Source of the DNA: an uncultured Gammaproteobacteria bacterium | Lineage (GTDB): Bacteria; Patescibacteriota; Microgenomatia; PFEM01; JAPLYW01 | Assembly (NCBI GenBank): GCA_965230945.1 | Contig: OZ246397.1 | Span: 4,692 to 68,691 of the forward strand | Reading direction: 5' to 3' | DNA length: 64,000 nucleotides | Shown: positions 1 through 64,000 of the stretch, in pieces | How the letters are laid out: each line of letters opens with the position of its first letter | Position numbering within the stretch: position 1 is the first letter of the stretch | The notes under the pieces: generated by a model | The model's database searches: none | The model's input: only the letters and a program-made list of their open reading frames with translations | What the model was told of the DNA's origin: nothing | Position numbers and translations under genes: made by a program

Positions 1-795
1 GTCACGGCCGTAATTTTAACTATTGGTTTGGCCGTTGCTTCTTATTCGATTACCAATATTAAAATTTCTCGCTATGAGGAGGAATCAGCAAGAGTTTTTT
101 CTGCCGCCGAAGCTGGTATTGAGGAAGCCCTAAAATTAGGGACTGCTCCAGAAAGCGGCATGGTGACTATTGGTGATATTACCGCAGAAGTAACGGAAAC
201 GGTACAAGGTGGAGGGAGTGATTTTGATTTTGCCGGGGGTAAATTTGAATCAGAAGAACTGGCTAATGTTTGGCTGGTTGGTCATACTGATGAGGGTACT
301 TTGGATCCGAGTACTTATTTTCCAGCCAATGGCATTATTGATGTTTGTTGGGGTGATGAAACGACAATTAATGATAATACGCCGGCGATCGAAGTAGCCC
401 TTCTTTATAAAGATGGGGGTGATTTTAAGGTAGCTAGAGGAGCTTTTGACCCAAAGACTGACCGCGGCAATGGTTTTGATGCAGCTGATGAAAGTAGTGG
501 TGGTAATTGTGGTGATTTGGCTTTTTCAGAAGAGATAGATTTATCCTCAGATTTTGGTCTTCCAGGGGGAACAGTTCCTTATAGTTTACGCTTGAGACTT
601 TTTTATAATCCTGATTTACAGCCAATAGCTGTTTCAGCAAATAGTAATTTACCCTTGCAAGGAAAATGCTATGAATCCAAAGCGGTGATTGTTGATTCTG
701 GAGTAAGTCGTAAGGTTCGTCAGTGTCAATTTTATGAATCGCCACCAGGTATTTTTGATTATGTTCTCTTTTCTACAGGAGATTTAGTAAAATAG
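1..795 (+). CDS. pilin-like / minor-pilin-like secreted protein, 5' end truncated by the window edge
   Basis: Frame 1 is open from base 1. It opens inside a hydrophobic helix (VTAVILTIGLAVA) typical of a type IV pilin N-terminus, followed by a Gly/Asp/Thr-rich exported domain. Sits directly upstream of pilMNO. Confidence 0.4.
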   Translation, partial: VTAVILTIGLAVASYSITNIKISRYEEESARVFSAAEAGIEEALKLGTAPESGMVTIGDITAEVTETVQGGGSDFDFAGGKFESEELANVWLVGHTDEGTLDPSTYFPANGIIDVCWGDETTINDNTPAIEVALLYKDGGDFKVARGAFDPKTDRGNGFDAADESSGGNCGDLAFSEEIDLSSDFGLPGGTVPYSLRLRLFYNPDLQPIAVSANSNLPLQGKCYESKAVIVDSGVSRKVRQCQFYESPPGIFDYVLFSTGDLVK

Positions 796-812
796 TAAAA
801 AAGACTGCCCAA

Positions 813-1832
813 ATGGATTTTTTTGGTTTAGACATTGGTTCCCATAAAGTCAAAATCGCTCAGGTTCAGAAAACAGGTGAGAATTATCGCCTCACGGCTT
901 TGGGAATTGCTCCTTCTACCCCGAAAGGAGTTTTGTCAGATGCAGAAAGTGATCTTACTCAATTATCAACAGTAATCAAAAAGCTTTATCAGGAAACAAA
1001 GATTAAGACGAAGAATGTAGTTTCTGCCTTGCCTCAAGATCAAGTTTTTACTCAAGTCATCACCTTACCTAAATTATCCGAGGATGAGCTAAATTCAGCT
1101 TTAAAATGGGAGGCAGAACAATACATTCCTATTCCCCTTGCCGAAGTAACCATTTCTCACCAGATAATTGGCAGGGTGAAAGAAAACGCCAAGGAAAAAA
1201 TTGAGGTTTTACTGGCGGCGGCTCCCAATCGCTTGATTGATAAAGTTATAAGAGTTTTAAAAACAGCCGGACTTAATCCTCTCAGCTTAGAAATAGAAAT
1301 TATGGCGGTAGCAAGAAGTTTGATTCTTTCAAGCCCAGAAACAGTTATGGTAGTTGATTTTGGGGCCAAGGCTACTGATATTGCTGTAGTGGAAGACAGG
1401 CAAGTGGTTTTTGTTCGCTCTATGGCCACTGGTGGCGAGGCCTTAACGAGAGCCGTAGCTGCTAATTTAGGCTTAACAGTTGCTCAGGCGGAAGCTTATA
1501 AAAAAGCTTATGGAGCTGATCCAGAAAAGCTTGAAGGAAAGATGCTGGAAGCGATTGTTCCTGTGATTGAGGTAGTTATCAAGGAAATAGAAAAGATACT
1601 TCATTTTTATCAGACAGAAAAGAAAAAGACAATCACACGGGTTATTTTGGCTGGTGGCACTGCTAGCTTGCCTGAGATTTCTTCTTTGCTGGTAAAAAAG
1701 CTAAATTTAGAAATTCAGATTGGCAATCCTTTCTCTCAGATGGCTAAAGAGACTTTACCTAAAAAACTTTCTGCCACTGAAATTCCCTTATATGCTATTG
1801 CTGTTGGGCTAGCCATGAAGGAGATGACATGA
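813..1832 (+). CDS. pilM: type IV pilus assembly protein PilM (actin-like ATPase fold)
   Basis: N-terminus MDFFGLDIGSHKVKIAQV and overall length are typical of PilM. Next gene overlaps it (ATGA). Confidence 0.8.
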   Translation: MDFFGLDIGSHKVKIAQVQKTGENYRLTALGIAPSTPKGVLSDAESDLTQLSTVIKKLYQETKIKTKNVVSALPQDQVFTQVITLPKLSEDELNSALKWEAEQYIPIPLAEVTISHQIIGRVKENAKEKIEVLLAAAPNRLIDKVIRVLKTAGLNPLSLEIEIMAVARSLILSSPETVMVVDFGAKATDIAVVEDRQVVFVRSMATGGEALTRAVAANLGLTVAQAEAYKKAYGADPEKLEGKMLEAIVPVIEVVIKEIEKILHFYQTEKKKTITRVILAGGTASLPEISSLLVKKLNLEIQIGNPFSQMAKETLPKKLSATEIPLYAIAVGLAMKEMT

Positions 1833-2374
1833 AACAGGAAATAAACTTTCTTAGTGGTCAGCGAGCCGATATTGATAAAAAGGCAAAGCTTTCTAGGTTG
1901 ATTAAGGTTGGTAGTTTTATTATTCTCATTGCCTATTGTTTAATTATAGGGGCAGTTTTTTCCTATTGGTTTTATTTAGACAATGGAGTTAAAAAGACTG
2001 ATGAGCAGGTTATTATAAAGAAAAATAGGGTTGAGGAATTAAAAGAGGTGGAATCACTTCAGGTCCTTTTAAAACAAAGGCTTTCCTCTTTAAATAAATT
2101 TTTTTCGAGCGATAAAGAATTGGATTTTGTTGCTTTGCTTTCCTATTTTGAAGATCTTCCTGATGGGGTTAAAATAAAAGGGTTTTCACTATCAAGTATT
2201 GGAGGGTTAACAGTTTCTGCTGAATCTGCCAATGTGCTGGTTTTAGGAGAATTTCTAGATAAATTTAAGGGCGATGAAGCAAAATCCTTATTTTCAATGA
2301 TCACCCTTTCTTCTTTAGATAGACAAAAAGACGGCACTTATTTTTTTGTGATTTCTTTAGAACCAAAAGGATAA
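1829..2374 (+). CDS. pilN: type IV pilus assembly protein PilN
   Basis: Single N-terminal TM then a periplasmic domain. Position after pilM. Confidence 0.65.
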   Translation: MKQEINFLSGQRADIDKKAKLSRLIKVGSFIILIAYCLIIGAVFSYWFYLDNGVKKTDEQVIIKKNRVEELKEVESLQVLLKQRLSSLNKFFSSDKELDFVALLSYFEDLPDGVKIKGFSLSSIGGLTVSAESANVLVLGEFLDKFKGDEAKSLFSMITLSSLDRQKDGTYFFVISLEPKG

Positions 2375-3091
2375 ATGTTTAATTTAAATTTAAAAGAAAA
2401 CAAAGTTTTTTTATGGCCAGCTTTAATATTGTTTTTGATTGTTGTGGCTAGCGTTTTCATTTTAAAACCAAAAGTCAGCGGGATTGCCAAGTCTCGAAGA
2501 GAGCTTCTCGCCGGCAAAAAAACATTGGCTAGTCTGACTCAAAAAGTGGCCGCCTTAGAGGGCTTAGCTGAGGTTGAACTTTCTGAAAAAGTTAACTCTG
2601 TTTTGAAAGTTCTTCCAGTGGAAAAAGATATCCCCAGGAATTTATTTGTTCTAAAAAGATTAGCCTTAGATGCTGGCTTGATTTTTGAGGGAATGACTCT
2701 AGCTGATGTTGGCGAAATATCTACGGCAGCAGCTGAGCCAAAATTAAAAAAGGGAGAAATTTTACCATCTTTGTCTTTTGATATCCTTGTTGTTGGTGAA
2801 AGAGATAAAGTAAAGAATTTTTTAAGTAGTCTAAAGACGACGGCTCCCCTGATGGAAGTTAAAGAATTAGTTATTAGTCAAAAGAAGGAGAATTTGCCAA
2901 AGATAACGATCCTTATTAATTCTTTTTATTTTCCTCTTCCAAAGACTATTGGTAAGCCAGAGAAACCGATTGTGTCAATTATTAGGGCTGAGGAAGAAGT
3001 TTTACTAAAAATTTCAGAATTTAAATCTTTTAAGGATGAAGGTGAGTTTTATTTTGCTACTGGTTTAAAGGATAACCCCTTTGCTTTTTAA
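2375..3091 (+). CDS. PilO-like type IV pilus inner-membrane component
   Basis: N-terminal TM plus coiled-coil. Third gene of the pilMNO operon. Confidence 0.5.
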   Translation: MFNLNLKENKVFLWPALILFLIVVASVFILKPKVSGIAKSRRELLAGKKTLASLTQKVAALEGLAEVELSEKVNSVLKVLPVEKDIPRNLFVLKRLALDAGLIFEGMTLADVGEISTAAAEPKLKKGEILPSLSFDILVVGERDKVKNFLSSLKTTAPLMEVKELVISQKKENLPKITILINSFYFPLPKTIGKPEKPIVSIIRAEEEVLLKISEFKSFKDEGEFYFATGLKDNPFAF

Positions 3092-3315
3092 GAAACGTCG
3101 ACTCTGACTTTAATTTTTTCCTTAATGGCCCTTATTTTTATTAGTTCTCTTATAGCTTTGATAGTTTTTCCTTCCTTGCCGATGACAACTTTGATATCAT
3201 CAGGGTGAACTTTAAGATTAAAATTGAGCTCATCTCCTTCTTGTTTTTCTTCAATACTGACATCTTTAGGAGAGCTAACAATGGATTTAGTTAGAAATTC
3301 AAGAAGCGCTTTCAT
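3088..3315 (-). CDS. khpA: KH-domain RNA-binding protein (KhpA/YlqC-like)
   Basis: 75 aa with VIGKEGKTIKAIREL KH motif. Immediately downstream of rpsP, a conserved arrangement. Confidence 0.7.
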   Translation of the reverse strand: MKALLEFLTKSIVSSPKDVSIEEKQEGDELNFNLKVHPDDIKVVIGKEGKTIKAIRELIKIRAIKEKIKVRVDVS

Positions 3316-3539
3316 TTTTTAAGTAATTTTTTTACTGCCGGGGTTAATTGGGCCCCTTTCTCGACCCATTTATCAAGCCGCTTTTGGTCAATTTTAACCG
3401 TAGGAGGTCTGGTTTTAGGATCATAAAAACCAATGATATCTAGTGTTTTTCCATTTCTTTTATTTTGTGATTCAATGGCCACAATTCTGTAAGAGGGCCT
3501 TTTTTTAGCGCCAGTTTTATAAAGTCTGATTTTAACCAT
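3312..3539 (-). CDS. rpsP: 30S ribosomal protein S16
   Basis: MVKIRLYKTGAKKRPSYRIVA is a canonical bS16 N-terminus. Confidence 0.9.
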   Translation of the reverse strand: MVKIRLYKTGAKKRPSYRIVAIESQNKRNGKTLDIIGFYDPKTRPPTVKIDQKRLDKWVEKGAQLTPAVKKLLKK

Positions 3540-3549
3540 ATTGGATATT

Positions 3550-4245
3550 CTACTTTTTTAGGCTTAATTTTTCAAGAGCTAGTTTGGCAGCATCCTGCTC
3601 GGCTTTTTGCTTGCTTTTGCCTTTACCAGAGGCTAAGAGTTCTCCCTTTTGGGAATAGACATTTAAGGTAAAGATTTTATTATGCTCCAGACCCTCCTCT
3701 TTAATGGTTTTGTAGATTGGCGATTTGCTCTTCTGAGCCTGAAGCTTTTCTTGCAAGAGACTTTTATAGTCTTTAAAATTTCCTAAAGTTATAAATTCCT
3801 TTAAAAGAGGCTTAAAATTTCTTTTAATGAAATTTTCAACTGCCTCAATCCCTTGGTCAATAAAAATAGCTCCAATAATAGCTTCTAAGGCATTAGCCAA
3901 TAAGGTTGGTTTTTGCTGGCCTTTTGATTCTCGCTCGCCCCTGCTTAAGAAAAGATATTCCCCTATGTTAAGATTTTTGGCTACTTTAGCTAAAGTGCCT
4001 GTTTTAACTAGCTTAGAACGGAGATTGGTCATTCTTCCTTCGAGGTAATTGGGAAACTGTTTAAAAATCCAGTCAGAGACCACAAAAGACAAGATGGCAT
4101 CTCCGAAAAATTCAAGTCTTTCATTAGAGGTTATTTGTTTATCTTTAATTTCGTTTAAAAAAGAACGGTGGGTTAAAGCTCTTTTTAAGATTTGTGGGTT
4201 TTTAAATTTAACCTTTAATTTTCTTTCAATATCTTGCAAGTTCAT
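3550..4245 (-). CDS. rnc: ribonuclease III
   Basis: ERLEFFGDA RNase III signature plus C-terminal dsRBD. Confidence 0.9.
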   Translation of the reverse strand: MNLQDIERKLKVKFKNPQILKRALTHRSFLNEIKDKQITSNERLEFFGDAILSFVVSDWIFKQFPNYLEGRMTNLRSKLVKTGTLAKVAKNLNIGEYLFLSRGERESKGQQKPTLLANALEAIIGAIFIDQGIEAVENFIKRNFKPLLKEFITLGNFKDYKSLLQEKLQAQKSKSPIYKTIKEEGLEHNKIFTLNVYSQKGELLASGKGKSKQKAEQDAAKLALEKLSLKK

Positions 4246-4610
4246 TTTTTCTTTTTGAGTTTTTTAAAAACGGTTCCCAAAACACCATTGACAAAAGATG
4301 AGGTTTTTTCACTACCATAACTTTTGGAAAGTTCTACAGCCTCGTCAATGATAACTTTTGGTGGCTCTTTACCTTGTATCACTAATTCCCAAATAGCCAG
4401 CCTTAAGATAGCCAAATCAACCTTATTTATTTGTTCAATAGGCCATTCAGGAGCTGCTTCAACGATTATCTTATCGATTTTTTCAAGACAATTAAGAGTT
4501 TTTTTAGCTAGTTTACTTTTGGGTTTATTCCTCTTTTGAAAAGAAAAGGCAAAAAGTTCTTTAATTGCCTTTTCTCTTTTTTTATGTCGTGGATCAAGGG
4601 GCGTCTTCAT
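4242..4610 (-). CDS. nusB: transcription antitermination factor NusB
   Basis: NusB-like helical protein of 122 aa (LAILRLAIWEL motif). Confidence 0.75.
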   Translation of the reverse strand: MKTPLDPRHKKREKAIKELFAFSFQKRNKPKSKLAKKTLNCLEKIDKIIVEAAPEWPIEQINKVDLAILRLAIWELVIQGKEPPKVIIDEAVELSKSYGSEKTSSFVNGVLGTVFKKLKKKK

Positions 4611-4614
4611 TTCT

Positions 4615-4743
4615 TTAATCAGCTTTTTGTTTTAAAAATTCACTTTTCTTTTTATTGATCCTGCGAAGGAACTTTTGCCTGATAGCTGCCCGTCTTTTCC
4701 CTTTTCTTGAGGTGGAATGTTTTCTTTTTGGTTGTGCTGCCAT
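4615..4743 (-). CDS. rpmF: 50S ribosomal protein L32 (not in the ORF track, under 60 aa)
   Basis: Hand translation of the minus strand gives MAAQPKRKHSTSRKGKRRAAIRQKFLRRINKKKSEFLKQKAD. It matches the bL32 N-terminal MAVPKRKTSKSRRDKRR pattern. ATG at 4743-4741, stop at 4617-4615, between recG and nusB. Confidence 0.7.
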   Translation of the reverse strand: MAAQPKRKHSTSRKGKRRAAIRQKFLRRINKKKSEFLKQKAD

Positions 4744-4744
4744 G

Positions 4745-6784
4745 TTAATTTGGTTTGATGTCTTTAATTGTATCTTTTTTAAGCTTAGCTTTCAAGAGAG
4801 AATACTGATTAATTTTAGGGAAAATGGCGTTGGCTGCGCTTTTAGTTTTTTTAATAAGATTAGTATCAGAGAAAGAGGCTACCTTAAGGTCAAAAAAACC
4901 ATGTTGTGTAACTCCGTAAATTTCTCCAGGTCCTCTTAATTTTAAATCAAGTTCAGCTAGTTCGATACCAATACCTGTTTTCTCTAAAGCCTTTATTCTT
5001 TGCAGTGGTTTACCTCTCATAATTTCGCTAAAAAGCAGGCAATAAGATTCTTTATTGCTTCTGCCAACGCGACCTCTCAGTTGATGGAGTTGCGATAAGC
5101 CAAATCTATCAGCGCCTTCAATAACCATAATAGTTGCCTGGGGGATGTCAATGCCGACTTCTACTACTGGTGTAGAAACTAAGATATCTAATTTACCCTC
5201 TTTAAATTTTTTAATAACAGTATCTTTTTCCTTATTTTTCATTCGGCCATGTAAAAGTCCCAATTTGAGATCAGGGAAAATATCTTTACTAAGTTTTTCG
5301 TATTCTACCTTGGCAGCTTTTACTGCCCGTAGACTTTCTGAAATTTCAATTAAAGGGCAGACAATAAAACACTCTTCCTTAGTTTTTTTGACCTTTTTTC
5401 TCATCCAGTTATAGGCGTCGCTTCTTTTTTGGGGAGGAACGACAAAAGTTTTTATCTTTTTTCTTCCAGGAGGCATTTCATCAATAACCGATAAATTTAG
5501 GTCACCATATAAAGTTAAGGCAATAGTTCTCGGGATAGGGGTGGCCGTCATGGTTAAGATATGGGGTGAGGAGCCTTCTTTTAGATTTTTTTTGATTAAT
5601 TTGGCTCTTTGTTCTACACCAAAGCGATGTTGCTCATCAATAATTACTAAGCCTAAGTTTTCAAATTTTGCTTTTTGATATAAAAGAGCATGGGTTCCTA
5701 CAAAGACATTAACTTTTTGTAAGTTTTTTTTACTCTTTTTTTGGTAACCGCCGGTAACTAATTTAATTTTAACTCCAAAAGGATTAAGGAGTTCTTTTAG
5801 AGTTTGATGGTGTTGCTTGGCTAGGATTTCTGTGGGGGCCATCAAGGCAGATTGAGTTTTATTGAGATCGGCAATATAGATAGCTAGAGCTGCCACTGCC
5901 GTTTTACCACTGCCGACATCTCCTTCCAAGAGCCGATTCATGGGTTTGTTCTTTTTGAGGTCGTTAATAATTTCTTGAGAAGATCGTTCTTGAGCCTTAG
6001 TTAGTTTAAAAGGGAGTCTTTTTATAAATTCACTAATCCCCTTTTTACTAACTGAAAATTTAAAAGCTAGTTTTTCTTTTTGCCATGAATCTTTTCGTTG
6101 AAGAGTTTGCAGATGTAAAAGGAAAAGTTCTTCGAAGGCAAAGCGGTTTTTGGCTTCCTGTGCTTCCTTTAATGTTTTGGGAAAGTGGATTTTTTTTAAA
6201 GCCTGGCTAAATTCTAAGAGCTTATTTTCTTTTCTTACTTTTGGAGGTAAAAAATCTTTAAATTGATCACCAAAATTTTTAACTAACCAGGCAATTCTTG
6301 AGCGAAGCCATCTGGAAGTTAGCTTAGAGGTTTCGTGATAGATGGGAATCAATCTTCCTGTATGAACACTTTCTTGTTGGCTCATAAACCTTTCATATTG
6401 AGGAGAGGTCATTACTAATTGACGGCCAAACCAGTCAGCCTTTCCGGAAAAACGATATTCTTCCCCTGCTTTGATGGTTCTTATTAAAAAGGGTTGATTA
6501 AACCAAATAATCTGGATTTTACCGGTGCCATCATCTATCTGAGCTCTTTGGATTTTTCTACCTCCGCGTAAGTATTGGTTTTTGATGGAGATAACTCTTC
6601 CTTTAATGGTGACTATCTCTCCTGCTTGGATTTTGTTAATTGAGGAGATAAGAGAATAATCAGTGTAGCGAAAAGGAAAATGATATAAAAGATCTTCTAC
6701 TCTTTTGATATCTAGCCTTGCCAACCGTTGAGCATAGGCTCCACCGACCATAAAAAGGTTTTTAACAGGCGTTTTAAGTCTCAT
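4745..6784 (-). CDS. recG: ATP-dependent DNA helicase RecG
   Basis: Walker A GDVGSGKT, DEQH box, helicase motifs and N-terminal wedge domain. 679 aa. Confidence 0.9.
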   Translation of the reverse strand: MRLKTPVKNLFMVGGAYAQRLARLDIKRVEDLLYHFPFRYTDYSLISSINKIQAGEIVTIKGRVISIKNQYLRGGRKIQRAQIDDGTGKIQIIWFNQPFLIRTIKAGEEYRFSGKADWFGRQLVMTSPQYERFMSQQESVHTGRLIPIYHETSKLTSRWLRSRIAWLVKNFGDQFKDFLPPKVRKENKLLEFSQALKKIHFPKTLKEAQEAKNRFAFEELFLLHLQTLQRKDSWQKEKLAFKFSVSKKGISEFIKRLPFKLTKAQERSSQEIINDLKKNKPMNRLLEGDVGSGKTAVAALAIYIADLNKTQSALMAPTEILAKQHHQTLKELLNPFGVKIKLVTGGYQKKSKKNLQKVNVFVGTHALLYQKAKFENLGLVIIDEQHRFGVEQRAKLIKKNLKEGSSPHILTMTATPIPRTIALTLYGDLNLSVIDEMPPGRKKIKTFVVPPQKRSDAYNWMRKKVKKTKEECFIVCPLIEISESLRAVKAAKVEYEKLSKDIFPDLKLGLLHGRMKNKEKDTVIKKFKEGKLDILVSTPVVEVGIDIPQATIMVIEGADRFGLSQLHQLRGRVGRSNKESYCLLFSEIMRGKPLQRIKALEKTGIGIELAELDLKLRGPGEIYGVTQHGFFDLKVASFSDTNLIKKTKSAANAIFPKINQYSLLKAKLKKDTIKDIKPN

Positions 6785-6790
6785 TTTTAG

Positions 6791-6898
6791 CTAGAACAAA
6801 GAATAAATAAAGGGAAGCATCGAAGTAAGAATAAGTGCTCCCCCGGCAATTATTACTAGAACAAGCCAGAATTTTTTTTGTTTTTTGGTTAAAATCAT
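6791..6898 (-). CDS. possible small membrane protein (35 aa, MILTKKQKKFWLVLVIIAGGALILTSMLPFIYSLF)
   Basis: Hand-translated minus-strand ORF filling the recG-tyrS gap. One clear TM helix. No SD seen. Confidence 0.25.
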   Translation of the reverse strand: MILTKKQKKFWLVLVIIAGGALILTSMLPFIYSLF

Positions 6899-6901
6899 TT
6901 T

Positions 6902-8104
6902 TTAAATTTTTGCTTTACAAATTTTTCCTTTTGAAATTTTTCCGTATTTTATTATTTCTCCACCCTCGATGTTAATTTCTTCTTGGGGATCAGTATATTT
7001 CTTACCGTCAATTACTACGGTTCCACCTAATATTAATCTTTTTATTTCAGAGGCGGTGTAGTCGCCAACCATGGCCGAAACTAAAAAGTTTTTGACAGTG
7101 TATTTCCCGGGGGGTGTTTTCCCTGGAGCATAGGGAATATTTGAAGGCATCTTTTTTTCTTGACTAACTTTTCTGAATTCTTTTTCTGCCTTTTTAGCTT
7201 TTTTTTCTCCATGATAGGTTTTAGTAATTTCAAAGGCGAGTTTCTTTTTTAATGTCATGGGGTCTCTTTTAAGCTCTTTTTCATATTCCTTGATTGTTTT
7301 TAAAGGAACATCTGTACAAAGTTCAAGGTATTCAATAATTAGATCATCTGGGACAGACATAACTTTTCCATACATATTATTGGCTTCTTCTGTTAAAGAA
7401 ATGTAATTTCCTAGACTTTTGCCCATTTTTTGCCCATCAGCTCCCATTAATAAGGGTACGGTTAAAACAAATTTCTCTTTATCTAACTTGGCTTTTACCA
7501 GATCACGACCGATTAACATGTTGAACGTTTGGTCATTGCCGCCTACTTCCATGTCAATCTTCAATACCACCCCGTCATAGGCTTGCATCAAAGGATAAAG
7601 AAATTCACTTAAGGCAATGGGTTTACCTCTTTTCATTCTTTCCTGGTACATATCGCGTTCAATAAATTGTTGAACAGTAAAATGATAGGCTAGGTCGATA
7701 AGTTCAGTAAAAGTAAGTTTATCTAGCCATTGACTGTTAAATTTAATCTGGACAGGATTTTTACCAGAAAAACGTAGAATTTTATTTGCCTGTTCTTTGT
7801 ATGTTTTGGCGTTTTTAATTACTTGCTTTTGAGTTAGTTTTTTCCTTATGTTTAACTTTCCGGCTGGGTCGCCAATGCGGCCGGTAAAATCACCGATAAG
7901 GAGAATGACTTCGTGACCTAGATCTTGAAATTCACGGATTTTTCTTAAAACAAGGGTATGGCCAAGGTGAAGTTTGGGGTCAGAGGGGTCAATACCTAAG
8001 TAAAGTTTTATCTTTTTACCTGATCTTAAGAGTTTTTCTAAGGCTTTTTTAGAGGGATAAATCTTTTCAACTCTTCTGGTTAAAATTTCGTCAATTTTAT
8101 CCAT
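6902..8104 (-). CDS. tyrS: tyrosine--tRNA ligase
   Basis: HLGH and KMGKS class I signatures. C-terminal S4-like domain. Confidence 0.9.
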   Translation of the reverse strand: MDKIDEILTRRVEKIYPSKKALEKLLRSGKKIKLYLGIDPSDPKLHLGHTLVLRKIREFQDLGHEVILLIGDFTGRIGDPAGKLNIRKKLTQKQVIKNAKTYKEQANKILRFSGKNPVQIKFNSQWLDKLTFTELIDLAYHFTVQQFIERDMYQERMKRGKPIALSEFLYPLMQAYDGVVLKIDMEVGGNDQTFNMLIGRDLVKAKLDKEKFVLTVPLLMGADGQKMGKSLGNYISLTEEANNMYGKVMSVPDDLIIEYLELCTDVPLKTIKEYEKELKRDPMTLKKKLAFEITKTYHGEKKAKKAEKEFRKVSQEKKMPSNIPYAPGKTPPGKYTVKNFLVSAMVGDYTASEIKRLILGGTVVIDGKKYTDPQEEINIEGGEIIKYGKISKGKICKAKI

Positions 8105-8117
8105 GATTTAACTTTAA

Positions 8118-8146
8118 ATTATAGATTTTTCTATGTTATAATGCAA
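8118..8146 (+). promoter_or_regulatory. putative sigma70 promoter with extended -10 (TATGTTATAAT) for the PBP gene
   Basis: TGTTATAAT extended -10 about 10 bp upstream of the ATG at 8149. -35 is weak. Confidence 0.4.
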
Positions 8147-8148
8147 GG

Positions 8149-10761
8149 ATGAGCCGTTGGCAGCAGATTTGGCACAGACGCAGTTCTAGAAGAGATTATT
8201 ATTCTCGTCGAAAAAGTAAAACCAAGTCTAAATTAGTAGCTAGATTAGCTATCATTGCTTTCATTGGACTTTTGGGTTTGACTATTTTTAGTGCCGGTTT
8301 GTTTGCCTTTTATGCCAAAGATTTACCCCATCCTGACAAGGTAGTTCGTAGAGAAGGTTTTTCTACCAAAATTTATGATCGCAACGGTGAACTTTTGTAT
8401 GATATTTTTTCTGATCAAAGAAGGACGCCAGTTAAATTAGATGAGGTCCCCCAGCATTTAAAGAACGCGACTATTGCCATTGAAGATAAAAATTTCTATA
8501 GACATGGTGGCTTTGATCCAACAGGTATTTTTCGAGCTTTAACTAATATTGTCATTCGTGGTCGTCTTCAGGGAGGTTCCACCTTGACTCAGCAGTTAGT
8601 AAAAAATGTTTTACTTACCCCTCAAAGAACAGTCACTCGTAAATTAAAAGAATTTATTTTATCTATTCAAATTGAAAATCGTTATTCCAAAGACCAGATT
8701 TTGCAGATGTATCTCAACGAGGTCCCCTTTGGTGGAACGGCTTGGGGTGTTCAAGCAGCTTCGGAAACTTACTTTGATAAAAAAGTTTCCGAGTTAAACT
8801 TAATAGAATCAGCCATTCTAGCCGGTTTGCCTCAAAGACCAAGTGTTTACTCCCCTTTTAATGATGATGAAGCTTATATTGGACGAACGACCCAAGTTTT
8901 AAAAAGAATGAGAGAAGATGGTTATATTACCGCAGAGCAGGAAAAAGAGGTTTTAAATCAGCTTAAGAAGGTAGAATTTGCTTCAGAGGGGATTGGCTTT
9001 AAAGCCCCTCATTTCGTGATGTATGTTAAGCAGCAACTAGAAGAACGTTACGGACAGAGTTTAGTTGAGGGAGGCGGGTTGAAAGTAACGACAACTTTAG
9101 ATTTAGAACTCCAAGAGCAAGCCCAAGAGGCAGTCACAGAAGAAATCAAAAAAGTAGAGTATCTTCATATTACTAATGGGGCAGCTTTGGTAATTGATCC
9201 CAGTAATGGCGAAATTTTAGCGATGGTGGGATCTAAAAACTATAGTGATCCTGATTATGATGGCAAAGTTAATGTAACTTTATCTTTGCGTCAGCCGGGA
9301 TCAGCTATAAAACCTGTTACCTATGTGACGGCTCTGAAAAAGGGTTATAATGCCGCTTCTTTAATTATGGATACGGCGACGGTTTTTCCTGGTGGGACTG
9401 GTCTTCCCGACTACAAGCCAGTTAACTATGATGGTAATTTTAATGGTCCCCTGCAGGTTCGTTTTGCTTTGGGTAATTCGATTAATATGGCAGCCGTTAA
9501 AATGTTGGCCAAAGTAGGAGTTAAAGAAATGCTTAATACAGCCTATCAAATGGGTATTTCTAGTCTTAAACCTACCAATGAAAATTTGAAGCGTTTCGGT
9601 TTGTCAGTAACTTTAGGTGGGGGTGAGGTTAGGCTGTTGGAATTAACTTCTGCTTATTCGGCTTTTGCCAATGGTGGTTTAAAAGTTGAACCGATTTCCA
9701 TTTTGAAGGTTACCGATAAGGATGGTAAGGTTTTAGATGAATACAAACCGGTTACTGGTAAAAAGGTTTTAACTCGAGAAGAGGCCTTTTTAATTTCTCA
9801 TATTCTTTCTGATAACAATGCCCGCTTAATTACTTTTGGTGAACGTAGTGCTTTGGTGATTAGTAACAGAACTGTGGCTGTAAAGACAGGAACAACTAAT
9901 GATAAGCGTGATAATTGGACTATTGGTTGGACACCACAAGTAGTCGTCGCTGTTTGGGTAGGTAATAATGACAATAGCCCTATGAAACAGGTTTCTTCTG
10001 GGGTATCTGGAGCAGCTCCTATTTGGCGTAGAATTATAGAGGCGGCCCTAAAAGGTAAATCTAATATTGGTTTTATTGTTCCCGAGGGAATTGTAACAGC
10101 TGAAGTTGATCAAGTTTCAGGGTATAGAGCCCATGATGGCTTTCCTTCCCGGGTTGAGTATTTTATAAAAGGGACAGAGCCGCAAGGAGAAGATCCAATC
10201 CATACCGAACTTAAGCTTTGTCGAGGTCAAGAAAAGCTGGCTACTTTAGCTCAAATCGCTCGGGGTGAATACGAAGAAAAAGAATACTTTGTTTTTAAGG
10301 AAGAAGATCCTATATCGACTGATGGTGTTAATCGTTGGCAACAAGGCATTGATGAATGGTTATCTACCCAAGGTGATTCTCGTTATCATTCTCCGACAGA
10401 ATACTGCGGTTCAATAGATGAAATTGAGGTAAGAATTGATGAGCCAGCTCATGAAAGCCAAATTGATAACAATGAAGTGAGAGTTAAAGGTAAAATTATT
10501 GCTACTAATAATATTACCAAGATAGAGATTCTGATTGACGGAGAGGTGAAAGAGATAATTGAGAACAGTAGGAAGTTCGACAAAATCTTTAATCTTACTG
10601 ACGGTACTTATTTTGTTGAAGTTAAAGCTTATGATGATCAGGGTAACCAAGGGGAAAGAGGTGCCAGAATTGGCGTTAATGTCCCTTGGAATTGGGAGGA
10701 ACCAACTCCAACACCCTCCCCCACTCTCACTCTAACTCCTACACCTAACATAACACCGTAG
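8149..10761 (+). CDS. class A penicillin-binding protein (glycosyltransferase + transpeptidase) with extra C-terminal domain and Pro/Thr tail
   Basis: GT51 motifs (EDKNFYRHGG, RKLKE) and transpeptidase motifs (SAIKP, SLN-like, KTGTT). Ends in PTPTPSPTLTLTPTPNITP. Confidence 0.85.
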   Translation: MSRWQQIWHRRSSRRDYYSRRKSKTKSKLVARLAIIAFIGLLGLTIFSAGLFAFYAKDLPHPDKVVRREGFSTKIYDRNGELLYDIFSDQRRTPVKLDEVPQHLKNATIAIEDKNFYRHGGFDPTGIFRALTNIVIRGRLQGGSTLTQQLVKNVLLTPQRTVTRKLKEFILSIQIENRYSKDQILQMYLNEVPFGGTAWGVQAASETYFDKKVSELNLIESAILAGLPQRPSVYSPFNDDEAYIGRTTQVLKRMREDGYITAEQEKEVLNQLKKVEFASEGIGFKAPHFVMYVKQQLEERYGQSLVEGGGLKVTTTLDLELQEQAQEAVTEEIKKVEYLHITNGAALVIDPSNGEILAMVGSKNYSDPDYDGKVNVTLSLRQPGSAIKPVTYVTALKKGYNAASLIMDTATVFPGGTGLPDYKPVNYDGNFNGPLQVRFALGNSINMAAVKMLAKVGVKEMLNTAYQMGISSLKPTNENLKRFGLSVTLGGGEVRLLELTSAYSAFANGGLKVEPISILKVTDKDGKVLDEYKPVTGKKVLTREEAFLISHILSDNNARLITFGERSALVISNRTVAVKTGTTNDKRDNWTIGWTPQVVVAVWVGNNDNSPMKQVSSGVSGAAPIWRRIIEAALKGKSNIGFIVPEGIVTAEVDQVSGYRAHDGFPSRVEYFIKGTEPQGEDPIHTELKLCRGQEKLATLAQIARGEYEEKEYFVFKEEDPISTDGVNRWQQGIDEWLSTQGDSRYHSPTEYCGSIDEIEVRIDEPAHESQIDNNEVRVKGKIIATNNITKIEILIDGEVKEIIENSRKFDKIFNLTDGTYFVEVKAYDDQGNQGERGARIGVNVPWNWEEPTPTPSPTLTLTPTPNITP

Positions 10762-10888
10762 AGTTTACTAAAATGTTAATAGGACCCAAAAATAGAAGTG
10801 TTAGAAAAATTTTTCTATATAAATAAACTCTTTTTGAATAAAAAACATAGAAGAAGTATAGGCGGGCGGGGCAAATGAAGTATTATGG

Positions 10889-12916
10889 TTAACTTTTCAG
10901 TTTTATTTCGAATTTATCTTTAAAAGTTTTTATTATTTTATTTCTTACCTTTTTGACTTCTTTATCTGTAAGGGTTTTTTTGTCGTCTTGATAAGTAATT
11001 CTAAAAGTGTAATTGTCCTTAAAAGAATCTACTAACTCTACGGTTTTAATAATTAAACTACTCGATTTAATTAATTCAATTAAATCATTTATAAAAACTT
11101 TTTTGTCTACAATAAAAGTTAAATCTTCAATAATGGCTGGATATTTAGGAATAGCCTTATATTCTTTAATAGAATTGGCATATTTTAGAAGTTGATTAAA
11201 TTCAATGTCTAAAATGATTATTTTTCTTTTGATATTGAATTTAGAGATAATATCTTGATTTACTTCCCCGATTATTCCCAATGGTTCTTTATTAATTATA
11301 ACTTCAGCCAATTTGTTGTGTTTAAAGATTTTTCCATAAGCTGTTTTTTCAAGTTCATAAGGTTTGAATTTATAGTTTTTAATATTTAATTCGCTTAAAA
11401 GAACTTCAAGAATTCCCTTGAGTGAGTAAAAGTCATCTTGATTGCTAGCTATAGTTAAGGTTAGGTCCTCTTTTGGAAGCCTATCCTTACTAATAGGAAG
11501 ATAGACATTGGCTAATTCAAAAACTTTAATATTTTCTTGATATTTCTGATTTTTACTAATTACCTCGAGAATTGCGGGAATTAAGGAAGGGCGCATAAGA
11601 GCCTCTTCACTTAATGGATTGGCAATTTGAATATAATCGCTACTTTCTATTTTGGTTTTTTCTAAAAGTTTTTGACTAATCATGGAATAATTATATGTTT
11701 CGTTAAAACCTAAATCTTTGAGTAAATTTTTAACTTTATCTTGCCAAACAAAAGTTTCTTTTTCTTCTTCTTGAGATATATTGCCAATAAAAAGATTATT
11801 AGGGAAGTTGTTGTAGCCATAAATACGGGCAATTTCTTCAATTAGATCTTCGGGAATATTGATATCATCATTACGCCAATGAGGTACAATAACCTCTATT
11901 TGGTTTTGTTTAATTATAGTTTTAAAGTTAAGGTCGTTAAGGATCTTTTGGCTTTCGTTAATGTCGATTTTAATACCAGTAATTTCTTGTAATTTGTTTT
12001 GTGAAAGGGTTACTTTTTTAATTTTTGGTTTGTTGGGATAAATATCAATAAGATTGCTGGCGACAGAAGCATGGCAGTTTTCTTTAAACAAATTAATAGC
12101 TCTTCTCATAGCGGGAAGGACTCCTTCAGGATCAATCCCCTTTTCGAAACGAGAAGCAGCTTCAGTTCTAAAAGAAAGTTTCTGACAGGTCTGGCGGATT
12201 TTAGCTGGATCATAGGTTTGGATGAATAACAAAACTCTTTTTGTATTTTCGTCCACCTCTGAATTAGCCCCGCCCAAAATGCCGCAAAGGTCAATAATTC
12301 TTTTGTCCCCGTCTTCAATAACAATAGTGCCTTGAGGTAGGGATCTTTTTTTACCATCAATGGTGACGATTTGTTCTTCTGATTTAGATTCTCTAAGAAT
12401 AATTTTGCTTTTTTTGATTTTATCGTAATCAAAGGTGTGCATTGGCTGTCCGAGTTCAATCATAAGGTAATTGGAAATATCAATGACATTATTCAAAGCT
12501 CTAATGCCAACTTTTTCTAGTCTTTCTTGAATAACTTTAGGTGATGGTTTGATTTTGATATTATCAAAGATAAGAGCGGTAAATCTCGGGCAAAGGGTAG
12601 CTTTAGAGATAATTACTTTTAAGGGTAGTGTTTTTTTAATACTCTTTAGATTTTCCTTATCTTCCTCTGGTTTTTTAAGTTCTGCCTTAATATTGAATCT
12701 GGGGAGAACGGCCTTTAATTCTCTGGCAATACCAAAAACGGAAAGACAATCAGGGCGATTGCTAGTTATCTCTATCTCGTAAATAGAATCTCTCCCTGAA
12801 GGAATGATTTTTTCTACTGACTGGCTACATAAAGAAAGATACTCAGCAATTTGCTTAACGGTTGCCTTGGTTTTTAAAAAGTCTCTTAGCCAGGAATCAG
12901 GAATTAAAATATTCAT
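10889..12916 (-). CDS. pheT: phenylalanine--tRNA ligase beta subunit (short form)
   Basis: B3/B4 and B5 domains. Immediately downstream of pheS. Confidence 0.8.
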   Translation of the reverse strand: MNILIPDSWLRDFLKTKATVKQIAEYLSLCSQSVEKIIPSGRDSIYEIEITSNRPDCLSVFGIARELKAVLPRFNIKAELKKPEEDKENLKSIKKTLPLKVIISKATLCPRFTALIFDNIKIKPSPKVIQERLEKVGIRALNNVIDISNYLMIELGQPMHTFDYDKIKKSKIILRESKSEEQIVTIDGKKRSLPQGTIVIEDGDKRIIDLCGILGGANSEVDENTKRVLLFIQTYDPAKIRQTCQKLSFRTEAASRFEKGIDPEGVLPAMRRAINLFKENCHASVASNLIDIYPNKPKIKKVTLSQNKLQEITGIKIDINESQKILNDLNFKTIIKQNQIEVIVPHWRNDDINIPEDLIEEIARIYGYNNFPNNLFIGNISQEEEKETFVWQDKVKNLLKDLGFNETYNYSMISQKLLEKTKIESSDYIQIANPLSEEALMRPSLIPAILEVISKNQKYQENIKVFELANVYLPISKDRLPKEDLTLTIASNQDDFYSLKGILEVLLSELNIKNYKFKPYELEKTAYGKIFKHNKLAEVIINKEPLGIIGEVNQDIISKFNIKRKIIILDIEFNQLLKYANSIKEYKAIPKYPAIIEDLTFIVDKKVFINDLIELIKSSSLIIKTVELVDSFKDNYTFRITYQDDKKTLTDKEVKKVRNKIIKTFKDKFEIKLKS

Positions 12917-13948
12917 CTAGAATTGATTTAAAAAGCGAAAATCACTATTAAATAATAATCTAATATCATTAATGCCGTACTTCATCATTAAAACCCGTTC
13001 TAGGCCAAAACCTGAGGCAAAACCAGTATATTTTTTAGGATCTAGCCCCCCATTTTTCAAAACCTGAGGATGAACCATACCAGCTCCCCCAATTTCCATC
13101 CAACCTTCTTTGCAGACTTTACATCCTTTACCACCACAAACCAAACAGGTAATATCAACTTCAAAGGAAGGCTCGGTAAACTGAAAGTGAAAAGGTCTAA
13201 TTCTTGTCTTCCTATTTTGACCAAAATATTGTTTAACAAAGTAATCTAAGGTTCCTTTAAGATGAGTAATGTTAATACCCTTATCGACAACTAAAGTTTC
13301 GAATTGATAAAACATAGGTGTATGGGAGGCGTCAATCTGACGACGATAACACTTAGCGATATTAAACATTCGTATTGGCGGTTTATGCTTTTCCAATTCT
13401 CTTAGCTGTCCTGAAGAAGTATGAGGAGTTAGAACGGCACCATCATATTTTTTATTGTTTAGGTCCTTAATGAAAAAAGTTTCCCATTCATCTCTGGCGG
13501 GATGATTTTTGGGCATATTAAGGCCTTTAAAGGCGTACCAGTCCCATTCAACTTCTGGATAGGAAACCTGTTTAAAGCCAATCTTCTTAAAGATGTTTAC
13601 AATTTCTTGAGTGGCGAGAGTAATTAAATGAAGATGGCCAAGGGATGGTTTTTTACCAGGAAGAGTAATATCAAACCATTGATCTTCTTTTTTGGTTTTT
13701 TGTTCTCTTAAAATAGAAATTCGTTGCTTAATACTATCTTCAACAATTTTTTTAGCATCGTTAATAAGGATACCGATCTCTTTACGTTGTTCAGCTTCTA
13801 ATTTAGGTAATTCTTTGATCAAATCGGTAAGCTCCCCTTTACGTCCTAGATAATTAATTCTTATCTGTTCCAGCTCTTCTTTTGATTTGGCTTCAATGAT
13901 ACTTGAAAGGGCTTGGTTTTTAAGATTTTGAATTTTGCTAAGGTTCAT
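12917..13948 (-). CDS. pheS: phenylalanine--tRNA ligase alpha subunit
   Basis: Class II motifs (FNIAKCYRRQ-like, GGAGMVHPQVL, GFGLERV). Confidence 0.9.
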   Translation of the reverse strand: MNLSKIQNLKNQALSSIIEAKSKEELEQIRINYLGRKGELTDLIKELPKLEAEQRKEIGILINDAKKIVEDSIKQRISILREQKTKKEDQWFDITLPGKKPSLGHLHLITLATQEIVNIFKKIGFKQVSYPEVEWDWYAFKGLNMPKNHPARDEWETFFIKDLNNKKYDGAVLTPHTSSGQLRELEKHKPPIRMFNIAKCYRRQIDASHTPMFYQFETLVVDKGINITHLKGTLDYFVKQYFGQNRKTRIRPFHFQFTEPSFEVDITCLVCGGKGCKVCKEGWMEIGGAGMVHPQVLKNGGLDPKKYTGFASGFGLERVLMMKYGINDIRLLFNSDFRFLNQF

Positions 13949-13995
13949 AGTTTAATCTTCGCATAAAACTAGCTGATAAACAATATTAATTTAGA

Positions 13996-14031
13996 TTTAA
14001 AAAAGCCTCCCTACGGAGGCTCATTTTTTTC
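13996..14031. terminator. bidirectional intrinsic terminator (GCCTCC-CTAC-GGAGGC flanked by A- and T-runs)
   Basis: Perfect 6-bp GC stem at 14005-14020. AAAAAA upstream and TTTTTTT downstream. Terminates the minus-strand infC-rpmI-rplT transcript before pheST. Confidence 0.6.
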
Positions 14032-14159
14032 TATCTTTAAAAACGCAAAATCCAACCTCCCTACAAACAGCTTTAGGTGAAAAACAACCCATTTCTTGCT
14101 GTCCAGGTAATGGTTGGAACTTGCATTGGGAGTATTATAAAGGAATTATAAAATTATTG

Positions 14160-14510
14160 TCAAGAGGTTTTTCTTATTTTGCTGACGATCGTCTCAAAGG
14201 TTTTAGGATCCGAGGTGATTATTTCAGAAAGAATTTTACGGTTGAGCTCTATTTTAGCCTCTTTAAGAGCGTTGATAAATTTAGAATAAGAAAAGCTTTT
14301 TTTTGCTAAAGCAGCATTAATTCTGGTAATCCAAAGTTTTCTGAAGTCTCTTTTCTTTAGTTTTCTACCCACATAGGCATATTGACCGGCATGAAGATCA
14401 GCCTCTTTAGAAACTTTATAGAGTCTGCCTTTAGTCATTCTAAAGCCTTTGGTTCTTTTGAGAACCTTTTTATGTCTTTTAGATCTTGTGGTACCTGTTT
14501 TGATACGCAT
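14160..14510 (-). CDS. rplT: 50S ribosomal protein L20
   Basis: MRIKTGTTRSKRHKKVLKRTKGF is a canonical bL20. Confidence 0.9.
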   Translation of the reverse strand: MRIKTGTTRSKRHKKVLKRTKGFRMTKGRLYKVSKEADLHAGQYAYVGRKLKKRDFRKLWITRINAALAKKSFSYSKFINALKEAKIELNRKILSEIITSDPKTFETIVSKIRKTS

Positions 14511-14512
14511 TT

Positions 14513-14713
14513 TTACTTTCCTAATAGTTTTTTAACTTTTCTTTTCCACTTGCCGCTCATTTCTTTAGGAATTTTTTGGGCCCTTACCTGACCTTTTTTC
14601 TTTTTACGGCGAAGATGTTTGACATGTGAGCCTCGAAATAAAACCTTACCAGTTTTAGTTACTTTAAACCTTCTTGAAATTGATTTTTTAATTTTTAGTT
14701 TGTTCTTTTTCAT
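14513..14713 (-). CDS. rpmI: 50S ribosomal protein L35
   Basis: Lys/Arg-rich 66 aa between infC and rplT. Confidence 0.85.
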   Translation of the reverse strand: MKKNKLKIKKSISRRFKVTKTGKVLFRGSHVKHLRRKKKKGQVRAQKIPKEMSGKWKRKVKKLLGK

Positions 14714-15242
14714 TTTTATTACCTTTTTCTGGTACTAAGGTTGTTTCTAACCTTCTGCCAATAATTTTAGGTTCAGTTTCAACTCTAGAAAAGGGACTGA
14801 TTTTTTCAATAACTTTTTTAAGGAGACTGTAGCCAATTTCTTTTTTGGTAATCTGCCTGCCTTTAAACCTAAGATTAATTTTTACTTTATGTCCTTCTTT
14901 TAAAAATTTTTCAATCTTCTTTATTCTAAAATTAAGATCATTTTCAGCTATAAATAAAGTTAGCCTGACTTCTTTTAACTCTGTTTTTCTGCATTTTTTC
15001 TTCTCTTCTTGTTTCTTTTTAGCCTGTAAATATTTAAATTTTTTAAAATCAATAATTTTACAAACCGGTGGCTTTGCTTTAGGAGCAACCTCAACTAAAT
15101 CAAGCTTTGCTTCTTGGGCTTTAGCTAAAGCCTGTCTGGAATCCAAAATTCCAATTTGTTTTCCTTTTTCATCAATAACCCGAACTTTTTCGGCGTTAAT
15201 ATATTGGTTTGTGCGATAGAATCTATTGGATTTCTTGAACAA
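14688..15242 (-). CDS. infC: translation initiation factor IF-3, probably starting at a non-AUG codon (TTG 15242-15240 or ATT 15200-15198)
   Basis: C-terminal region aligns with IF3 (PPVCKIIDFKKFKY, LKEVRL). The ORF-track start at 15314 overlaps thrS by 50 nt. An IF3-like N-terminus begins about 13 aa before YINAEKVRV. A non-AUG start is the known autoregulatory feature of infC. Confidence 0.7.
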   Translation of the reverse strand: MFKKSNRFYRTNQYINAEKVRVIDEKGKQIGILDSRQALAKAQEAKLDLVEVAPKAKPPVCKIIDFKKFKYLQAKKKQEEKKKCRKTELKEVRLTLFIAENDLNFRIKKIEKFLKEGHKVKINLRFKGRQITKKEIGYSLLKKVIEKISPFSRVETEPKIIGRRLETTLVPEKGNKNEKEQTKN

Positions 15243-15264
15243 GGTTTGGTTTAGTTTATCAAAT

Positions 15265-17010
15265 TTACTTCTTTTTATCAATATTTTCTTTAAGAAGGCT
15301 AATGAATTTATCAACTTTCATATTTCCCATAACTTTACCACCCCTCGTTCTAATATTAATATTTTTCCCATTAACTTCTTTTTCACCGAGGATAACCATA
15401 TAAGGTATTTTTTGAATCTCAGCTTCTCTAATCTTTAGGCTGGTCGTTTGGTTACGATCGTCTAATTTAACACGAATTTTCTCTTCTTGGAGTTGATTAG
15501 TTATTTTTTGGGCATAATCTTTCTGTTTATCGGTGATGGGAATAACGATAACTTGTACAGGTGACAGCCAAAGAGGAAAAGCTCCAGCAAAATACTCAAT
15601 TAAAAGGGCTAATAGGCGTTCATACGATCCTAAGACCGATCTGTGAACCATTACTGGCGGTGTCTTTTTCCCATTTTGGTCAACGTAAACCAAACCAAAT
15701 CGTTTAGGCGTGGCAAAATCTAGTTGAACAGTAGGAATTTGAATCTCATTTCCCAAGGCATCTTTGAACATAAAATCCAGCTTAGGACCATATAGAGCTG
15801 CCTCTCCTTCACGTAGTTTAGCATCCAGCTTCATCTCATTGGCTACCTCTTTCAACATCTTCTCACACTTATCCCAATCCTTAGGTTCACCTATATATTT
15901 CTCCGGATGTTCATAATCTCTGACAGAAAGAGAAACCCAATGATGCCCCCAAAGACCAAGAGCGCTGTAAAAATCCTTGATAATATTAACCATATTGATT
16001 ATTTCGTCCTTTACCTGATCGATTCGGCAAAATGAATGGCCATCCTCAACTGTAATTGCATAAACTCGATTTAACCCCCCTACTTCACCGGTTTTCTCTG
16101 CCCGGTATTGCTTCCCCGATTCCATGTACCTTAGAGGTAGGTCACGATAAGATCTTGGCTTTGAAGCATAAATTTGAGTTTGGTGAGGACATAGAACAGG
16201 CCTCATCACAAAATCATGACCCCTTAGAGAAGAAACACGAAATAGTTCTTTTCCGAATTTGTCTGCATGGCCAGATAGCTTAAAGAGCTTTATTTTTGCT
16301 AAATGGGGAGTTATTACTTTTTCAAAACCATAACCCTGACAGACTTCTTCAATATATTTTTGCAATTCCTCTCTGATGACGGTCCCCTTTGGTGTATAGA
16401 GAGGTAAACCTGTCCCTACTAAATCAGAAAAACAAAAAAGGTCTAATTCCTTACCGATTTTTCTATGATCTCTTTTCTTAGCTTCTTCAAGCATCTTTAG
16501 GTGTTTATCTAGGTCTTTTTTATTTTCAAAACAGGCACCATAGATACGGGTTAGCATCTTATTCTTTTCGCTTCCCTTCCAATAAGCCCCGGCTAAAGAG
16601 AAGAGTTTAAAGGAGCCTATCTTTGAAGTATCACTAATATGGGGTCCTTTACAAAGGTCAATAAAATTTCCGCTTTTATAAAGAGAGACTTTTTTATTTC
16701 CTTCTTTTTTAAGATCCTCTATTAACTCTAGTTTATAAGGTTGCTTTTTAAAGAGATCCTGGGCTTTTTTAAAAGAAATTTCTTCTTTTTCAAATTTAAG
16801 AGTCTTTTTTTGAAGCTTTTTCATTTCTTTTTCTATTTTTTCAAGGTCTTTTTCGGTAATTGGCTTTTCAAATTCAAAATCATAATAGAAGCCATCTTTA
16901 ATAGCAGGACCAATGCCTAGTTTGGTTTTAGGAAAGAGTTTTAAAATGACCGCAGCCAGAAGATGGCTGCAGCTATGTCTTAATTTTTCCAATTGATTGT
17001 TCTTTTCCAT
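15265..17010 (-). CDS. thrS: threonine--tRNA ligase (lacks the N-terminal TGS domain)
   Basis: HSCSHLLAAAV editing-domain motif. Class II core and anticodon-binding domain. 581 aa. Confidence 0.9.
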   Translation of the reverse strand: MEKNNQLEKLRHSCSHLLAAVILKLFPKTKLGIGPAIKDGFYYDFEFEKPITEKDLEKIEKEMKKLQKKTLKFEKEEISFKKAQDLFKKQPYKLELIEDLKKEGNKKVSLYKSGNFIDLCKGPHISDTSKIGSFKLFSLAGAYWKGSEKNKMLTRIYGACFENKKDLDKHLKMLEEAKKRDHRKIGKELDLFCFSDLVGTGLPLYTPKGTVIREELQKYIEEVCQGYGFEKVITPHLAKIKLFKLSGHADKFGKELFRVSSLRGHDFVMRPVLCPHQTQIYASKPRSYRDLPLRYMESGKQYRAEKTGEVGGLNRVYAITVEDGHSFCRIDQVKDEIINMVNIIKDFYSALGLWGHHWVSLSVRDYEHPEKYIGEPKDWDKCEKMLKEVANEMKLDAKLREGEAALYGPKLDFMFKDALGNEIQIPTVQLDFATPKRFGLVYVDQNGKKTPPVMVHRSVLGSYERLLALLIEYFAGAFPLWLSPVQVIVIPITDKQKDYAQKITNQLQEEKIRVKLDDRNQTTSLKIREAEIQKIPYMVILGEKEVNGKNINIRTRGGKVMGNMKVDKFISLLKENIDKKK

Positions 17011-17011
17011 C

Positions 17012-17230
17012 TTAATTTGGTAAAACGTTCTTTCTGATTTCTAAAGCTTTGTTGGTGACTTCAATCAGATGAGCAAAGAAATTACCAATGATAGGTAATC
17101 CCCCTAGCCAATTAAGGATTATCCCCAAGATGGTAAAAAAGAGAGCAAAGCCGAGAGTGGCACCAATAGCCCAAAATAGCCCAGCAGAGAAATATTTTAG
17201 AAAATGCTTGCCAGATCTTTTTACTTTCAT
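17012..17230 (-). CDS. small membrane protein (about 72 aa). The ORF-track start at 17272 overlaps tRNA-Val, so the first Met at 17230 was used
   Basis: Two predicted TM helices. Its stop abuts the thrS start. Confidence 0.4.
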   Translation of the reverse strand: MKVKRSGKHFLKYFSAGLFWAIGATLGFALFFTILGIILNWLGGLPIIGNFFAHLIEVTNKALEIRKNVLPN

Positions 17231-17238
17231 AAAATCAG

Positions 17239-17312
17239 TGGGTGGTACAGGATTCGAACCTGTGGCCTTCACGATGTCGACGTGACGCTCTAACCAACTG
17301 AGCTAACCACCC
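17239..17312 (-). tRNA. tRNA-Val (anticodon GAC)
   Basis: Cloverleaf read by hand: acceptor GGGTGGT/ACCACCC, D-arm TAGCTCAGTTGGTTAGAGC, anticodon loop TCGACAT, T-arm GGTTCGAATCC. CCA not encoded. Confidence 0.85.
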
Positions 17313-17352
17313 GCTTTAATTATTGTACTAAAAAGGCAAAAGTTAAGCAAGA

Positions 17353-17859
17353 TTAACCTACAGAGGTGGCCACATATCTCTCTCCAGACATGGACCATTG
17401 GGTACCTGTTTTCTTGAATTGTGCCCAGTAATTCTTTTTCTTAGTATTTCTTTTATTAAAAATTTCCAGCCAGGTAGCTGCTTCTTCAACTTGTTTTTTT
17501 ATTAAAAGGATACCTTCTTTGAGTTTTTCAAAGAAGGTAAGGTGATAGATACCTGGTTCAACCGGAGTTTGTTCAACAGCTTTTTCTACTTCTTTGTCCA
17601 GGTTTTTAACGCTTTTGCTAAGCTCTTTTATCTCTTCTAAAATACTTTTTATCTTTTCCTCTTCTTTTTGGTGTTTTTGAACAAAGATTAGTCTATCTTG
17701 ATTTTGGATGAATTGGAATTGTTCAAGCTGTTTTTGAAGATCTTCTTTTTTTAAGCCCTTTTCTTCTGAAGGATCAAAACGGCTATCACCCTCGCGAATG
17801 ATCTCAGGGATACTTTGGTTAGGTACTCCCCCACTCTTTTTATTAGATTTACTAATCAT
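17353..17859 (-). CDS. hypothetical protein, coiled-coil rich (168 aa)
   Basis: ORF only. No recognisable family. Confidence 0.4.
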   Translation of the reverse strand: MISKSNKKSGGVPNQSIPEIIREGDSRFDPSEEKGLKKEDLQKQLEQFQFIQNQDRLIFVQKHQKEEEKIKSILEEIKELSKSVKNLDKEVEKAVEQTPVEPGIYHLTFFEKLKEGILLIKKQVEEAATWLEIFNKRNTKKKNYWAQFKKTGTQWSMSGERYVATSVG

Positions 17860-17888
17860 TTCTAGAAGGCAGGTTAGCTGTTAATATA

Positions 17889-18743
17889 TTATAATTTAGC
17901 TAAATTGTCAATTACCTGTCGCTTTCTTAGAAGTTGACGGATATAAGCTTTTTGAGCCTGATTTTTAAATGATTCTTGGCTTTCTTTTTCAGGAATAGCT
18001 TGGATCATTTTTTCCACTTGGGCTTCAGAAACCTTAATCTTTTCCTCATCAGCGATTTTAGAAAGAATGAGTTCTAATTTGATAGTTTGTTCGGCTTGTT
18101 TTTGATATTCTCCCTTGATTTGCTCGGCTGTCTTACCTGTAGAAGCAAGGTATTGTTCAACAGTAAGGCCTAGCTGTTTAGTCTGATCAAGCAAGCGAGA
18201 GAGCATTTTATTAACTTCGTCTTGAACTAAAATTTCAGGAAGAAAGAATTTAATTTCTTCGAGAAGTGCTTTGAAGATTTGTTCTAACTTTTTACTTTCA
18301 CCTTCTTGTTTTTTTTGTTCTTTATCTTTGCCCGGCACCCAAATTTTATCTGAAGCCAATGATTTTTTTACTGCTTCCCTGTAATTGCCAAGTTTTATTT
18401 CTGGTAATTCGCAGGTAACGGCTTTGATTTGCCAATCTTTCTTTTCTTGTAAGGAGAGTACGCTTACCTGGGGATTGGCAATCGGTTTAATTTTATGTTC
18501 CTTGACAGCCTCTACATAAAGATCGGGAATAACTTCTTTTAGGATTTCCTGGTAAGCAGCTGTTTTATCAAGCTGTTTTTCGACTAAATTAAGAGGAGCT
18601 TTGCCTTTCCTGAAACCCTTGACAGTAATTGCTTTAGTAAGTTCTTCGAGTTTTTTTTGATAAGCCTGGCTAACCCTTTTCCAAGGAATATTAATGGTGA
18701 GTTCGATTGTTCCGTCAGGAAGCTTGTTTAAAGCTGATGTCAT
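17889..18743 (-). CDS. tig: trigger factor (short form, 284 aa)
   Basis: N-terminal ribosome-binding motif GFRKGKAP plus the trigger-factor C-terminal domain. No FKBP insert. Confidence 0.75.
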   Translation of the reverse strand: MTSALNKLPDGTIELTINIPWKRVSQAYQKKLEELTKAITVKGFRKGKAPLNLVEKQLDKTAAYQEILKEVIPDLYVEAVKEHKIKPIANPQVSVLSLQEKKDWQIKAVTCELPEIKLGNYREAVKKSLASDKIWVPGKDKEQKKQEGESKKLEQIFKALLEEIKFFLPEILVQDEVNKMLSRLLDQTKQLGLTVEQYLASTGKTAEQIKGEYQKQAEQTIKLELILSKIADEEKIKVSEAQVEKMIQAIPEKESQESFKNQAQKAYIRQLLRKRQVIDNLAKL

Positions 18744-18921
18744 CGATGACCTCCCAGACTTCTTACACGGGGGGATGAAGCAGGATTTTTAAAAGAGAGA
18801 TTTTGACGCTCCTTTTTCAAATTTTTAAAAATATCCTTTTTAGGTTTTGGTAAATTACCAGATTTTTTATTCATAAACTTCTTTAATTATAGCATGAAGA
18901 TAGGTTTGTGGAAAGAGAGGA

Positions 18922-19317
18922 TTATGATTTTATCTTGACTACTATTTGGCGGGTGCGCGGTCCATCAAGTTCTACTAAAAAGATCTGTTGCCACCTTCCT
19001 CTAATAATTTTTCCATTTTCAATAATTAAAGTTTTATCTGTCCCTAAAAGTCCACTTAAAAGATGAGCTTTGGCATTGATGTCAATTTGATTATGGGCAA
19101 ATTTTTGATCTTTTATGAGTTGTTTTAAAAAGGAAAGCCAGTCTTTTCTAAGTCGGTTTTCGTTTTCAGTTAGGATAATGGCCGCTGTTGAATGAGGGGT
19201 AAAAATTAAACATAGACCATCAGAAACATGACTCTCTTCTATTAACTTCTCTACTTCCTTAGTGACATCAAGGAGTTGGTATTTTTCGGTAGTATTAAAA
19301 GAAAGTTTTTTAATCAA
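18922..19317 (-). CDS. yjbQ: YjbQ/UPF0047 family protein (secondary thiamine-phosphate synthase-like)
   Basis: 131 aa. ITHLLTG-like core (CLIFTPHSTAAIILTENE). Confidence 0.7.
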   Translation of the reverse strand: MIKKLSFNTTEKYQLLDVTKEVEKLIEESHVSDGLCLIFTPHSTAAIILTENENRLRKDWLSFLKQLIKDQKFAHNQIDINAKAHLLSGLLGTDKTLIIENGKIIRGRWQQIFLVELDGPRTRQIVVKIKS

Positions 19318-19319
19318 GG

Positions 19320-19562
19320 CTATTTTTTCTTAGGAGCTCTAAGGAAAAGTTTTCTCCAAAGCTTTTCTTTTTTTTGAAAGAAAAGTAGATAAACTATTTC
19401 TAGAATACCGAAAAGATTAACGATTAAAATGGCGATGAACCAAGCTTTTTGTTTGTCTTGTGCAGCTCGCCATAGAGCTAGTCCCTTCCAAATTAAGCCC
19501 CAGATTAAAAGAAAAATAAAACGGGGATCATTGATGTTTAAAAATTGATTTATATTTTCCAT
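19320..19562 (-). CDS. small membrane protein (80 aa, 2 TM)
   Basis: ORF with two hydrophobic helices. Translationally coupled to neighbours. Confidence 0.4.
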   Translation of the reverse strand: MENINQFLNINDPRFIFLLIWGLIWKGLALWRAAQDKQKAWFIAILIVNLFGILEIVYLLFFQKKEKLWRKLFLRAPKKK

Positions 19563-19565
19563 TTT

Positions 19566-19904
19566 TTATTCCCCTTCTAGCTCGCTGTCGATTTCATCTA
19601 ATTCTTTATCAATATCGGTAAAATCGGTAGTTTGCAGATCATATTCAATCTTTCCAATTTCATCACTTTCTTGTTGTTGTTCTAGTTTTTCAGTAGCCTC
19701 ATCAAATTCTTCCTGTTCTTCAATAATGCCCCCTTCTTGCATCTCCATCTGTTCTGTTTCTTCTTGTGGTTTTTGTGTTTCTGTTTTTAACTTAAGGATG
19801 TTTTGATTGTTCATCCACAGGAAACCTACACCTCCCAAACAGATGACGGCGATGATAATAAAGAGATACCAGAATTTTTCTAAAAAGCTTTGTTTTTCTT
19901 CCAT
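19566..19904 (-). CDS. membrane-anchored highly acidic protein (112 aa)
   Basis: N-terminal TM, then a Glu/Asp/Gln-rich tail. Confidence 0.4.
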   Translation of the reverse strand: MEEKQSFLEKFWYLFIIIAVICLGGVGFLWMNNQNILKLKTETQKPQEETEQMEMQEGGIIEEQEEFDEATEKLEQQQESDEIGKIEYDLQTTDFTDIDKELDEIDSELEGE

Positions 19905-19908
19905 TTTA

Positions 19909-20499
19909 TCATTCTTCAGTTTCTACTGAAGCCTTGATGCTTCTGATAGTATCTACTAATAATTGGTGAATTTCAATAATTTCTTGCTTTGTTTCCTTGA
20001 TTAGCTCTTTCACTTCTGAAAATATTTCTTTTGGATCTTCTCCCTCAACTACTTCTTCGAATTTTTCTCTAGCCTGCGGGATTAAGTTATAACCTGTTTC
20101 GTCAATTTTTTGCTTAACTGTTTCTATTTTTGTCTTAGCATCGTCAAGCTCCATGTTTTTATTTTTTTCTTCTAATTTTTCTATTCGCGATTCAATTCTG
20201 CTAGTAATTCTTTCTAGCCTGACTAGGGCTGCGCTCAATCTTCTCATCATTTTTCTGAAGCGGCTATTGACAATATTTCTTTTTACTTCGCTTAAACGGC
20301 TGGCTCTGGTAGCAATTTTTTCCTGAATTTGATTTTTAATTACTTCTCTTCGATTCTGTCCTTCTTGAGTGCTTATAGCTTCTACTTCGCTAGCTTCTTC
20401 TACAGCAGCTGGACCAACCTGCTCTGCCTGAACTATAGCCGAAGAGGCGAAAGTAAAAAACAAAAGAAAGATAAGGGTTGCTTTAAAAATGCTTTTCAT
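19909..20499 (-). CDS. secreted coiled-coil protein (196 aa)
   Basis: Signal peptide MKSIFKATLIFLLFFTFASSAIVQA, then heptad-like repeats. Confidence 0.45.
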   Translation of the reverse strand: MKSIFKATLIFLLFFTFASSAIVQAEQVGPAAVEEASEVEAISTQEGQNRREVIKNQIQEKIATRASRLSEVKRNIVNSRFRKMMRRLSAALVRLERITSRIESRIEKLEEKNKNMELDDAKTKIETVKQKIDETGYNLIPQAREKFEEVVEGEDPKEIFSEVKELIKETKQEIIEIHQLLVDTIRSIKASVETEE

Positions 20500-20546
20500 A
20501 ACTTAGTTCATAGTAGAATACTTTTGAAAATCTTGTCAAGGTCTAG

Positions 20547-20942
20547 TTAATCTTCGATTTTAAATTCAATATCCATATCTAGTAGAGGCGGGTTTAGACT
20601 GGCTTCTTTGAGATCTGTTTCTTGAAGTTGTTTATCAATTTCTTTTAAGTCCTGCTCAATTTCCAAAATAGCAGAGTCAGTTGCATAGGATGAAGGGTTG
20701 CTTATTTCTTGAGTAACTTCCTGCCTGGGTGTTGGGGTAATATTTTTTTCTTTTTCTAATAGTTTAATTAGTTTAATTTGAGGCTGTTTAAAACCGAGAA
20801 TAATGGCGATGGTGAGTAAAATAACTAAAGTGCTAGCAAAGACACTAGAGAAAAGGATCAAGAACTTTTTGCTTACTTTAGTCTTTTCTCTTAGTGAGGT
20901 AATATTTTCAAAATTTTGCTTAATGGGTTTTTCAGTCGGCAC
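20547..20942 (-). CDS. membrane-anchored protein (131 aa)
   Basis: One TM near the N-terminus. Overlaps the upstream gene by 11 nt. Confidence 0.4.
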   Translation of the reverse strand: MPTEKPIKQNFENITSLREKTKVSKKFLILFSSVFASTLVILLTIAIILGFKQPQIKLIKLLEKEKNITPTPRQEVTQEISNPSSYATDSAILEIEQDLKEIDKQLQETDLKEASLNPPLLDMDIEFKIED

Positions 20943-21732
20943 TTTTGATCTCCTTGATAACTTCTTGAAGCTGGCTACTGGCTTCCTTTAGGTATTGATG
21001 GGATTCTTCTAATAAAAAGCGAGCTTGATTATAAGTTTTGTTTTTATTTCTGTCTTTAGATTTCATTTTAACTAAAATTTGCTGGGCTTCGAATTCTTTT
21101 TCTTGACTTTTGGTAAGACGCTTTTCAGCCTCGAGCATCCAGCGTTCGGCCTTAGTTGTTTGTTTATCTCCTTTTTGCCTAATGCCCCCTATTTTTTCCT
21201 TAAGAAGATTTATCTGTTCATTTAGCTGATGGCGGTAAGTAGTTTGTTTACCTGCCAAAATAGTTCCCAATGTTTGGTAGCTTAGAACTTCAGTTGTTTT
21301 GTATTGTTCTTTGCTTTTGCCAGCCAGATTAACCAGATCTTCTAAGGTAGCTGCTGTTTTCAAGCTGTTTTTGTGGTCTTGGTACCAACTAACTTCGTGG
21401 TCTAGTTTTAGATAGACAATATTTTGTTCATAGTTAGAGATACCGGTGATATCTGCCAATTTTAATCTTAGGGCTGTTAAATAAGTACTGATAACTATAT
21501 CCTCATCTTGAAGCATCTTTAAAGTTTTTTCTCGAGCATCGTCTTTGCTGGTTAGGGTTTTATAACTAAGATAGGCTTCTTTGGCCGCTACATATTGGCT
21601 ATGTGATTGACGATATTGGTTAAAGTTGAAAAGATAGTCGTCAAAGGCGCGTTGGGAGTCAAACTCTTGAGCATAGATAAAGTTGGTCGTTAAAAAGAGG
21701 AAAATAACAAAAAAAAGAGGCAGGGTTCTCAT
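20932..21732 (-). CDS. secreted protein (266 aa) with coiled-coil C-terminus
   Basis: Signal peptide MRTLPLFFVIFLFLTTNFIYAQ. Confidence 0.45.
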   Translation of the reverse strand: MRTLPLFFVIFLFLTTNFIYAQEFDSQRAFDDYLFNFNQYRQSHSQYVAAKEAYLSYKTLTSKDDAREKTLKMLQDEDIVISTYLTALRLKLADITGISNYEQNIVYLKLDHEVSWYQDHKNSLKTAATLEDLVNLAGKSKEQYKTTEVLSYQTLGTILAGKQTTYRHQLNEQINLLKEKIGGIRQKGDKQTTKAERWMLEAEKRLTKSQEKEFEAQQILVKMKSKDRNKNKTYNQARFLLEESHQYLKEASSQLQEVIKEIKSAD

Positions 21733-21768
21733 ACATTTATTTTACATATTAGAATTTAGTTTGTCTAC

Positions 21769-22983
21769 TTATTCGTATCTTAAGGCTTGGATAGGATTGA
21801 GTTTAGCCGCTTTCCCAGCCGGGACGACGCCAAAAATAATGCCGATAATAACAGAGACAAAGAAAGCCAGCAAGATAGACCAGAAGGTTATGACGGCAGG
21901 GAAGAATTGATTAATTAAAGCCGCGCCAAGAACTCCGATAATAATTCCTGTTATTCCTCCCCCTACTGAAAGGACGACTGATTCAACTAGAAATTGGATG
22001 AGGATTATTTTAGGGGTTGCCCCAATTGCCTTTCTTAAACCGATTTCTTTCGTTCTTTCGGTAATCGAAACTAACATAATATTCATAATACCAATGCCGC
22101 CAACAATTAAAGAGATAGCGGCAATGCCAGCTAAGGCGACCGTTAAAGCACCCAGAACTTGAGCAACGACAGATAAGAGGCTCTCAGTATCAACTACAGA
22201 AAAATCATTATCGTCAAGAGTCCTTAACATAATTTCTTCAGCTTCGATTTTCGCTTGTTCGATAGATTCTTGATCTTTGGCTTGAAGCCAGAAAGCGATG
22301 ATATTTTCCATATCAAAAGTAGTTAAGGCAGTCGTTACAGGAATAAAAATTTGGTTATCAGTATCAACCCCTCCAAGTGTTCCTTGAGGGCCTAGAACTC
22401 CTAAAACGGTAAATTTATTTTCAGAAATGGTAACTTTTTTCCCTAGGGGATCATTTTCGCCAAAAAGTTTTTCGGCTACCGTTTTTCCCAAGATGACAAC
22501 TTTTTTGGCCGCTTCTTGCTGGGAGAGAGTAAAAAAACTGCCACTTTCGGGATATTGATCTCTAATTTTTGTATATTCATAAGTAACCCCCGCAGCTTGA
22601 GTGGTCTGACTTTTTCCTTTATAAGAAACGGTGGCATTGTTTTCCGTATAGGGCATGACCGCTTTAATAGCAGTACTTCTTTGAACTAAATCTCTTCCTT
22701 GCTCGATGGTTAATTTTGACGCCGCCATCCCTGCTCCTTGTATACCGCCTCCTTCTTCGCCTGAACCAAGTTCAAATTCGCCTGGCATAATATATAAAAT
22801 GTTAGCGCCGATACTTTCAAATTGAGCAGTAATATATATTTTCAAACCTGAACCGATAGAGATCAGGAGAATAACCGAGGTTACGCCAATGATTACCCCC
22901 AGCATCGTTAATAAAGAACGCATCTTGTTTGACTTAAGGGTAATGAAAGCTAGCTTAAAGGTCTCAAGCAATTTCTCCATCAT
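21769..22983 (-). CDS. ABC transporter permease, MacB/FtsX family (4 TM with large periplasmic domain)
   Basis: N-terminal TM, about 220 aa periplasmic domain, C-terminal FtsX 3-TM bundle. Confidence 0.8.
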   Translation of the reverse strand: MMEKLLETFKLAFITLKSNKMRSLLTMLGVIIGVTSVILLISIGSGLKIYITAQFESIGANILYIMPGEFELGSGEEGGGIQGAGMAASKLTIEQGRDLVQRSTAIKAVMPYTENNATVSYKGKSQTTQAAGVTYEYTKIRDQYPESGSFFTLSQQEAAKKVVILGKTVAEKLFGENDPLGKKVTISENKFTVLGVLGPQGTLGGVDTDNQIFIPVTTALTTFDMENIIAFWLQAKDQESIEQAKIEAEEIMLRTLDDNDFSVVDTESLLSVVAQVLGALTVALAGIAAISLIVGGIGIMNIMLVSITERTKEIGLRKAIGATPKIILIQFLVESVVLSVGGGITGIIIGVLGAALINQFFPAVITFWSILLAFFVSVIIGIIFGVVPAGKAAKLNPIQALRYE

Positions 22984-23629
22984 AGATCTTAATTATTTTT
23001 TTAGCGTTTTTGGCAATTTGTTCATCATGAGTAACTAGAATAACAGTATTCCCCTCTTTGTTTAATTTTTTAAAGATGTCAATTATTTCTTTGCCTGTTT
23101 TAGAATCTACGTTCCCTGTTGGCTCATCAGCTAAAATAATACTGGGTTTATTAATTAGAGCTCGAGCAATAGCCGTTCTTTGTTGTTCTCCTCCGGAAAG
23201 CTGATTTGGAAAATGAGAGGCTCTTTCTTTGAGGCCTAATTGCCCAAGAGTTTCCATGGCCCTTGTTTTTCTTTTTTCCGAGTCGATGCCAGCATAAATG
23301 AGAGGAAGTTGAACATTATCTAAAGTTGTTGTTCTGGGGATAAGATTAAAAGTTTGGAAAACAAAACCAATTTTTTTGTTTCTAATTTGAGCCAGTTCTG
23401 CTTCAGACAGTTTAGAAACATCTTTATTCTCAAAGATGACTTTTCCAGAAGTAGGGACATCCAGACAACCGGCAATATGCATGAGGGTCGATTTTCCACT
23501 TCCCGAAGGCCCCATAATGGCAATAAAATCGCCCTTTTCTATCTCCAGATTAATTTTTTTTAAGACATGAAGTGGTTGAGAGCCAGTATCGTATGTTTTT
23601 GAAACATTACTTAGCTGAAGAATTTTCAT
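22964..23629 (-). CDS. ABC transporter ATP-binding protein (MacB/LolD type)
   Basis: Walker [10 protein letters not shown], signature LSGGEQQR, Walker [12 protein letters not shown]. Confidence 0.9.
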
Positions 23630-23631
23630 TT

Positions 23632-24693
23632 TTAATCTTTTTTTGTTTTTTTACGGAGAATGATTATTTGCCCCTCTTCAATTCCTTTTATAATTTCAGT
23701 TTTGGTATCTGTTTCAATGCCTGTTTCTACTTCAATATCTTTGATTTCTTTACCTTCAATAATCTGGACATAACTTTTGTCATTTTTCTCTTTAACGGCT
23801 TCGATAGGAACAGCTAAAATATCCTCTTTACTATCAATAATTATTTCTACATCACCATTCATGCCGACTTTAAATTTAAAATTCTCATTCTGAGGGAGAG
23901 ATATCTCTACCGGATAAGCGGTTCCCCCGCCAGTAGTTCTCACAGAGGAGAAAGAAATTTTATCGATTTTTCCTTCGATTGTTTCTTCAGGATAAGTATC
24001 TAAGATGACATTCGCCTTTTGCCCTAACCTAACCTTACCGATATCGACTTCATCAACATTGGTGGCACACTTCATCTGGTTCGGATCGGCAATCGTAAAA
24101 ACAGCTGTAGCCGGGGTAATATTGACACCGGCAATGGGAGTATCAATACTAGTAACAATGCCTTCTATGGGGGAAGTGAGAGTGGCTAATTTCACTGTCA
24201 GATTGGCGATTTCGTAATCTAAGACAATAGAATCAAGGTCAAATTGGGCTTTCTCTAAAATTCTTTTTATTTCATCAGTGACAAGATGGCTTTCTTTAGT
24301 TTCTTTATAGTCATCGTGGATTTGTTCAAAGTCCCAACGTTCATTCATATAATCTAGCATCTCTTTTTCAAGGGTTTTTTGAAGCTTTCTTTTATCCAAA
24401 GAGGCAATAGCTTGCCACTTTTTAACATAGTCCCCTTCTTTGACGCCTACCCAAGATAAAAGGCCAGAAGTTTGAAATTTTAGATCAACTTGATTTTCGG
24501 ATCTGATAACTCCTGAAGCCATAATAATTTCCGTCAGATCTACTTTCTTAACTTTGGAAGTCTCATAAATAGATTGAGGTTTATAAAAAACAGTCTTTTT
24601 TAAGGAGATAAAACTGACAATGACGACAATAATTGCCAAAAAGACAATGCTTATTTTTTTGTATCTCTTGAAGAAGCTAAAGATTTTTTTCAT
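23632..24693 (-). CDS. HlyD/MacA-family periplasmic adaptor
   Basis: N-terminal TM, coiled-coil hairpin, lipoyl/beta-barrel layout. First gene of the exporter operon. Confidence 0.75.
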   Translation of the reverse strand: MKKIFSFFKRYKKISIVFLAIIVVIVSFISLKKTVFYKPQSIYETSKVKKVDLTEIIMASGVIRSENQVDLKFQTSGLLSWVGVKEGDYVKKWQAIASLDKRKLQKTLEKEMLDYMNERWDFEQIHDDYKETKESHLVTDEIKRILEKAQFDLDSIVLDYEIANLTVKLATLTSPIEGIVTSIDTPIAGVNITPATAVFTIADPNQMKCATNVDEVDIGKVRLGQKANVILDTYPEETIEGKIDKISFSSVRTTGGGTAYPVEISLPQNENFKFKVGMNGDVEIIIDSKEDILAVPIEAVKEKNDKSYVQIIEGKEIKDIEVETGIETDTKTEIIKGIEEGQIIILRKKTKKD

Positions 24694-24805
24694 AGATCGG
24701 TCAAATTATAGCAATAGTAGGACAAAAAAGAAAGACTATTTTTTCTTTTTAAGATAATACCAGGTGAAGCCAATGATGATAATGGCTAGGAAAAAGATGG
24801 CGACA

Positions 24806-25924
24806 TTATTCATACTTGTCCTTTCTTGTAATAGGTTTTTTAATAAAACTAATAGTGGCTAAAAAAGTAGTGATAGGAACTGCTAAAATTAAACCAATAC
24901 TGCCGGTTAAAGCCCTAACTATTTCTTCGCTGATTATTTCATAATTAATAACCTCCTTAAATGGCTGGGGGTTATCAATAAAAAGAAGCAATAGTGGTAA
25001 GGCAGCTCCGGTGTAAACTAAAATTAAGGTATTGATCATTGAGGCGATATGGTCTTTACCGACATTCATGGAGCGGGTGAAGAGTTCTTTTTTGCTGATT
25101 TTAGGGTTGCTTTCTTTTAGTTGTTGGACGATAGCTGATTGAGAAACAGTAACATCATCTAAGATCCCCAAGGTACCAATAATAATTCCTGCCAGTAAAA
25201 TTCCTTTTATATTGAAAAATCCATGTTTGGCGACTTGCAGAAAACCGGCTTCTTCTGAAGCATAGCCAGTTAAATGGGTGAGCTCGACAGCAAACTTGGC
25301 CAGCAAGCCAGTAATTAACAGGGCAATAAAAGTAGAGATGAGAGCAATATTGGTCTTTTTATTTAAACCATGAGAAAGGTAGAAATTAATAGGGAGAATA
25401 ATGAAAGAGGCAAGAATAACGATTAAAACCGGATCTTTGCCAAGATAGATTTGGGGTAAGATAAATTTAAAGATGATAAGAAAAGAAACAGCCAAGCCAA
25501 TTAAGGAAGTTACTCCTCGCCATTTACCAACAGCCGCAGCTAAAATGACAAAAGCGATGAAAAGCCATAGTAGTGCCTTTCTGCGGATAACATCAGCGAT
25601 TAAAAATATTTCATTGCCTTCAAAATCAAAACTTTTGTTAATTAAAAGATTATCCCCTATTTTGTATTTTGTTTGTCCAGCTAAAGGTAAACTACCAGCC
25701 TTAAGAGTTATTAATTGGTCTTTTAAAGATCCTTTGGTGATTAATATTTGTAAGTCCTGAATAAGATTTTGCTGATTATCGACAATTTTAATGTCTTCAC
25801 GGAGGATTTTAGTAATTTTTCCTTCCAGAACTTCTATCTGGCTTGGGTTTTGGGCAAAAACCTTTGCAGGAAGGAGAAAAAGGATTAAAGCCGTTACTAT
25901 TAAAAAGAGTAGTTTTTTAATCAT
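24806..25924 (-). CDS. YibE/F-family membrane protein
   Basis: Signal/TM, soluble N-domain, then about 8 TM helices in the YibE/F pattern (GILDDVTVSQ region). Confidence 0.55.
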   Translation of the reverse strand: MIKKLLFLIVTALILFLLPAKVFAQNPSQIEVLEGKITKILREDIKIVDNQQNLIQDLQILITKGSLKDQLITLKAGSLPLAGQTKYKIGDNLLINKSFDFEGNEIFLIADVIRRKALLWLFIAFVILAAAVGKWRGVTSLIGLAVSFLIIFKFILPQIYLGKDPVLIVILASFIILPINFYLSHGLNKKTNIALISTFIALLITGLLAKFAVELTHLTGYASEEAGFLQVAKHGFFNIKGILLAGIIIGTLGILDDVTVSQSAIVQQLKESNPKISKKELFTRSMNVGKDHIASMINTLILVYTGAALPLLLLFIDNPQPFKEVINYEIISEEIVRALTGSIGLILAVPITTFLATISFIKKPITRKDKYE

Positions 25925-25932
25925 TGTTTCAG

Positions 25933-27381
25933 TTAAAGCCAGCCTAAAAGCATGGCCAATCCCAGTAAGAAGATAATGATTCCAGAGACCAGATGAAGGT
26001 ATCTTATATTTTTATCCTTCCAGCCGGAAACATTTTCCACGGTTGTAAAGCCAATATAACAGATAATGGTTATGGCGATCATGGGGAGAATAAAGATTAG
26101 ATTATAGAGTAAAAGCCAGGGAATGGTTTTAATTAAGGCCAAAGAGGATAAAATACCCCCGCAGATAACATAGGGACCAATGGTGCAAGGAAGTAGAAAG
26201 ATGGTTACTAGAGCACCTATTAAAAAGGCGCTTTTAGGCGAAGTTACCTTAAAGAGGAAATTTTGCATCTTTGGTCGTAAAGACAAAGGCATTTCAGTTA
26301 GGAAACCGCCTGGTTTATAATGGATGAAGTCTTTTAAATTTAAAAGACCCAGGATAATGGCTCCTATTCCTAAAACCTTGTAAAGCCAAAGGCGGATATT
26401 AGTTAAGGCCTGTATTAATTGGAATGATTTAATAATTACCAAGCCATAGATAAGATACATAATGAAGACAGCAGCACTAAAAGCAAGCCCTGCCAGAAGA
26501 ACATTACGTTTTCTCTTTGGAGAGAAGGTTAAAATGGCTAAAAGGATTAATGTTAAGACAGCTAAGGCGCAAGGGTTAATGGCGTCAACAGCAGCTAAGG
26601 AGAGAATTTTAGTCAGTGTAAAACTCTGACAAGCCTCCTTATCTTGTAGATTTTTTTGTACCGGAATTATGGGTGCTTTTTGATCCTCTTTTAGGAAAGG
26701 TTGGCCGTTCCATTGAAAAAGCCAGTCATTAATCTTAATGGCATTTTCAAAGGAAATTTTTTTTCCAGATAGAGGAACTTTTTTTGGTTTAGTAATTTCA
26801 AAATTAATATCTTTAAGTAGCTCTGAAAGGTCATCTGTTAGAAGATTTTTAAGTAATCTATCATCTACATTTCCAGAAGAGCTTATTAAGACTCTTTGCT
26901 TTGTCCAAATGGTTGGCTTTCCTGGTAAAGATGAAAACTTAAGATCTTCAAAACTAATTAATTCCCCATTTGCGGAAGGAAATTTATTAGTTCCTTTTTT
27001 TTCAATAACTTTCTCAATATTTTTAATAATAGGCAAATCTCCTTTTAAAGAATCATCTTTACCAAAGATGATTAAGGGTATACCTAAGCCAGAGTTGTAT
27101 TGTTCGTTATATTGATAAAGCAAGGGGGCATTTTCTTGTTTTTGATAGATTTCGTATTCAAAGACGATAAGATGAGGATACTTTTGAGTCAATTGCTCTA
27201 AAACTATTGGGTCAGCTGTGGCGCAGTGAGGACAACCAATGCCGGTGAAATAAACAGCAGAAAAAGGTTCTTTCTCGCTAGCCGTAGCCTTAGGAATTAA
27301 AAGAAGGCTAATCAAAAAAAGAAAAAAGAACAATAATTTTTTCATTCTTTTTAGGATAAAATATTCTTTGTTTATTTGCAA
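25933..27381 (-). CDS. thioredoxin-fold domain fused to CcdA/DsbD-type transmembrane thiol-disulfide electron transporter
   Basis: N-terminal CPHC redox motif (GIGCPHCATADP). Membrane domain has paired Cys motifs INPCAL and LLPCTIGPY characteristic of CcdA. Confidence 0.6.
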   Translation of the reverse strand: MQINKEYFILKRMKKLLFFFLFLISLLLIPKATASEKEPFSAVYFTGIGCPHCATADPIVLEQLTQKYPHLIVFEYEIYQKQENAPLLYQYNEQYNSGLGIPLIIFGKDDSLKGDLPIIKNIEKVIEKKGTNKFPSANGELISFEDLKFSSLPGKPTIWTKQRVLISSSGNVDDRLLKNLLTDDLSELLKDINFEITKPKKVPLSGKKISFENAIKINDWLFQWNGQPFLKEDQKAPIIPVQKNLQDKEACQSFTLTKILSLAAVDAINPCALAVLTLILLAILTFSPKRKRNVLLAGLAFSAAVFIMYLIYGLVIIKSFQLIQALTNIRLWLYKVLGIGAIILGLLNLKDFIHYKPGGFLTEMPLSLRPKMQNFLFKVTSPKSAFLIGALVTIFLLPCTIGPYVICGGILSSLALIKTIPWLLLYNLIFILPMIAITIICYIGFTTVENVSGWKDKNIRYLHLVSGIIIFLLGLAMLLGWL

Positions 27382-27388
27382 CTAACTT

Positions 27389-27859
27389 TTATTTCTTTTT
27401 GTATCCCCAAGGTTGTCGTCCAAAACCATGTCCCTCATAGTCAATTCGATGAACATTGCCTGATTTACATTTTGGACAAGCCATTTCTACGCCTCGACGT
27501 CCGGTACCAAAAGGAATTTCCCAGGTATACTTACAATCTTCACATTTGAATTTTCTGTTTCTAGTTTGTACCATTTGGTAATCACCCCCTTCGATTCTTA
27601 AGGCTTTACCTTTAATTAAGGCCCTGGTAATTTTTTGAAAAGCGGAAGTTAAAATTCGCTGAAAAGTGCTTTGTGAAACTTTCATTTTTTCAGCCGCTTG
27701 AGTTTGATCTAAATTTTGATCATATCTTAATCTTAAAGCCTCTATTTCATCCATAGCCAATATTTCCTCTTCCAAAATAGATAAAGGAATTCCTCGGGGT
27801 TTAAAATAGATTACCTCTGGATTGAAATCGACAAATCTAGGTTTTTTTGGTCTAGACAT
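27389..27859 (-). CDS. DUF134 (UPF0251) predicted DNA-binding protein fused to a C-terminal zinc ribbon
   Basis: MSRPKKPRFVDFNPEVIYFKPRGIP...LEALRL matches the DUF134 pattern. C-terminal CEDCKYTWE...CPKCKSGN forms a zinc ribbon. Confidence 0.65.
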   Translation of the reverse strand: MSRPKKPRFVDFNPEVIYFKPRGIPLSILEEEILAMDEIEALRLRYDQNLDQTQAAEKMKVSQSTFQRILTSAFQKITRALIKGKALRIEGGDYQMVQTRNRKFKCEDCKYTWEIPFGTGRRGVEMACPKCKSGNVHRIDYEGHGFGRQPWGYKKK

Positions 27860-27915
27860 ACTTTAATACCATGATCTAAGACCACCTAGCTAAAAAGCAA
27901 GGTGGTCTTAGTCTT

Positions 27916-28167
27916 TTATTTTTTGATTTCCTCAAGGCGCTCTTTAATAGCTGTCAGCTCTTCTTCTAGGGCTTTTGTTTCGTCTTCTAGCATTTGGGTT
28001 TCTGATTGGCTATCCATTCTTTGATAAGGTACTCCCCAAGAGCGTTGGCCCCAAAAAAGACCAAATCGAGGCCTTCCTCCCCAAGCTCTACCGACTCCAC
28101 AAGGACCTAATCCTCGACCGGTTAAGGGACCTTGGCCTAAAGGACCTGTTCTGTCAAATCTTGGCAT
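27916..28167 (-). CDS. DUF5320 family protein (Gly/Pro-rich N-terminus, coiled-coil C-terminus)
   Basis: MPRFDRTGPLGQGPLTGRGLGPCG matches the DUF5320 pattern. The second Met is taken as the start. Confidence 0.55.
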   Translation of the reverse strand: MPRFDRTGPLGQGPLTGRGLGPCGVGRAWGGRPRFGLFWGQRSWGVPYQRMDSQSETQMLEDETKALEEELTAIKERLEEIKK

Positions 28168-28261
28168 TTTTTTCACCTCCTTTCTTAATTATATTTTGAA
28201 TATATATTCATTATATGGTTAGGAAAAAGCTTGTCAAGGGGTAATTAAAAATCAAAAGTTT

Positions 28262-28290
28262 TTGTAAATTTGTCATTTTTTTGCTATATT
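28262..28290 (+). promoter_or_regulatory. sigma70-like promoter TTGTAA-N17-TATATT for the permease/NifX-like operon
   Basis: Read directly. 17-bp spacer. About 20 bp upstream of the ATG at 28311. Divergent from the DUF5320/DUF134 genes. Confidence 0.5.
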
Positions 28291-28310
28291 GAGATGAAAT
28301 TTATTTTTCT

Positions 28311-28730
28311 ATGGAAAGAGTAAAATCGGCAATTTTTAAATCGGCGAAATCTCTTTGGAAGGTTTCCCCTTTAATTTTAGGAACTATTTTATTAGTAAGC
28401 CTGATTTCTGTAGTAATTCCTAGATCCTTTTATATGGCCATATTTAGCAAAAATCCAATACTGGATTCTTTTATCGGTGGTTTAATCGGAAGTATCTCTG
28501 CTGGCAACCCTATAACTAGCTATATTTTCGGAGGAGAATTGCTAAAGCAAGGTATTGGTTTAATAGCCGTGACTGCTTTTTTAGTTTCTTGGGTTACTGT
28601 TGGAGTCATCCAACTACCAGCAGAATCAGCGATTTTAGGTAAAAAGTTTGCCTTCTTAAGGAACCTCACCTCCTTTATCTTTTCTATATTAGTAGCAGTG
28701 ATAACGGTATTAATTTTGAAGGTAATATGA
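28311..28730 (+). CDS. predicted permease (ArsP/DUF318-like), N-terminal half
   Basis: 4 TM helices. Stop overlaps the next start (ATGA). Confidence 0.5.
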   Translation: MERVKSAIFKSAKSLWKVSPLILGTILLVSLISVVIPRSFYMAIFSKNPILDSFIGGLIGSISAGNPITSYIFGGELLKQGIGLIAVTAFLVSWVTVGVIQLPAESAILGKKFAFLRNLTSFIFSILVAVITVLILKVI

Positions 28731-29254
28731 AAACTAAATTAAAACAAATCTCCGGTCCCTGGTATTTTTTAATAACGGTAGTTGTAGTTTATTGCCTCTT
28801 GTTTATTTTTAAACAAGATTTATTTTTTTTAAGCTTAAGCTTTTTCGGCAAAATAATTTACAAGATAATCCCTGTTTTTATTTTGGTTTTTGTCTTAATG
28901 GCTTTAACTAATTATTTTATAACCCCAGAATTAGTATTAAGGTATTTTAAAGGAAAGGGAATTAAAAAATGGTTTTTTGTTATTATCGGCGGTATTTTGT
29001 CTGCAGGGCCTATTTATATGTGGTATCCCCTTCTAGCAGAGCTTAAAGAGAAGGGTTTAAATGATGGCCTTATTGCTTGCTTTTTGTATAACAGAGCCAT
29101 AAAGATTCCTCTTCTACCTGTTTTTGTTCTTTATTTTGGTGTAAAATATATCTTAGTTCTGAGTTTGATAATGATATTTACATCTATGATGCAAGGTTTA
29201 ATAATAAATAAATTAATGGAGGTAAAATATGATAATTGCCATCGCTTCAGATAA
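28727..29254 (+). CDS. predicted permease (ArsP/DUF318-like), C-terminal half
   Basis: 4-5 TM helices. Together with the preceding ORF it equals one full-length permease. Confidence 0.5.
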   Translation: MKTKLKQISGPWYFLITVVVVYCLLFIFKQDLFFLSLSFFGKIIYKIIPVFILVFVLMALTNYFITPELVLRYFKGKGIKKWFFVIIGGILSAGPIYMWYPLLAELKEKGLNDGLIACFLYNRAIKIPLLPVFVLYFGVKYILVLSLIMIFTSMMQGLIINKLMEVKYDNCHRFR

Positions 29255-29528
29255 TAAGGATATTAATTCAGAAATAAGCCCAAGAGGAGGAAGGGCTCCT
29301 TACTACTTGCTTTTTGAGGGTAAAAAACTAGTAGAGACAATTAAAAATCCTTTTGCTGTTGGCAGTGGAGGTGCCGGATGGTCCGTTGCTTATATGTTAG
29401 CCAAAAAGAAAGTTGATTTGGTTTTAGCAGGCAGAATTGGCCCCAATATGGAATTTGCTTTAAAAGAAAAAGGGATTAAATTTGAAGCAAAAACTGGGAA
29501 AGTAAAAGAGATTATTGAAAAGTTATAA
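29229..29528 (+). CDS. NifB/NifX-like dinitrogenase FeMo-cofactor-binding domain protein
   Basis: MIIAIASDNKD...SPRGGRAPYYLLFE...VDLVLAGRIGPN matches the Nitro_FeMo-Co fold pattern. 99 aa. Confidence 0.65.
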   Translation: MIIAIASDNKDINSEISPRGGRAPYYLLFEGKKLVETIKNPFAVGSGGAGWSVAYMLAKKKVDLVLAGRIGPNMEFALKEKGIKFEAKTGKVKEIIEKL

Positions 29529-29605
29529 TCTTTTAGTTATTCACTTCAAACTGGCTTCATAATATAAAGATTTTTCCTAATATAGTATGTGAATAGTAAA
29601 AGGGG

Positions 29606-29693
29606 TGGTGCCGCGGGAGAGACTCGAACTCTCACAGGTATTACCCCACAGGATCCTAAATCCTGCGCGTCTACCAATTCCGCCACCGCGGCC
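29606..29693 (-). tRNA. tRNA-Leu (anticodon TAG), CCA encoded
   Basis: Acceptor GGCCGCG pairs with CGCGGC + discriminator A. Anticodon loop TTTAGGA. Long variable arm. 3' CCA present. Confidence 0.85.
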
Positions 29694-29733
29694 TGTTTCT
29701 ATTTTATCAAATTTTGTCTTAGAAGTGGAGTTT

Positions 29734-31434
29734 TTAGTGAAGTTCGGCTTTCTTTTCTTTTAAGAAAGAGCTCCAATTTTCGATGAAATTGATAAAGCCT
29801 AAAAACGGCATATCGATTAAGGCGGTAATAAAGACACTCACAATATTATATTTTTTCCATTTAGAAGAAAGCCACTGCCCTATTTTGGCTACCGGAATGA
29901 ATAAGATATCAAGTAAAAATTCCCAAAAAGTTACCTTTTCGTCAACGGTAATTTCTTTAGCTCTTTGCCTGATGACTAAGCCAGAGAAAATGACAATAGC
30001 CACAATCATGGTATTAATGAAAATAGAAGTTGGCGGTAGTTTAAAGAAATGCAAAGTCCAAATAATGGCTCCTAAAGAAGTAACCCCGGCGATAAGATAC
30101 AATAAGCCGATAAAGAAACTAAAGATTATGTTTCTCCCTTTGGAAACTTTTATTTCATAGACATCTTTTTCGTCTTTCCGGTAAACGATTTTACCAATTT
30201 CATTGGTAATTACCTCAAGATTATTTTTAGGTGGTTTTTTAGTGGTGATGGTTAAAAACAACATTAGAATTGTAGGGGCAAGGATGTCGGCAATCATAGC
30301 GTTGGGGTTAAAACGGCCATACAACCATCTGGCTAAAGGTACCTCTACCACAAATAAAGAAAAACCATTGGCAATAAAGATGGATAGGGTGGAATAAATG
30401 GCCATTTTTAGCAAGCGGCGTCTTAGTGTTTTAAATCTTTTTTCATAAGCTTCCCTAATGAGATTTTTTAGAGTCTTTGTTTCAGCAAATTTTTCTGAGA
30501 TGTTGATCGGTTTTTCAATAAGATTATCCAGAATATCACCCAGAAGGAGCCATAAGGTATTGTATCTTTCACAGAGCTTAAAAAATTTACCTGAAAGCGG
30601 GTGGAAAAGATCTTTCTCAATATTCTGGCGGATGGAAACAATGTTTTGAGCAATTTCGCTAATAGCTTCTGGTGAGGTATTATTCCAGTTAGGATATCTA
30701 TATTTTAAAAGTCGGTAGCTGATAATAGGAGCATCAAGATGGAATAAGGTCCTATGGACGGCAATATAAATTTGAATCCTCTTCTCTTCTTCGCTAATAG
30801 CTTCGGATGGATTTATTTGAATTCTTTTTTCCATTAAACTAGCCATGGAAGAGATTAAGGCGTTTTCTTTGATAGGAGGGGCTAGTGTTTCTTCTATTTC
30901 ACAGGCAGCAATTTCCAAAACCCAGTTATAAAATTGAATTTTGTTTTTACGATCTTTTAAAGAAAGATTCTTTTCGAGAATATAGATATACTTTTCTAAA
31001 ATTCGTTGCACTTCGCCGATTTTGTTTTGAGGGATTTTATCGTTGGGTAAATGCCCACCTCTAATTGATTCTAAAACTAAAGCTTCGGCAATTCTTTCTG
31101 GTTTTAGGTTCTTGACTAACTTAATACCTGAGATTTCAGAAATCAATCTACGTTTAAGTTTCCTTTCAATGGCCGTCCTTCTGACTAACTGCTCTTCTTT
31201 CCAATTAATAACCCGGATAATATTTTCATAAACAGCGGCTACTTTAGAAGCAATTTCATCAACATGAATGACAGGGATTTTCTCCTTTGGTTCTAAGCTG
31301 TCTTTGTATTCCTGATATCCTTTAATTAATCTTTGGATACCTTCAGACAACTCTTCTCTATAGGCAGTTTCCGAAGTGGTTGAGAAATGACTCGTTTCTT
31401 TGGAGAAAATAGTTTTATCTTCTTTATCTTCCAT
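29734..31434 (-). CDS. large membrane protein of unknown function (about 340 aa soluble N-domain, 5-6 C-terminal TM)
   Basis: ORF. No confident family. Confidence 0.45.
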   Translation of the reverse strand: MEDKEDKTIFSKETSHFSTTSETAYREELSEGIQRLIKGYQEYKDSLEPKEKIPVIHVDEIASKVAAVYENIIRVINWKEEQLVRRTAIERKLKRRLISEISGIKLVKNLKPERIAEALVLESIRGGHLPNDKIPQNKIGEVQRILEKYIYILEKNLSLKDRKNKIQFYNWVLEIAACEIEETLAPPIKENALISSMASLMEKRIQINPSEAISEEEKRIQIYIAVHRTLFHLDAPIISYRLLKYRYPNWNNTSPEAISEIAQNIVSIRQNIEKDLFHPLSGKFFKLCERYNTLWLLLGDILDNLIEKPINISEKFAETKTLKNLIREAYEKRFKTLRRRLLKMAIYSTLSIFIANGFSLFVVEVPLARWLYGRFNPNAMIADILAPTILMLFLTITTKKPPKNNLEVITNEIGKIVYRKDEKDVYEIKVSKGRNIIFSFFIGLLYLIAGVTSLGAIIWTLHFFKLPPTSIFINTMIVAIVIFSGLVIRQRAKEITVDEKVTFWEFLLDILFIPVAKIGQWLSSKWKKYNIVSVFITALIDMPFLGFINFIENWSSFLKEKKAELH

Positions 31435-31471
31435 GAGATTATTATATTACAACTAGTATAAAAGGAAAAAC

Positions 31472-32026
31472 TTAGATAGTCAAAGTTAGTGTCTTAAGAC
31501 ACTCGTAGGATTTAAAGCTGTCAATTTTATTTATAAAGTAACACACTTTACTTGCCCAGGAAGGTGAAGGAGGGGCATAAACAGGCCCTATTTTTTCAGG
31601 GGTATCCAAGCCACGATCAATATATTTTTCTTTTAGAGTTTTAGCTACTTGCTTAATAGACTCATCCCAAGAGTTAAAGCTATAGTTGCCATTGACCCAA
31701 CCATAGGCGTTGAAAGAATTATAGGGAATTTTTTTACCAAAGGTAGATTCGACTCCAGTAATGGCGGGAATTAATCGCCAATCCAAGCCGTATTCATCAG
31801 CAATCTTAATAAAGTTTTCTGTTTCAGAAACTAAAGGAGAATTGTAGAAATCTAAAAATTTCTTTAGTTGTTCTACGCGACAGTCCTTGTTTTTAATAAA
31901 TAATTCGTTTCTTAGGACAGCAGAAGTACCAGCCAAAAGGATTTTGTTATCATAAGCCTTAACTGGTCTGACCAGGAAAATTACTGCACAGAGGGCAGTA
32001 AGGAAACCGAAAAGCAGTTTTTTCAT
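31472..32026 (-). CDS. secreted GH73/glucosaminidase-like peptidoglycan hydrolase domain protein (paralog A)
   Basis: Signal peptide. AITGVESTFGKK and ...YAPPSPSWASKV resemble the FlgJ/LytD glucosaminidase ESGWG ... YATDPNY motifs. Confidence 0.45.
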   Translation of the reverse strand: MKKLLFGFLTALCAVIFLVRPVKAYDNKILLAGTSAVLRNELFIKNKDCRVEQLKKFLDFYNSPLVSETENFIKIADEYGLDWRLIPAITGVESTFGKKIPYNSFNAYGWVNGNYSFNSWDESIKQVAKTLKEKYIDRGLDTPEKIGPVYAPPSPSWASKVCYFINKIDSFKSYECLKTLTLTI

Positions 32027-32098
32027 AAGCTGGGCTTATTTGCCCATTAAAAAATCCTAAAGTATCGGAATTAACCTATACCTTAGGATCTGGTTTAA

Positions 32099-32127
32099 AT
32101 TTTAGCAAAATTATAGTGATTTGTCAA
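32099..32127 (-). promoter_or_regulatory. sigma70-like promoter TTGACA-N17-TAAAAT on the minus strand for 31472..32026
   Basis: Read on the reverse complement. Confidence 0.45.
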
Positions 32128-32178
32128 GTTTTTTATAGGATAGATGTTTTGGGGATAAAGAGTTTGCTTATTAGCCAG

Positions 32179-32850
32179 TTAGAACTGGATGAAGTAGTTA
32201 ATTTTAGCGTTTTGTTTTAATTCCTCTAACCAAGGTTGAAATCTAATACTAAATTCTTGTTGGAGAAGAATCTTTTTAATTACTTCTTTATTGTCCTTAA
32301 GATTGCTGTCTTTGGGGAAGGACTCCTTATTTTCCTCGAAGTATTCAGCTATTTGTTCATCAGTGATTTCAATATCCTTACTAATAAGTTTCTCTATGAG
32401 GATTTGGTTTTTTAATTCTGTTTCTAGGTCCTTTCTAGTCTGGCCTTGGGTGGCTAGAATATTATCCAGGTTTTGTCCTTGGGAATCTAGTTGCTCTTCA
32501 ATCTCCTTAATCTTCTCGTCAATGGCTGCTTTGCTAATGGTAATCTTTTGTCTTTTACCTTCCTGCTGGATTAACATTTCGTTGATCTTCATATCTAAAA
32601 TTTCTTTACCCAGTTGTTTTTCCAGAGCTCTGTCTAAAGTGAAACGGGTAATGGGTTTATAGTTAACGGTGGCGACAATAAACCAGTTTTTTAAAAAAAA
32701 GAAACCTGCTAAAAAAACTAAAATAGAGATGATAAGTAAAAGATTTGTACCCTTTAAGGAATTTTTACAATAAGCAACAAGATTAATTTTGAATTTCTTT
32801 TTAGAAGAAAAGATTTTTTTAAAGATATTCTCGCTTTTTTTCTTAGACAT
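32179..32850 (-). CDS. SurA N-terminal-domain-like periplasmic chaperone (no PPIase domain)
   Basis: N-terminal TM anchor and helical SurA_N-like region. 223 aa. Confidence 0.5.
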   Translation of the reverse strand: MSKKKSENIFKKIFSSKKKFKINLVAYCKNSLKGTNLLLIISILVFLAGFFFLKNWFIVATVNYKPITRFTLDRALEKQLGKEILDMKINEMLIQQEGKRQKITISKAAIDEKIKEIEEQLDSQGQNLDNILATQGQTRKDLETELKNQILIEKLISKDIEITDEQIAEYFEENKESFPKDSNLKDNKEVIKKILLQQEFSIRFQPWLEELKQNAKINYFIQF

Positions 32851-32969
32851 TTTGATGAGTTTATCATAAAAAAAGTTAATTGCAAATAGTATATTTTGAT
32901 GAAGAACAAATAATTTAGAATATTTCTTCCTACCCTCTGCTCTGTTTTATTTAATGATATTACAAAAAA

Positions 32970-33740
32970 CTACTTGTTCTTTTTAGCTAAGATAAAGATG
33001 GACGGAGCTAAGTAAGTGTTCAGGGTTGCGCTTATTTCTTGATATCTTTTTTCTAACAAAAGAAGGATTTTAAAAGGAATGAGTTTTTTAAAAAAGGAAT
33101 GGCGTAGATTGGAAACGGAAAGATGGCTGACAATTTTAAAACCATTACTTAAAAGAAGAGTTTTTATTTGATTGGGATGGTAGTTTAAAAAAGGAGGTGT
33201 TTTTCTTTTTTGGGTAATGTCTTTTGGCTTATGCTCCATAAGAAATTTCAAATTCATGCAAGACAAGGCCTTAAGGCGATTTTTTAAGTGAGCTTTGTTG
33301 GCGAATTCTAAGATAAGGAAACCTTTTGGCCTTAAGATGCGATTGATTTCCTTTATTATTACTTCCGGATCTTTTAGATGATGTAAAACTCTGATTAACA
33401 AGGCTACATCAAAACTTTGGTTGCTAATAGGTAGTTTTTCTATGGAAGTTTTTTTGACGGTGAAGTTTTTGTATTTTTCTTGAAGTTTTTGGGTTTCTTG
33501 AAGGAGTTTCTCAGAAGGTTCGACAAGAAGAGACTTTTTAAACGAGGGGGCGTATTCAGGCGTTAGACGGCCAAATCCTCCAGCGATATCAACGATCTTT
33601 TTGCTTTTCTTACTTGGAATTAAGCTAAGAAGCTTTTTTAAAGCGATTTTTTCTGATTGGTTTTCGTAAGCTCTACTTTCCCAATACTTTTGGTAGTTAA
33701 AAAAAGGATAGTCGTAACAAGGGGTTGTTTTTTTAGACAT
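32970..33740 (-). CDS. class I SAM-dependent methyltransferase
   Basis: Motif I VDIAGGFGRLT. Post-I acidic residue. LLIRVLHH motif. Confidence 0.7.
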   Translation of the reverse strand: MSKKTTPCYDYPFFNYQKYWESRAYENQSEKIALKKLLSLIPSKKSKKIVDIAGGFGRLTPEYAPSFKKSLLVEPSEKLLQETQKLQEKYKNFTVKKTSIEKLPISNQSFDVALLIRVLHHLKDPEVIIKEINRILRPKGFLILEFANKAHLKNRLKALSCMNLKFLMEHKPKDITQKRKTPPFLNYHPNQIKTLLLSNGFKIVSHLSVSNLRHSFFKKLIPFKILLLLEKRYQEISATLNTYLAPSIFILAKKNK

Positions 33741-33762
33741 AGGTTTACTCTATCACGAAGAA

Positions 33763-34392
33763 TTAAAAATCACCGTATTCAAGTTCTTCCATGAACTGAC
33801 TGACACACTTTGCCCAGGGACCACCTTTTGCAACTGAGGGAGGGGCATATTTAGGCATGATTTCTTCGGGGGTGGTTAAGCCTTGGTCAAGATAACGTTC
33901 CCTTAAAGTTTTGGCCACTTGATTAAAAGCTTGTTCCCACGATAAGAACTTTGTCTTGCCGTTTTCAAAACCCCAACAGTTATAGGAATCCGGGGGTGAT
34001 TTTTTGCAGAGATTTGATTCACACTGGGCAATGGCCACAATCAAGCGGTAATCAACATCATATCTTTCCGCTGCTTCAAGGAGCTTATCGGCATAGGGAA
34101 AAAGAGGAGAGTTATGTTTTCGGAGGTAATTTTCGATAATGATCGGGCGGGCATCAGCACTATTTATCTCCCCTAAGACTTCACCTGTGTCTTGAGGTAG
34201 GGCGGCATAGAATTGTCCTGAAGGGACGGTTGACTTAGCCAACACTTCTTTCTCAGAATTAGTTATTTGATTGAGGGAGAAAAAAGCTACCACTAAGGTT
34301 AAAGGGGTAAAAAGGATAAAAACTAAGCACAAAAATATCTTTCTCATCGGACAGACCTGATTTATCCTGACATCTTTTGATATGTTTGTCAA
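33763..34392 (-). CDS. secreted GH73/glucosaminidase-like domain protein (paralog B)
   Basis: IAQCESNLCKK ... NCWGFENG ... KYAPPSVAKG aligns with 31472..32026. Confidence 0.45.
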   Translation of the reverse strand: MTNISKDVRINQVCPMRKIFLCLVFILFTPLTLVVAFFSLNQITNSEKEVLAKSTVPSGQFYAALPQDTGEVLGEINSADARPIIIENYLRKHNSPLFPYADKLLEAAERYDVDYRLIVAIAQCESNLCKKSPPDSYNCWGFENGKTKFLSWEQAFNQVAKTLRERYLDQGLTTPEEIMPKYAPPSVAKGGPWAKCVSQFMEELEYGDF

Positions 34393-34410
34393 GAGAAAGT
34401 AAAAAAATAG

Positions 34411-34482
34411 TGAGCCGTGCAGGATTCGAACCTGCGACCAACTGCTTAAGAGGCAGCTGCTCTACCACTGAGCTAACGGCCC
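34411..34482 (-). tRNA. tRNA-Lys (anticodon CTT)
   Basis: GGGCCGT acceptor. D-arm TAGCTCAGTGGTAGAGC. Anticodon loop CTCTTAA. T-arm GGTTCGAATCC. Confidence 0.85.
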
Positions 34483-34486
34483 AATG

Positions 34487-34560
34487 CGCGCCTGGAGGGA
34501 TTCGAACCCCCAACCTCATGGTCCGAAGCCACGCGCTCTAATCCGTTGAGCTACAGGCGC
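34487..34560 (-). tRNA. tRNA-Arg (anticodon TCG)
   Basis: GCGCCTG acceptor. Anticodon loop CTTCGGA. T-arm GGTTCGAATCC. Confidence 0.85.
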
Positions 34561-34570
34561 AGAGTAACTT

Positions 34571-34599
34571 ATTATAACATTTAAGAAGGATTTTGTTAA
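34571..34599 (-). promoter_or_regulatory. sigma70 promoter TTAACA-N17-TATAAT on the minus strand for the tRNA-Arg/tRNA-Lys operon
   Basis: -10 ends about 10 nt before the tRNA-Arg 5' end. Confidence 0.6.
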
Positions 34600-34600
34600 T

Positions 34601-34842
34601 TAATCCTATAACTTGATTGCTCTCCTCTATTTGAATATAATTCGGGCTATCTGCTGATGTTCTTTAATAATTGAATATAAATTTAAGAGAAAGGAAAGGG
34701 AAATGAGAGAGTATCCTTTAAGGTTAATTTTGCTTGGGTCGCTGATGTCATAATTATTGTTTAAGAAACAAAAACTTCCAATAGCTGGAAGATAATAAAT
34801 TCTTTAACCTGGTGACTCAGTCCTATTTTTTTGCCTAAACCT
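34601..34842 (+). repeat. repeat element copy 1: plus-strand promoter (TTGATT-N17-TATAAT at 34613-34641), about 190-nt transcribed region, hairpin CTTCCAATAGCTGGAAG and T7 tract
   Basis: About 100 bp 5' module and about 95 bp 3' module nearly identical to 38175-38293 and 38770-38870. Confidence 0.7.
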
Positions 34843-34862
34843 AAATTTGACTGAAGTGTAGC

Positions 34863-35615
34863 CTACTTCTTCTTTTTCAAAAATCCTTCAATTGCCCTTA
34901 GAACTTCAAGAGGGGTAACAAATACGATCGTATTATTCTTATCAGATGAAACTTCGTTTAGGGTTTGTAAGGTTCGAAGATGTAGTCCACCTGTTGATTT
35001 ACTTAATCTTTCAGCTGCTTGAGCCATGTTTCCAGCTGCTGCTTTTTCTCCTGCTGCCTTAATAATGATTGCCCTTCTTTCTCTTTCTGCTTCGGCCTGT
35101 TTGGCAATCACCCTCTTCATTTCTTTAGGCAAGACAATATCTTTTAACTCAACTGACTCAACCTTAATTCCCCATGGGTCAGTCGCTTTGTCAATGATTG
35201 ATTGAATTCGGTCAGCGACCTGATTTCTTTTAGAGAGAAGATCATCTAAGGCTGTTTCACCAACTACATTTCGCATTGTTGTTTGAGCAAGTTGGGAAAC
35301 AGCAAAAAAGAAATTTTCAACCACAATGATCGCTTTTTTAGCATCGCTTACTCGGTAATATATAACTGCATTGACCCTGGCGGAAACGTTATCTAAAGTG
35401 ATTGCTTCTTGATCAGGAACATCAACAGCTTTGACACGAATATCAACACGTTGCCAACTATTGATAATTGGCCAAACGAACCTCCAGCCAGGATCCATAA
35501 CATTTTGGAATTTGCCAAAAAGAAACCTGACGCCTTTCTCGTATTGATTAACTTGACGAATTGAAATAATAACGATGAAGATTAGGATTAGTATCAAAAT
35601 CTCAAAAAACCCCAT
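34863..35615 (-). CDS. SPFH/band-7 (stomatin-like) membrane protein
   Basis: N-terminal TM, SPFH core, coiled-coil AEAERERRA. 250 aa. Confidence 0.8.
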   Translation of the reverse strand: MGFFEILILILIFIVIISIRQVNQYEKGVRFLFGKFQNVMDPGWRFVWPIINSWQRVDIRVKAVDVPDQEAITLDNVSARVNAVIYYRVSDAKKAIIVVENFFFAVSQLAQTTMRNVVGETALDDLLSKRNQVADRIQSIIDKATDPWGIKVESVELKDIVLPKEMKRVIAKQAEAERERRAIIIKAAGEKAAAGNMAQAAERLSKSTGGLHLRTLQTLNEVSSDKNNTIVFVTPLEVLRAIEGFLKKKK

Positions 35616-35871
35616 TGCTCATGGATTATATCACAGTATTTTAAAAAAGACAAATGTTATTTTAAACAAAAAGTTTTGCATTCAAAACAAGGGAGTATGT
35701 AACGAAATTTACAACATAGCTATGACTATCATAAAGAACCATGGTAGGAGAGGTAATGGAAAGGCTATTGGAACAAATCTATTCAATAGAACAGAAAAAG
35801 AAAAACTTTGTTATTATTGGACAACTGATAGGATTGAATTAAAAGATGAGAATGGGGAAATATACGTGTTT

Positions 35872-36408
35872 TTACTTGTTTTTCTTTTTGTAATCTTCAA
35901 TTGCCTTTTTAATAATTTCGTAGGCTTTTTCTTTCCCACTCCATCCCTCTATTTTTATTTTTTTCTCTGGTTGTAATTCAACATAATTTTCCCAGAAGTT
36001 TTTAATTACTTTTTTGGTGTGGTTTGAAAGATCATCAAGGTCATTAATTTCCTCAAATCTTGGATCATCAGTAGGAACGGCTATTATTTTATAATCCTCT
36101 TCCTTAGAATCAATCATTCGAAGTACACCAATTGGCTTACAGGAAATAAGGCATCCAGGAAAGGTAGGAAAAGTAGATAGAACCATAATATCTAATGCAT
36201 CACCATCTTCTTTGTTATAGGTATGAGGAATAAAGCCATATTCGGCAGGATAATAAACAGCTTCGTATAAGACTCGATCTAGTCTAAAGACATGATTTTT
36301 CTTATCGTATTCATATTTATTAGTACAACCTTTGGGGATTTCAACAAAGCAGTTAACTTCAGAAGGCGGATTATTTCCTAGTGGTAGTTGGCGGACAGGG
36401 TTATCCAT
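35872..36408 (-). CDS. ppa: inorganic pyrophosphatase (family I)
   Basis: DGDALDIMVL and YNKEDGD match family I PPase signature regions. Confidence 0.85.
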   Translation of the reverse strand: MDNPVRQLPLGNNPPSEVNCFVEIPKGCTNKYEYDKKNHVFRLDRVLYEAVYYPAEYGFIPHTYNKEDGDALDIMVLSTFPTFPGCLISCKPIGVLRMIDSKEEDYKIIAVPTDDPRFEEINDLDDLSNHTKKVIKNFWENYVELQPEKKIKIEGWSGKEKAYEIIKKAIEDYKKKNK

Positions 36409-36491
36409 AACAGATTTATTTTAGACAATTTTGTTTCCTAAATGCAAGTTTTAAGTTGATTTTTAAGAGATATTTAAATAAAATTAATTAA

Positions 36492-36941
36492 ATGATGTCT
36501 TCTAATAAGAAAAAAGGCTTTCTGTGTTCTCATTGTCATCAATTTATTTCTATAGATAGTTTTATTGGTACTCAGTTTCGTAATCACTGCCCTTTCTGTC
36601 TATGGTCAAGGCATGTTGATTTTAGAAAATTAGGTGACAGGCAATCACAGTGTCAAGGAGAAATGGGACCAATAGGGCTAACTTTTAAGCATGAAGGTTA
36701 TGATAAGTATGGCAAGCCGAAACAAGGAGAATTGATGGTTGTTCATCAATGTCTTGCCTGTGGTAGTTTTTCTATTAACAGAATTGCCGCTGATGATGAT
36801 CCAGAAGTAATTTTAAAACTCTTTAATGAATCTTGTAATATTACAGATGAATTAAAGAACAGATTAGAAGAAGAAGGAATAGATCTTCTTGCAGAGAAAG
36901 ATAAAAAGGAAATAGAAACTCAACTTTTTGGCAAAAGATAA
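36492..36941 (+). CDS. RNHCP-domain zinc-ribbon protein
   Basis: Contains the literal FRNHCPFC motif and CxxC pairs (CSHC, CLAC). Confidence 0.6.
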   Translation: MMSSNKKKGFLCSHCHQFISIDSFIGTQFRNHCPFCLWSRHVDFRKLGDRQSQCQGEMGPIGLTFKHEGYDKYGKPKQGELMVVHQCLACGSFSINRIAADDDPEVILKLFNESCNITDELKNRLEEEGIDLLAEKDKKEIETQLFGKR

Positions 36942-37065
36942 TTAAACTACAGTTTCTTATCCTATAATTTGACTTCCCAGTACTGTTTTGTTAAGATTTA
37001 TCTTAAGAAAAATAATTGGCACTTTAAAATAAAATTTTTAATAAATTTAATTAAAGGAGAAGAAG

Positions 37066-37320
37066 ATGTTTGATATTGATGGTAAAAATGAAGAGGAGGT
37101 TAAAGAAGGGGTTAAAGAGCATGCTAAGGTAGCTTATTTTTCCTTGGGAATATTTGGCTGTGTTTTTTTAAGTGCTTGTGCTTGGTCATTTCACAAGGCA
37201 TTTATTGATTTTAGTCTTTTTTTTCTCTTTGCAGCTTTGTTCTTCCTTGTAATGGGGTTTTTATGTATTGGTCTTTTGATTTCCTTCATTAAAAAAGGAA
37301 AGAAATTTAATAAGAAATAA
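37066..37320 (+). CDS. small membrane protein (84 aa, 2 TM)
   Basis: ORF with SD-like AAAGGAGAAGA upstream. Terminator hairpin ATACAA..TTGTAT + T-run follows. Confidence 0.45.
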   Translation: MFDIDGKNEEEVKEGVKEHAKVAYFSLGIFGCVFLSACAWSFHKAFIDFSLFFLFAALFFLVMGFLCIGLLISFIKKGKKFNKK

Positions 37321-37520
37321 AAAGGCGGTGGTAAATTTATCTAGAAAAGTATTTATTTTTTGGTCGATTCTTGGTTTAATTTCACCGTTTGAGAAAGAAA
37401 TACAAATTTAGCTTGTATTTTTCTTATTTTCTTATAAAAAATACCGATTCAGTATAAGTGCTCTGTTAAGGTTTCTTAATAAAAAACTTTAACGGAGTGC
37501 TTATTTTTTGCCTACTAGGA

Positions 37521-38126
37521 TTAGGATATTCCAAGTTTAGACATCACTATCGTAAAGTCGGAAGAATGATAATCGTTTTTTAATAAAACTTTTCCACTTA
37601 AGGTTTTACAGTAATTAAATATTTCTTCTGAATCTGCAAACCAAACATTGCTGTGTTGGACCGTTTTAGGTTTCGGATGTCTTCCTGCCATATTGAAGAC
37701 AAGACATTTCTTAGCATGCTGAAACATAGTTTTGATTGCTTTTTTCCGAAAACCTAAGTTATCATTATAGTTTCTATTAAGTGTTCCACAGCAAATAATA
37801 ATATCAAACTTTTCTTTCAGTGGTTGTTTAAAGTAATCACCAACTATAAATTTGTGTTTTGGATGTATTTTTTTTGCCTCCCTGATAAATTCAGGGACGA
37901 TATCTATTCCTGTATAATTGAAAACATCTGCTTTGTCTGTAATATATGGAATGATATCCCCAAATCCACAACCTACGTCGAGAATACTTTGTCTATAAAA
38001 ATTAATGTCCATGACGATTTGCTCATACCTCTGTCTTGCAGCTTTCTCCGAACACCACTTTAAAGCTCTTGGGCTAACCCCATATTTTTTATAACTATTC
38101 TGATAGCTTTTCTTTATTTTTTTCAT
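37521..38126 (-). CDS. class I SAM-dependent methyltransferase
   Basis: LDVGCGFGDI motif I. 201 aa. Confidence 0.65.
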   Translation of the reverse strand: MKKIKKSYQNSYKKYGVSPRALKWCSEKAARQRYEQIVMDINFYRQSILDVGCGFGDIIPYITDKADVFNYTGIDIVPEFIREAKKIHPKHKFIVGDYFKQPLKEKFDIIICCGTLNRNYNDNLGFRKKAIKTMFQHAKKCLVFNMAGRHPKPKTVQHSNVWFADSEEIFNYCKTLSGKVLLKNDYHSSDFTIVMSKLGIS

Positions 38127-38174
38127 CTTCAGTAATAGTATAATATATTTTTATTAATTATTAATAGTCCTGAC

Positions 38175-38870
38175 TAATCCTATAACTTGACTTCCCTACT
38201 CTGTTTGAATATAATTCGGGCTATCTGTTGTAGTTCTTTAATAATTGAATATAAATTTTTAAGTAATTTGAGAGAAAGGAAGAGGGATAGAATTGTGATA
38301 TTTCTTGTAGTTTTTTTGTTTTTAAATTAAATAGTAGGAGATAAGAAAGGATAGGTCAGGAAAAATGAGTAAAGAGAGAGAAAATTATTTTCGTGCATGG
38401 TTTGAGTAGGTAATGTTTATCTTGAGTTTAAAGATAATAGTAAAACGGGCCGTGCGAAAACACTACAACTACTGAGATTATTCGGAGGAAAATCAATATT
38501 AATTAGTGTTGATAGAAAAGAGAATGGACAGTGGCAAATAAATGTTTAAAGATTTAAGAAAGGGTAGGTGAAGGAATGCCGTTTGAGCAATTTCTTTCTA
38601 GTTGCGTTTTCGTGATCGTATTATTGATTATTGCTGGAGGTTGTTTTTTAGTCGGTTATCTTTTTCACTGTAGTCTTACAGATAACTGTAGTCTTACAGA
38701 TAAAAGAATGATAAACAAGAAAGGATAACGTGAGAGAAAGAAGCAAGAAAGATATAGAAAAGAGGACTGATGTCACACTTGTTGTTTAAGAAACAAAAAA
38801 CTTCCAATAGCTGGAAGACAATAAATTTCTTAACCTGACGACATCAGTCTCTTTTTTTGCCTATTTATCA
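38175..38870 (+). repeat. repeat element copy 2: promoter TTGACT-N17-TATAAT at 38187-38215, about 480-bp insertion, 3' hairpins and tandem U-tract terminators (38843-38885)
   Basis: 5' and 3' modules match copy 1. The 3' module is closed by ACTGATGTC...GACATCAGT and holds TTGTTTAAGAAACAA and CTTCCAATAGCTGGAAG hairpins. Confidence 0.7.
38576..38728 (+). CDS. candidate 50-aa hydrophobic peptide inside repeat copy 2 (MPFEQFLSSCVFVIVLLIIAGGCFLVGYLFHCSLTDNCSLTDKRMINKKG)
   Basis: Codons read by hand. SD-like AGGTGAAGGA before the ATG. Perfect 18-bp tandem duplication (38668-38703) encodes CSLTDN/CSLTDK. Confidence 0.3.
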   Translation: MPFEQFLSSCVFVIVLLIIAGGCFLVGYLFHCSLTDNCSLTDKRMINKKG

Positions 38871-38888
38871 GGCTTTTTTGAATCTAAG

Positions 38889-38961
38889 GGTGACTGACCG
38901 GATTCGAACCGGCAACATCCTACTCCACAGGTAGGCGCTCTACCATTGAGCTACAGCCACC
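38889..38961 (-). tRNA. tRNA-His (anticodon GTG) with genomically encoded G-1
   Basis: Acceptor GTGGCTG/CAGTCAC. Extra 5' G opposite discriminator C. Anticodon loop CTGTGGA. Confidence 0.85.
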
Positions 38962-38977
38962 ATATGTGCCCATTCTA

Positions 38978-41941
38978 TCAAAAAAAAGCTAAATAAACAA
39001 TTAAAAGCAGGATTAGGAAATAACCTAAATATTGAAGAATTTGAGGTAAAAAGATAAATATTATCTTACCTTCTGTATTTTGGTTATTTTCCCATCCATT
39101 TGCCCATCCTTTATATAAAAATGGTTTTCCTAAAGATTTAATTTTAAAATTATCTTTTATACTAAAAGCTCTCCAGTTTTTTTCAAAAGATTGATTATTA
39201 GTAATTATTTTTTCTTGAGAGAGTTTTTCTTCCTTAATAAATTGATATTCTAAAGGTGCTATTTTAATAGATTTTAATTTATTAATTGTTTTTAATGGAC
39301 CAATACCATAATTGCTTATATTGATATCATATCCTTGTCCTTCTTTGCCTATTTTAGGTATAAAAAACACATTTTGTCCATTATTTAAATCAGAATATAA
39401 GTCACAGTGTTTGGTATGATAATTAGTTAGACAGACTCTTAAAGGAAGTCCTGAGATATTTTCTGCTTCCATTATTAAGGTATAGCTTCTTTGATGAGAT
39501 AACTCAGGGAAACTAAAGGAGTCTCTTGTTTCTGCTTTTTGGGTACTATATTCTTTAGATATCTCTATATTATCAACAATCTCTGGAGCGAGTTTTTTTA
39601 AAGCTCTATAAGTGGTTGCCTTTATATCTTTTATCAAAGTTTCTTTTTCTTGATCTTGAGCATCTAAAAGAAAGCGTAATTCGTAATTTTCTATTTCTCT
39701 GTTTTTAGGGAATTGAAAAAGGTAGCTATTTTCTTCTTTTTTCCCTAAAAGACAATCATCACTCCCCCATTTTGCTAGACAAAAAGATAGTTTTTCTTCT
39801 TCATATAGAAATTCTATTTTTAGAAGAAAATTCGTAAAAGGTTTTGTTTTTAAGATGGCTTTTAGGGGTATTTTAGAACAGGCAATAGCGTTTTTTCCAA
39901 AGAGTATAAAACTATCTTTTTGAACTTCTTTAAGAGCGAAAATTTGTTTTTCTTGAGGCTGACTACAAAGACTTAACTGTGGATCAAGTCTTTCTATATC
40001 TAAGAAATATTCTCTTTTTATATTTAAATTAAAATCTTCTTTATTTATTTTTCCTATTTCTGAAGCTTTTTCTAATGCTTGTTTCTTAAGTTCTTCAGGT
40101 GGATTTTCAAAATCAATTAAGATAGGATAGTTTTGCTGATTTTCTTTAAAATTTACTTGATAAATTTTTAAATTCCCAAATTCTTTAGTTAATTTAATAT
40201 TTTCTGACAAAGATAAAAGTTTTTCTGTTTGATTAAAAAATAAGACTTTTTCGTCTTCTTTAGGAGCAATGATGTTTTTATCTAATAAAAGCCAATGAAT
40301 GTTATATTTTTGTAAAAGATTTTCTAAAAGTTCATTGTTCTGGCTATAAATAGCATATGATATTTCTTGATAAGCTTTTTCATTTTTTGGATTCCATCGA
40401 TCAAAATCTCTTACCAATAAAGATTGCTCAAGGCCAAACCAGCTAAAACCGGCTCCCTGAAAGCCCCATTTATAGTATTCCCAACCCCAAAAGGTGTGAA
40501 GTGGTAATTGGACGATTCTCCCCTTATCTTCTTGTTTATTAAGCCAGTCAGTCATTTCGAAATAAGATTGAGGAATTTTAATCCTTAAGCGAGGATTAAT
40601 AAGTTGCCCTTTAAGGGCAGGTAAAGTAAATAAAATAAGAATGATAGTAGTGATAATTGTTATTAAATAAATAATATACTTTTTCTTTAGAAAGAATTTC
40701 TTAAATCGATTAAAGATAAAACTTAATCCAAAAGCGAAAAAAACAGCATAGCTAAACATCAATATGATAGAAAACTTAGTGAAGGGAAATCTTAAAGCTT
40801 CTTTAAAAAGAGGTATTTTTTCTCTTAAAAATAAAAAAATTTGTTTAAAAGGAGTTGTAGCACTGATTAAAAAGACAAAAGCAATAAAGAATATTGGTAA
40901 TAAGGGGATAAGTTTTTTGTTTCTTTTGATTAAAGAACCAACAATTCCTAAAGTAATAATTAAAAAGCTTAAATAACCAATGGATAATATAAAAGGATTT
41001 CTTAGATGTTCAATCCAGCTTTTTAAAAGATAATCAAAGTTTTGAGTGTTGAAATTATATTGCGTCCAGCTAAATAAATGATTTTTCAAAAGAACAGTAT
41101 TTTTAATATTTCCATATTCGTAGTTATGCAAAAATGCTTCTTCTGAAAATAATCTATTTATTTTAGCTTGGATAATTTCCCCACTCTGGTGGGTAATAAA
41201 GTAAAGATTAGGTAAAAGCCAAAAAGAGTTAATTACTAATAGGATGATTATTAGAAGAAATATTCTTTTTAGATATAATAGGCGCTTTTTTTGTAAAAAA
41301 AGATAAGTTAGAAGGTAAATTAAAAAACAGCCGAAAAAGGTATACCATAAGGTAGCTGCATAAGCTTGAGGAGTACTTAAAAAAGAAATTAAAGCAAAAT
41401 AAATTAAAAGTCTTTTTTTGTTTTCTTTTAAAAATAAAGTAGAGATAAGAAAAAACCATCCTAAGGCTGCATACTGAGTGGCAAACATCTCAAAAGGAAC
41501 ATAAAAGTGCTGTATGGTTCCTAAATTAAGTAAATAAAATAATCCTCCTAAGAAAGCAAGATTCTTCTTAAATAAATAAGGTAATTTATTGAATACAATT
41601 TTTTCTAAGAAGAAATAAATTCCTAAAGGGCCTAAGACAAGGCAAATAAGAAAGTAAAAGTAACGCAGGAAATTTAAAGGAAATATAAAAGAGAACGGCC
41701 ATAAGAACAGAATTCTAGGTAAATCAGCCATATGAGAATGTCCGGCTACGGCTCCTAAACCCTGTTCATAACGCCAAACACCATTAAAAATTCTTTGTAT
41801 ATTTAAGGAAAAATTAAATTCTGGGTGAAGTGTATCCCAACCACTTAGCCAGGTATTCGGGTTGAAATTCAAAAAAAATAGTAATAAAGAAAAAGAAATT
41901 AATATTAAAGGAAAAAGATTTTTTTTAAAAAAGGAAAGCAT
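38978..41941 (-). CDS. large polytopic membrane protein, GT-C-fold glycosyltransferase-like (YfhO/ArnT-like) with about 500-aa extracytoplasmic domain and C-terminal TM
   Basis: 987 aa. More than 12 N-terminal TM helices with an Asp/Glu loop near TM1 (WDTLHPEF). Family assignment is by architecture only. Confidence 0.45.
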   Translation of the reverse strand: MLSFFKKNLFPLILISFSLLLFFLNFNPNTWLSGWDTLHPEFNFSLNIQRIFNGVWRYEQGLGAVAGHSHMADLPRILFLWPFSFIFPLNFLRYFYFLICLVLGPLGIYFFLEKIVFNKLPYLFKKNLAFLGGLFYLLNLGTIQHFYVPFEMFATQYAALGWFFLISTLFLKENKKRLLIYFALISFLSTPQAYAATLWYTFFGCFLIYLLTYLFLQKKRLLYLKRIFLLIIILLVINSFWLLPNLYFITHQSGEIIQAKINRLFSEEAFLHNYEYGNIKNTVLLKNHLFSWTQYNFNTQNFDYLLKSWIEHLRNPFILSIGYLSFLIITLGIVGSLIKRNKKLIPLLPIFFIAFVFLISATTPFKQIFLFLREKIPLFKEALRFPFTKFSIILMFSYAVFFAFGLSFIFNRFKKFFLKKKYIIYLITIITTIILILFTLPALKGQLINPRLRIKIPQSYFEMTDWLNKQEDKGRIVQLPLHTFWGWEYYKWGFQGAGFSWFGLEQSLLVRDFDRWNPKNEKAYQEISYAIYSQNNELLENLLQKYNIHWLLLDKNIIAPKEDEKVLFFNQTEKLLSLSENIKLTKEFGNLKIYQVNFKENQQNYPILIDFENPPEELKKQALEKASEIGKINKEDFNLNIKREYFLDIERLDPQLSLCSQPQEKQIFALKEVQKDSFILFGKNAIACSKIPLKAILKTKPFTNFLLKIEFLYEEEKLSFCLAKWGSDDCLLGKKEENSYLFQFPKNREIENYELRFLLDAQDQEKETLIKDIKATTYRALKKLAPEIVDNIEISKEYSTQKAETRDSFSFPELSHQRSYTLIMEAENISGLPLRVCLTNYHTKHCDLYSDLNNGQNVFFIPKIGKEGQGYDINISNYGIGPLKTINKLKSIKIAPLEYQFIKEEKLSQEKIITNNQSFEKNWRAFSIKDNFKIKSLGKPFLYKGWANGWENNQNTEGKIIFIFLPQILQYLGYFLILLLIVYLAFF

Positions 41942-42043
41942 TTGATTATATTTTATCAGAAAAAAAGAGAAGGAGGTGAAGATTGCTAGATAAAAGAATA
42001 TCTAATAAAGGTCTTCACCTCCTGTTTAGGCATATTTTTGCCT

Positions 42044-42964
42044 TTAGGAGTTTCTTATCCATTGTCCAGAATCGACTAAGCGGAAAGAACCATCATACCA
42101 TCTTAAAACAGCAACCCATGTAATTGTTTCGCATTGTTCAGCGCAACCACATTGGCCACGAAATTCAGGATTTGGTTCATCGCTTCCTAATTGATTAAGG
42201 TAGTGATTACGTAAAATAGCTAAAGTTTCTAGGGTATACTCTCCATATTCTGGATCAGTATAGTCTTCATTGTCAGCCATATCTGACATGTCCCAAACTT
42301 CACCTACTCCCCAAAAACCATGAAGTAAATAAGCGTTTAGAAATTCACCAGGGATTTCCCAAACATTTATTAAAGCTACTAAGATAGCTCCACCATCAGG
42401 GTCTTTAACACTACCAATTCCAGGTAACCAAGTTTCTTCCCCAGTAAAAACAAGCCATTTCCAGGTTGGAATTTGAACATTGGCTCGACGCGAAACATCT
42501 CTGAAAGCATCATTATAACCAAAGTTATATCCTGCTCTTGGTTTTCCCCAAACACTTTCTACATCAGGAAAGATGCGATAAGATGTTAGGTCTTGAGGAA
42601 TTTCTGGAAAATTGACTTCATCACTTATATCAATTAAATCAGGATCTGGACTAAAACCAGGTTCAATAACAGGAACTTCAAAAATAATCTTCTCTTGTTC
42701 ATTTGTTGAATTTTGATCTTCTATTTCTTTAGCCTTTTCAGTAGCTAAAGCAGAATTAGCAAAACCTTCATCGACACTAGTTTTTATTTTTCCTAAACCT
42801 TCTTCGGCTGTTTTTTCAAGATTATTGATAGATTCAATAATCTTTTCAATGTCTTCAGCCTCAATTGGTCTACAAGAATTAAAAACAACGAGGGAAAACA
42901 AAATTATTAAAAGAACAGCGAATGATTTTAGAAAAATATGTGTCTTTATTTTCATCTCCATCAC
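42044..42964 (-). CDS. secreted protein of unknown function with C-terminal Cys cluster (CGCAEQC)
   Basis: N-terminal signal/TM. 306 aa. No family recognised. Confidence 0.45.
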   Translation of the reverse strand: MMEMKIKTHIFLKSFAVLLIILFSLVVFNSCRPIEAEDIEKIIESINNLEKTAEEGLGKIKTSVDEGFANSALATEKAKEIEDQNSTNEQEKIIFEVPVIEPGFSPDPDLIDISDEVNFPEIPQDLTSYRIFPDVESVWGKPRAGYNFGYNDAFRDVSRRANVQIPTWKWLVFTGEETWLPGIGSVKDPDGGAILVALINVWEIPGEFLNAYLLHGFWGVGEVWDMSDMADNEDYTDPEYGEYTLETLAILRNHYLNQLGSDEPNPEFRGQCGCAEQCETITWVAVLRWYDGSFRLVDSGQWIRNS

Positions 42965-42990
42965 TTCCTTATTTAATCTTGATCAATTTT

Positions 42991-43104
42991 TTTATATTTG
43001 TTTGGTAAACCGTATGTAATCATCCAAAGAAGTAAAGATAACATCGGAAGAATCAAAAAAAAGATTACGGTTCCAATCCACCTCCCATCAAACTTTCGTT
43101 TCAT
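42991..43104 (-). CDS. candidate 37-aa protein with perfect Shine-Dalgarno (AGGAGG-N5-ATG)
   Basis: Hand translation gives MKRKFDGRVDWNRNLFFDSSDVIFTSLDDYIRFTKQI. Lies in the 200-bp gap between the sortase substrate and the secreted protein. Confidence 0.35.
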
Positions 43105-43165
43105 ATCAACCTCCTAAAGTTAAATATGCCTATTTTAAAGAGCAAATCTTAAATCCAAACGCTTT

Positions 43166-43876
43166 TTATTTAGATCTAAGATGTTCCTTTCGAAGTTTAA
43201 AGACTCCGAAAATTAAAGCAGAAATTAATAAAATAATAGTCCAAATAAGATTATTGCCTGTTTTAGGAATAGTGGTAATACCTAAAATCTTTTTACTAAT
43301 ACAAAGTTGAGAAGTATCTCCAGCGCTTTTATCGTCTTTTTTAGCTTCCCCACTGTTGGTAACACAGTAAATTCCGTCACCTTCAGGAAGATCATTTTCT
43401 GAAACAACTTTGGCTTTTATTTCGTAAGTTTTTGATTCTCCGGGATTAAGATGATCAATTTTCCAAGTAGCTGTTTTATCATCCCAACCATCAGGAGTAG
43501 AAGTAAAATATAAATAATCAGGTAAAAAGTCTTTAACTTCAATATCATTTAGATCTTCTTCACCTGTATTTTTAATGGTTAATTTAAAGATAACTTCTTG
43601 ATACGGGGTGTAAGTAGAATCATCAGCATAAAGATTATCGACATATTTATCTTCTTCAGGATGTCTGACGACTTTATCTAAAGAAATTTCTCCTTCATAG
43701 CAGATTTCTCCGCCGCCGTATTGTTCAACACAGCGACCAGCGACGACCTTAGGAAAGATTAAAAGCCCTAAGATGCTCCCGATGATTAAACCTTTAATTA
43801 ATAGATTGATTTTTTTCATACAAAAAACCTGCTTTAGCAAGGGCAGGCTATGATAGATGATAAAACTATATACCAT
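43166..43876 (-). CDS. cell-surface protein with DUF11-like beta-sandwich domain and C-terminal sortase sorting signal (IPKTG + TM + RKEHLRSK)
   Basis: Signal/TM at the N-terminus. TIPKTGNN followed by a hydrophobic helix and basic tail is the classic LPXTG-type tripartite signal. Confidence 0.7.
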   Translation of the reverse strand: MVYSFIIYHSLPLLKQVFCMKKINLLIKGLIIGSILGLLIFPKVVAGRCVEQYGGGEICYEGEISLDKVVRHPEEDKYVDNLYADDSTYTPYQEVIFKLTIKNTGEEDLNDIEVKDFLPDYLYFTSTPDGWDDKTATWKIDHLNPGESKTYEIKAKVVSENDLPEGDGIYCVTNSGEAKKDDKSAGDTSQLCISKKILGITTIPKTGNNLIWTIILLISALIFGVFKLRKEHLRSK

Positions 43877-43889
43877 ATAATTCTCCTTG

Positions 43890-44594
43890 TCAAGTTATAG
43901 GGTAGGTAATAACTAAAAGTCTTTTCCAGGCTGTTCCCGGAGGCCAGCAAGTTTGTAGAATAAGCTCCTTTTCTTTTAAATTAAGATTTTCTATTTCAGA
44001 TACATCATTAGGATTGATGATTTTTTGATTATCAACCTGATAAGAGTAGACCTTGCCCTTGTAGACCAAGACGACACGATCTCCTTTATCTAATTTTTTT
44101 AAAGAATAAAAAACGGGATTAAAGAAGTTAAGATTAAAAATAGAGTTGGTTGAATGACCAAAGACATAGATAGCTCCATCTTCATCAGGTAGACTAGAAC
44201 CTACAGCGTGAGCAGCTTTATCTTTTAAGACTTCATTGTATTCTTTCTCATTGGTGGCGTTGACGTTAGTTAAAACTTGGGTTCTAACCCCAATTTTGGG
44301 GATAATAAGCTCGAATTCGTAATCATTAGGAGATAGAACATATCTAAATTTACTTTCTATCTCGACACTGTTTTTATCTTTGTTTAATAGGTAATTCAAT
44401 TCTCCTACCATAAAAGGTAGAAAAACAAAAAATAGTCCTATTAATGGAAGAACAACAAAACTTAATTTTAGTTTATTAAAAGATTTTTTTTCAGGAGAAT
44501 AAAGATCAAAAGAACTTGCAGAATCCCCTGATTTATAAATAATTATTCCTTCATTCATAGTATAAAGTATGCCCTGTACAGTAGGACTTTTCAA
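43890..44594 (-). CDS. sortase-family transpeptidase
   Basis: N-terminal TM. Catalytic His (YVFGHS), TLxTC-type Cys motif (LILQTCWPP) and a downstream Arg. Confidence 0.7.
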   Translation of the reverse strand: MKSPTVQGILYTMNEGIIIYKSGDSASSFDLYSPEKKSFNKLKLSFVVLPLIGLFFVFLPFMVGELNYLLNKDKNSVEIESKFRYVLSPNDYEFELIIPKIGVRTQVLTNVNATNEKEYNEVLKDKAAHAVGSSLPDEDGAIYVFGHSTNSIFNLNFFNPVFYSLKKLDKGDRVVLVYKGKVYSYQVDNQKIINPNDVSEIENLNLKEKELILQTCWPPGTAWKRLLVITYPIT

Positions 44595-44616
44595 GTTTGG
44601 AGCAGGAGAAGCTTAG

Positions 44617-44690
44617 TACTCCCAGCAGGACTCGAACCTGCAACCTACTCCTTAGAAGGGAGTCGCTCTATCCGATTGAGCTATGGGAGC
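44617..44690 (-). tRNA. tRNA-Arg (anticodon TCT)
   Basis: Acceptor GCTCCCA. Anticodon loop CTTCTAA. T-arm GGTTCGAGTCC. Confidence 0.85.
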
Positions 44691-44696
44691 TTATTG

Positions 44697-44769
44697 AGCG
44701 GGGGACGAGATTCGAACTCGCGACCTTCTCCTTGGAAGGGAGACGCTCTACCAACTGGGCTACCCCCGC
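44697..44769 (-). tRNA. tRNA-Gly (anticodon TCC)
   Basis: Acceptor GCGGGGG. Anticodon loop CTTCCAA. T-loop TTCGAAT. Confidence 0.85.
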
Positions 44770-44794
44770 AAGTTAACTTAAAAGCCAAGTTTTG

Positions 44795-44869
44795 TCGGGG
44801 AGCCGGGACTCGAACCCGGGACCTCACGCTCCCAAAGCGCGCACTCTAAGCCAACTGAGCTACTCCCCG
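44795..44869 (-). tRNA. tRNA-Pro (anticodon TGG)
   Basis: C1-G72 acceptor typical of bacterial tRNA-Pro. Anticodon loop TTTGGGA. Confidence 0.8.
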
Positions 44870-44874
44870 TTTTG

Positions 44875-44960
44875 TGCCGAAGGCGGGATTCGAACCCGCA
44901 TGGTGGAATACCACCAAGAGATTTTAAGTCTCTCGCGTCTTCCAGTTCCGCCACCTCGGC
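44875..44960 (-). tRNA. tRNA-Leu (anticodon TAA)
   Basis: Long variable arm. Anticodon loop CTTAAAA. T-arm GGTTCGAATCC. Confidence 0.85.
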
Positions 44961-45085
44961 AGATGTAACTATTATATCAAAAAAAGCAATAAAAGAGGAG
45001 TGGGGAAAGAAAAATATGGAATTAAAAAAAACCACCAGATGGTCTAAAAATAAACTTAAGGGGAGGGAGAAGAAAATATAACCTT

Positions 45086-45364
45086 TCACTGCCTTTTAAA
45101 TAATTTTCTAAGGTCAGTTCTAGCTTGCTCAAGAATTTTTTTTCTTTCCATCCCGAGGTTTTTACCAGCTCGGTTGATATAAAAGTTAAGCATACTCATA
45201 GCAGATTGATAAGGAGTCCCCTTACGCCTTAAAGAATCCTCAGCCGAACGTTTAAGTGAAGCTGCAATCTTCTTCGAATTTTTCCAAGTAAATACCCCTT
45301 CTTCCAAATCAAGAGCAATGCTTTTTTTCGTTACCTCAGCCGACCAATATTTCTTTCCAGCCAT
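45086..45364 (-). CDS. DUF3175 family protein
   Basis: KKYWSAEVTKKSIALDLEEGVF...SLKRSAEDSLRRKGTPYQSAMSMLNFYINRAGKNL matches the DUF3175 pattern. Confidence 0.6.
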   Translation of the reverse strand: MAGKKYWSAEVTKKSIALDLEEGVFTWKNSKKIAASLKRSAEDSLRRKGTPYQSAMSMLNFYINRAGKNLGMERKKILEQARTDLRKLFKRQ

Positions 45365-45417
45365 ATATTTCTATTATACCTATTTTGACAACCAAGATGC
45401 GAGATTAGTCTTGTTTT

Positions 45418-45488
45418 GCTTGGGAGCCAGGATTCGAACCTGGATTAATGGGTCCAAGGCCCATTGTCCTACCATTAGACGACCCCCA
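45418..45488 (-). tRNA. tRNA-Gln (anticodon TTG)
   Basis: U1-A72 acceptor as in bacterial tRNA-Gln. 3-bp D-stem GTC/GAC. Anticodon loop CCTTGGA. Confidence 0.8.
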
Positions 45489-45557
45489 ATTATATTTTCT
45501 TAACCTATCTAAGAATCTTTTTATTTAGAAAGGAGCGTTGTTATTTTAGAATATGGG

Positions 45558-45628
45558 AGCGGGTAACGGGAATTGAACCCGTCTCTCATCCTTGGCAAGG
45601 ATGTGTAATACCGCTATACGATACCCGC
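45558..45628 (-). tRNA. tRNA-Gly (anticodon GCC)
   Basis: Acceptor GCGGGTA. Anticodon loop TTGCCAA. Discriminator U. Confidence 0.85.
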
Positions 45629-45634
45629 ATTGGG

Positions 45635-45707
45635 TGCCGAGGGGCGGAGTCGAACCGTCATCTCAGCTTTTTCAGAGCCGCGCCGTGACCACCTTGGCTA
45701 CCTCGGC
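45635..45707 (-). tRNA. tRNA-Phe (anticodon GAA)
   Basis: Acceptor GCCGAGG. Anticodon loop CTGAAAA. Confidence 0.8.
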
Positions 45708-45733
45708 AGATTTTTCTTATTCTACCATATCTG

Positions 45734-45807
45734 TGGACGAGAGAGGACTCGAACCTCTGACCTTCTCTGTGTAAGAGAGACGCTCTAACCAGCTGAGCTA
45801 CTCGTCC
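45734..45807 (-). tRNA. tRNA-Val (anticodon TAC)
   Basis: Acceptor GGACGAG. Anticodon loop CTTACAC. Confidence 0.85.
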
Positions 45808-45808
45808 T

Positions 45809-45897
45809 TGGTGCCGGGAACAGGACTCGAACCTGCACACCTATTTAAAGGTACTGCCTCCTCAAGGCAGCCTGTCTACCAATTCCAGCATCCCGGC
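45809..45897 (-). tRNA. tRNA-Leu (anticodon GAG), CCA encoded
   Basis: Long variable arm. Anticodon loop TTGAGGA. 3' ACCA present. Confidence 0.85.
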
Positions 45898-45908
45898 AGG
45901 TTTTAATG

Positions 45909-45992
45909 TGCCCTGAGAGAGAGTCGAACTCTCACGTCCTTAAGGACACTAGCTTCTGAAGCTAGCCTGTCTACCAATTCCAGCATCAGGGC
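45909..45992 (-). tRNA. tRNA-Leu (anticodon CAG)
   Basis: Long variable arm. Anticodon loop TTCAGAA. Confidence 0.85.
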
Positions 45993-46041
45993 TAAATTGC
46001 TAGGAAACTGATTAAATTATAACAAAAAATCAGCTTCATTG

Positions 46042-47397
46042 CTAATCTTTAGAGATGGTGTAAACGGTGGGATGGAAGAGAAAAACAGCCGGTGTTTCCT
46101 CAACAATTGATTTTTGGAAATCAAGATAAATTTCTTTTCTCTTGCTTTTATCTAAAGTTTTCCTGCCGTCTTCTAAGAGCTTGTCAATTTTAGGGCTTTT
46201 ATACCTACTAATATTGCTGCTTTGGGTTGAATGCCAGAAAAGATACTGATCAGGATCAGAAGGAATTTCTTGGGTGGCTAAAAGAGCTTGAAACTCCTCA
46301 TTGGGATTGTTAATGACTCTAATTTTGGTTTTAATACCTAGATCTTCCCAGTCCTTTTTAATCTGTTCTGCTATCGGAAGTAGAGAAGATAAAGTAGCCA
46401 GTTCAATTTCAGTGAAAGTAGTTTTTTCTTCCTCCTCTGCTTCTTCATTATTGCCATTACCATTTTCTAAAAGTTTTTTAGCTTTTTGCAAGTCAAAATT
46501 GTAGGGTTTGAGTTTATTATTGTAAGCCCAAGAAGAAAGGCTAATAGGGCTTAGCGCTCTTTCTTCCCAATCTTTCTTAATAGCATAGGCTAAGGCCTGG
46601 CGGGTTGATTTATTTCCTAAATGGGGATCGTTGGTGTTAAAAAAGATAGCCACAAAGCGATTGTATTTGACTTCTGGCGTGATTTTAATCCGCTCCCAAT
46701 TATTTAAATCCCCTAATCTTACGATTTCTCTTAAGCTAGAAACTTCCCCTAGTTTAAAACCAGTTCGAGCAGCTTTTTCGGTAGGATAAAACTTAAAAAT
46801 TAATTGAGGCTTGTTTTTACCTTTAACAGGCGTTAAGACAAGTCTTTCAATAATTTCCCCATTTTTTTTAATCTTTCTAGCTTCATAATCACCTGTTCCT
46901 AAGAGGCCTTTTCTAAAAATAGGCCTGCTCATGACCGTAAGAAAGGGAGAAAAAGGTTCTTTAAGTAAAAATTTTATTTTTTTATCATCAATAATGGTTT
47001 TAGTAACGTCGCTGAATTTTAGGTTAATATCAGCGGTGACTAATGGTTCTTTATCTTGCCAAAAAAGGTTATCTTTAAGAGTGAAAATGTATTCTCTCCC
47101 CTCTTTTTCAATCTCCCAAGAAGTAGCCAGATTAGGTTCTATAGAACCGTCATCAGATGTCTTGGTTAAGCCATCACTTATTAAGCATTGAATTTCTAAT
47201 GGTAGTTCTTTAATTGTGTATCTGCCGACAAGACCAATTTTTTCAATCTTTTGGTTGGAAGAATCGGAGATCTTGTAGATAAAAAAGAAACAGATAATAC
47301 CAAGTAAAAAACCAAGAATGAAAATTTTCTTCCTTTTTCGCCAAAAAGCACGTCCTAAATTACGATAAAATCTAACTTTTCTAAAAATTCTTCTCAT
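46042..47397 (-). CDS. membrane-anchored ABC-type solute-binding protein, family 5 (peptide/nickel type), orphan
   Basis: N-terminal TM anchor, then SBP_bac_5-like fold. 451 aa, shorter than typical OppA. No permease or ATPase genes adjacent. Confidence 0.55.
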   Translation of the reverse strand: MRRIFRKVRFYRNLGRAFWRKRKKIFILGFLLGIICFFFIYKISDSSNQKIEKIGLVGRYTIKELPLEIQCLISDGLTKTSDDGSIEPNLATSWEIEKEGREYIFTLKDNLFWQDKEPLVTADINLKFSDVTKTIIDDKKIKFLLKEPFSPFLTVMSRPIFRKGLLGTGDYEARKIKKNGEIIERLVLTPVKGKNKPQLIFKFYPTEKAARTGFKLGEVSSLREIVRLGDLNNWERIKITPEVKYNRFVAIFFNTNDPHLGNKSTRQALAYAIKKDWEERALSPISLSSWAYNNKLKPYNFDLQKAKKLLENGNGNNEEAEEEEKTTFTEIELATLSSLLPIAEQIKKDWEDLGIKTKIRVINNPNEEFQALLATQEIPSDPDQYLFWHSTQSSNISRYKSPKIDKLLEDGRKTLDKSKRKEIYLDFQKSIVEETPAVFLFHPTVYTISKD

Positions 47398-47401
47398 TGT
47401 T

Positions 47402-47620
47402 CTAGTTCAATAGGAGGTTAACCATTGAAGTAAGAAGAAAAAGTATCACCAAAACAATAGTAATGTTGAAAAGAAGTTTTTCGGTTCCCCTTCTGGTATT
47501 AAAGGTTTCACTGCTTCCTCCCCAGGCGGCCCCCAAACCAGTGCCTTTTGATTGAGCTAAAATAGAAACAATCAAAAGGACGGAGATAAAAATTTGAACA
47601 AAGATAATTAAGGTTTTCAT
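47402..47620 (-). CDS. secG: preprotein translocase subunit SecG
   Basis: 72 aa, two TM helices around a Gly-rich loop (GTGLGAAWGGSSE), typical of SecG. Confidence 0.7.
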   Translation of the reverse strand: MKTLIIFVQIFISVLLIVSILAQSKGTGLGAAWGGSSETFNTRRGTEKLLFNITIVLVILFLLTSMVNLLLN

Positions 47621-47642
47621 TTCTCTAATTATAACACAGTCC

Positions 47643-48056
47643 TTATTTTTTAATTAACCAGAGAGTGAGGGTGGTAACGATACTGATGACCAAAGAAGCT
47701 AAAACAAAAGCCCAAAAGGTAGCCATATAAAAAGAAGGCATGATAAAGCCCTTATAGCTAAAGCCTTCAAAAAGAAAACCAGCAATCTTAAATTGAGGGA
47801 CAATAATGGTTGCCAACCAAAGAGTGATAACGTTTATCAACCAGCGAAAAGTACCCAAAGTAAGGAGGTTAATAGGCAGAAACAGAACTTTAATTAGGGG
47901 TTTAATTAAGGTTCCCAATAAGGCTAAAACTAAAGCTGCTAAGGCAAGGGTTTGCCAGCCACCAGTAAAACTAACTCCTGTAAATAGAAAAGCTACCAAC
48001 CATAAAGCAAAAAGATTAATTAAAAAGAAACGGAGATACTTTTTAATAAATGACAT
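47643..48056 (-). CDS. YvlD/phage-holin-4-like family membrane protein
   Basis: 137 aa, 4 TM helices, YvlD-like pattern. Confidence 0.5.
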   Translation of the reverse strand: MSFIKKYLRFFLINLFALWLVAFLFTGVSFTGGWQTLALAALVLALLGTLIKPLIKVLFLPINLLTLGTFRWLINVITLWLATIIVPQFKIAGFLFEGFSYKGFIMPSFYMATFWAFVLASLVISIVTTLTLWLIKK

Positions 48057-48088
48057 CTCTTATTTTTAACACAAACTTTAAATCTCTG

Positions 48089-49903
48089 TCAAAATTTCTT
48101 TTTTAAAAGGATAAATAAGGTAGCTAGAGTAAGTGCTCCTCCCAACGAGGGGATGATAATTTGCCAAATAAAAGATCCTATTTCTATTTCCTTCTCAAAA
48201 TCCTGATCATTAACAGAAATTTTAATTAAACCGTCTCCCTTGGCGAAGGCATTTTCAGGGGTGATGATAAGAGAAATTTCCCTATAAGAAAAAGGCGGTA
48301 AGACAGGTATTTCTTGTTGATGGGGTGATGATAGAACTACTCCTTGGGCATTAATTTTAACCTTCAGGTTATAGAAAGCAGTTTGACCTTCGTTTTTAAT
48401 AATAAGCTTGCCTTTTTTAGTTTCCTTCCAAAAAATTTGGGCAGGTAGGCTAAAATCAACCTGTAACTTAGGAGGTTTTTCTGGCTCGTATTCACCAAAG
48501 GCTACTTGAACGGTTTTTTCCATAGAATCTGGTGATTTATAAGAACCGGCAGGATACGGTTCTTCACTATTTTGGCCATGGATAGCAAAAACAAAGTGAT
48601 TTAAGTCGCTTTTATAGAAATAATCAATACCTTCTGTAGTTTTTTCCCAAGTAGGGTCAATTGGTACCCATAATTGTTTTTTTTCATCATAGTATTCCGG
48701 CCAGGAATGTAAGACATCGGTAACTAAGTTCAAAGGACGGAGTCTTATATCATCGGTATAAGCAAAGCCGTTAATTTCTCTGGCCGGAATGCCTGAAGCT
48801 CGGGCAAGGGTAATAAATAAATCAGTAAATTCCATACAGATAGCCTGACTGGGGTTTTCTAGAGCCTTGACTGCTCCTAATCTCTCAACTCCCTCAGCAA
48901 CCCGATCAAAATTATATTCTAAAGTGTTAATAACGAAATTATAAATAACTTTAGGTGTTTTTAAATTCTTAGATAATTTGATAATTTGCGGATGATTAAC
49001 CTCCCAATATAATGATGCGGAAAGGTTGTCATCCAAAATTTCTTTATTTGGCTGGGGAAAATCTTTTTGGGGTTGGGCTAAAATTTTAACTCTACCACTG
49101 GCGATAACTTTTAACTGCTGGCGAGGCTTTAATTTATATTTAGCTAGCCAGTTACCATCTTGATCAACCCTGATATTTAAAGGTCTTGGATCAAGATTTT
49201 TAAAAGAAAGTTGTTGAAAGGCAGTGTCAGGAGGTAAGGCGATTTCTGTTTCAGCCATACTATAGTGAGAGTTATCTAGGTAATAAAACAAAGTAAAATT
49301 AAAGATTTGAAAGGGGCCGAAAGTAGCGTTTATACCAGATTCAAAAAGCCTGTTTTGGGTAAAACGATAGGTTTTAAAGCTCTCCGATTCAATAACTTCA
49401 ATGGGTTCAGGTCTTATAAAGGCCGGATTACCAAAGCTTTGGGGAACATTTAAAGAGAGAGAATAGCTGTCAATTTCACTTAAATTAGAAATACGAGGAA
49501 TGTTAATTTCCCAAATTTCTCCTTTTCTTAGAGCGGCATTAAGATTTTCATAGGTAAGATTAAAGGTTAAGGTTTTATCAACACCAACAACTTGTTGGTT
49601 AAATTTAATGATAATAGTTGTTGACTTAGAATCCTTATTAATTTCCATCTGACAGTCTCCATCACTATCAGTTGCCTTAATGTTTTGTATTTGAGTTGAA
49701 GGTAGGGTTAAAGAGTATTGCGTGGCGTAAACCCGAGAAAGTTTATTGGTTAAAGAAATCTGATGATTGACACTAACAATACCGCTTTTATTTACTTGAT
49801 AGCGGATGTTGTACTCAGTTTTAAATTCTTCGGAGGCAAAGAGAGGTTCAGTAAAGAGAAAGAAAAGAAAGATAAAGCTTAGGGCAAGAAAAATACGCTT
49901 CAT
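48089..49903 (-). CDS. transglutaminase-like cysteine protease superfamily protein, secreted with C-terminal TM anchor
   Basis: Signal peptide. Cys-His-Asp core (AICMEFTDLF ... VLHSWPEYYD). C-terminal helix GGALTLATLFILL. Confidence 0.6.
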   Translation of the reverse strand: MKRIFLALSFIFLFFLFTEPLFASEEFKTEYNIRYQVNKSGIVSVNHQISLTNKLSRVYATQYSLTLPSTQIQNIKATDSDGDCQMEINKDSKSTTIIIKFNQQVVGVDKTLTFNLTYENLNAALRKGEIWEINIPRISNLSEIDSYSLSLNVPQSFGNPAFIRPEPIEVIESESFKTYRFTQNRLFESGINATFGPFQIFNFTLFYYLDNSHYSMAETEIALPPDTAFQQLSFKNLDPRPLNIRVDQDGNWLAKYKLKPRQQLKVIASGRVKILAQPQKDFPQPNKEILDDNLSASLYWEVNHPQIIKLSKNLKTPKVIYNFVINTLEYNFDRVAEGVERLGAVKALENPSQAICMEFTDLFITLARASGIPAREINGFAYTDDIRLRPLNLVTDVLHSWPEYYDEKKQLWVPIDPTWEKTTEGIDYFYKSDLNHFVFAIHGQNSEEPYPAGSYKSPDSMEKTVQVAFGEYEPEKPPKLQVDFSLPAQIFWKETKKGKLIIKNEGQTAFYNLKVKINAQGVVLSSPHQQEIPVLPPFSYREISLIITPENAFAKGDGLIKISVNDQDFEKEIEIGSFIWQIIIPSLGGALTLATLFILLKKKF

Positions 49904-49931
49904 ATCTTAATTCTAATTGAAATTTTAACCC

Positions 49932-49961
49932 TTGACAAGGATTTAAAGTTTCGGGTAATAT
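49932..49961 (+). promoter_or_regulatory. sigma70-like promoter TTGACA-N17/18-TAATAT upstream of lexA
   Basis: Read directly. ATG at 49971. Confidence 0.5.
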
Positions 49962-49970
49962 TAGGTAAAT

Positions 49971-50594
49971 ATGCCAGTTACTCTTTATAAACGCCAAAAA
50001 CAAATCCTTGATTTCATTAAACAATACATTCAAAAGAATGGATTAGCTCCAACTTTAACAGAGATTGCCAATGCTTTAGGTGTTTCTTCCCTAGCTACCG
50101 TTCATGAACATCTTAAAGCTATGGAGAAAAAAGGTGTCATTAAACGTTTTGATGGTTCTGTACGTGGGATTGAGATTATTGACAATCAGTCCGTTAATCA
50201 GATTAATGGTGTCCAGTTGCCTATCTTAGGCTTTATTGCTGCTGGAGCTCCTATTGAACCCTATACAGATCCTAATGCTGCTATTGCCGTTGCTCCAGGG
50301 ATGTTGACTGGGAAAAAAAGAGCTTATGTTTTGCAGGTCAAAGGTAGTTCCATGATTGATGAAGGCATTTTGGATGGTGATTATGTAATTATAGAGCAAA
50401 AAGAAGTAGCTAATAATGGCGATATTGTCGTGGCGATCTTAGAAAATGGTTTTGCTACCTTAAAACGTTTTTTTAAAGAAGCTACCAGGATTAGACTAGA
50501 GCCGGCTAATAGCAAAATGGCGCCTATCTTCGCTAAGAATGTCAAAATACAGGGAAAGGTCGTCGGACTGTTAAGAAAATTTAAATCCTCATAA
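49971..50594 (+). CDS. lexA: LexA repressor (wHTH + S24 peptidase)
   Basis: N-terminal wHTH. Cleavage-site AAG-like (IAAGAPIEP). Ser in VKGSSMID and Lys dyad. Confidence 0.85.
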   Translation: MPVTLYKRQKQILDFIKQYIQKNGLAPTLTEIANALGVSSLATVHEHLKAMEKKGVIKRFDGSVRGIEIIDNQSVNQINGVQLPILGFIAAGAPIEPYTDPNAAIAVAPGMLTGKKRAYVLQVKGSSMIDEGILDGDYVIIEQKEVANNGDIVVAILENGFATLKRFFKEATRIRLEPANSKMAPIFAKNVKIQGKVVGLLRKFKSS

Positions 50595-50739
50595 AAATTG
50601 ATAATCTGCCGTAAAAAAATAAAAAGGCGACCTGTTTGACAAACCGATTCTGATTGTATTAAGCATACAATACAAGATTTTTTATTATCTGTTAGCTAAT
50701 TCGTTGAAAGTTTAACAAATTATTTGTCAAACTTTGTCA

Positions 50740-51963
50740 TTAAAGAACAAAGTTGGCAATAATAGCTGAGATCATTATTAAGATTGCCAGCCATCCCAAA
50801 ACATTAAGCCCCCAAGTATTAATATATTTCCCCATTATTCTTTTGCTGCTAGCGATAATCATTATTAATATTAATAGTATAGGTGTAAGAAAGCCATTAA
50901 AGATTTGAGAGTATAAAAGGACTTTAATAGGATTTAATCCTAAAAGAGAGATAGCTAAGGCGATAAAGAAAGTAGCTGATAGGACTGTGTAGAAACCTCT
51001 GGCTGCGTGGATATTTTTTGAAAGCCCTTCCTTCCAGTTAAAAATCTCTGCAACAGCATAGGCCGTAGAAGAAGCTAACACTGGTAAAGCTAAAAGACCA
51101 GCTCCAATAATTCCTATGGCGAAAAGACCAAAGGCATAATTTCCTAAAAAAGGTTTTAAAGCTAAGGCAGCTTCTGTAGCACTAGTAATTTCAATTTTAT
51201 TAATAAATAAAACAGAAGCAGTACAGATAATAATAAAGTAAGCAACAAGACTGGAAAGGATTAAACCAGGAGCATTTTCCCTAACTTCATTCTTAGCGTC
51301 TTTAACAGAAGGTTTGTCTTCTACTTCTTCCGCTGTCTGCCAGAAGAACAGATAGGGAGAAAGGGTTGCCCCTAAAAGACCTACAGCGATCAACCAATAG
51401 TAAGAATTAAAAGAAATCTTTGGCCAAAAAGTGTTTAGGAATATTTCTGACCAGTTAGGTTTCACAGCAAAAGCAGAAAAGATATAGGAAACAAAAACCA
51501 AAGAAAGAATAATTAAGAATTTAGAAATGAAATTATAGCTTTTAAAGATGACAATATACCAGATAAAAAAACTTATTAACGGTAGCACAAGAAAAACTTC
51601 CAGTTTAGGAAAAAGTACCTTAAAAGCCATACCGATAGCAGAAAGATTAGCTCCCATGGTGGCTAAGTTAGCTAAAACAAGAAGAAAGATGGCTAAAAAA
51701 GCAACTTTAGTGCCAAATCTTTCTTTAATAACGGCAGTTAAGCCTTTCTTTTTAATATCACCGATTCTTGCACAAATAGACTGGACGACAATTAAAAAGA
51801 TTGTTGAAATAGGAACTAAAAAAAGCTGACCAAAACCAGTTGTTGCCCCAACAATACTATAAGTAGTAATACCAGCAGGATCGTTACCTGAAGCACCGGT
51901 AATAATACCGTGGTAAATTTTACCAAACTTAGTTTTTTTAAGATTATTATTTTTAGAAAACAC
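50740..51963 (-). CDS. Nramp-family divalent metal transporter (MntH-like)
   Basis: TM1 motif ASGNDPAG resembles the Nramp DPGN metal-binding motif. About 11 TM. Confidence 0.6.
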   Translation of the reverse strand: MFSKNNNLKKTKFGKIYHGIITGASGNDPAGITTYSIVGATTGFGQLFLVPISTIFLIVVQSICARIGDIKKKGLTAVIKERFGTKVAFLAIFLLVLANLATMGANLSAIGMAFKVLFPKLEVFLVLPLISFFIWYIVIFKSYNFISKFLIILSLVFVSYIFSAFAVKPNWSEIFLNTFWPKISFNSYYWLIAVGLLGATLSPYLFFWQTAEEVEDKPSVKDAKNEVRENAPGLILSSLVAYFIIICTASVLFINKIEITSATEAALALKPFLGNYAFGLFAIGIIGAGLLALPVLASSTAYAVAEIFNWKEGLSKNIHAARGFYTVLSATFFIALAISLLGLNPIKVLLYSQIFNGFLTPILLILIMIIASSKRIMGKYINTWGLNVLGWLAILIMISAIIANFVL

Positions 51964-51972
51964 GGACAGCTC

Positions 51973-52221
51973 TTAGGGTTTTTGTTTTTCTACTTTTAAA
52001 GCACAATCTGGACAAATAGATTCACAGATTCCACAAATATTACATTTTTTGAGATCTATTTCAACAGTTGGCGCGTTATAAACTCCAACCTCTTTTTTAG
52101 AAAAAGAAATTGCTTTTTGAGGACATTTCTCGATACAAAGACCGCAGCCTTTACAAAGACCTTTAAAAACATTTATCTTCTTTTGGCTATCTTTTTGTTC
52201 TTTAGGATTAAAGTTTTTCAT
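51973..52221 (-). CDS. 4Fe-4S ferredoxin subunit (delta) of 2-oxoacid:ferredoxin oxidoreductase
   Basis: Two CxxCxxCxxxCP motifs. 82 aa. Confidence 0.8.
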   Translation of the reverse strand: MKNFNPKEQKDSQKKINVFKGLCKGCGLCIEKCPQKAISFSKKEVGVYNAPTVEIDLKKCNICGICESICPDCALKVEKQKP

Positions 52222-52718
52222 AATTCTTTGTTTAAAGCTTTAAGATCCATTTCTTTTACCTTAGGATCTTTATCAAAGTATTTTTTAAATCTTTCTTCCA
52301 TGGTTTTTACTAAACTCTCTTTTGAAACTGCTTTACTAAGATTATTAACTTTACCTAAAACTAAAATATTCCAAGCTTTTACTGGGATGCCATCTTTTTT
52401 AACAGTAATACCTTTATCTACTTTTTGTGTGACAGCGGGTCCTAGAACTATTTGGGTATCTTTATCAATGTAACGTTTGACACGATTAATAGAACGGTCA
52501 GAAAAGATGGCTAAAATATTAGCTTTTTCAAATTTAGGATAGGTAGCACTTTTCCCATCAATAACAACAAAAGCTAATGAAACTCCCCCACGCTGCTCTA
52601 CTCCAAAATTAGGAATATATAAAGATTTTTTACCTTCTAGAAAAGCTGCCTTGGCTAATATTTCGGCAACTACTTGCACTCCTTGACCACCTTCGCCGGC
52701 AAAAAGTATCTTAGTCAT
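52218..52718 (-). CDS. 2-oxoacid:ferredoxin oxidoreductase gamma subunit
   Basis: AGEGGQG motif typical of POR gamma. Confidence 0.8.
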   Translation of the reverse strand: MTKILFAGEGGQGVQVVAEILAKAAFLEGKKSLYIPNFGVEQRGGVSLAFVVIDGKSATYPKFEKANILAIFSDRSINRVKRYIDKDTQIVLGPAVTQKVDKGITVKKDGIPVKAWNILVLGKVNNLSKAVSKESLVKTMEERFKKYFDKDPKVKEMDLKALNKEL

Positions 52719-53431
52719 TTAATTTCTCCTAAAGTAAATATTTTTTCTAGCTCATCAACTCTTTTAAGTGTTTCTTGAGCGTTGGTTTCCCAATTAGTTG
52801 GACAAGCAGAAATAGCTTCCACTAAAGAAAAGTTTCCTTTTATTTGTGTTTCAATTGCTTTTTTAAGATATTGTTTTAAAACTAATGGCTTAAAAGCAGA
52901 ACCTCTAGCCAGGTAAGCTCCTTTACTAGCTATTTTACTTAGCATTTCTGGCCCTTTAAGGGTGGTAAATTCACTTTTACCTGTCGGTGTCGTTGTCGTT
53001 ATCTCATTATCGGTAGTAGTTGGAGCTAATTGTCCTCCCGTCATAGCATATAAAGTATTATTAACCACAATAGTTGTAATAGGATCGTTTCTTAAACAAC
53101 TTGTAACTGTATGTTGTAAGCCAATTGCATAGGCACCACCATCACCGACATAGGCAATAACGATTTTACCTTTGGCAACTGTTTTGAAGCCAACTGCAGT
53201 CGGAACTGTTCGACCATGATGAGTTTGCGTCGTAGGGATATCAAAAAAATCCCAAGCTAATAAAGAGCAGCCTATATCAACCATAAAAACAGTTTTTTTG
53301 GCAATGCCCATTTCATCAATAACCTGCCCTAAGGTTTTCAGAACTAAAGGATGACCACAGCCAGGACAAAATTTATGAGGTTTTGATGATTTTTTAAAAC
53401 ATTCTGGAAAACGTGGTTGATTATTGTTCAT
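52715..53431 (-). CDS. 2-oxoacid:ferredoxin oxidoreductase beta subunit (TPP-binding)
   Basis: CPGCGH motif and GDGG TPP-binding motif. Confidence 0.8.
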   Translation of the reverse strand: MNNNQPRFPECFKKSSKPHKFCPGCGHPLVLKTLGQVIDEMGIAKKTVFMVDIGCSLLAWDFFDIPTTQTHHGRTVPTAVGFKTVAKGKIVIAYVGDGGAYAIGLQHTVTSCLRNDPITTIVVNNTLYAMTGGQLAPTTTDNEITTTTPTGKSEFTTLKGPEMLSKIASKGAYLARGSAFKPLVLKQYLKKAIETQIKGNFSLVEAISACPTNWETNAQETLKRVDELEKIFTLGEIK

Positions 53432-54443
53432 TTATAATATCTGTAATTTCTTTAGGTGTAAAACCAACACCTGGTTTATTAATTTCCACTAAGGGAATAC
53501 TTAAATCATAAAGCTCTTCTTTAAACAAACTGCTTAACTGTCCTAAAGCCGATTCTAAGACAAATATCTTTTCTACTTTATCTAAAGTTTTGGCAGCTTT
53601 ACTTACCGGAAATGGACGTAAAGTGATAGGTCTAAAAAGCCCTATTTTAAGGCCTTTTTCTCTTAACTTATCGACAGCTACCTTGGCAGCTGCACCGACA
53701 ATACCATGAGCTAATAAAGCTATCTTGGCATCTTCAAGTTTATATGTTTCGGCCTCTTCTATATTAAAACGATCTTTTTGATAATCATTTTCATAATTAA
53801 TGATAACTTCGCCTATCTCTTCTTCTAAGTTATAACAATTTCTTAAATTGACTCTTTCTTTTAAAATTGGTGAAAGATTTTCTAAAGAACCGTTTTTTTC
53901 ACCAATTTCTATCTCCCCTTTCATTTTAGCCTGATAGCCGTCAGCTAATATAAAACTTGGCCAACGATATTTCCAAGCAACTTTAAAGGCTTTAAGAGTA
54001 TAATCATAAAGTTCTTGTAAATTAGAAGTGGAATAGACAATTCTAAAACCTTCCCCATTTCCACCAAAACAGGTTAACCTAACTTCTTCTTGAGAATAGA
54101 TAACTGTAGAGGTAGACAATCCCCCTCTTTGCATAATTAAAGCCACTGTTGGGATACGTAAAGCTTCGGCCATCGAAAAAGCATCTTGCATCAAAACATT
54201 ACCAGGACCTGCAGTAGCTGTAAAAGCAGGCACACCGGCTAAACAAGAGCCAATAACACCAAAACCAGCGGCCATCTCATCTTCAGTCTGTAATAAAGAA
54301 AGATTTTTATCTTTTATACATAAAGAAGCCCACGTTTCTAAAACTTCAGAAGAAGGAGTAATTGGATAACCAAACATTGCTTTTGCTCCAGCATTTAAAG
54401 CTGCATAAGCTAGTATTTGATTACCCATCAGAAAATGTTTCAT
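53421..54443 (-). CDS. 2-oxoacid:ferredoxin oxidoreductase alpha subunit
   Basis: Domain I/II pattern of POR/KOR/VOR alpha. Substrate (pyruvate vs other oxoacid) not assignable. Confidence 0.75.
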   Translation of the reverse strand: MKHFLMGNQILAYAALNAGAKAMFGYPITPSSEVLETWASLCIKDKNLSLLQTEDEMAAGFGVIGSCLAGVPAFTATAGPGNVLMQDAFSMAEALRIPTVALIMQRGGLSTSTVIYSQEEVRLTCFGGNGEGFRIVYSTSNLQELYDYTLKAFKVAWKYRWPSFILADGYQAKMKGEIEIGEKNGSLENLSPILKERVNLRNCYNLEEEIGEVIINYENDYQKDRFNIEEAETYKLEDAKIALLAHGIVGAAAKVAVDKLREKGLKIGLFRPITLRPFPVSKAAKTLDKVEKIFVLESALGQLSSLFKEELYDLSIPLVEINKPGVGFTPKEITDIINEQ

Positions 54444-54542
54444 TTATTGTATTGTAGGGGGAAACTCTTAGTTATGTCAATTAAAAAAAGAAAAGGACCA
54501 AAAGGTAAAAAACTATAATGATTAAAACCAGTGCCTTTTTGC

Positions 54543-54571
54543 TTGACAATTAGTTTTTTCTATCCTATAAT
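54543..54571 (+). promoter_or_regulatory. consensus sigma70 promoter TTGACA-N17-TATAAT
   Basis: Perfect hexamers with 17-bp spacer. About 85 nt upstream of the ATG at 54656 with SD GGGAGG. Confidence 0.65.
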
Positions 54572-54655
54572 TCTGCTTATCTTTTAAACTTAGGCGTTTA
54601 AAGAAGATGGCACATTACTAACACAGGAATTAATATTTTTACAGGGAGGTTGAGA

Positions 54656-54931
54656 ATGAAAAAATATGCTTTAGCTTTGGATTCCGGAAGTTTATTCTTA
54701 AAAGCAACGGTTCTATTAAAACCAAACACGGAGATAGTATTAAAAAGAGAAGATGTTTTAAATCAAAAAAGCCAGGTTTTTAAGAAAGTATTTGGGAAAA
54801 AAGGGATGTTTGGAAAACCAAAGGAAGAGGTAGAGATTTCTATTAGGGAATCAACAAGTGGTAGATCTTTTGGAGAGGAAACTTTTGAAGCTTATACTGC
54901 TTTTGTAAAACCATTAAAAAAACTTCCCTAA
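54656..54931 (+). CDS. small hypothetical protein (91 aa)
   Basis: ORF with strong SD GGGAGGTTGAGAATG. No family recognised. Confidence 0.5.
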   Translation: MKKYALALDSGSLFLKATVLLKPNTEIVLKREDVLNQKSQVFKKVFGKKGMFGKPKEEVEISIRESTSGRSFGEETFEAYTAFVKPLKKLP

Positions 54932-54939
54932 AAAAACAA

Positions 54940-55010
54940 AGCGCTGGTAGTAGTTTAAAAACTACTTTGATTTTATAAAAATCACCAGCGCTAATTTTCG
55001 GTTCTTATTT
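54940..55010 (+). terminator. intrinsic terminator: nested hairpins (AGCGCTGGT...ACCAGCGCT enclosing AGTAGTTT-AA-AAACTACT) followed by a T-rich tract
   Basis: 9-bp outer and 8-bp inner perfect stems read directly. Confidence 0.5.
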
Positions 55011-55170
55011 TAAGGAATTTAAGGGATTTCTTGAGACTGTTGAGAAAAAAACCTTTGAACAAAGGACTTATAGCTCTTCTTTTACAGAAGAATTCTTTGA
55101 AGAAGCTAGAAAAAAGATTGAATTAGAAAGGAAAGAAGAAAAACAATAATCCTTTATCTATTTATAGAAA

Positions 55171-55234
55171 CCGAAGTCATAGAGGTCGGGTTCCTACTTT
55201 TCTCTACAACATAACTCTTTTCCTATGACTTCGG
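55171..55234 (+). promoter_or_regulatory. large stem-loop: 12-bp perfect inverted repeat CCGAAGTCATAG / CTATGACTTCGG with 40-nt loop
   Basis: Read directly. Lies just upstream of the extended -10 (TGGTATAAT, 55257-55265) of the next gene. Confidence 0.5.
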
Positions 55235-55271
55235 CCCCCATATTTCTTTAGATCTTTGGTATAATATAAAC

Positions 55272-55718
55272 ATGGAAAAGGAAACTCCAAATATGAGTCG
55301 ATTTGTAATCGTACTTATTGAAACAGCAAAAGTAGAAAATTGGGAGAAAGTAGATAAAAAACTTATTCCCCAATTGAAAGATTTTGATGGAAATCAAATA
55401 AGCAAAGAACTTTTAGACTATGTAAAAGACAAAGATGCCAACGTTAGAGATGTAGTGGCAACTGCCTTATCTCCTCTAAAAATTTCTAATGAACAAATAA
55501 AACATCAGGCGGTAAAAGCAATGATCGAAATGGCGACTGAAGATAACGAAAGGTTTCCCGCTGGCAGGGCCGCAGTTTTTCTTCTTGGGTATAAACAAGA
55601 AGAAAATTTTAAAGAAGAAATAGAAGAAGCGTTAAATTCTTTTAAGGAGAAAACTGAAAACAAAGGATGGAAATCAGAGTTGCTAGAAAATATTTCTTCG
55701 TTAAAAGAAATTTTTTAA
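55272..55718 (+). CDS. HEAT-repeat-like small protein. Transcript probably leaderless or near-leaderless
   Basis: DANVRDVVATAL HEAT-like repeat. -10 element ends 6 nt before the ATG. Confidence 0.5.
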   Translation: MEKETPNMSRFVIVLIETAKVENWEKVDKKLIPQLKDFDGNQISKELLDYVKDKDANVRDVVATALSPLKISNEQIKHQAVKAMIEMATEDNERFPAGRAAVFLLGYKQEENFKEEIEEALNSFKEKTENKGWKSELLENISSLKEIF

Positions 55719-56395
55719 TGGTTAAACTCTATTTAGTATCAACACCTATCGGCAACCTTAAAGATGTCAGTTTACGTGCCTTAGACGTTTTGTCTTCTGT
55801 TAATATTATTGCCTGTGAGGATACCCGTAAAACCGGTTTATTACTAAAAAAGTTAGAAGTTAAGAACAATCCTAAACTGATTTCTTATTATGAAGAAAAC
55901 GAAATAGGACGTATTCCGCAAATTATTTCTTTTCTTAAATCAGGTAAAAAAGTAGCCCTGGTTTCAAATGCCGGCACACCTACAATATCTGATCCTGGTT
56001 TTAAATTAGTCCGAGAATGTATTAAAGAAGACATAAAGATAGAAGCTATTCCTGGAGCTTCGGCAATTTTATCTGCTTTAGTGGTTTCTGGACTGCCTAC
56101 AGATAAATTTCTCTTCTTGGGATTCTTGCCAAAGAAAGCAGGCAAAAGGAAAAAAATATTAGAATCTTTACCTAAAGAGACAACAATTGTTTTATTTATC
56201 TCTCCTTACAGATTAGCCAAAAGACTAGAAGAATTACAATCTTTCTTTGGTGATATAGAAGTCGTTGTTTGCCGGGAACTTACCAAGATACATGAAGAGA
56301 TAAGAAGAGAAAAGATTAGCGATTCAATCAGCTATTTTGAGAAAAACAAGCCTCGAGGAGAATTCACTCTTTGTTTTAATACCTCTCTAAAGTAG
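55718..56395 (+). CDS. rsmI: 16S rRNA (cytidine1402-2'-O)-methyltransferase RsmI (tetrapyrrole-methylase fold)
   Basis: MVKLYLVSTPIGNLKDVSLRAL...IACEDTR is a canonical RsmI N-terminus. Start overlaps the previous stop (TAATG). Confidence 0.85.
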   Translation: MVKLYLVSTPIGNLKDVSLRALDVLSSVNIIACEDTRKTGLLLKKLEVKNNPKLISYYEENEIGRIPQIISFLKSGKKVALVSNAGTPTISDPGFKLVRECIKEDIKIEAIPGASAILSALVVSGLPTDKFLFLGFLPKKAGKRKKILESLPKETTIVLFISPYRLAKRLEELQSFFGDIEVVVCRELTKIHEEIRREKISDSISYFEKNKPRGEFTLCFNTSLK

Positions 56396-58082
56396 AAGTA
56401 TCTCCAATAGGAAGACCCAGCTCTTTTGCTTTAAGAAACCTCCGTACAATCTTACCCGAACTTGTTTTAGGAAGTTTTTTTACAAATTCAATTTCTCGTG
56501 GATAGGCATGGCCAGCAAGGTTCTTCTTGACGTAGGTCTGTAGGGTCTTTTTTAAGGCTTCTGAAGGCTTCACAGAGGCTTCTAAGACCACAAAAGCCTT
56601 AATTATCTCACCCCTAATAGGATCGGGCTTACCAATGACTCCAGATTCAACTACTGCCGCATGTTCCAAAAGACTAGATTCCACTTCAAAGGGGCCCACT
56701 CTCTCCCCGGAGGTTTTAATGACATCATCTGCCCTGCCCACAAACCAAAAGTAGCCGTCCTTATCCTTGTAAGCTAAATCACCGCTGATATACCAACCTT
56801 TTTTAAAATAGCTTTTATATTTTTTATGCCTTCGCCAAATTGCTTTCATCATTGAAGGCCAGGGAGGTTTAATGGCTAAATTTCCTATTTTTTCTGATGA
56901 CAATTTCTCCCCTTTATCATTGACCACTCCAGCGGTAATACCAGGGATCGGTTTTCCCATTGAGCCTGGCTTAATATCCATACAAGGATAATTGGCAATT
57001 AAAATTCCTCCTGTTTCTGTTTGCCACCAATTATCATGAAAGGGTAAACCAAAAGCCTTTAATCCCCACCAAATGGCTTCTGGATTAAGCGGCTCCCCTA
57101 CAGAAGCGAGATGCCGAAGCGAAGAAAGATCATATTTTTTAACCAAATGAGAATTTTTAGCGGCTAACATGCGAATGGCTGTGGGTGCGGTATACCAGAT
57201 ATTAACTTGATAATCCTCAATTAACTGATACCATTTAGCCGGATCAAAGCGTCCTTCATAGACTAGTGTGGAGGCGCCATTACTCCAATTTCCTAAAATA
57301 CCATAGCCAATTCCCGTTACCCACCCCGGATCAGCCGTACACCAAAAAACATCTTCCTCACGCAAATCAAGTACCCATTTGGCCGTCATATGTTCAAGCA
57401 AAATTGCCTGGTGAGTATGAATTACGCCTTTAGGTTTTCCGGTTGTGCCTGAGGTGTAAAGCATGAAGGCAGGATCAGAAGGATCCATTGGAAGGCAACG
57501 TCGCTTTAAAGAAAAACGACTTAACATTTTCGTCAGATTTTCTACCAAAACAATTTTTTTCAAATTTGGTAAATTTTTTTCGATTTTTTGGACGCGAGGA
57601 TATAAATTTTTGTTGGTAATCAAGATTTTTGCTGAAGAATTATTAAGACGGTCCTCAAGCGCTCGTGGTCCAAAGGCGGCAAACAAGGTTCCTGCTATGG
57701 CGCCAATTTTTAATGTTCCCAAAAAACCCCAATAAAGCTCGGGAATTCGAGGTAAAAAGAAAAAAACGCGATCACTCTTTTTAATCCCTAAACTTTTTAG
57801 AAAATTAGCGAATTGGTTGCTAAGAAAACAGAGTTCAAGAAAAGTAAATTTTTTCTCTTCTCCTTTTTCGCCTTCCCAATACAAAGCCACTTTGTTTTTT
57901 CTTGGACCTAAAGCGTGACGGTCAAGGGCATTATAAGCTGCATTTATTTTTTTTCCTGAAAACCAAGAAATTTCTTTCTCCGCCTCTTTCCAATTATATT
58001 TTTGATAAGTTTTTGAGTAATCAACCAGGTTGGGTAGTGTGGATAAAATTTTCTTCTTTTTAATAATTTTTTTCTTGGTCAT
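56376..58082 (-). CDS. acs: acetyl-CoA synthetase-like AMP-forming acyl-CoA ligase
   Basis: YTSGTTGKPKG AMP-binding motif. DNWWQTETGG (Acs-type WWQTETG). C-terminal SGKIVRR lysine motif. Confidence 0.75.
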   Translation of the reverse strand: MTKKKIIKKKKILSTLPNLVDYSKTYQKYNWKEAEKEISWFSGKKINAAYNALDRHALGPRKNKVALYWEGEKGEEKKFTFLELCFLSNQFANFLKSLGIKKSDRVFFFLPRIPELYWGFLGTLKIGAIAGTLFAAFGPRALEDRLNNSSAKILITNKNLYPRVQKIEKNLPNLKKIVLVENLTKMLSRFSLKRRCLPMDPSDPAFMLYTSGTTGKPKGVIHTHQAILLEHMTAKWVLDLREEDVFWCTADPGWVTGIGYGILGNWSNGASTLVYEGRFDPAKWYQLIEDYQVNIWYTAPTAIRMLAAKNSHLVKKYDLSSLRHLASVGEPLNPEAIWWGLKAFGLPFHDNWWQTETGGILIANYPCMDIKPGSMGKPIPGITAGVVNDKGEKLSSEKIGNLAIKPPWPSMMKAIWRRHKKYKSYFKKGWYISGDLAYKDKDGYFWFVGRADDVIKTSGERVGPFEVESSLLEHAAVVESGVIGKPDPIRGEIIKAFVVLEASVKPSEALKKTLQTYVKKNLAGHAYPREIEFVKKLPKTSSGKIVRRFLKAKELGLPIGDTSTLERY

Positions 58083-58086
58083 AAAT

Positions 58087-59703
58087 TTAAAAATTTAGTA
58101 GGTTTCTCCCGGTCATCAAACCAGGCTTGCTTATCCCCATAATTGACAATATAGTGGGGGCAACATCGGCCAAAACACCAGTTTTTAAGATTTGACTCCT
58201 TTGCATAAATTCTTTGCCAACAATAATAAAAGGCACCAGATTGGTTGAGTGTTTAGTGTCAACCTCGCCGGTAACTAAACTAAGCATTTCTTCAACATTG
58301 CCATGATCGGCAACAACAAAACAATTGCCATTTAGGTTTAAAACTACTCTTACAATTTCTCCTAAACATTCATCAACTACCTCACAAGCTTTAATGCCTG
58401 CTTTTAAAACACCGGTATGACCCACCATATCAGGATTAGCAAAATTAATCACCACAAAATCGTAAAGACTTAATTTAATTCTCCTAATTAGCTCCTCCGT
58501 CAGTTGATAAGCCGACATTTCTGGTTTCTTGTCATAGGTAGCTACCTTGGGAGATGGGATTTCTATCCGATCTTCTCCTAAAAAAGGTTTTTCCCTTTGT
58601 CCGTCAAAATAATAAGTCACAAACCTCTCTTTTTCAGTTTCGGCTAAATGAAGCTGTTGCAATCCATTCTCTGATACAACACTTGCTAGGGGCATCTTAA
58701 CAGGTCTTGCCGGACAAGCAATCTCTGTTGCTAAATCTTTTTCATATTCAGTCATAGTAACAAAACAGAGATCTTCTAAGACCTTTTTTCTAATAAAGGG
58801 CTTTTTAACACTTGGGAGCTGGTATTGCCTTAGGCCATATTTTTCCGCATAAGGGTCAAAGGTAGCTCTGGTTAACTTCAACTTCTCAAAATCTTTTAAG
58901 ACGAAAGCCTTAGTCAGTTGTCTGGGTCGGTCAATCCGGAAATTAAAAAAGATGATTCCGTCATGATCTTTAATTAAACCTTGCTTATCTAAAAGTAAAG
59001 GCTCTAAAAATTCATCAGTTTTATCTTGTTTATAGTTTTCCTTTAAGGACTCTTTAATGCTGGTTGAAGTTTTACCTTTTCCTTCTGTAATTAATTCATA
59101 AGCCTTTTGGGTTCTTTCCCAGCGATGATCACGATCCATGGCAAAATAACGGCCACATAGGGTGGCTATTTTACCAATGCCTATTTTTTCAATTTCTTCT
59201 TCAATACGGTTAATATGAATGAGGGCAGAGTTGGGTGGGGAATCACGACCATCAGTAAAAAGATGTAGATAAAGGTTTTCAAGAGTCTCTGTTTTAGCCA
59301 ATTTAAGGAGAGCGAAAAGATGGTTTAAACTGGAATGGACACCACCAAAACCAATAAGGCCTATGAGATGTAAAGCAGAACTTTTTTTCTTGACATGATT
59401 AATTACATTTTTAAAAGCAGGGATTTTAAAAAAACTACCATCGCTGATAGAATTGTTAATACGGGGTAGATCCTGGAAAACAACATTACCCGCTCCGAGG
59501 TTTAAATGACCAGTTTCTGAATTACCGTCTTCACCTTTAGGCGAACCAACGGCTTCCCCAGAAGCTAAAAGTTCAGTATGAGGATAAACAGACCATAACT
59601 TATCAAAATTAGGAGTTTTGGCTAAATCAAGGGCATTACCTGGGTGAGGAAGCGCCAGTCCCCAACCATCAAGGATAATCAAAACAGTAGGTTTTTTCAT
59701 CAC
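58087..59703 (-). CDS. gpmI: 2,3-bisphosphoglycerate-independent phosphoglycerate mutase
   Basis: LDGWG N-terminus. Catalytic-Ser region. iPGM length of 538 aa. Confidence 0.85.
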   Translation of the reverse strand: MMKKPTVLIILDGWGLALPHPGNALDLAKTPNFDKLWSVYPHTELLASGEAVGSPKGEDGNSETGHLNLGAGNVVFQDLPRINNSISDGSFFKIPAFKNVINHVKKKSSALHLIGLIGFGGVHSSLNHLFALLKLAKTETLENLYLHLFTDGRDSPPNSALIHINRIEEEIEKIGIGKIATLCGRYFAMDRDHRWERTQKAYELITEGKGKTSTSIKESLKENYKQDKTDEFLEPLLLDKQGLIKDHDGIIFFNFRIDRPRQLTKAFVLKDFEKLKLTRATFDPYAEKYGLRQYQLPSVKKPFIRKKVLEDLCFVTMTEYEKDLATEIACPARPVKMPLASVVSENGLQQLHLAETEKERFVTYYFDGQREKPFLGEDRIEIPSPKVATYDKKPEMSAYQLTEELIRRIKLSLYDFVVINFANPDMVGHTGVLKAGIKACEVVDECLGEIVRVVLNLNGNCFVVADHGNVEEMLSLVTGEVDTKHSTNLVPFIIVGKEFMQRSQILKTGVLADVAPTILSIMGISKPGLMTGRNLLNF

Positions 59704-60962
59704 TTAATATAATGTTTAATTATTTGTTCTATTTCTAAAAGTCGGTTGTATTTGGCTACTCTTTCCCCTCTGGCTGGAGCGCCAAACTTGGTGTATTCAG
59801 CGCCAATACCCACGGCAAAATCAGCAATGAAATCATCATTGGTTTCTCCACTACGATGAGAGACAATAATTTTCCAGTTAGCCTGTCGGGCAATCTTAAC
59901 GACTTCAATAGTTTCGGCAATGGTGCCAATCTGGTTAGGTTTAACTAAGATAGCCGAACAAGCCTTTAATTTAATTGCTTCCTCTACTCTCTTTTTATTG
60001 GCAGCCAGTAAATCATCGCCAACAATAATTGTCCTGGGTAAAGTTTTAACTAACTTTTGCCAACCCTTCCAATCGTCTTCCTGAAGAGGATCTTCTAAGG
60101 TGGCTAAAGGATATTGTTGGTTTAAATCCTTATAAAACTCAATAAATTCATCTAAACCTAGCGGCATGCTACGATCTCTTATTTGATAGCGATTGTCTTT
60201 AAAGAAGCTGTTAGCGGCCACATCAAGACCCAAAAAAACATCTCTATTAAGTCCATACTTAGTTTCTTTGATAGCTTGAGTCAAAACTTCTAAAGCATCA
60301 AGATTAGTAAAAAGATTAGGAGCAAATCCTCCTTCATCGCCGACCGAATGAATGGCGCCATTACGAATTAAAATTTTTTTTACCGACTGATAAATTTCTT
60401 CTCCCATTTTTAAAGCTTCGTGATATTGTTTTTCTTGGAAAGGGACAATATGAAACTCTTGAAAATCTAGATTACCAGCTCCGTGCTTGCCGCCATTAAT
60501 GAGATTGAAGATGGGGGTAGGCATTTGGAACTCTTCTTTTTTAAGTCCATAAAGATGAGAAATATGTTCAAAGCTTGGAACTCCTTCTGTAGCTGCGGCA
60601 GCTTCGCAAATCCCTTGGGAGACAGACAAAATGCTATTAGCCCCTAATTTCGTTTTATTTTCCGTACCGTCTAGAGTGATTAAAATTTTATCAATCTTAA
60701 GCTGATCACAGGGGTCCATACTAATTATTTTAGGAGCAATGACTTGATTAACATTAGCTACGGCCTTTAAAACACCCATGCCATTAAAACGGTCCTCCTC
60801 TTGGTCGCGTAGTTCTAGAGCTTCATATTTACCTATAGAAGCCCCAGAGGGGACGGCAGCGATACCAAAGGTGCCGTCATCCAAAAAGACTTTAGTTTCT
60901 ATAGTTGGATTGCCTCTGGAATCTAGAATTTCTCTGGCCCTAATTTCTTTAATTTTGGCCAT
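59700..60962 (-). CDS. eno: enolase
   Basis: MAKIKEIRAREILDSRGNPT start. SHRSGETED-like motif (SHRSGETND). Confidence 0.9.
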   Translation of the reverse strand: MAKIKEIRAREILDSRGNPTIETKVFLDDGTFGIAAVPSGASIGKYEALELRDQEEDRFNGMGVLKAVANVNQVIAPKIISMDPCDQLKIDKILITLDGTENKTKLGANSILSVSQGICEAAAATEGVPSFEHISHLYGLKKEEFQMPTPIFNLINGGKHGAGNLDFQEFHIVPFQEKQYHEALKMGEEIYQSVKKILIRNGAIHSVGDEGGFAPNLFTNLDALEVLTQAIKETKYGLNRDVFLGLDVAANSFFKDNRYQIRDRSMPLGLDEFIEFYKDLNQQYPLATLEDPLQEDDWKGWQKLVKTLPRTIIVGDDLLAANKKRVEEAIKLKACSAILVKPNQIGTIAETIEVVKIARQANWKIIVSHRSGETNDDFIADFAVGIGAEYTKFGAPARGERVAKYNRLLEIEQIIKHYIK

Positions 60963-60964
60963 GG

Positions 60965-63244
60965 TTATTTTTTGACCTTTCTTTTCTCGACTTCATAAAC
61001 TAACTCTCTTGTTCTTTCAATGGCATCAGGACTAACAGAAATGCTGGTGATCCCCCATTCGACTAGCTTCTCTACTAGATCCTCATAGAAGGAAGGGGCC
61101 TGACCACAGATGGAACAAGTAATCTTATGTTTCAGACAGGTTTTTATGGTCTTTTCCAAAGCCCATAAAACGGCCTTATCTTGTTCATTAAAAGCTTCAG
61201 CTAAATGGGCGTTATCACGGTCAATTCCTAAGATAAGCATCGTTAAATCATTAGAGCCGATGGAAACCCCATCAATGCCCACCTTAATAAAGTCTTCAAG
61301 GAGAATGACATTGGCGGGAATCTCAACCATCAGCCAAAGCTCAAAACTAGCACTGCGGCTAAGACCATTGCTGACAACAATCTTTTTCACTTCTTTTAAC
61401 TCTTGGGGAGTACGCACAAAAGGAATCATTAAAGAAAGGTTATTATATTTTTCTCTGACTTTTTTAATGGCTTTTAATTCCAATTCAAAAACGTCATCAT
61501 CAGTAATATAGCGAAAGGCTCCCCGATAACCCAAAAGAGGGTTTTCTTCCTCTGGTTCAAAAGCCTTACCCCCTATTAAATTACGGTATTCATTGGTTTT
61601 AAAATCACTGGCTCTATAAACTACTGGTCTCGGGTAAAAAGCCTGGCAAAAGGTAGCCAAGTTGCTGGCTAAATCATCAATAAATTCTTTTTGCTTTTTA
61701 TCTTTTAAAATTTTCCTGGGATGAATTCCAAATTGAGCAATCATGAACTCGGCCCTTAAAAGTCCGACGCCATCAACGTTCCTTTCCGACACTTCTAGCG
61801 CCAAACGAGGTTCGGCTAAGTTAACGTAAATACGGGTGGCTGTCTTAATTACATTTTGACGTTTAAGGTTTAAGAAAGGGGTTTGTTTCTCTCCTATGGT
61901 TAAACTTTTTTGTTTTAGACCACCTTTGTAAATCTCCCCTTTAGTACCGTTAACGGTAATAATTTCATTATCTTTTAATTTTTCTGTTGCTTTTTGAGTA
62001 CCAACTATACAAGGAACACCCAATTCTCTACTAACAATGGCGGCATGGGAAGTCTGACCACCTTTATTGGTTACAATGGCGGCCACTTTTTTCATGGCTG
62101 GTACAAAGTCAGGAGTCGTCATGGTCGTTACTAAGATATCGCCCTTATTGACTTTGTTTATCTTCTTGGCGGATAAAATTTTTCTCACTGGACCGTAAGC
62201 AATGCCAGGACTAGCCGGAGTACCTTTTAAAATAGGTTCTTTTTTAATCTTATCTTCCAGTTGCTTTTCCTCGTCTTTTTTAATGGTTGTTACTGGTCTT
62301 GATTGGACAATAAGAAACTTCTTTTTATAAAAAACCCACTCAATATCTTGAGGATAAAAGTAGTGTTTGTGTATTTTTTTACCTAATTTGGCCAACTCAA
62401 TAATCTGTTTATCAGTTAATTTTCTTTTTAATCTCAATCTTCTGGGAACTTTAGACTCTTTATTTTTATTACCGACCTTGATTAGCTGAATAGTTTGTTT
62501 TTCCACTTTTTTGGAAAGGATTTCAAAATTGCTGCTATTAAGAGTATAAATATCAGGAGTAACAACACCTTGAACGATATATTCGCCTAGGCCATAAACA
62601 GACTCGATAATAATTCTGTTTTTCTGATGAGTAATAGGATTAATGGTAAACATCACTCCTGAAATATGGGCTGGTACCATTTCTTGAACTGGAACAGCAA
62701 TACCCACCTTAAAATGATCAAAACCTTTTTCTTGACGATAAAAGATGGCTCGTGGTTCGAATAAAGAGGCCCAACAATCTTTGACCCTATTGATAACATT
62801 GGCTTCTCCTTTAACATTTAAGAAAGTTTCCTGTTGGCCAGCAAAAGAGGCTGTCGGTAAGTCTTCTGCCGTTGCCGAAGATCGAATGGCTACCCAAGCG
62901 TGAGAAACAATGCTACCTAGTCTTAAATAATTGTTAATTATTTCCCGAGATAAAGCGGCTGATATTTGCCCCTCTTTAATTAACTTTTTGACTTTTTGGG
63001 AAGCTTCATTTATGGTCTGGAGATCATTAACATCAACTCTTTTTAATTCTTGATAGAGTTTACTTTTTAATTTGTTTTCTTTTAAAAAATCAAAATAGGC
63101 TTTGCTGGTGACAATAAACCCGCGGGGAACCGGGATAGCTGCAGCTGTCATTTCACCCAGGTTAGCCCCTTTACCGCCAACTAGATTAATGTCATCTTTA
63201 TCAACTTCACCAAACCACAGGATATTTTTTTCTTCTTTTTTCAT
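60965..63244 (-). CDS. ppsA: phosphoenolpyruvate synthase (pyruvate, water dikinase)
   Basis: GGKGANLGEM ATP-grasp N-terminus. Phospho-His region GGQTSHAAIVSRELGVP. C-terminal PEP-utilising TIM barrel. Confidence 0.85.
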   Translation of the reverse strand: MKKEEKNILWFGEVDKDDINLVGGKGANLGEMTAAAIPVPRGFIVTSKAYFDFLKENKLKSKLYQELKRVDVNDLQTINEASQKVKKLIKEGQISAALSREIINNYLRLGSIVSHAWVAIRSSATAEDLPTASFAGQQETFLNVKGEANVINRVKDCWASLFEPRAIFYRQEKGFDHFKVGIAVPVQEMVPAHISGVMFTINPITHQKNRIIIESVYGLGEYIVQGVVTPDIYTLNSSNFEILSKKVEKQTIQLIKVGNKNKESKVPRRLRLKRKLTDKQIIELAKLGKKIHKHYFYPQDIEWVFYKKKFLIVQSRPVTTIKKDEEKQLEDKIKKEPILKGTPASPGIAYGPVRKILSAKKINKVNKGDILVTTMTTPDFVPAMKKVAAIVTNKGGQTSHAAIVSRELGVPCIVGTQKATEKLKDNEIITVNGTKGEIYKGGLKQKSLTIGEKQTPFLNLKRQNVIKTATRIYVNLAEPRLALEVSERNVDGVGLLRAEFMIAQFGIHPRKILKDKKQKEFIDDLASNLATFCQAFYPRPVVYRASDFKTNEYRNLIGGKAFEPEEENPLLGYRGAFRYITDDDVFELELKAIKKVREKYNNLSLMIPFVRTPQELKEVKKIVVSNGLSRSASFELWLMVEIPANVILLEDFIKVGIDGVSIGSNDLTMLILGIDRDNAHLAEAFNEQDKAVLWALEKTIKTCLKHKITCSICGQAPSFYEDLVEKLVEWGITSISVSPDAIERTRELVYEVEKRKVKK

Positions 63245-63266
63245 GGGCAGTTTATTTAAATTTATT

Positions 63267-63953
63267 CTAAAGGGAAGCTACTAAAAGGTCAAGCTGGAAA
63301 GAAAGATTAAAAGCTGTTTTTCCTGTTTTTTGCTGAGAGTCAATTCTTAAAAGGCTTTTATAAATAGCAAGTAGCTTATCTAAACCAAATCTGTCACCCT
63401 GGTTGATTAATTTATCTTGACGCCAAGCAGGTATATTAGATAAGCCTTTTTTACCCAAATCACTGGCCAAAATTAAAAAACGGAAATGTCTTACCAGCAT
63501 AAAAAAGATCATCTCCGCAGGTAGCTGCTCTAAAGCCTGATGGAGTAAAAGCAAGGCTGTTTTATTATTACCGGGATGTAAAGAATCTAAAAAGTGAAAG
63601 ATTGTTGGTGTTAGATCAAACCTTAGAACTTGTCCTTGGAAAGGAGCTAAAACACGGCCATCAATCTTTTTACTTTCCCAAATAATTAAGTTTTTAGGAT
63701 TTAATTGCTTAAGATAATCAATAATTTTTTGTTTCTCGTTAGTTTTTCTGCCGCTAAAAAGATTTTCAATCACCACCAGTTCTTGTTCCCCTAGTAGGGA
63801 TAATGATTGGAAAGCTTCTTGAGTATTATTTAAAGTAATTTCATTGCCTTCAAAGTGTAGAATAACCCCTTGGGTTTTTTGTTTAAACTCGGTTGCCTTT
63901 TCTTTTAATTTCTGCCTGCTTTGGACAATATTTTCTCCATGTAAAATAATCAT
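63267..63953 (-). CDS. holA: DNA polymerase III delta subunit
   Basis: MIILHGEN N-terminus and helical C-domain typical of HolA. 228 aa. Confidence 0.55.
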   Translation of the reverse strand: MIILHGENIVQSRQKLKEKATEFKQKTQGVILHFEGNEITLNNTQEAFQSLSLLGEQELVVIENLFSGRKTNEKQKIIDYLKQLNPKNLIIWESKKIDGRVLAPFQGQVLRFDLTPTIFHFLDSLHPGNNKTALLLLHQALEQLPAEMIFFMLVRHFRFLILASDLGKKGLSNIPAWRQDKLINQGDRFGLDKLLAIYKSLLRIDSQQKTGKTAFNLSFQLDLLVASL

Positions 63954-64000
63954 AATTTCTTTATTCTTCCATGATGTAATAAACTGCCAGAAAAGTTTTT

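Follow-up and report, generated by a model that had tools for sequence, protein, structure and literature searches.

A 20-bp palindrome as the likely DNA switch of DUF134, the putative regulator of a bacterial and archaeal gene module that probably handles metal-sulfur species

Why should a predicted DNA-binding protein, a DUF5320 protein, a permease in two pieces and a NifX-like protein be encoded around one short control region, and what might switch these genes? The question is raised by positions 27389-29528 of the 64,000-nucleotide stretch of DNA analysed here (the window). The five ORFs that the first-pass annotation placed in this interval are all present, and its four family assignments (PF02001, PF17253, PF03773 and PF02579) were borne out by Pfam profiles, the C-half of the permease alone scoring below the gathering threshold (GA). 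The minus strand carries the gene for a DUF134/UPF0251 HTH protein of 156 aa (27389..27859; PF02001, E=6.7e-23, 81.5 bits against a GA of 27, profile positions 5-97 of 98) and a DUF5320 ORF (27916-28176; PF17253, E=7.2e-17, 62.8 bits against 27). On the plus strand lie the N-half (28311..28730, 139 aa; PF03773, 35.6 bits against a GA of 32.3) and the C-half (28727..29254, 175 aa; PF03773, 20.2 bits, below GA) of the permease and a NifX-like protein of 99 aa (29229..29528; PF02579, E=1.4e-12, 48.2 bits against 26.3). The intergenic control region, 28177-28310, measures 134 bp. The genes named in the first-pass annotation do belong together, but the boundary of the cluster should reach 25933, taking in a gene for a Trx::CcdA-like protein. 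The host is probably a tiny-genome, Patescibacteria-like bacterium, and the module, which archaea have too, is probably one for metal-sulfur handling.

We compared about 170 related loci, collected from the DUF134 side (80 genomes) and from the permease side. A NifX-like gene lies at most 3 kb from DUF134 in 53/80 genomes, a MinD-Fer4 ATPase in 34/80 and DUF5320 in 27/80, and Pfam spot checks of these calls confirmed 10/10 for the NifX-like gene and 5/5 for the ATPase. On the permease side (38 contigs that reach 2.5 kb or more in either direction), the C-half gene (ArsPC) and the NifX-like gene were each present in 38/38, DUF134 in 31/38 and DUF5320 in 30/38. Some of the partners are also fused: DUF134-ribbon::NifX (L061), NifX::DUF5320 (L037, L082 and L084, the last confirmed by Pfam with DUF5320 at the C-terminus of the NifX-like domain), CDF::NifX (L001, L028, L051 and L086) and Mrp::NifX (L064). 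The linkage is thus very strong from both sides and extends to both domains of life, as expected of the unrecognised conserved module that had been suspected. The families are not mainly those of archaea and Firmicutes, as had been supposed, but are spread over at least ten anaerobic phyla.

A search of the control region for a conserved palindromic operator identified a 20-bp palindrome, hereafter the DUF134 box, at 28194..28213 (TAATGAATATATATTCAAAA on the minus strand). Its perfect 14-bp palindromic core (TGAATATATATTCA, 28197-28210) has no other exact copy in the 64 kb, and the box is a single site in the window even at 3 mismatches. The consensus TTATKRRYATATRYYMATAA recurs in 68/87 non-redundant loci (864 kb), as 74 sites where chance would give 0.4, nearly all of them directly upstream of the first module gene; in 19/87 loci no box was detectable at up to 2 mismatches. 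Loci with a box belong to Patescibacteria, Thermodesulfobacteriota, Chloroflexota, Bacillota, Planctomycetota, Omnitrophota, Bathyarchaeia and Aenigmatarchaeota. The box is found, for example, in L093-L095.

On the minus strand of the window, the box is associated with a sigma-70 promoter, TTGACA-16-TATAAT (28210..28237, read from 28237 to 28210), which matches the consensus at 12/12 positions and which, like the palindrome, had gone unnoticed in the first reading. The box covers the final 4 nt of the -10 element as well as the nucleotide where transcription is predicted to begin. From its sequence, this promoter is predicted to drive DUF5320-DUF134-Trx::CcdA(-YibE/F). TTGACA and the box are kept together in seven other Patescibacteria loci (L001, L004, L013, L014, L049, L091 and L092). 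Bacterial boxes in general follow TTGACA and lie over the -10 element, and archaeal boxes come directly after a TTTAAATA TATA box; among permease-bearing loci, 26/30 boxes have the archaeal TATA context and 1/30 has TTGACA.

DUF134 is the sole predicted DNA-binding family common to the box-bearing loci, many of which consist of just DUF134 followed by the NifX-like gene. In an AF2 model (mean pLDDT 79.9, with averages of 89-95 over residues 21-90), the HTH superposes on the DNA-binding domain of DeoR (7bhy; 41% identity over 39 aa, rmsd 0.6 A) and also on sigma-70 region 4. The recognition helix and the box co-vary: helices reading S-Q-x-T occur with T at half-site position 4 in 30/30 half-sites and helices reading S-R-x-T with C in 83/88, Gln pairing with GAATAT and Arg with GAGCAT, although this pairing is partly confounded by phylogeny. 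A literature search found no paper on DNA binding by DUF134 proteins. The earlier proposal that DUF134 is a regulator is thus supported by the conserved box upstream of the modules and by the covariation of helix and half-site. Because the box overlaps the bacterial -10 element and co-varies with the recognition helix, DUF134 is most likely an autorepressor, as far as sequence comparison can tell. The proposal that it regulates the divergent operon fares less well: the position of the box argues for autoregulation of DUF5320-DUF134 but says nothing for the divergent cassette.

The promoter of that cassette is itself doubtful. The candidate on the plus strand, TTGTAA-17-TATATT with an extended -10 TG (28262..28290), had been described as clear, but its 9/12 match is at chance level (9 sites in 3 kb, against 8.9 +/- 3.0 in shuffled sequences) and is not conserved. 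No DUF134 box is near it; the centre of the box lies ~61 bp upstream of its -35 element and the two do not overlap.

The fusion of DUF134 to a C-terminal zinc ribbon had been pointed out in the first reading. A Cys4 ribbon (CxxC...CPxC) is indeed present, and its residues C106, C109, C128 and C131 showed no variation in alignments of 22 and of 32 homologues, but the fusion is not peculiar to this genome, being standard in a large subfamily (PF27353, 'MJ0401'). This ribbon model belongs to newer Pfam releases and was assigned here through pre-computed matches on close homologues of the window protein together with the Cys pattern. Short archaeal DUF134 proteins (66-106 aa) that have no ribbon share the same box; the ribbon is therefore unnecessary for DNA recognition and could be purely structural, holding Zn. 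B. subtilis DeoR, of the SorC/DeoR type, is similar in its HTH (7bhy is operator-bound) and in a palindromic operator that overlaps the promoter, that of DUF134 being predicted. The sugar-phosphate effector domain of DeoR is missing from DUF134, whereas DUF134 alone has an N-terminal beta segment (R-x-V-x-F-x-P...YFKPxGIP) and the Cys4 ribbon, and its predicted operator serves archaeal promoters too.

The first gene downstream of the box is DUF5320, which probably starts at the ATG at 28167 (MPRF...), with GGAGGTG 7 nt upstream. The N-terminal 50 aa of the protein form a polycationic stretch in which Gly, Arg and aromatic residues abound and which contains a single Cys (MPRFDRTGPLGQGPLTGRGLGPCG...; the N-terminal half has a pI of 12.0, with 13 G, 8 R, 7 aromatic residues and 1 C), and its C-terminus is an acidic coiled coil; both the motif and the coiled coil are conserved in orthologues from 8 loci. 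In the gap that separates DUF5320 from DUF134, the minus strand encodes an RNA hairpin (27875..27912; dG -25.9 kcal/mol, z = -5.6, with 0/200 shuffles equally stable). Hairpins of different sequence occupy the corresponding position in L001 (z -5.4) and L014, and the element might fix the DUF5320:DUF134 ratio, either by partial termination or by stabilising the RNA.

The Trx::CcdA-like gene (25933..27381, minus strand; likely start ATG 27345, 470 aa) lies 7 nt downstream of DUF134 and encodes a CcdA/DsbD-like membrane protein with a fused thioredoxin-like (CPHC) domain. The PC motifs NPCALA and LPCTIG are visible in its sequence, and its one Pfam match in the LysE/DsbD clan is SfLAP, at 30.6 bits, below GA. 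It is 72% identical to the syntenic gene of L001 and 45% to the orthologue in L011; the archaeal orthologue in L041 scores 25.6 bits for Glutaredoxin (GA 22.9) and 26.8 bits for DsbD_TM against a GA of 27.1. A homologue was found within 5 kb of the permease, on the same strand, in 15/38 long contigs, and on these sequence criteria we assign the gene to the conserved module. The next gene, for a YibE/F membrane protein (24806..25924, minus strand; PF07907, E=1.1e-78; 74% identical in L001), follows after an 8-nt gap and is probably co-transcribed with the DUF5320-DUF134 operon; no YibE_F was found among the Pfam-annotated genes of archaeal modules.

The two sides of the locus appear to differ in their evolutionary history. 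In blastn alignments with the sister locus L001, window positions 22000-28216 match L001 11854-5624 (78%) and positions 29608-31463 match L001 1848-3 (76%), the alignment resuming at the 3' end of a tRNA-Leu gene; nothing aligns between 28216 and 29608. The tRNA-Leu(TAG) gene (29606..29692, minus strand; ARAGORN and Rfam) has its counterpart at the corresponding position in L001. The non-syntenic cargo cassette thus delimited (28217..29607, 1.39 kb) contains the candidate promoter, the split permease and the NifX-like gene, where L001 carries a 3.8-kb cassette of the ORP (orange protein) type. DUF134 and DUF5320 are 75% and 61% identical to the genes of this syntenic sister genome, and the cassette is 61-79% identical to archaeal genes: the NifX-like protein is 59-72% identical to those at the corresponding operon position (36% in L012, the exception), and the C-half of the permease shows 63-72% identity to its archaeal counterparts in L009-L012 and L093-L095 and 50% to that of L041. 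The GC content (32.6% in the cassette, 35.2% in the window) gives no sign of recent transfer. Judging from these alignments, and from the archaeal TATA context of most boxes in permease-bearing loci, the regulator side would be vertically inherited and an archaeal-type cargo would have been exchanged between the tRNA-Leu 3' end and the box promoter. Horizontal acquisition from an archaeal donor, as first suggested, may thus be retained for the plus-strand cassette only, DUF134 and DUF5320 being resident and syntenic with the sister genome.

What might the cargo be? The NifX-like protein is tail-less and of the MTH1175/ORP type, has neither Cys nor His, and has a pI of 9.6; its best solved relatives are MTH1175 (1eo1, E=1.7e-14), TM1290 (1rdu) and orange protein (2wfb, E=3.6e-5). 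With the nitrogenase cofactor carriers (NifX/NafY/NifB) it shares the Nitro_FeMo-Co domain, but a nif context (nifHDK, nifEN, nifB) was not found: nif-type Pfam families (e.g. Fer4_NifH above threshold) were absent from the window genes scanned and from the annotated neighbours of related loci, and the nearest structures just named are non-nif proteins.

ORP binds a Mo/Cu-S cluster, [S2MoS2CuS2MoS2], non-covalently (PMC6345978). The ORP cluster of D. vulgaris/alaskensis (orp3-4-5, orp7-8-9 and OrpR) resembles the module in that (i) it is anaerobe-specific, (ii) it includes an MTH1175/ORP-type Nitro_FeMo-Co protein (Orp8), (iii) its operons diverge around a regulatory region, as at the window locus, and (iv) it has a dedicated Cys-rich regulator that represses its own gene, as we propose for DUF134 (PMC6345978, PMC3897727, PMC8359166). 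The ORP core, an ORP-like protein and two MinD-type [4Fe-4S] ATPases, is found in L001 and in many DUF134 loci, some of which also encode an Mrp::NifX protein like Orp9. The window differs in having neither the ATPases nor the Mrp protein, but the split permease, DUF5320 and Trx::CcdA instead; a custom HMM for MinD-like ATPases with 2x[4Fe-4S] found none in the 64-kb window beyond a small ferredoxin-like ORF (51976-52239). The regulators differ too: OrpR, the [4Fe-4S] redox sensor that controls the Desulfovibrio orp genes (PMC8359166), is an enhancer-binding protein for sigma-54 that carries a PAS-[4Fe-4S] domain and works with IHF, whereas DUF134 combines a sigma-70-region-4-like HTH and a Cys4 ribbon with a sigma-70 promoter. 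No sigma-54 or AAA+ enhancer-binding-protein domain was found in the neighbours scanned.

In P. furiosus, IssA consists of a NifX-type domain and a cationic tail rich in Gly and aromatic residues, and stores thioferrate (PMC5524996). It has the IPR003731/Nitro_FeMo-Co domain with few or no Cys, as in the NifX-like protein, and needs its cationic tail, in which Gly, Arg and aromatic residues abound; the N-terminal half of DUF5320 has a similar character (pI 10.7 for the tail and 12.0 for DUF5320, 15 and 13 G, 1 Cys each; PMC5524996). Domain and tail are on one chain in IssA and would correspond to separate polypeptides here; DUF5320 adds the acidic coiled coil, and the window NifX-like protein is closest to the tail-less MTH1175. 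IssA takes up Fe and S in the form of thioferrate and assembles into nanoparticles.

We propose, with a probability of roughly 0.6, that the locus represents a compact bacterial and archaeal module under DUF134, which would combine autorepression, a signal received through the ribbon or the NifX-like protein, and metal-sulfide handling. Certainty falls by layer, from the regulation, well supported by comparison, to the signal and finally to the physiology. DUF134, probably as a dimer, would bind the palindrome, its helix 3 (S-Q-S-T-F-Q-R) reading the half-site GAATAT; because this palindrome coincides in part with the -10 element and start site of the sigma-70 promoter, bound DUF134 would repress its own operon, that is DUF5320, DUF134, the Trx::CcdA-like protein and probably YibE/F. 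The signal may be sensed by the invariant Cys4 ribbon, by the NifX-like partner or by both. The module may handle an anionic inorganic metal-sulfide, either Fe-S (thioferrate-like) or Mo/Cu-S. By analogy with ORP and IssA, the Cys-free basic NifX-like protein might be its non-covalent cytoplasmic carrier, to which DUF5320 might contribute, in trans, a polycationic Gly/Arg/aromatic tail such as IssA has in cis. The two-piece permease might move the metal-sulfide species, or its metal, through the membrane, and the Trx::CcdA fusion might bring reducing equivalents to the outer face. The full picture, in which DUF134, the NifX-like protein and DUF5320 form an unrecognised bacterial and archaeal system that senses as well as buffers pre-formed inorganic metal-sulfide while the highly conserved permease, supplied with reductant by the extracytoplasmic Trx::CcdA, transports the species or its metal, is a speculation that we hold unlikely to be right in all its parts.

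The alternative that survives best, unlikely but deserving attention, leaves architecture and regulation unchanged but gives the cargo, in sulfidic habitats, a part in the detoxification or export of chalcophile metals (Cu, Zn, Cd, thiomolybdate) instead of Fe-S buffering. In that case Mo/Cu-S or Zn would be sequestered by the NifX-like protein, and the permease, or a CDF exporter in sister loci, would expel the metal. The match of the window protein to 2wfb points this way, given the cluster that orange protein carries (PMC6345978). So do the CDF (cation efflux) genes, some of them NifX-fused, in the corresponding operon slot of L001, L010, L028, L051, L086 and several metagenome loci, and a weak NCBIfam match of the permease N-half to the SO_0444 Cu/Zn efflux family (E=0.007). 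This last match is, however, at 15.5 bits far under the cut-off of 300, the permease lacks Cys, His or Met-rich sites for metal, and both the likeness of DUF5320 to the IssA tail and the MinD-Fer4/Mrp partners favour Fe-S. Use of Mo enzymes is, moreover, not known from Patescibacteria.

It is improbable that a factor other than DUF134, for instance a redox repressor like Rex, reads the palindrome, or that the palindrome does no more than contribute to a strong promoter; in either case DUF134 would not be its regulator. In favour of such a view, the box is rich in A and T and shares positions with core promoter elements, there is a loose likeness between its half-sites (TTATGA) and those of Rex (TTGTTA or TTGTGA), and Rex is common in anaerobes (PMC5886521). 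The geometry nevertheless differs (TTATGA-N8-TCATAA against TTGTTA-N6-TAACAA for Rex), and since a separate TTTAAATA element precedes the archaeal box, the box is not the promoter itself. Moreover, it follows DUF134 across at least ten phyla of both domains, is absent from L009, a permease locus without DUF134, and co-varies in sequence with the recognition helix. Its flanks are not conserved between loci, so that recent common ancestry fails as an explanation.

That the plus-strand genes are an ArsP-type determinant of organoarsenical or metalloid resistance is very improbable, although the permease had been described as ArsP-like and both of its ORFs match PF03773 (ArsP_1); C. jejuni ArsP exports MAs(III) and roxarsone(III) (PMC6205960). 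PF03773 is a broad 'predicted permease' family (ArsP/UPF0718, including YraQ and the SO_0444 family), to which the window permease belongs without being a functional ArsP. The N-half has neither Cys nor His, and no Cys is present in 15 aligned homologues. Chen et al., in 2015, are said to have found that ArsP function depends on two vicinal Cys residues within a membrane helix, and this pair is missing here. The permease is, in addition, split in two: the halves cover PF03773 positions 12-134 and 175-293 of 294, together the whole profile, the two genes share 4 nt (ATGA) where the N-half ends and the C-half begins, and the invariant motifs of the N-half are GSISAGNPITSYIFGGE and QLPAE. This split is genuine and not a frameshift, because the two-gene form (about 140 + 170 aa) occurs in 38/38 of the related contigs and the best 120 of 1970 N-half homologues, which include Methanocellales, Pacearchaeota and Woesearchaeota, are all short (135-163 aa, 68-79% identical). 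As to context, arsR, arsC, acr3, arsB and arsM are absent from the locus and from ~90 related permease loci, no ars-family Pfam match was found among the window genes scanned and the annotated neighbours of 10 related loci, and what follows the permease is the NifX-like gene, in all 38 contigs. Between bacteria and archaea, the permease keeps 70-79% identity.

Finally, Patescibacteria have gene-dense genomes, and the cargo differs from the regulator genes in evolutionary history, but a chance proximity of these genes within a compact genome, with no functional relationship, is scarcely credible, as the families recur together in about 170 loci of both domains, are also fused and have a conserved operator in common.

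The comparison of these loci thus identifies a 20-bp palindrome, conserved in bacteria and archaea, as the likely DNA switch of the uncharacterised DUF134 family. If the proposed module is real, the regulator-operator pair would work unchanged with bacterial and archaeal transcription machineries, which would make the module mobile between domains, and Patescibacteria and DPANN cells with reduced genomes could scavenge or dispose of Fe-S-type material directly.

The divergent gene set at 27389-29528, read in the first-pass annotation as DUF134 and DUF5320 on the minus strand facing a split permease and a NifX-like gene on the plus strand, was upheld as an observation, and its interpretation proved partly right. 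Its five ORFs are present, and profile HMMs supported all four families, namely PF02001 (DUF134, 81.5 bits), PF17253 (DUF5320, 62.8 bits), PF02579 (Nitro_FeMo-Co, 48.2 bits) and PF03773 (ArsP_1), whose 294-position profile is divided between a first ORF (ArsPN, positions 12-134, above the Pfam cut-off) and a second (ArsPC, positions 175-293) that scores 20.2 bits, below the cut-off of 32.3. Both permease halves show very high conservation and contain neither Cys nor His, and these residues are also missing from the NifX-like protein, which is basic and of the MTH1175/TM1290/ORP type. The N-terminal half of DUF5320 has a pI of 12, abounds in Gly, Arg and aromatics and holds one Cys. DUF134, whose closest organism-named relatives are Patescibacteria, bears a CxxC...CPxC ribbon with weak matches to HypA and Zn_ribbon_8. 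Solved structures yielded no relative of DUF134 or DUF5320, only local HTH or coiled-coil matches, and Foldseek on the AF2 model of DUF134 found no whole-protein relative either; the MCM N-terminal domain was disregarded (whole-model TM 0.24, rmsd 11). The model has a mean pLDDT of 79.9, averaging 89-95 in the HTH core (10-residue blocks 21-90), and its HTH, made of three helices, can be superposed on both sigma-70 region 4 and the DNA-binding domain of operator-bound DeoR.

A candidate operator for DUF134 lies in the control region, where a conserved palindrome had been suggested as worth seeking. When the 200 nt upstream of DUF5320 were aligned for eight Patescibacteria loci, the only conserved elements were TTGACA and the palindrome TTATG(A/G)(A/G)TATATA(T/C)TCATAA. 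In the window this DUF134 box occupies 28194-28213 (centre 28203/28204 by repeat analysis), and its core, TGAATATATATTCA (28197-28210), occurs once in the 64 kb. The same element was met in archaeal loci retrieved through the permease, where it directly follows the canonical BRE/TATA sequence AAACATTTAAATA; in bacterial loci it follows TTGACA and spans the -10. Variants lie upstream of DUF134 in Thermodesulfobacteriota (TTATGAGCATATGCTTATAA), Planctomycetota and Omnitrophota (TTATTAGCATATGCTAATAA), Chloroflexota (TAATGAGCATATGCTCATAA) and Bathyarchaeia (TTATGAATACTTATTCATTA). When the degenerate consensus TTATKRRYATATRYYMATAA was allowed up to 2 mismatches, 68 of 87 non-redundant loci (864 kb in all) proved to have it, with 74 sites for 0.4 expected, almost all immediately upstream of the first module gene; L009, the one permease locus lacking a DUF134 gene, has no box. 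With up to 3 mismatches allowed, the window has no second box, whether close to the plus-strand promoter or at any other position in the 64 kb; 4-mismatch matches are no more frequent there than chance predicts. Two or three boxes occur in some other loci, in tandem or before separate transcription units (L011, 7302-7321; L063, 2607/2641/5925; L069, 3456/3869/6809; L126, 217/742; L133, 4136/4174), a pattern that suggests cooperative binding or small regulons. In L011, the gene behind the second box is another DUF5320-like one (MP...), cut by the contig end.

Box and predicted recognition helix (helix 3, with Gln63 in the window protein) covary: proteins with an S-Q-x-T helix have T at half-site position 4 (GAATAT or GGGTAT) in 30/30 half-sites, and those with an S-R-x-T helix have C there (GAGCAT or GAACAT) in 83 of 88, as would be expected if Gln contacted A and Arg contacted G. 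Short archaeal DUF134 proteins without the ribbon share the same box, which argues that the ribbon is an accessory module. A sigma-70-type promoter on the minus strand of the window, TTGACA-16-TATAAT (28237..28210, 12/12 match), shares the final four bases of its -10 with the box, which also covers the expected start site. DUF134 autorepression by promoter occlusion is the most economical reading, and such occlusion would be workable with both bacterial and archaeal RNA polymerases. In archaea the permease and NifX-like genes are co-transcribed behind the box. In the genome of the window, the single box is centred ~61 bp upstream of the -35 of the plus-strand cargo promoter and does not overlap it, so that DUF134 is here only a possible regulator of the cargo cassette. 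The geometry of the box is unlike that of the Rex site (TTGTTA-N6-TAACAA; PMC5886521). In Thermoanaerobacterium saccharolyticum, the UPF0251 (DUF134) gene Tsac_2480 carried a transposon-like insertion in 57% of reads of one adapted delta-rex strain (PMC5886521), perhaps by coincidence, perhaps as a sign of a role related to redox. In the literature searched we found no publication on the box, or on the function or binding sites of DUF134/UPF0251/PF02001 or DUF5320.

The intergenic control region measures 134 bp. The TTGTAA-17-TATATT promoter noticed in it at first reading is present (28262-28290, with an extended -10 TG), but matches of its quality are no commoner than chance would have them in such AT-rich DNA (9 found, 8.9 +/- 3.0 expected); the same scan recovered the perfect minus-strand promoter. 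Rfam recognised nothing but tRNAs in the window, and hence neither a riboswitch nor a leader in the control region. The 15 tRNA genes of the window include two dense arrays, both on the minus strand (44616-45992, 10 genes; 34410-34560, 2 genes). ArsPN (ATG at 28311) has no Shine-Dalgarno in 28297-28311 and the leader from the candidate promoter would be very short, unlike DUF5320, ArsPC and the NifX-like gene, which are preceded by GGAGG-type sites; this arrangement may be left over from an archaeal-type origin of the cassette. On the minus-strand transcript, a hairpin with a 14-bp stem (27875-27912; dG -25.9 kcal/mol, z -5.6, no U-tract) directly follows the DUF5320 stop, 15 nt before the DUF134 start. 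The sister-genome locus L001 and locus L014 have hairpins of different sequence at the equivalent position. The hairpin probably sets differential expression and may act in attenuation or in stabilising a 3' end.

Linkage of these genes in other genomes was borne out by two censuses run with custom HMMs built from Pfam-verified seeds. (i), on the DUF134 side, among 80 species-representative genomes from many anaerobic phyla, a NifX-like gene lies within 3 kb of DUF134 in 53, a MinD-type ATPase with inserted ferredoxin domains in 34 and DUF5320 in 27 (Pfam spot checks confirmed 10/10 NifX-like and 5/5 ATPase assignments). (ii), on the permease side, 38 of 80 metagenome contigs had at least 2.5 kb on both sides and were counted: the C-terminal permease half and a NifX-like gene were each present in 38/38, DUF134 in 31, DUF5320 in 30, the box in 22 and a Trx/Grx::DsbD-like membrane protein in 15. 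The canonical archaeal operon runs box, DUF5320, DUF134, NifX(112), variable genes, ArsPN, ArsPC, NifX(100), Trx::DsbD-like, and locus L041 holds all six window families in a single operon; the Trx::CcdA-like gene downstream of DUF134 in the window (25933-27381, minus strand, 482 aa, CPHC motif) is therefore part of the module. Its product is 45% identical to the L011 orthologue, and the L041 orthologue matches Glutaredoxin and DsbD_TM. Farther along this strand, downstream of YibE/F, a YknX/HlyD-type adaptor (23632-24693) has a syntenic counterpart in the sister genome, which continues with MacB-type ABC efflux genes (ABC_tran, then MacB_PCD/FtsX); no tie of the minus-strand genes at 22000-24693 to the DUF134 module was seen. 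Several families are also fused: DUF134-ribbon::NifX-like as a single ORF in a Bacillota genome (L061 5360-6559), NifX-like::Gly/Arg-rich (GRGMG)n::DUF5320 coiled coil, likewise as single ORFs, in Dehalococcoidia (L084 8433-9080; L037 6825-7559; L082 6513-7121), and CDF::NifX and Mrp::NifX.

The locus is a variant of the ORP/NifX-like anaerobe module. In ORP, a Mo/Cu-sulfide cluster is bound non-covalently; the complex to which ORP belongs is specific to anaerobes and also contains MinD-like Fe-S ATPases and an Fe-S cluster-transferring Mrp::NifX protein (PMC6345978), and orp operons are divergent and under OrpR, a [4Fe-4S] redox sensor (PMC3897727, PMC8359166). IssA joins a NifX-type domain to a cationic Gly/aromatic/Arg-rich tail, Fe and S being stored as thioferrate (PMC5524996); the Dehalococcoidia fusions have an IssA-like architecture. 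By analogy, we infer that the module may handle an anionic metal-sulfide species, either Fe-S or a complex of a chalcophile metal, brought in or sent out. The NifX-like protein would carry it, DUF5320 would provide in trans a tail like that of IssA, the two-piece permease would perform the membrane step and Trx::CcdA would bring reductant to the outer side; DUF134 would play a part comparable to that of OrpR and sense by way of its Cys4 ribbon, the NifX-like partner, or both. In its Fe-S part, the MinD-Fer4 model has just one other match in the window, a small ferredoxin-like ORF (51976-52239, minus strand).

Horizontal acquisition, at first raised for the full gene set, is supported for the permease/NifX-like cassette, which is of archaeal type, but not for the regulator side, which is vertical and syntenic with the sister genome. 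Against L001 (DUF134 75% identical), the window aligns in two blocks, 22000-28216 with L001 11854-5624 (78%) and 29608-31463 with L001 1848-3 (76%). The 1.39 kb between them (28217-29607: cargo promoter, split permease, NifX-like gene) has no counterpart in L001, which holds at this site an ORP-type cassette of 3.8 kb encoding a 68-aa Gly-rich protein, a NifX-like protein, CDF::NifX and two MinD-Fer4 ATPases. The 68-aa protein (L001 5306-5512, minus strand, starting MPRFGRGVGFGAG) is DUF5320-like, heads the divergent cassette and is not recognised by Pfam. One breakpoint is the 3' end of a tRNA-Leu(TAG) found in both genomes, and the other lies within the box promoter; no copy of the GC-rich tRNA 3' end was seen by eye in the AT-rich control region (28200-28320). 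A predicted 566-aa membrane protein adjoining the tRNA-Leu junction (29734-31434, minus strand) has a 79% identical counterpart in the sister genome and no credible family match (DrmE_N at E=0.0045 only).

Cassette proteins are 50-79% identical to archaeal-locus proteins (the divergent L012 NifX-like protein, 36%), inside the archaeal-to-archaeal range; the figures for DUF134 and DUF5320 are ~48% and ~43%. Loci were assigned to archaea by promoter type, record titles (Methanocellales, 'archaeon') and neighbouring genes, among them proteasome, aCPSF1-like KH/beta-CASP, GINS51, CDC48 and TFS. Across 30 boxes in permease-bearing loci, 26 follow an archaeal TATA box and one (L173, from Patescibacteria) follows TTGACA, and the cassette is therefore predominantly of archaeal type. 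The cassette was probably swapped into a resident, vertically inherited regulatory locus, the direction of transfer being drawn from distribution rather than from a rooted tree. The GC content of the cassette (32.6% vs 35.2% for the window) bears no compositional mark of transfer, so that the exchange is not demonstrably recent.

MTH1175/ORP-type NifX-like proteins, DUF134 and DUF5320 are common across anaerobes, and the species-representative genome set has 577 confirmed stretches that encode DUF134. The structures of MTH1175, TM1290 and TM1816 were solved long ago, and to our knowledge their function is unclear nonetheless. Absent from the papers searched are (i) a candidate family-wide DUF134 operator conserved in bacteria and archaea, (ii) the conserved pairing of the two-piece permease with the NifX-like and Trx::CcdA genes and (iii) a putative cassette exchange bringing archaeal-type cargo into a Patescibacteria genome. 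The conserved operator is the first concrete and cheaply testable handle: the window promoter is a perfect E. coli-type consensus, which makes EMSA, repression assays and screens for effectors (Zn, Fe-S, redox, holo-NifX) straightforward. The box can also serve to define DUF134 regulons genome-wide, and its presence in bacterial sigma-70 and archaeal TATA/BRE promoters alike makes a clean case of a domain-portable regulatory unit. The swap beside tRNA-Leu provides an instance of a Patescibacteria genome with genes of archaeal type, and the fusions of DUF134::NifX, NifX::DUF5320, CDF::NifX and Mrp::NifX would join several families of unknown function in one pathway related to Fe-S/metal-sulfide homeostasis.

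Follow-up and report, generated by a model that had tools for sequence, protein, structure and literature searches.

Described systems and the repeated modules

The described systems closest to the locus analysed here are bidirectional Rho-independent terminators, regulons of paralogous small-membrane-protein genes, type I toxin-antitoxin repeats (E. coli LDR ldr/rdl, hok/sok, H. pylori aapA/isoA), integron arrays with their attC sites, and the Correia repeat-enclosed elements of Neisseria and other MITEs. Type I repeats are repeated loci that encode hydrophobic peptides of very small size; their untranslated flanks are conserved and their 3' ends structured, and hok mRNAs use 5'-3' fold-back pairing. 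Integron arrays consist of same-orientation cassettes of unrelated content, typically promoterless, split by imperfect palindromes of variable length whose outer stems are conserved. Correia elements and MITEs are repeated intergenic elements of ~100-200 bp with inverted-repeat arms; like them, the element studied here gives its neighbours a terminator-like hairpin and promoter boxes and marks rearrangement points.

The window, a stretch of 64 kb from the ~615-kb genome of an uncultivated, Shapirobacteria-like CPR bacterium, contains two copies of a 5' module (34601-34706, copy 1; 38175-38290, copy 2) and of a 3' module (34737-34837 and 38762-38863), in agreement with the initial annotation. 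The 5' modules share 90.5% identity across 84 nt (34601-34684 versus 38175-38258), with similarity reaching ~34706/~38290 when a small indel is allowed, and the 3' modules ~88% across 98 nt (34742-34837 versus 38767-38863). Exactly two copies were found in the window by blastn and covariance model, and 0 matches between modules were expected in shuffled controls. The modules of the two copies are 82-90% alike and the copies themselves 82-85%, so they are old, not recent, and their split appears older than the split from the L091 species.

Sequence conservation extended to other CPR genomes, the 5' module being present in L091, L101, L104/106/107/108, L096 and L099, and the 3' module in L091, L096, L098/L099, L101 and L104. 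Absence of the modules elsewhere had been named in advance as evidence against the units; since the modules are conserved in other genomes, that objection falls away, and the retention of both ends supports plus-strand units running from promoter to terminator. The sRNA-like units had been presented as an undescribed type, but their parts are an ordinary sigma70-type promoter, a leader bearing a Shine-Dalgarno (SD) site and an intrinsic terminator. We consider it likely that these repeats form the cis-regulatory ends of plus-strand cassettes, a family encoding small membrane proteins, and are not RNA genes. The sequence of stem, promoter spacer and leader is conserved beyond the needs of a promoter or terminator; this extra conservation may reflect a site for a regulator or for recombination, or else recent gene conversion.

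The 3' module hairpin

In copy 2, the 3' module (38762-38863, plus strand; covariance model 118 bits) contains three helices, the outer stem GACTGATGTC/GACATCAGTC, helix 2 TTAAGAAA/TTTCTTAA and the apical CTTCCA/TGGAAG, followed by T7 and GCCTA, and its plus strand folds at -29.3 kcal/mol (z -4.6). The module of copy 1 (34737-34837, plus strand; 101 bits) has the same three-helix hairpin, T7 and GCCTA tail, folding at -23 kcal/mol (z -2.9); this hairpin is weaker than that of every other member of the family, its outer stem being interrupted by a 1-nt bulge and helix 2 by a mismatch. Homologues folded singly gave the same rod each time (z -4.7 to -7.5). In a covariance alignment fitted to the proposed structure, with the small number of 9 distinct, independent sequences, 92.6% of cells were paired versus 35-54% with slid partners, and 5 double-sided pair changes were counted versus 0-1 in slid controls, showing covariation in the hairpin.

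The module had been pictured as a branched structured RNA with two internal hairpins inside a closing stem, and compensatory substitutions had been proposed as a test of three predicted stems. Such changes were seen in the outer stem and in the apical hairpin. The TTGTTT-AAG-AAACAA hairpin was rejected, because two natural variants (L096 and L101), which are without helix 3 and keep helices 1 and 2, close helix 2 directly. What is left is an ordinary long terminator hairpin in which three helices stack into one rod. We infer that this ~85-nt rod with U7 acts as a long intrinsic terminator, often a bidirectional one. An A-tract often lies 5' of the hairpin, so that the module would also stop a convergent minus-strand gene, tRNA-His at copy 2 and SPFH at copy 1. 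The minus strand of the copy 2 module folds (-32 kcal/mol) and then enters a U-rich run, and so can act as terminator of tRNA-His (38888-38960, minus strand), on which copy 2 converges as first described. In copy 1, a minus-strand terminator-like site (34791-34775), an apical hairpin followed by a T-run, faces the convergent SPFH/Band 7 (slipin) gene (34863-35615, minus strand), which is a core gene but is placed differently in relatives.

These features resemble bidirectional Rho-independent terminators in the stable hairpin directly followed by a plus-strand U-tract, the A-tract before many copies (a U-tract on the other strand), the position between convergent units (cassette and tRNA-His; cassette and SPFH) and a structure maintained through compensatory changes. 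The stems are AU-rich and far longer than those of typical intrinsic terminators; textbook examples are shorter and less AU-rich, whereas the hairpin here has ~85 nt, three helices and internal loops. The locus also differs in that sequence as well as structure has been conserved between paralogues and between species, and in that a specific promoter is usually fused to the module.

The same hairpin could instead be where an integron-like system recombines its cassettes, an attC analogue with exchange at the GCC|CTATAA junction, in which unpaired bases part two stem boxes and the terminal structure varies. Its 7-bp outer box, asymmetric unpaired bases (T versus CTC), 5-bp box and variable-length terminal part fit this description, as do same-strand arrays whose cassettes differ greatly in content and each have the hairpin as their boundary, and the differing cassette content of close relatives. 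However, RYYYAAC / GTTRRRY, the core sites of attC, are missing, each cassette here has a promoter of its own, no integrase lies nearby and no tyrosine recombinase was found in the +-12 kb examined, and the shuffling is explicable by homologous recombination between 100-200-bp repeats. The U-tract directly 3' of the stem and the A-tract 5' of it are terminator hallmarks, and the U-tract makes the hairpin a terminator, unlike attC. We consider an integron-like origin extremely improbable.

Promoters, leaders and cargo

The 5' module starts with a head, CCTATAAYTTGACT, which is conserved across the family together with a 17-nt spacer. In copy 1 (34601-34706, plus strand; nhmmer 95 bits against the family profile), the head ATCCTATAAC precedes the AU-rich leader and the SD GAGAAAGGAAAGGGA, with -35 TTGATT at 34613-34618 and, after N17, -10 TATAAT at 34636-34641. 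Copy 2 (38175-38290, plus strand; 113 bits) has the promoter head, with TTGACT at 38187-38192, N17 and TATAAT at 38210-38215, then the leader and the SD GAGAGAAAGGAAGAGGGA. Both promoters (34613-34641 and 38187-38215) had been called near-consensus and were indeed among the region's top-scoring plus-strand sites, the -35 box of copy 1 being weaker than that of any other family member. Copy 1 stands back-to-back with the tRNA-Arg(tcg)/tRNA-Lys(ctt) promoter (34599-34571, minus strand; TTAACA-N17-TATAAT, with TG), placing the -35 boxes 13-14 bp apart, in line with the 14 bp originally observed. The upstream flank of this divergent promoter overlaps the start of the copy 1 module, and promoter and flank TTAATTAATCCTATA are also conserved in L002, L091 and L101.

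The leader is ~75 nt long, AU-rich and by itself unstructured (z 0.17). Within it lies a 45-nt block, TTAATAATTGAATATAAATTTTTAAGTAATTTGAGAGAAAGG, that is strongly conserved, and a purine-rich SD site, GAGAGAAAGGA, closes it. In relatives, a small hydrophobic protein has its ATG 6-9 nt further on, and all full-length 5' modules lead into such an ATG ORF, encoding hydrophobic proteins of 31-76 aa and in one case 184 aa; a Pfam search assigned no family to any of them. The units had been judged not to be leaders of annotated genes, yet in each of the relatives an ATG ORF takes its promoter, 5'UTR and SD from the 5' module. It would thus supply a strong sigma70-type promoter, an unstructured AU-rich 5'UTR and a Shine-Dalgarno site for a small-protein ORF; transcription of the units would start here and stop by termination at the 3' hairpin, and their ORFs would be translated.

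A third, more diverged unit (36956-37514, plus strand) has the promoter head ATCCTATAATTTGACT, a 21-bp hairpin and the tail TTTTTTGCCTA, its head and tail being common to copies 1 and 2. Its ORF encodes an 84-aa membrane protein (37066-37320, plus strand), and the unit is conserved in L082 (88% nt, 79% aa). The neighbourhood had been described as otherwise minus-strand, but this gene and an RNHCP gene lie on the plus strand.

Copy 2 reads as a live operon, orthologous to unit B of L091, with ends 88-89% identical, flanking CDS ~82% and first-ORF interior 56%. Its mRNA would be ~640 nt long, with a decayed first ORF whose start codon was lost and whose body was truncated. The ATG found after the SD in relatives is ATA here, and an 11-codon GTG ORF (MIFLVVFLFLN; 38295-38330, plus strand) is what remains of the C-terminal end of this ORF, which is intact in L104 (34 aa; L104_7593_7697 matches 38312-38341). 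The second ORF, sm50 (38576-38728, plus strand; SD AGGTGA), encodes a conserved 50-aa single-pass membrane protein that is presumably translated. Within sm50, 18 nt are duplicated in tandem and in frame (38667-38703), and its tail is frameshifted relative to its orthologues P0123 (L091, 40 aa) and L104 9623-9757 (45 aa). The alignment of sm50 with these orthologues showed protein-level constraint, with 22 invariant residues, changes mostly synonymous or at the third codon position, and the conserved core VFxIVxLIIAxGxFxFGYLFHCSLTD. Of the two possibilities first offered, sRNA or small-protein loci, the second holds for copy 2.

Small single-TM proteins with charged tails, encoded by repeated loci with conserved 5' and 3' untranslated parts and a long 3' hairpin, also recall type I toxin-antitoxin loci such as the hok/sok, ldr/rdl and aapA/isoA repeats, in which case sm50 and the neighbouring hydrophobic peptides would be membrane toxins and the long conserved UTRs targets of antisense RNA. 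A weak antisense promoter-like site is present at 38776-38749, but it scores 9/12, and ~25 such sites are expected by chance in this AT-rich region; within the conserved blocks, neither a conserved antisense promoter nor a gene for an antisense RNA was evident. Moreover, hok-style fold-back pairing is absent, Rfam and Pfam gave no match to any known type I family, and cassettes carry several consecutive ORFs, sometimes large (a 492-aa PMT_2 glycosyltransferase; a ~500-aa secreted protein). We therefore regard toxin-antitoxin function as very unlikely.

Copy 1, where relatives have an ORF of 31-76 aa, has a 16-codon ORF MREYPLRLILLGSLMS (34703-34753, plus strand) for which no homologue was found, and its interior (~34707-34741) matches nothing. 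With only this unconserved ORF and a weakened hairpin, copy 1 fits a relic without cargo. It probably lost essentially all cargo through internal deletion, and may persist because its ends still serve neighbours, the terminator for SPFH and the head as upstream flank of the tRNA promoter. Its 82-85% identity to copy 2, in spite of a divergence that appears to predate the split from the L091 species, would not be expected of pure junk, and the short transcript could still have a function. Copy 1, and possibly copy 2, might then be a functional ~190-nt small RNA exapted from a decayed cassette and acting through its 5' leader or hairpin; the intact near-consensus promoter, the hairpin with T7, the identity kept despite the lack of cargo and the conserved leader block would agree with this. 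Nevertheless, no relative yielded an ORF-less homologue of copy 1, all homologous 5' modules entering ORFs; the entire copy 1 transcript folds like shuffles (z 0.0), as does the leader at the z given above; its -35 box and hairpin are the weakest in the family; and no Rfam match was found. A small RNA is accordingly improbable, and the ~190-nt transcript once proposed as one, lacking a conserved interior, looks like a gene remnant.

The rearranging island between tRNA genes

In several relatives, the terminator T-run adjoins the next promoter head (TTTTTTTGCC|CTATAACTTGAC; T7-GCC|CTATAAYTTGAC). This fusion was read directly in L096 (320-345), L099 (436-456, 2219-2239 and 2973-2993), L101 (~8830-8805) and L104 (~10095-10075), so that the two modules of the window are halves of one junction. 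The ancestral repeated element would be a terminator-promoter junction separating successive same-strand cassettes. The cassettes occupy an island, located between tRNA-Arg/Lys and tRNA-His, that rearranges rapidly. L096 has the same layout as copy 2 (module, GCCTAnnTATnnGGCTTTTTTG, tRNA-His), and in L091 the module is followed by a 3' fragment of tRNA-His and is also adjoined by a PPase fragment. The tRNA-Arg-PPase spacer of L002/L101 is 86 nt and retains just the head and the T-run-GCCTA tail, while L091 has a 39-aa + 104-aa operon at this place. SPFH and the methyltransferase MT201 are elsewhere or absent in relatives.

The near-identity of copies flanking unrelated genes would also be explained if the junction were a present or recent small mobile or recombinogenic element, like the Correia elements, spread or homogenised among intergenic sites and bringing a terminator and a -35 box. 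This is compatible with the cassette-end reading on the functions of the parts and differs on the cause of repetition. Two L099 copies of hairpin, T-run and ACCCTATAGGTTGA are 100% identical across ~120 nt and sharply bounded (from a AAGGACTG start to the -35 box) between non-homologous genes, and the hairpin arms are readable as terminal inverted repeats. Rearrangement junctions also fall repeatedly at the promoter head: 36959 / 38177 in the window flank sm84+MT201, a head remnant adjoins the 3' end of SPFH in the window as in L101 and L104, and the end of contig L082 coincides exactly with the start of the copy 2 module. On the other hand, neither TA nor any other target-site duplication was visible, no transposase or recombinase was found within +-12 kb, viral/phage collections gave no match, and one syntenic island holds the whole family in all genomes seen, with no dispersal found beyond it. 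The copies, n=2 per 64 kb, are few, old and diverged, unlike Correia elements, and mobility, being hypothetical, seems to us unlikely.

Taken as cis-regulatory ends of small membrane-protein cassettes, the modules differ from regulon-type promoters in that conservation extends to the terminator and the cargo is swapped between non-homologous ORFs. We suspect that promoter spacer and leader are conserved through a shared regulator, that is, a regulon. As in regulons of paralogous small-membrane-protein genes, several small-ORF operons here have the same promoter, operator-like spacer and leader, which is consistent with their co-regulation.

The paired modules and their relatives

The initial annotation had described duplicated 5' and 3' elements on the plus strand, and these were borne out. 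The 5' modules of copy 1 (34601-34706) and copy 2 (38175-38290) were 90.5% identical over 84 nt (34601-34684 vs 38175-38258), and with a small indel allowed the likeness ran on to a purine-rich tract at ~34706 and ~38290. The 3' modules were ~88% identical over 98 nt (34742-34837 vs 38767-38863). Shuffled controls led us to expect no such matches in this window, which has a GC content of 35%; blastn, and a covariance model with filters off, each returned two copies only of each module in the 64 kb, and both modules were also present in related genomes. The two plus-strand promoters, the divergent tRNA-Arg/Lys promoter (34571-34599, minus strand) and the convergent tRNA-His (38888-38960, minus strand) all lay where they had been placed, and the -35 and -10 hexamers of the two plus-strand promoters, at 17-nt spacing, matched 10/12 and 11/12 consensus positions.

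Relatives were reached by three routes. An exhaustive HMMER search with the copy-2 ORF found P0123, a 40-aa protein, and led to the syntenic contigs L091-L094; the sequence of the apical hairpin, scanned against metagenomes, gave L095-L099; and contigs of close SPFH homologues gave L101-L108. A first metagenome scan with a 25-nt 5'-module pattern had 0 matches, and a PPase-anchored genome scan gave mostly distant or non-syntenic loci, of which only L002 and L012 were useful. Homologues of the window methyltransferase (L083-L087, 75-80% identity) had neither synteny nor modules, and a locus with a 98% identical SPFH gene (L100) had another context and no module. In Rfam (E<=10) the region matched only through its tRNAs and the modules matched nothing, the viral contig and phage collections gave no match either, and no description of the sequence family or its island was found in the literature searched. 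The window sequence recurred identically in the Logan and JGI assemblies L001 and L088-L090, its genome being present in the samples of SRR3095933, SRR3095939 and JGI 3300008517, and its closest PPase relatives were MAGs of Candidatus Shapirobacteria / Patescibacteria. Several records labelled 'uncultured Gammaproteobacteria bacterium' (binchicken; L002, L003, L006, L007, L009) contain PPase loci that come nearest to this Patescibacteria-like window, whose gene order L002 shares; the taxonomic labels of these records look wrong.

A seven-copy profile found the 5' module twice each in L091, in L101 and in the L104 group, with more diverged modules in L096 and L099. In every 5' module found in relatives an ATG ORF began a few nt after the SD, and GAGAGAAAGGA lay 6-9 nt upstream of the ATG in all full-length copies. 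The encoded proteins were hydrophobic, of 31-76 aa with one of 184 aa, and matched no Pfam family. In L091, for example, promoter and leader were 88% identical to copy 2 and led without a gap to the ATG that opens an ORF of 72 aa; behind this ORF lay the gene of P0123, the 40-aa orthologue of the copy-2 protein sm50 described below. The modules had been taken not to be leaders of annotated genes, and the relatives did not support this idea. The leader folded no better than shuffled sequence; it is a 5'UTR rich in A and U that lacks structure and carries a strong SD. That the promoter spacer and the leader are unusually well conserved suggests that a dedicated regulator may act there. Within the conserved leader, TTGAATATAAAT (34670-34681 and 38244-38255) closely resembled the extended -10 region of the promoter, TTGAATATAAT, and lay ~30 nt downstream of it; it might act as another promoter or make a sigma-dependent pause.

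Almost every small ORF in the cassettes, by which we mean the units from promoter to terminator, was also preceded by a purine-rich motif of ~20 nt (AAGAAAGGATAGGTGAGGAAGATG and variants), seen in the window at 38342-38368, 38555-38578 and 38712-38735, in L104 at ~9775-9755 and ~7490-7465, and in L091 at ~5985-6003. Non-homologous ORFs were exchanged between such motifs in different genomes, and the motif could have two roles, that of a strong SD and that of a microhomology at which ORFs are shuffled.

The hairpin of the 3' module

Minimum-energy folding of the 3' modules (34737-34837 and 38762-38863) gave one rod in both window copies: an outer stem, an internal loop, the helix TTAAGAAA/TTTCTTAA, a further internal loop and a CTTCCA/TGGAAG hairpin. 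Each rod was followed by T7, with -29.3 kcal/mol and z -4.6 in copy 2 and -23 kcal/mol and z -2.9 in copy 1. A covariance model was built with this structure, and it recovered 9 distinct family members from at least 6 genomes. In the resulting alignment, which was itself fitted to the model, standard pairs filled 92.6% of pair cells compared with 35-54% when the 3' partners were slid, and 5 pairs were changed on both sides compared with 0-1 in the slid controls; an earlier sequence set gave 8 double-changed pairs against 0-2. Compensatory changes included GGACT...AGTCC to GGACC...GGTCC in L099 (2132-2228), GGACT...AGTCC to GGGCT...AGCCC in L101, GTCAC/GTGAC to GTCAA/TTGAC and CTTCC/GGAAG to TTTCC/GGAAA. 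Since the alignment had been fitted to the model, each homologue was also folded singly, and the same rod was returned with z -4.7 to -7.5 and a U-tract every time. RNAalifold on the raw MAFFT alignment recovered the apical helix only, because the 3' arm was misaligned there, and was replaced by the hand-specified structure with covariance-model-based alignment. The compensatory changes that the initial annotation had proposed to look for in the 3' module were found above the slid controls.

The branched RNA drawn in the initial annotation did not survive the comparison. Two short variants, L096 1067-1138 and L101 8798-8874, lacked the apical helix and kept helices 1-2, with helix 2 closed by a loop of 3-5 nt. 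Such a closure rules out the local TTGTTT-AAG-AAACAA hairpin and hence the branched model.

The U-tract stood directly 3' of the hairpin, and roughly one copy in two also had an A-tract directly 5' of it. The hairpin of copy 2 folded equally well on the minus strand and was followed there by a U-rich run, and the apical hairpin with its T-run scanned as terminator-like on that strand in both copies. Two features of an intrinsic terminator, a stable stem-loop with a U run and a structure kept in evolution, were present. The simplest reading is that the 3' module would be a long intrinsic terminator, often bidirectional, which in the window would stop transcripts of the cassette in one direction and those of tRNA-His or the SPFH gene (34863-35615, minus strand) in the other. 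A hairpin closing a gene cassette might instead be an attC-like site of an integron. The defining feature was lacking, as RYYYAAC ... GTTRRRY core sites were absent and the outer arms read GGACTGA...TCAGTCC. These cassettes also have their own promoters, and the ORFs of 27.4-52 kb (+-12 kb) contained no integrase or other recombinase gene or domain.

The plus-strand units of the window

Copy 2 is the orthologue of unit B in L091 and of the unit at 10090-9475 in L104. Its ends were 88-89% identical to L091, compared with ~82% for the flanking coding genes and only 56% for the interior of the first ORF. Copy 2 has ATA in place of the relatives' ATG, and only an 11-codon GTG ORF was left (38295-38330); its match in L104 was the C-terminal end of that unit's first ORF, which is 34 aa long. 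When remnants of the relatives' cargo ORFs were sought in 34.5-39 kb, only a short C-terminal piece was found (38312-38341).

The second ORF of copy 2, sm50 (38576-38728, plus strand), encodes a predicted 50-aa protein with a single TM segment and had been missed by gene callers. It shared the core VFxIVxLIIAxGxFxFGYLFHCSLTD with orthologues of 40 aa (P0123 of L091) and 45 aa, 22 residues were invariant across the three, and 9/16 and 7/10 of the differences between the window gene and the other two fell at third codon positions. Its SD is AGGTGA. A perfect 18-nt tandem duplication (ACTGTAGTCTTACAGATA x2.1, 38667-38703) doubled CSLTDN in frame, the orthologues having a single copy of ACTGTAGTCTTACAGATA, and the tail of the window protein was frameshifted. 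A separate homologue search with sm50 gave no candidate. With orthologues, a constraint pattern and an SD, sm50 showed the features of a small-protein gene, and we conclude that it is a real gene under protein-level constraint.

Small hydrophobic proteins of this kind could belong to type I toxin-antitoxin pairs. Such a system is defined by its antisense RNA, and no conserved antisense promoter was found: the opposite-strand site at 38776-38749 was weak (9/12) and unconserved, and no known family was matched in Rfam or Pfam.

Copy 1 kept its ATG, which opened an ORF of 16 codons matching nothing. Its identity was 82-85% with copy 2 and 79-85% with unit B of L091, which makes it an old paralogue. 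Its -35 box (TTGATT) is the weakest in the family, and so is its hairpin, which has a bulge and a mismatch. No homologue of its interior was found, and mapping that interior onto the other units gave no convincing homology from which the presumed deletion behind copy 1 could be retraced. A small RNA or small protein of a new type had been proposed for such units, and a functional small RNA at copy 1 is conceivable but unlikely. The small-RNA reading found no comparative support: all homologous units contained ORFs, the copy-1 interior was not conserved, the whole transcript folded with z 0.0, and no Rfam family was matched. The most fitting view of copy 1 is that of a relic without cargo.

At 36956-37514 the plus strand had a third unit, diverged further, with the same head ATCCTATAATTTGACT and the same end TTTTTTGCCTA, the latter with the T-run-GCCTA tail. 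It carried a perfect 21-bp hairpin at its end and encoded an 84-aa two-TM protein. Compared with L082, the closest related genome, its DNA was 88% identical and its protein only 79%, and the protein is therefore fast-evolving. On the minus strand, the same promoter head (ACCCTATAACTTGACA, N17, TATAGT) was observed at 43888-43903, where it overlaps the sortase gene's end and lies upstream of a DUF11/CLIPPER surface-protein gene (43166-43876); envelope genes that are regulated together may be marked by this head. Further along the same strand, at 44616-45992, ten tRNA genes formed a dense cluster interrupted by a DUF3175 ORF (45086-45364).

Terminator-promoter junctions in a rearranging island

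In several relatives the T-run of the terminator was fused to the promoter head, as TCTTTTTTTGCC running directly into CTATAACTTGACTTCCC...TATAAT (L096 320-345; L099 436-456, 2219-2239 and 2973-2993; L101 ~8830-8805; L104 ~10095-10075). This accounts for the TTTTTTTGCCTA at the end of the window 3' modules and the TAATCCTATAAC at the start of its 5' modules, both being halves of one fused junction. The unit that is repeated is the junction of a terminator with a promoter, set between one cassette and the next on the same strand. A 76-aa membrane protein, a secreted protein of ~500 aa, a 184-aa protein and a further gene are parted by such junctions in L099, so the element does not go with a single type of cargo.

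The gene order between tRNA-Arg/Lys and tRNA-His differed in every relative. In L002/L101 only 86 nt separated the tRNA promoter from PPase, with just the head and T-run-GCCTA left. In L091 an operon of 39-aa and 104-aa genes occupied the tRNA-Arg/Lys side, where the window has copy 1 and SPFH. The window methyltransferase (37521-38126) and the 84-aa gene lay between two promoter heads (36959 and 38177), and both were absent from L091. In L101 and L104 the SPFH gene stood beyond PPase/RNHCP, convergent with a small-ORF unit, and its 3' flank (TATAATTTGACTGAAACGTA...) was orthologous to window 34848-34880. The SPFH/slipin protein of the window was 93-98% identical in L100, L101 and L104, where its gene stands in quite different contexts (beside Lon protease, YkuD and tRNA-Gln in L100, directly after tRNA-His in L104); the gene is strongly conserved and moves between locations. 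The neighbours in the window are envelope genes, namely those of a sortase, the DUF11/CLIPPER protein, a GT-C-like membrane protein and glucosaminidase-like proteins.

Directly after its 3' module, L091 carried a 24-nt tRNA-His fragment and a PPase 3'-end fragment. The sites of such fragments were L091 6270-6293 and 6305-6450 and L104 ~6215-6195: pieces of the tRNA-His 3' half lay beside the 3' module or the real tRNA-His, and in L091 there was the PPase piece too. They are traces of recombination or integration that occurred repeatedly at tRNA-His.

Two stretches of L099, 343-456 and 2880-2993, each spanning the hairpin, the T-run and the promoter head to the -35 box, were 100% identical with sharp boundaries and unrelated genes beside them. 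This pair is the best hint that the junction may be homogenised or mobile in some genomes. The L082 contig (92% nt identity) begins at window 38177, exactly where the 5' module of copy 2 starts; an assembler that stops at repeats would be expected to leave such an end, which hints at several copies in that genome too. A mobile, MITE-like nature of the junction thus had some support, in the sharply bounded identical L099 copies, in breakpoints at the promoter head and in the L082 contig ending exactly at the module. Against it, the module ends had no target duplication, the inverted arms were the hairpin itself, no transposase was seen within +-12 kb, the covariance model found two copies in the 64-kb window, and there was no spread outside the island in the data searched.

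A bolder interpretation is that the junction (hairpin-T7-GCC joined to CTATAAYTTGAC) and the conserved inter-ORF SD motif AAGAAAGGATAGGTGAGGAAGATG could provide the scaffold on which a dedicated system recombines and shuffles cassettes. Small membrane proteins would then be diversified in the envelope-gene island of episymbiotic CPR bacteria by an integron-like or diversity-generating process, with self-expressed cassettes and without a known recombinase. We regard this as quite improbable.

Taken together, the repeat is real and conserved, and its parts are ordinary: cassettes of small membrane proteins are enclosed by a promoter with an SD leader on one side and a long, often bidirectional intrinsic terminator on the other. 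Of mild interest are how strongly the promoter spacer and leader are conserved and how cargo is exchanged while the ends stay fixed, and current understanding is not overturned by these findings. A puzzling repeat can now be annotated, and with it come a real membrane-protein gene of 50 aa that annotation had missed and a sister unit in decay. The covariance model of the terminator and the HMM of the promoter and leader are tools to find small, fast-evolving membrane-protein genes that have been missed in CPR genomes, and the hypervariable island beside tRNA-His, whose cargo is unlike even between close relatives, is a reasonable hunting ground for host-interaction factors of these episymbionts.

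Follow-up and report, generated by a model that had tools for sequence, protein, structure and literature searches.

Small single-pass membrane proteins that act as accessory proteins or regulators, such as AcrZ, KdpF, MgrB, MgtS, and CydX, are often co-transcribed with membrane-protein genes, have a narrow range, and are frequently left unannotated. The mRNAs of type I toxins typically have leaders that sequester the Shine-Dalgarno (SD) sequence. The toxins themselves have been described as proteins of less than 70 aa with a transmembrane (TM) segment and a polar or charged C-terminal region, whose ORFs are often, but not universally, found in tandem or in multiple copies, and stand-alone loci have been searched for at a distance of at least 400 nt upstream and at least 250 nt downstream from the flanking genes (Fozo et al. 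2010, PMC2887945). Here, we compare with both types of systems, as well as with strain-variable islets at tRNA genes and bidirectional intrinsic terminators, a locus in a 64,000-nt stretch of DNA (the window) from an uncultivated CPR/Patescibacteria bacterium. An earlier note had described this locus as copy 2 of a repeat with an insertion that encodes a type-I-toxin-like peptide. All the sequence features that it listed were found where it had placed them. In our opinion, they probably belong to a small membrane-protein operon cassette at a variable hotspot, with a genuine gene, ORF2, that has undergone lineage-specific changes. The features discussed below are as follows.

34601-34837, plus strand: cassette copy 1, consisting of a 5' block and a 3' block
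34703-34753, plus strand: 16-aa ORF in copy 1, MREYPLRLILLGSLMS
36955-37514, plus strand: a third, more diverged unit with a promoter, an 84-aa gene, and a TTTTTTGCCTA end
38175-38863, plus strand: cassette copy 2, consisting of a 5' block, an interior, and a 3' block
38175-38294, plus strand: 5' block of copy 2, with promoter, leader, and SD
38187-38192 and 38210-38215, plus strand: predicted promoter, -35 TTGACT and -10 TATAAT (promoter scan)
38270-38287, plus strand: purine-rich SD, GAGAGAAAGGAAGAGGGA
38295-38330, plus strand: 11-codon ORF with a GTG start, MIFLVVFLFLN, at the position of the ORF1 start in relatives
38338-38362, plus strand: first ORF1-end/ORF2-start junction motif, GAGATAAGAAAGGATAGGTCAGGAA
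38363-38552, plus strand: orphan sequence of ~190 nt, including the 14-aa ORF
38365-38409, plus strand: 14-aa ORF with an ATG start, after the duplicated junction motif
38553-38575, plus strand: second junction motif and ORF2 SD, AAGAAAGGGTAGGTGAAGGA
38576-38728, plus strand: ORF2, predicted 50-aa single-pass membrane protein with the conserved motif GYLFHCSLTD
38667-38703, plus strand: perfect 18-bp tandem duplication, 2.1 copies (TRF), in frame, adding NCSLTD
38704-38740, plus strand: nucleotide-conserved segment, AATGATAAACAAGAAAGGATAAC[G/C]TGAGAGAAA
38757-38863, plus strand: 3' block, one long imperfect hairpin of ~100 nt, ending in T7-GCCTA
38801-38817, minus strand: apical hairpin CTTCCAGCTATTGGAAG, then TTTTTTGTTT (terminator scan), a terminator-like site for the convergent tRNA-His
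38888-38960, minus strand: tRNA-His (GTG; ARAGORN and Rfam), convergent with the cassette, at the edge of the variable locus

Copies 1 and 2 have in common a 5' block of 106 nt (83 to 90% identity) and a 3' block of ~98 nt (88% identity), separated by 515 nt in copy 2 vs 63 nt in copy 1; within the window, the extra sequence is indeed restricted to copy 2. Its interpretation as an insertion does not hold for the most part, since in the orthologous cassettes of two other species, L014 (positions 9672-10249) and L018 (2270-2885), the two blocks flank a pair of ORFs, ORF1 and ORF2. These loci display the same order of the 5' block, ORF1, ORF2, and 3' block, following ppa and the RNHCP gene as in the window, so that having a payload is the normal state. 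Judging from these comparisons, what had been taken for a repeat consists of two shared elements, a promoter-leader-SD block and a terminator hairpin of ~100 nt, which frame small-protein operons, and the segment from 38175 to 38863 would be a self-contained transcription unit rather than a repeat plus inserted DNA. The window is 100% identical over this region, duplication included, in three independent assemblies (JGI 3300008517, SRR3095939, and SRR3095933), which rules out an assembly artifact. Being identical to the window, these contigs (L001 to L003) are uninformative with respect to conservation or copy-number variation of the 18-bp repeat.

The strong promoter mentioned in the earlier note is borne out as a prediction: the promoter scan finds TTGACT-17-TATAAT (38187-38215) in copy 2, a match to the consensus in 11 of 12 positions. 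Copy 1 has TTGATT-17-TATAAT (34613-34641), with a leader, SD, and 3' hairpin as in copy 2. The leader of copy 2 is ~65 nt long, AT-rich, and unstructured, and the 5' block is 83 to 85% identical to those of L014 (9672-9781) and L018 (2265-2377), despite the adjacent ORF1 region being unrelated. A riboswitch or RNA thermometer in the leader was considered and rejected, as there is no conserved RNA fold (consensus energy, approximately -1 kcal/mol); the leader is strongly conserved. This promoter type is also found upstream of the gene for a sortase-substrate CLIPPER and the gene for an 84-aa membrane protein, and each of its four exact occurrences in the window lies ahead of a gene for an envelope protein. 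The boundary motif CCTATAACTTGAC was evaluated as a potential recombination site; because it is also found upstream of an ordinary surface-protein gene, it represents a promoter type and not a cassette boundary. The near-consensus sigma-70 promoter and the AT-rich, unstructured leader with its strong SD would drive a short operon that encodes small membrane proteins.

The earlier description of an SD-preceded 50-aa ORF with a single TM helix is upheld. The ATG of ORF2 (translation, MPFEQFLSSCVFVIVLLIIAGGCFLVGYLFHCSLTDNCSLTDKRMINKKG) has an AGGTGA SD 4 nt upstream, and residues 11 to 29 form a 19-residue hydrophobic segment, a predicted TM helix, with a mean Kyte-Doolittle value of 2.78 (2.19 and 3.01 for the best 19-residue windows of its homologs). 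An exhaustive HMMER search of 1.84 billion proteins with ORF2 detected P0123 with an E value of 7.5e-5, and a profile search retrieved P0123 (3.4e-23) and P0125 (1.8e-20). These proteins of 40 aa (in L014) and 45 aa (in L018, translation table 11) are encoded at the syntenic locus, so that conservation of the peptide, which the earlier note had named as a point to check, was found in two other species of Patescibacteria. Other matches (P0121, P0122, and P0124) come from large repeat proteins aligned over ~17 residues and are spurious. In tblastn searches of the window with the three ORF2 proteins, only 38576-38728 was matched, which makes ORF2 a single-copy gene.

Several observations point to protein-type evolution of ORF2. 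The pN/pS ratios in pairwise comparisons of the three species range from 0.23 to 0.43, and in the 10 consecutive codons for GYLFHCSLTD, all 5 variable nucleotides are in third positions. In simulations of random substitutions, the probability was 0.006 for the window vs L014 but as high as 0.08 and 0.13 for the remaining comparisons; these statistics are weak, as ORF2 is known from only three species. The indels within ORF2 (3, 24, and 18 nt) are all in frame, and identity between the loci is 80 to 89% in the blocks and 82 to 88% in the ORF2 core, with ~55% in the ORF1 region. Taken as a pattern of substitutions and indels, this is what defines ORF2 as a real gene for a small membrane protein. 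Its family would be new and confined to this clade, with a hydrophobic helix, an invariant GYLFHCSLTD motif at the end of the helix, and a tail that is short and charged. In the window peptide, the tail is basic, which hints at an N-out/C-in topology; this assignment is weak, since the flanking charges vary among the homologs. The “Cys-rich tail” of the earlier note does contain Cys residues; however, it is in part a product of the duplication, and the homologs share just a single Cys with it, that of FHCSLTD. The 50-aa ORF was called by gene callers in none of the three identical contigs, and the 40-aa ORF is likewise uncalled by NCBI in GCA_964490965.1.

The perfect 18-bp tandem repeat reported to duplicate a hexapeptide was recovered by TRF, in frame, and the score of this 18-nt repeat in 2.1 copies (74) is the highest in the window. 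L014 and L018 have one copy of the 18-mer each, so the duplication is limited to the window lineage. Each unit does include the 5-bp inverted repeat CTGTA/TACAG of the hairpin that had been proposed (CTGTA-GTCT-TACAG), but this hairpin looks incidental because synonymous changes weaken its pairing in L018 and break it in L014. Just upstream of the nucleotide-conserved segment (38704-38740), the window alone has a 1-nt deletion in a run of A residues, which shifts the segment to another reading frame; according to the alignment and the translations, the ORF2 tail reads KRMINKKG in the window vs KNDKQERIT in L014 and L018. The motif at 38704-38740 is also kept in another locus, L023, despite the missing ORF2 core. 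In the window lineage, ORF2 has gained an in-frame duplication by slippage and lost 1 nt, reframing its last 8 to 10 residues, with the helix, the conserved motif, and its own SD kept intact.

Upstream of ORF2, the relatives encode ORF1 proteins of 72 aa (L014) and 68 aa (L018) that are unrelated to each other, followed by ORF2 after 0 nt (ORF1 stop to ORF2 start) in L014 and 9 to 18 nt in L018, so that ORF2 would be translated straight after a variable small membrane protein. In the window, the two shorter peptide ORFs noted previously (11 and 14 aa) are present, and neither is conserved in the relatives. The 11-codon ORF lies downstream of the conserved SD, as do the 72-aa and 68-aa ORFs; it shows no significant similarity to ORF1 of L014 or L018, and we read it, from its position, as a stump of ORF1. 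The first junction motif matches the L018 junction (2577-2601) in 23 of 25 positions, a score reached by none of 300 shuffled sequences, and also matches the L014 junction (9987-10008); the second one aligns to the junctions of both relatives directly 5' of ORF2. The orphan sequence between them has no relative, by blastn or tblastx, in the fetched loci or the rest of the window, its longest ORF does not exceed 20 aa, and it has several in-frame stops. Compared to the orthologous cassettes, this sequence is the sole part of the “insert” that is truly extra. It was also examined as a decayed copy of ORF1 or ORF2, and the junction motif alone matches. The window lineage would thus have had ORF1 cut to 11 codons and the ORF1/ORF2 junction duplicated around ~190 nt of orphan DNA.

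The 3' blocks are 84 to 89% identical across the copies. The outer stem of the hairpin is formed by AAAAGAGGACTGATGTC and GACATCAGTCTCTTTT, and its consensus fold is kept in all 4 copies, with 34 pairs, only 2 of them compensatory. On the plus strand, the hairpin (38757-38858) is followed by T7, and on the minus strand, the apical hairpin is followed by TTTTTTGTTT; the minus-strand site is also present in copy 1 (34791-34775), L014, and L018. The sequence TTTTTTGCCTA occurs in the window at three cassette ends and nowhere else. From these features, we infer that the 3' block is the cassette terminator: the operon would end at the long hairpin and T-run, with the hairpin apex doubling as a terminator of the convergent tRNA-His gene. 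As in bidirectional intrinsic terminators, there is an A-tract upstream and a T-tract downstream of the hairpin, and the apical hairpin with its opposite-strand T-run lies directly downstream of the convergent gene (a Band_7 gene in copy 1). However, the cassette hairpin is unusually long (~100 nt) and imperfect, is conserved as a sequence module (84 to 89%) across paralogs and species, and is still found in L018, even though the downstream gene there does not face it in convergent orientation. As such a conserved module, retained in L018 without a convergent gene, it may do more than terminate transcription, e.g., stabilize the mRNA. The minus-strand ORFs starting with MTSVLF in all three species were set aside as a by-product of the conserved stem, because they are downstream of the minus-strand terminator, lack an SD, and differ in length and frame.

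The tRNA-His gene, whose ortholog in L014 is at 11499-11571, marks a border of the variable locus. Between L014 and a near-identical strain, L019, identity is 100% for the ppa and cassette-A proteins and 94% for a protein of 984 aa, whereas their payloads at the RNHCP/tRNA-His locus are unrelated: L019 has no ORF2 and carries four unrelated genes instead. A homolog of L014 ORF1 is found at the other cassette locus in L023, with different partners. Going by these gene contents, the RNHCP-tRNA-His locus is a strain-variable hotspot, in which small-protein payloads turn over and the types of promoter and terminator are retained. It resembles known strain-variable islets at tRNA genes in its tRNA-His border, in the wholly different gene content of near-identical strains, and in a 1.2-kb insertion in L014 flanked by a duplicated 3' fragment of tRNA-His. 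Unlike such islets, it has no integrase or mobility gene in or near it at any of the loci, and its payloads are exclusively small-protein operons that reuse the same promoter and terminator types. Toxin or defense-type functions would likewise agree with the patchy occurrence of ORF2 in such a variable island beside a tRNA gene.

Two further units belong to the same series. At the syntenic locus of copy 1, genes for membrane proteins of 39 aa (L014) and 104 aa (L019) are found behind the same promoter, and tblastn detects no ORF2-like sequence in copy 1. Since copy 1 is 80 to 84% identical to copy 2 and thus about as diverged as the orthologs in other species (83 to 89%), it is best viewed as an old paralog without payload and not as an unoccupied site. 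The third unit has a promoter (CCTATAATTTGACT...TAAGAT, 36961-36997) whose ortholog in L014 is the upstream half of the cassette promoter, a gene for an 84-aa protein with two TM segments (37066-37320), and a TTTTTTGCCTA end at 37504-37514; L014 positions 8591-9691 align with positions 35879-36978 of the window.

No family in Pfam, NCBIfam, PHROG, PADLOC, or Rfam matches the cassette or the peptide, and Rfam 15 reports only tRNAs at gathering score (in a relaxed search, both copies have E values of at least 0.35, far below gathering scores). Phage and plasmid records have no similarity to the unit; three scans of viral contigs gave no relevant match, and the one match inspected (L027) comes from a contig of 58% GC and is due to chance. 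A scan of metagenomic DNA for the -10/leader pattern produced just two chance matches in a high-GC nitrate-reductase-like gene. Eight loci with methyltransferase homologs 66 to 77% identical to that of the window (L006 to L013) show no synteny with it and have neither of the blocks and no peptide. The clade appears to be absent from the species-representative genomes of GTDB, because there the promoter pattern has 0 matches and the 987-aa neighbor has no relative.

Several other explanations of the locus deserve consideration. That copy 2 is copy 1 plus a ~480-bp insertion of a mobile element or other foreign DNA seems extremely unlikely: the extra sequence is indeed confined to copy 2 within the window, and the ~190 nt at 38363-38552, lying without relatives between two 25-nt copies of the junction, may be a scar of insertion or duplication, but ORF1 and ORF2 occupy the same position in two other species, copies 1 and 2 have diverged to the extent seen for the orthologs, the block boundaries show no terminal inverted repeats or target-site duplication, and nothing in the unit resembles phages, plasmids, or viral contigs. 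A MITE or another small mobile element can be dismissed, as the block ends (TAATCCTATAAC... and ...TTTTTTTGCCTA) are not inverted repeats, there is no flanking direct repeat, and both copies are at loci orthologous to L014 cassettes. It is also very unlikely that the unit is a gene for a noncoding small RNA, with copy 1 as its 190-nt minimal form and the ORFs of copy 2 being incidental. Such a gene would account for the promoter and terminator-like hairpin of each copy, the lack of a long ORF in copy 1, the blocks being more conserved than most of the interior, and the conservation of nucleotides 3' of ORF2 regardless of the reading frame. It is at odds with the protein-type substitutions and in-frame indels of ORF2, the absence of a conserved structure in the leader, the scarcity of compensatory pairs in the 3' hairpin (2 of 34), and the lack of Rfam matches at gathering or relaxed thresholds; folding z scores of -0.23 (copy 1) and -1.81 (copy 2) are unremarkable, and these together with the Rfam result led us to reject a structured small RNA. 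Decay is a more serious contender, if still an unlikely one: the window cassette may be a relic in which ORF2 is nonfunctional, with the family functional elsewhere. An ORF1 reduced to 11 codons, the stops in the orphan DNA, the replacement of the shared tail KNDKQERIT by KRMINKKG through a 1-nt deletion, the evolutionary recency of a perfect duplication, and copy 1 as an example of complete payload loss all agree with it. On the other hand, the start codon, SD, TM helix, and GYLFHCSLTD motif are intact, as is the N-terminal segment (MPFEQFLSSC vs MFGQFFSIC in L018), the duplication preserves the frame, the altered tail has stayed short and basic, the promoter still has 11 of 12 matches, and the lowest pN/pS values as listed are those of the window vs L018 (0.23) and vs L014 (0.26).

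Alternatively, ORF2 may be a toxin, namely a small pore-forming or membrane-depolarizing peptide silenced by antisense RNA, within a toxin-antitoxin module of type I (or similar to type I) or an abortive-infection module; we regard this role as improbable. Two sources of the antisense RNA are conceivable, a promoter located where the ORF has its 3' end (38776->38749) and transcription that reads through from the convergent tRNA-His gene. Like the toxins of hok/sok, ldr/rdl, ibs/sib, tisB/istR, txpA/ratA, and zorO/orzO, the ORF2 product is shorter than 70 aa and has a single predicted TM helix and a polar, charged tail (FHCSLTDNCSLTDKRMINKKG in the window and FHCSLTD(E/K)KNDKQERIT in the homologs), in agreement with the published description (PMC2887945). 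As in those loci, it is encoded in an intergenic-looking region missed by gene callers and is patchy among close relatives; its absence from a near-identical strain, in a strain-variable island by a tRNA gene, is common for accessory toxin modules. The promoter and the SD of the predicted mRNA are both strong, and a toxin expressed in this way would have to be counteracted. A 9/12 promoter-like site occurs on the antisense strand of the window (38776->38749) and, at the corresponding place, of L018 (2801->2774). This antisense candidate, however, is absent in L014, one of the three species, such matches arise at chance frequency (3.0 +/- 1.8 per region), and the terminator scan found no terminator for an antisense RNA. 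ORF2 is the distal cistron in L014 and L018 and does not have the spacing of a stand-alone locus, because the small membrane-protein gene ahead of it ends 0 to 18 nt before its start; in the window, 160 nt lie between the end of ORF2 and tRNA-His. It is single-copy and absent from copy 1, the leader of the unit is unstructured, and in the window the peptide accommodates both a duplicated hexapeptide and a tail read in another frame. No described toxin family (Hok, Ldr/Fst, TisB, Ibs, ShoB, TxpA/BsrG, etc.) gave a hit above the curated cutoff in Pfam, NCBIfam, PHROGs, or PADLOC; the best family hit, CRAM_rpt, at 18.1 bits vs a cutoff of 19.8 bits, is irrelevant. A more speculative option, which we consider quite doubtful, is that the promoter-leader block and the long terminator hairpin act in this CPR clade as conserved “bookends” of an exchangeable cassette system, within which homologous recombination swaps payloads of small envelope proteins from locus to locus and from strain to strain, with ORF2 as one half of a toxin/immunity or phage-exclusion pair and the hypervariable, fast-evolving ORF1 as its partner; if so, the ORF2 protein would be varying adaptively at its cytoplasmic end, through the 18-bp duplication and the reframing of its tail.

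We return to the operon cassette with a genuine ORF2 at a variable hotspot as the probable reading. Points against it are the small number of species with ORF2, the signs compatible with decay in the window copy, the ORF2 genes left uncalled by gene callers, the patchy distribution, and the strong conservation of the leader. As for function, our best guess is that ORF2 belongs to the flexible genome and encodes an accessory protein of the envelope, and not a toxin. Like AcrZ, KdpF, MgrB, MgtS, and CydX, it has 40 to 50 aa, one predicted TM helix, and a short charged tail, and it has no sequence similarity to these families in Pfam or NCBIfam. In contrast to them, it has no identifiable partner, as the neighboring ORF1 is not conserved, and it resides in a strain-variable hotspot and not in a conserved operon that includes the gene for a transporter or a sensor.

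The formerly speculative peptide now belongs to a gene family that has support and is marked by the motif GYLFHCSLTD. The type I toxin label is not established and should stay out of its annotation. This family also illustrates how small membrane proteins are systematically missed in annotation, the window ORF having been skipped by three pipelines and its L014 homolog by NCBI. Members of the CPR/Patescibacteria live attached to host cells, and the envelope is where their biology happens; near-identical strains that differ in the small envelope-protein genes carried downstream of a single promoter type offer a testable handle on envelope variation at the strain level.

The window comes from a Patescibacteria (CPR) genome with a GC content of ~35%, and the closest named relatives of its methyltransferase and RNHCP proteins belong to Patescibacteria, Microgenomates, and Shapirobacteria. 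It contains 15 tRNA genes, ten of which are packed into 1.4 kb (44616-45992, minus strand). All features listed in the earlier note, which described a ~480-bp insertion in the second copy of a repeat, were found in the window. In copy 2, these include the ORF for a 50-aa peptide (ORF2, 38576-38728), the 11-aa and 14-aa ORFs, and the 18-bp tandem duplication, a perfect 18-nt x 2.1 repeat at 38667-38703 that outscores every other TRF repeat of the window (score 74). The copy 2 region has 100% identical counterparts in three independent assemblies, which excludes an assembly artifact as the source of the duplication.

The repeat copies are cassettes with conserved 5' and 3' blocks, and a related unit lies between them:

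34601-34837, plus strand: cassette copy 1, with 63 nt between the 5' and 3' blocks
38175-38863, plus strand: cassette copy 2, with 515 nt between the 5' and 3' blocks
36961-36997: promoter of a third, more diverged unit, the predicted driver of the gene for an 84-aa two-TM protein; the unit ends in TTTTTTGCCTA, as do the cassettes

Copies 1 and 2 share 83-90% identity in the 5' block and 88% in the 3' block. The 5' block carries a predicted near-consensus sigma-70 promoter (copy 2, TTGACT-17-TATAAT, 11/12; copy 1, TTGATT-17-TATAAT, 10/12), then a ~65-nt AT-rich leader and a Shine-Dalgarno (SD) sequence rich in purines. The 3' block is predicted to fold into a single long imperfect hairpin of ~100 nt that ends in T7-GCCTA on the plus strand. 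On the minus strand, a T-run comes after the apical hairpin, CTTCCAGCTATTGGAAG, which puts this element directly downstream of the convergent tRNA-His gene in copy 2 and of a Band_7 gene in copy 1. Combining a promoter, a leader with SD sequence, and a hairpin that is terminator-like on both strands, each copy is equipped to act as a stand-alone transcription unit ending in a predicted bidirectional terminator. Neither copy matched an Rfam family at gathering or relaxed thresholds, their folding energies were unremarkable, and no conserved fold was found in the leader.

The motif CCTATAACTTGAC in the upstream part of the promoter characterizes a promoter type found in this genome, and its fourth exact instance precedes the gene for a CLIPPER-domain surface protein, a sortase substrate. 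The sequence CCTATAAYTTGAY, which overlaps the -35 element, has 4 exact instances in the window (34605-34617, 36961-36973, and 38179-38191 on the plus strand and 43889-43901 on the minus strand) and 6 with at most one mismatch, versus 0.39 expected. All 4 exact instances lie upstream of envelope-protein genes, three of them in the small membrane-protein units and the fourth at the gene for the CLIPPER-domain sortase substrate, and CCTATAAYTTGAY may represent a dedicated promoter class or operator. The copy 1 promoter stands back-to-back with the divergent tRNA-Arg/tRNA-Lys promoter (34561-34612; TTAACA-17-TATAAT with TG, 34599->34571); the two share a TTAATTAA center, and the arrangement is conserved in the related locus L014 (7872-7925).

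An exhaustive HMMER search of 1.84 billion sequences with the 50-aa peptide retrieved a 40-aa protein, MRKMVFVIVGLIIAAGSFSFGYLFHCSLTDEKNDKQERIT (P0123, from L014; E = 7.5e-5), and three further matches that are repeat proteins and were judged spurious. A profile search added P0125 (from L018), a 45-aa ORF, MFGQFFSICVFAIVLLIIAVGCFFFGYLFHCSLTDKKNDKQERIT, under table 11. The JGI call of P0125 (L018 2603-2814) is 59 aa, with the TGA stop read through as Trp; gene calling on this contig evidently used an alternative genetic code, and in the related window table 11 leaves the long ORFs intact. Nothing useful came from scanning the metagenome collection for DNA patterns, from scans of species-representative genomes, or from a synteny search of the methyltransferase neighborhood.

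Both homologues share the neighborhood seen in the window, with ppa (minus strand) and RNHCP (plus strand) followed by the cassette, and L014 also has tRNA-His and a ~985-aa membrane protein downstream. In L014 and L018, the 5' block leads straight into ORF1, a small membrane-protein gene (72 and 68 aa, respectively), which is followed after 0-18 nt by ORF2 and then by the common 3' block. With ORF1 and ORF2 between the same blocks in both relatives, the ORF payload is what the cassette unit normally contains, and the view of it as an insertion fails for the greater part of the 480 bp. Copy 1 has both blocks, a single ORF of 16 aa, and no trace of ORF2. Its identity to copy 2 (80-84%) is about that of the orthologous cassettes of other species (83-89%), which makes it an old paralogue rather than an empty target site. 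At the syntenic position of copy 1, the same promoter precedes genes for 39-aa and 104-aa membrane proteins in L014 and in its near-identical strain, L019.

The substitution pattern is of the protein type and identifies ORF2 as a real, conserved protein-coding gene. Its 26-codon core has a pN/pS of 0.23-0.43; in the ten codons of GYLFHCSLTD, all five variable nucleotides are at third positions; and in random-substitution simulations the observed amino-acid conservation had P = 0.006 for the window versus L014 (0.08 and 0.13 otherwise). The indels within ORF2 all keep the reading frame: the N-terminus differs by 3 nt between the window and L018 and by 24 nt in L014, and the window duplication accounts for 18 nt. 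The predicted TM helix is a hydrophobic segment at residues 11-29 (mean Kyte-Doolittle 2.78); FHCSLTD and then a short charged tail come after it, and the Cys of FHCSLTD is the sole conserved one.

Several changes are specific to the window. The 18-bp duplication, absent from L014 and L018, adds NCSLTD. The A-run just 3' of it is one nucleotide shorter, because of which the tail reads KRMINKKG versus (E/K)KNDKQERIT in the relatives, even though the tail nucleotides, AATGATAAACAAGAAAGGATAAC, are near-identical in all three. In the relatives, synonymous changes weaken or break the 5-bp hairpin found within each 18-mer; this hairpin is probably incidental, though it could have favored slippage. 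ORF1 has been lost, with just 11 codons 3' of the conserved SD. Positions 38338-38362 match the ORF1/ORF2 junction of L018 at 23/25 positions (a score reached in 0/300 shuffles), a second junction copy lies directly upstream of ORF2, and the ~190 nt between them (38363-38552) had no relative in any sequences searched. In the favored reading, ORF2 would be the distal cistron in an operon of small-protein genes, part of which has been rearranged in this lineage. Functional decay of ORF2 in this genome is considered unlikely. Antisense ORFs beginning (M)TSVLF (window 38648-38776, L014 9947-10159, and L018 2700-2801, all minus strand; 42, 70, and 33 aa) have their origin in the terminator hairpin, whose outer stem is conserved; they are unequal in length, lack an SD, and are probably not genes.

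The locus between RNHCP and tRNA-His is a hotspot. Outside it, ppa and both cassette-A proteins are 100% identical between L014 and L019 (94% for the 984-aa protein), whereas within it L019 lacks ORF2 and carries instead four genes, of 78, 74, 81, and 154 aa, that are unrelated. The more distant L021 has yet another gene set, and a homologue of the L014 ORF1 (33/72 residues identical) is found in the other cassette locus of L023 with different partners. Among the three ORF2-bearing species, the ORF1 region is ~55% identical, equivalent to unrelated sequence, versus 80-89% in the flanks.

Flanking the swapped payload, L014/L019 identity drops to 84.5% for RNHCP and to 94% for the 984-aa protein (the comparison corresponds to window 36492-41941), which suggests recombination breakpoints within these genes. 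In L014, a ~1.2-kb insertion also separates the cassette from tRNA-His (10262-11498; compare window 38864-38888). A truncated second copy of the tRNA-His 3' end (10270-10295) bounds this insertion, which carries a ppa 3'-end fragment (10314-10446, 89% identical), two ORFs (55 and 119 aa), and no integrase and which resembles a scar left by integration or recombination at tRNA-His. In L023 (1139-1627), the ORF1 homologue is followed by the usual GAAAGGATAG junction and an ORF beginning MNDKQ. This start corresponds to the ORF2-tail nucleotide motif AATGATAAACAA, and the ORF2 helix is missing, as it would be after a deletion of the ORF2 core. Two additional genes within 36955-38174 set the window apart from L014, one for an 84-aa membrane protein and one for a SAM-methyltransferase (37521-38126, minus strand). 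They are flanked by two copies of the promoter upstream half (36955-36978 and 38173-38196), as if inserted with promoter duplication. Homologues of the methyltransferase in other CPR genomes occur in unrelated contexts.

None of the small proteins matched a family in Pfam, NCBIfam, PHROG, or PADLOC, and no similarity to phage, plasmid, or viral contigs was found. The earlier note had likened the peptide to type I toxins. By the criteria of Fozo et al. 2010 (PMC2887945), the likeness extends to size, TM helix, and polar tail but not to a stand-alone locus, a multicopy toxin ORF, or a known toxin family, and toxin status is unproven. For the antisense RNA that defines type I systems, the only promoter candidate (9/12, a match of chance quality) is present in the window and L018 but not in L014. 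A toxin or exclusion role is, on balance, quite improbable. ORF2 is best read as a small accessory protein of the envelope, belonging to the flexible genome. It represents a new small-protein family of a general kind that is already known, and the organization of cassette and hotspot around it is the more interesting by-product.
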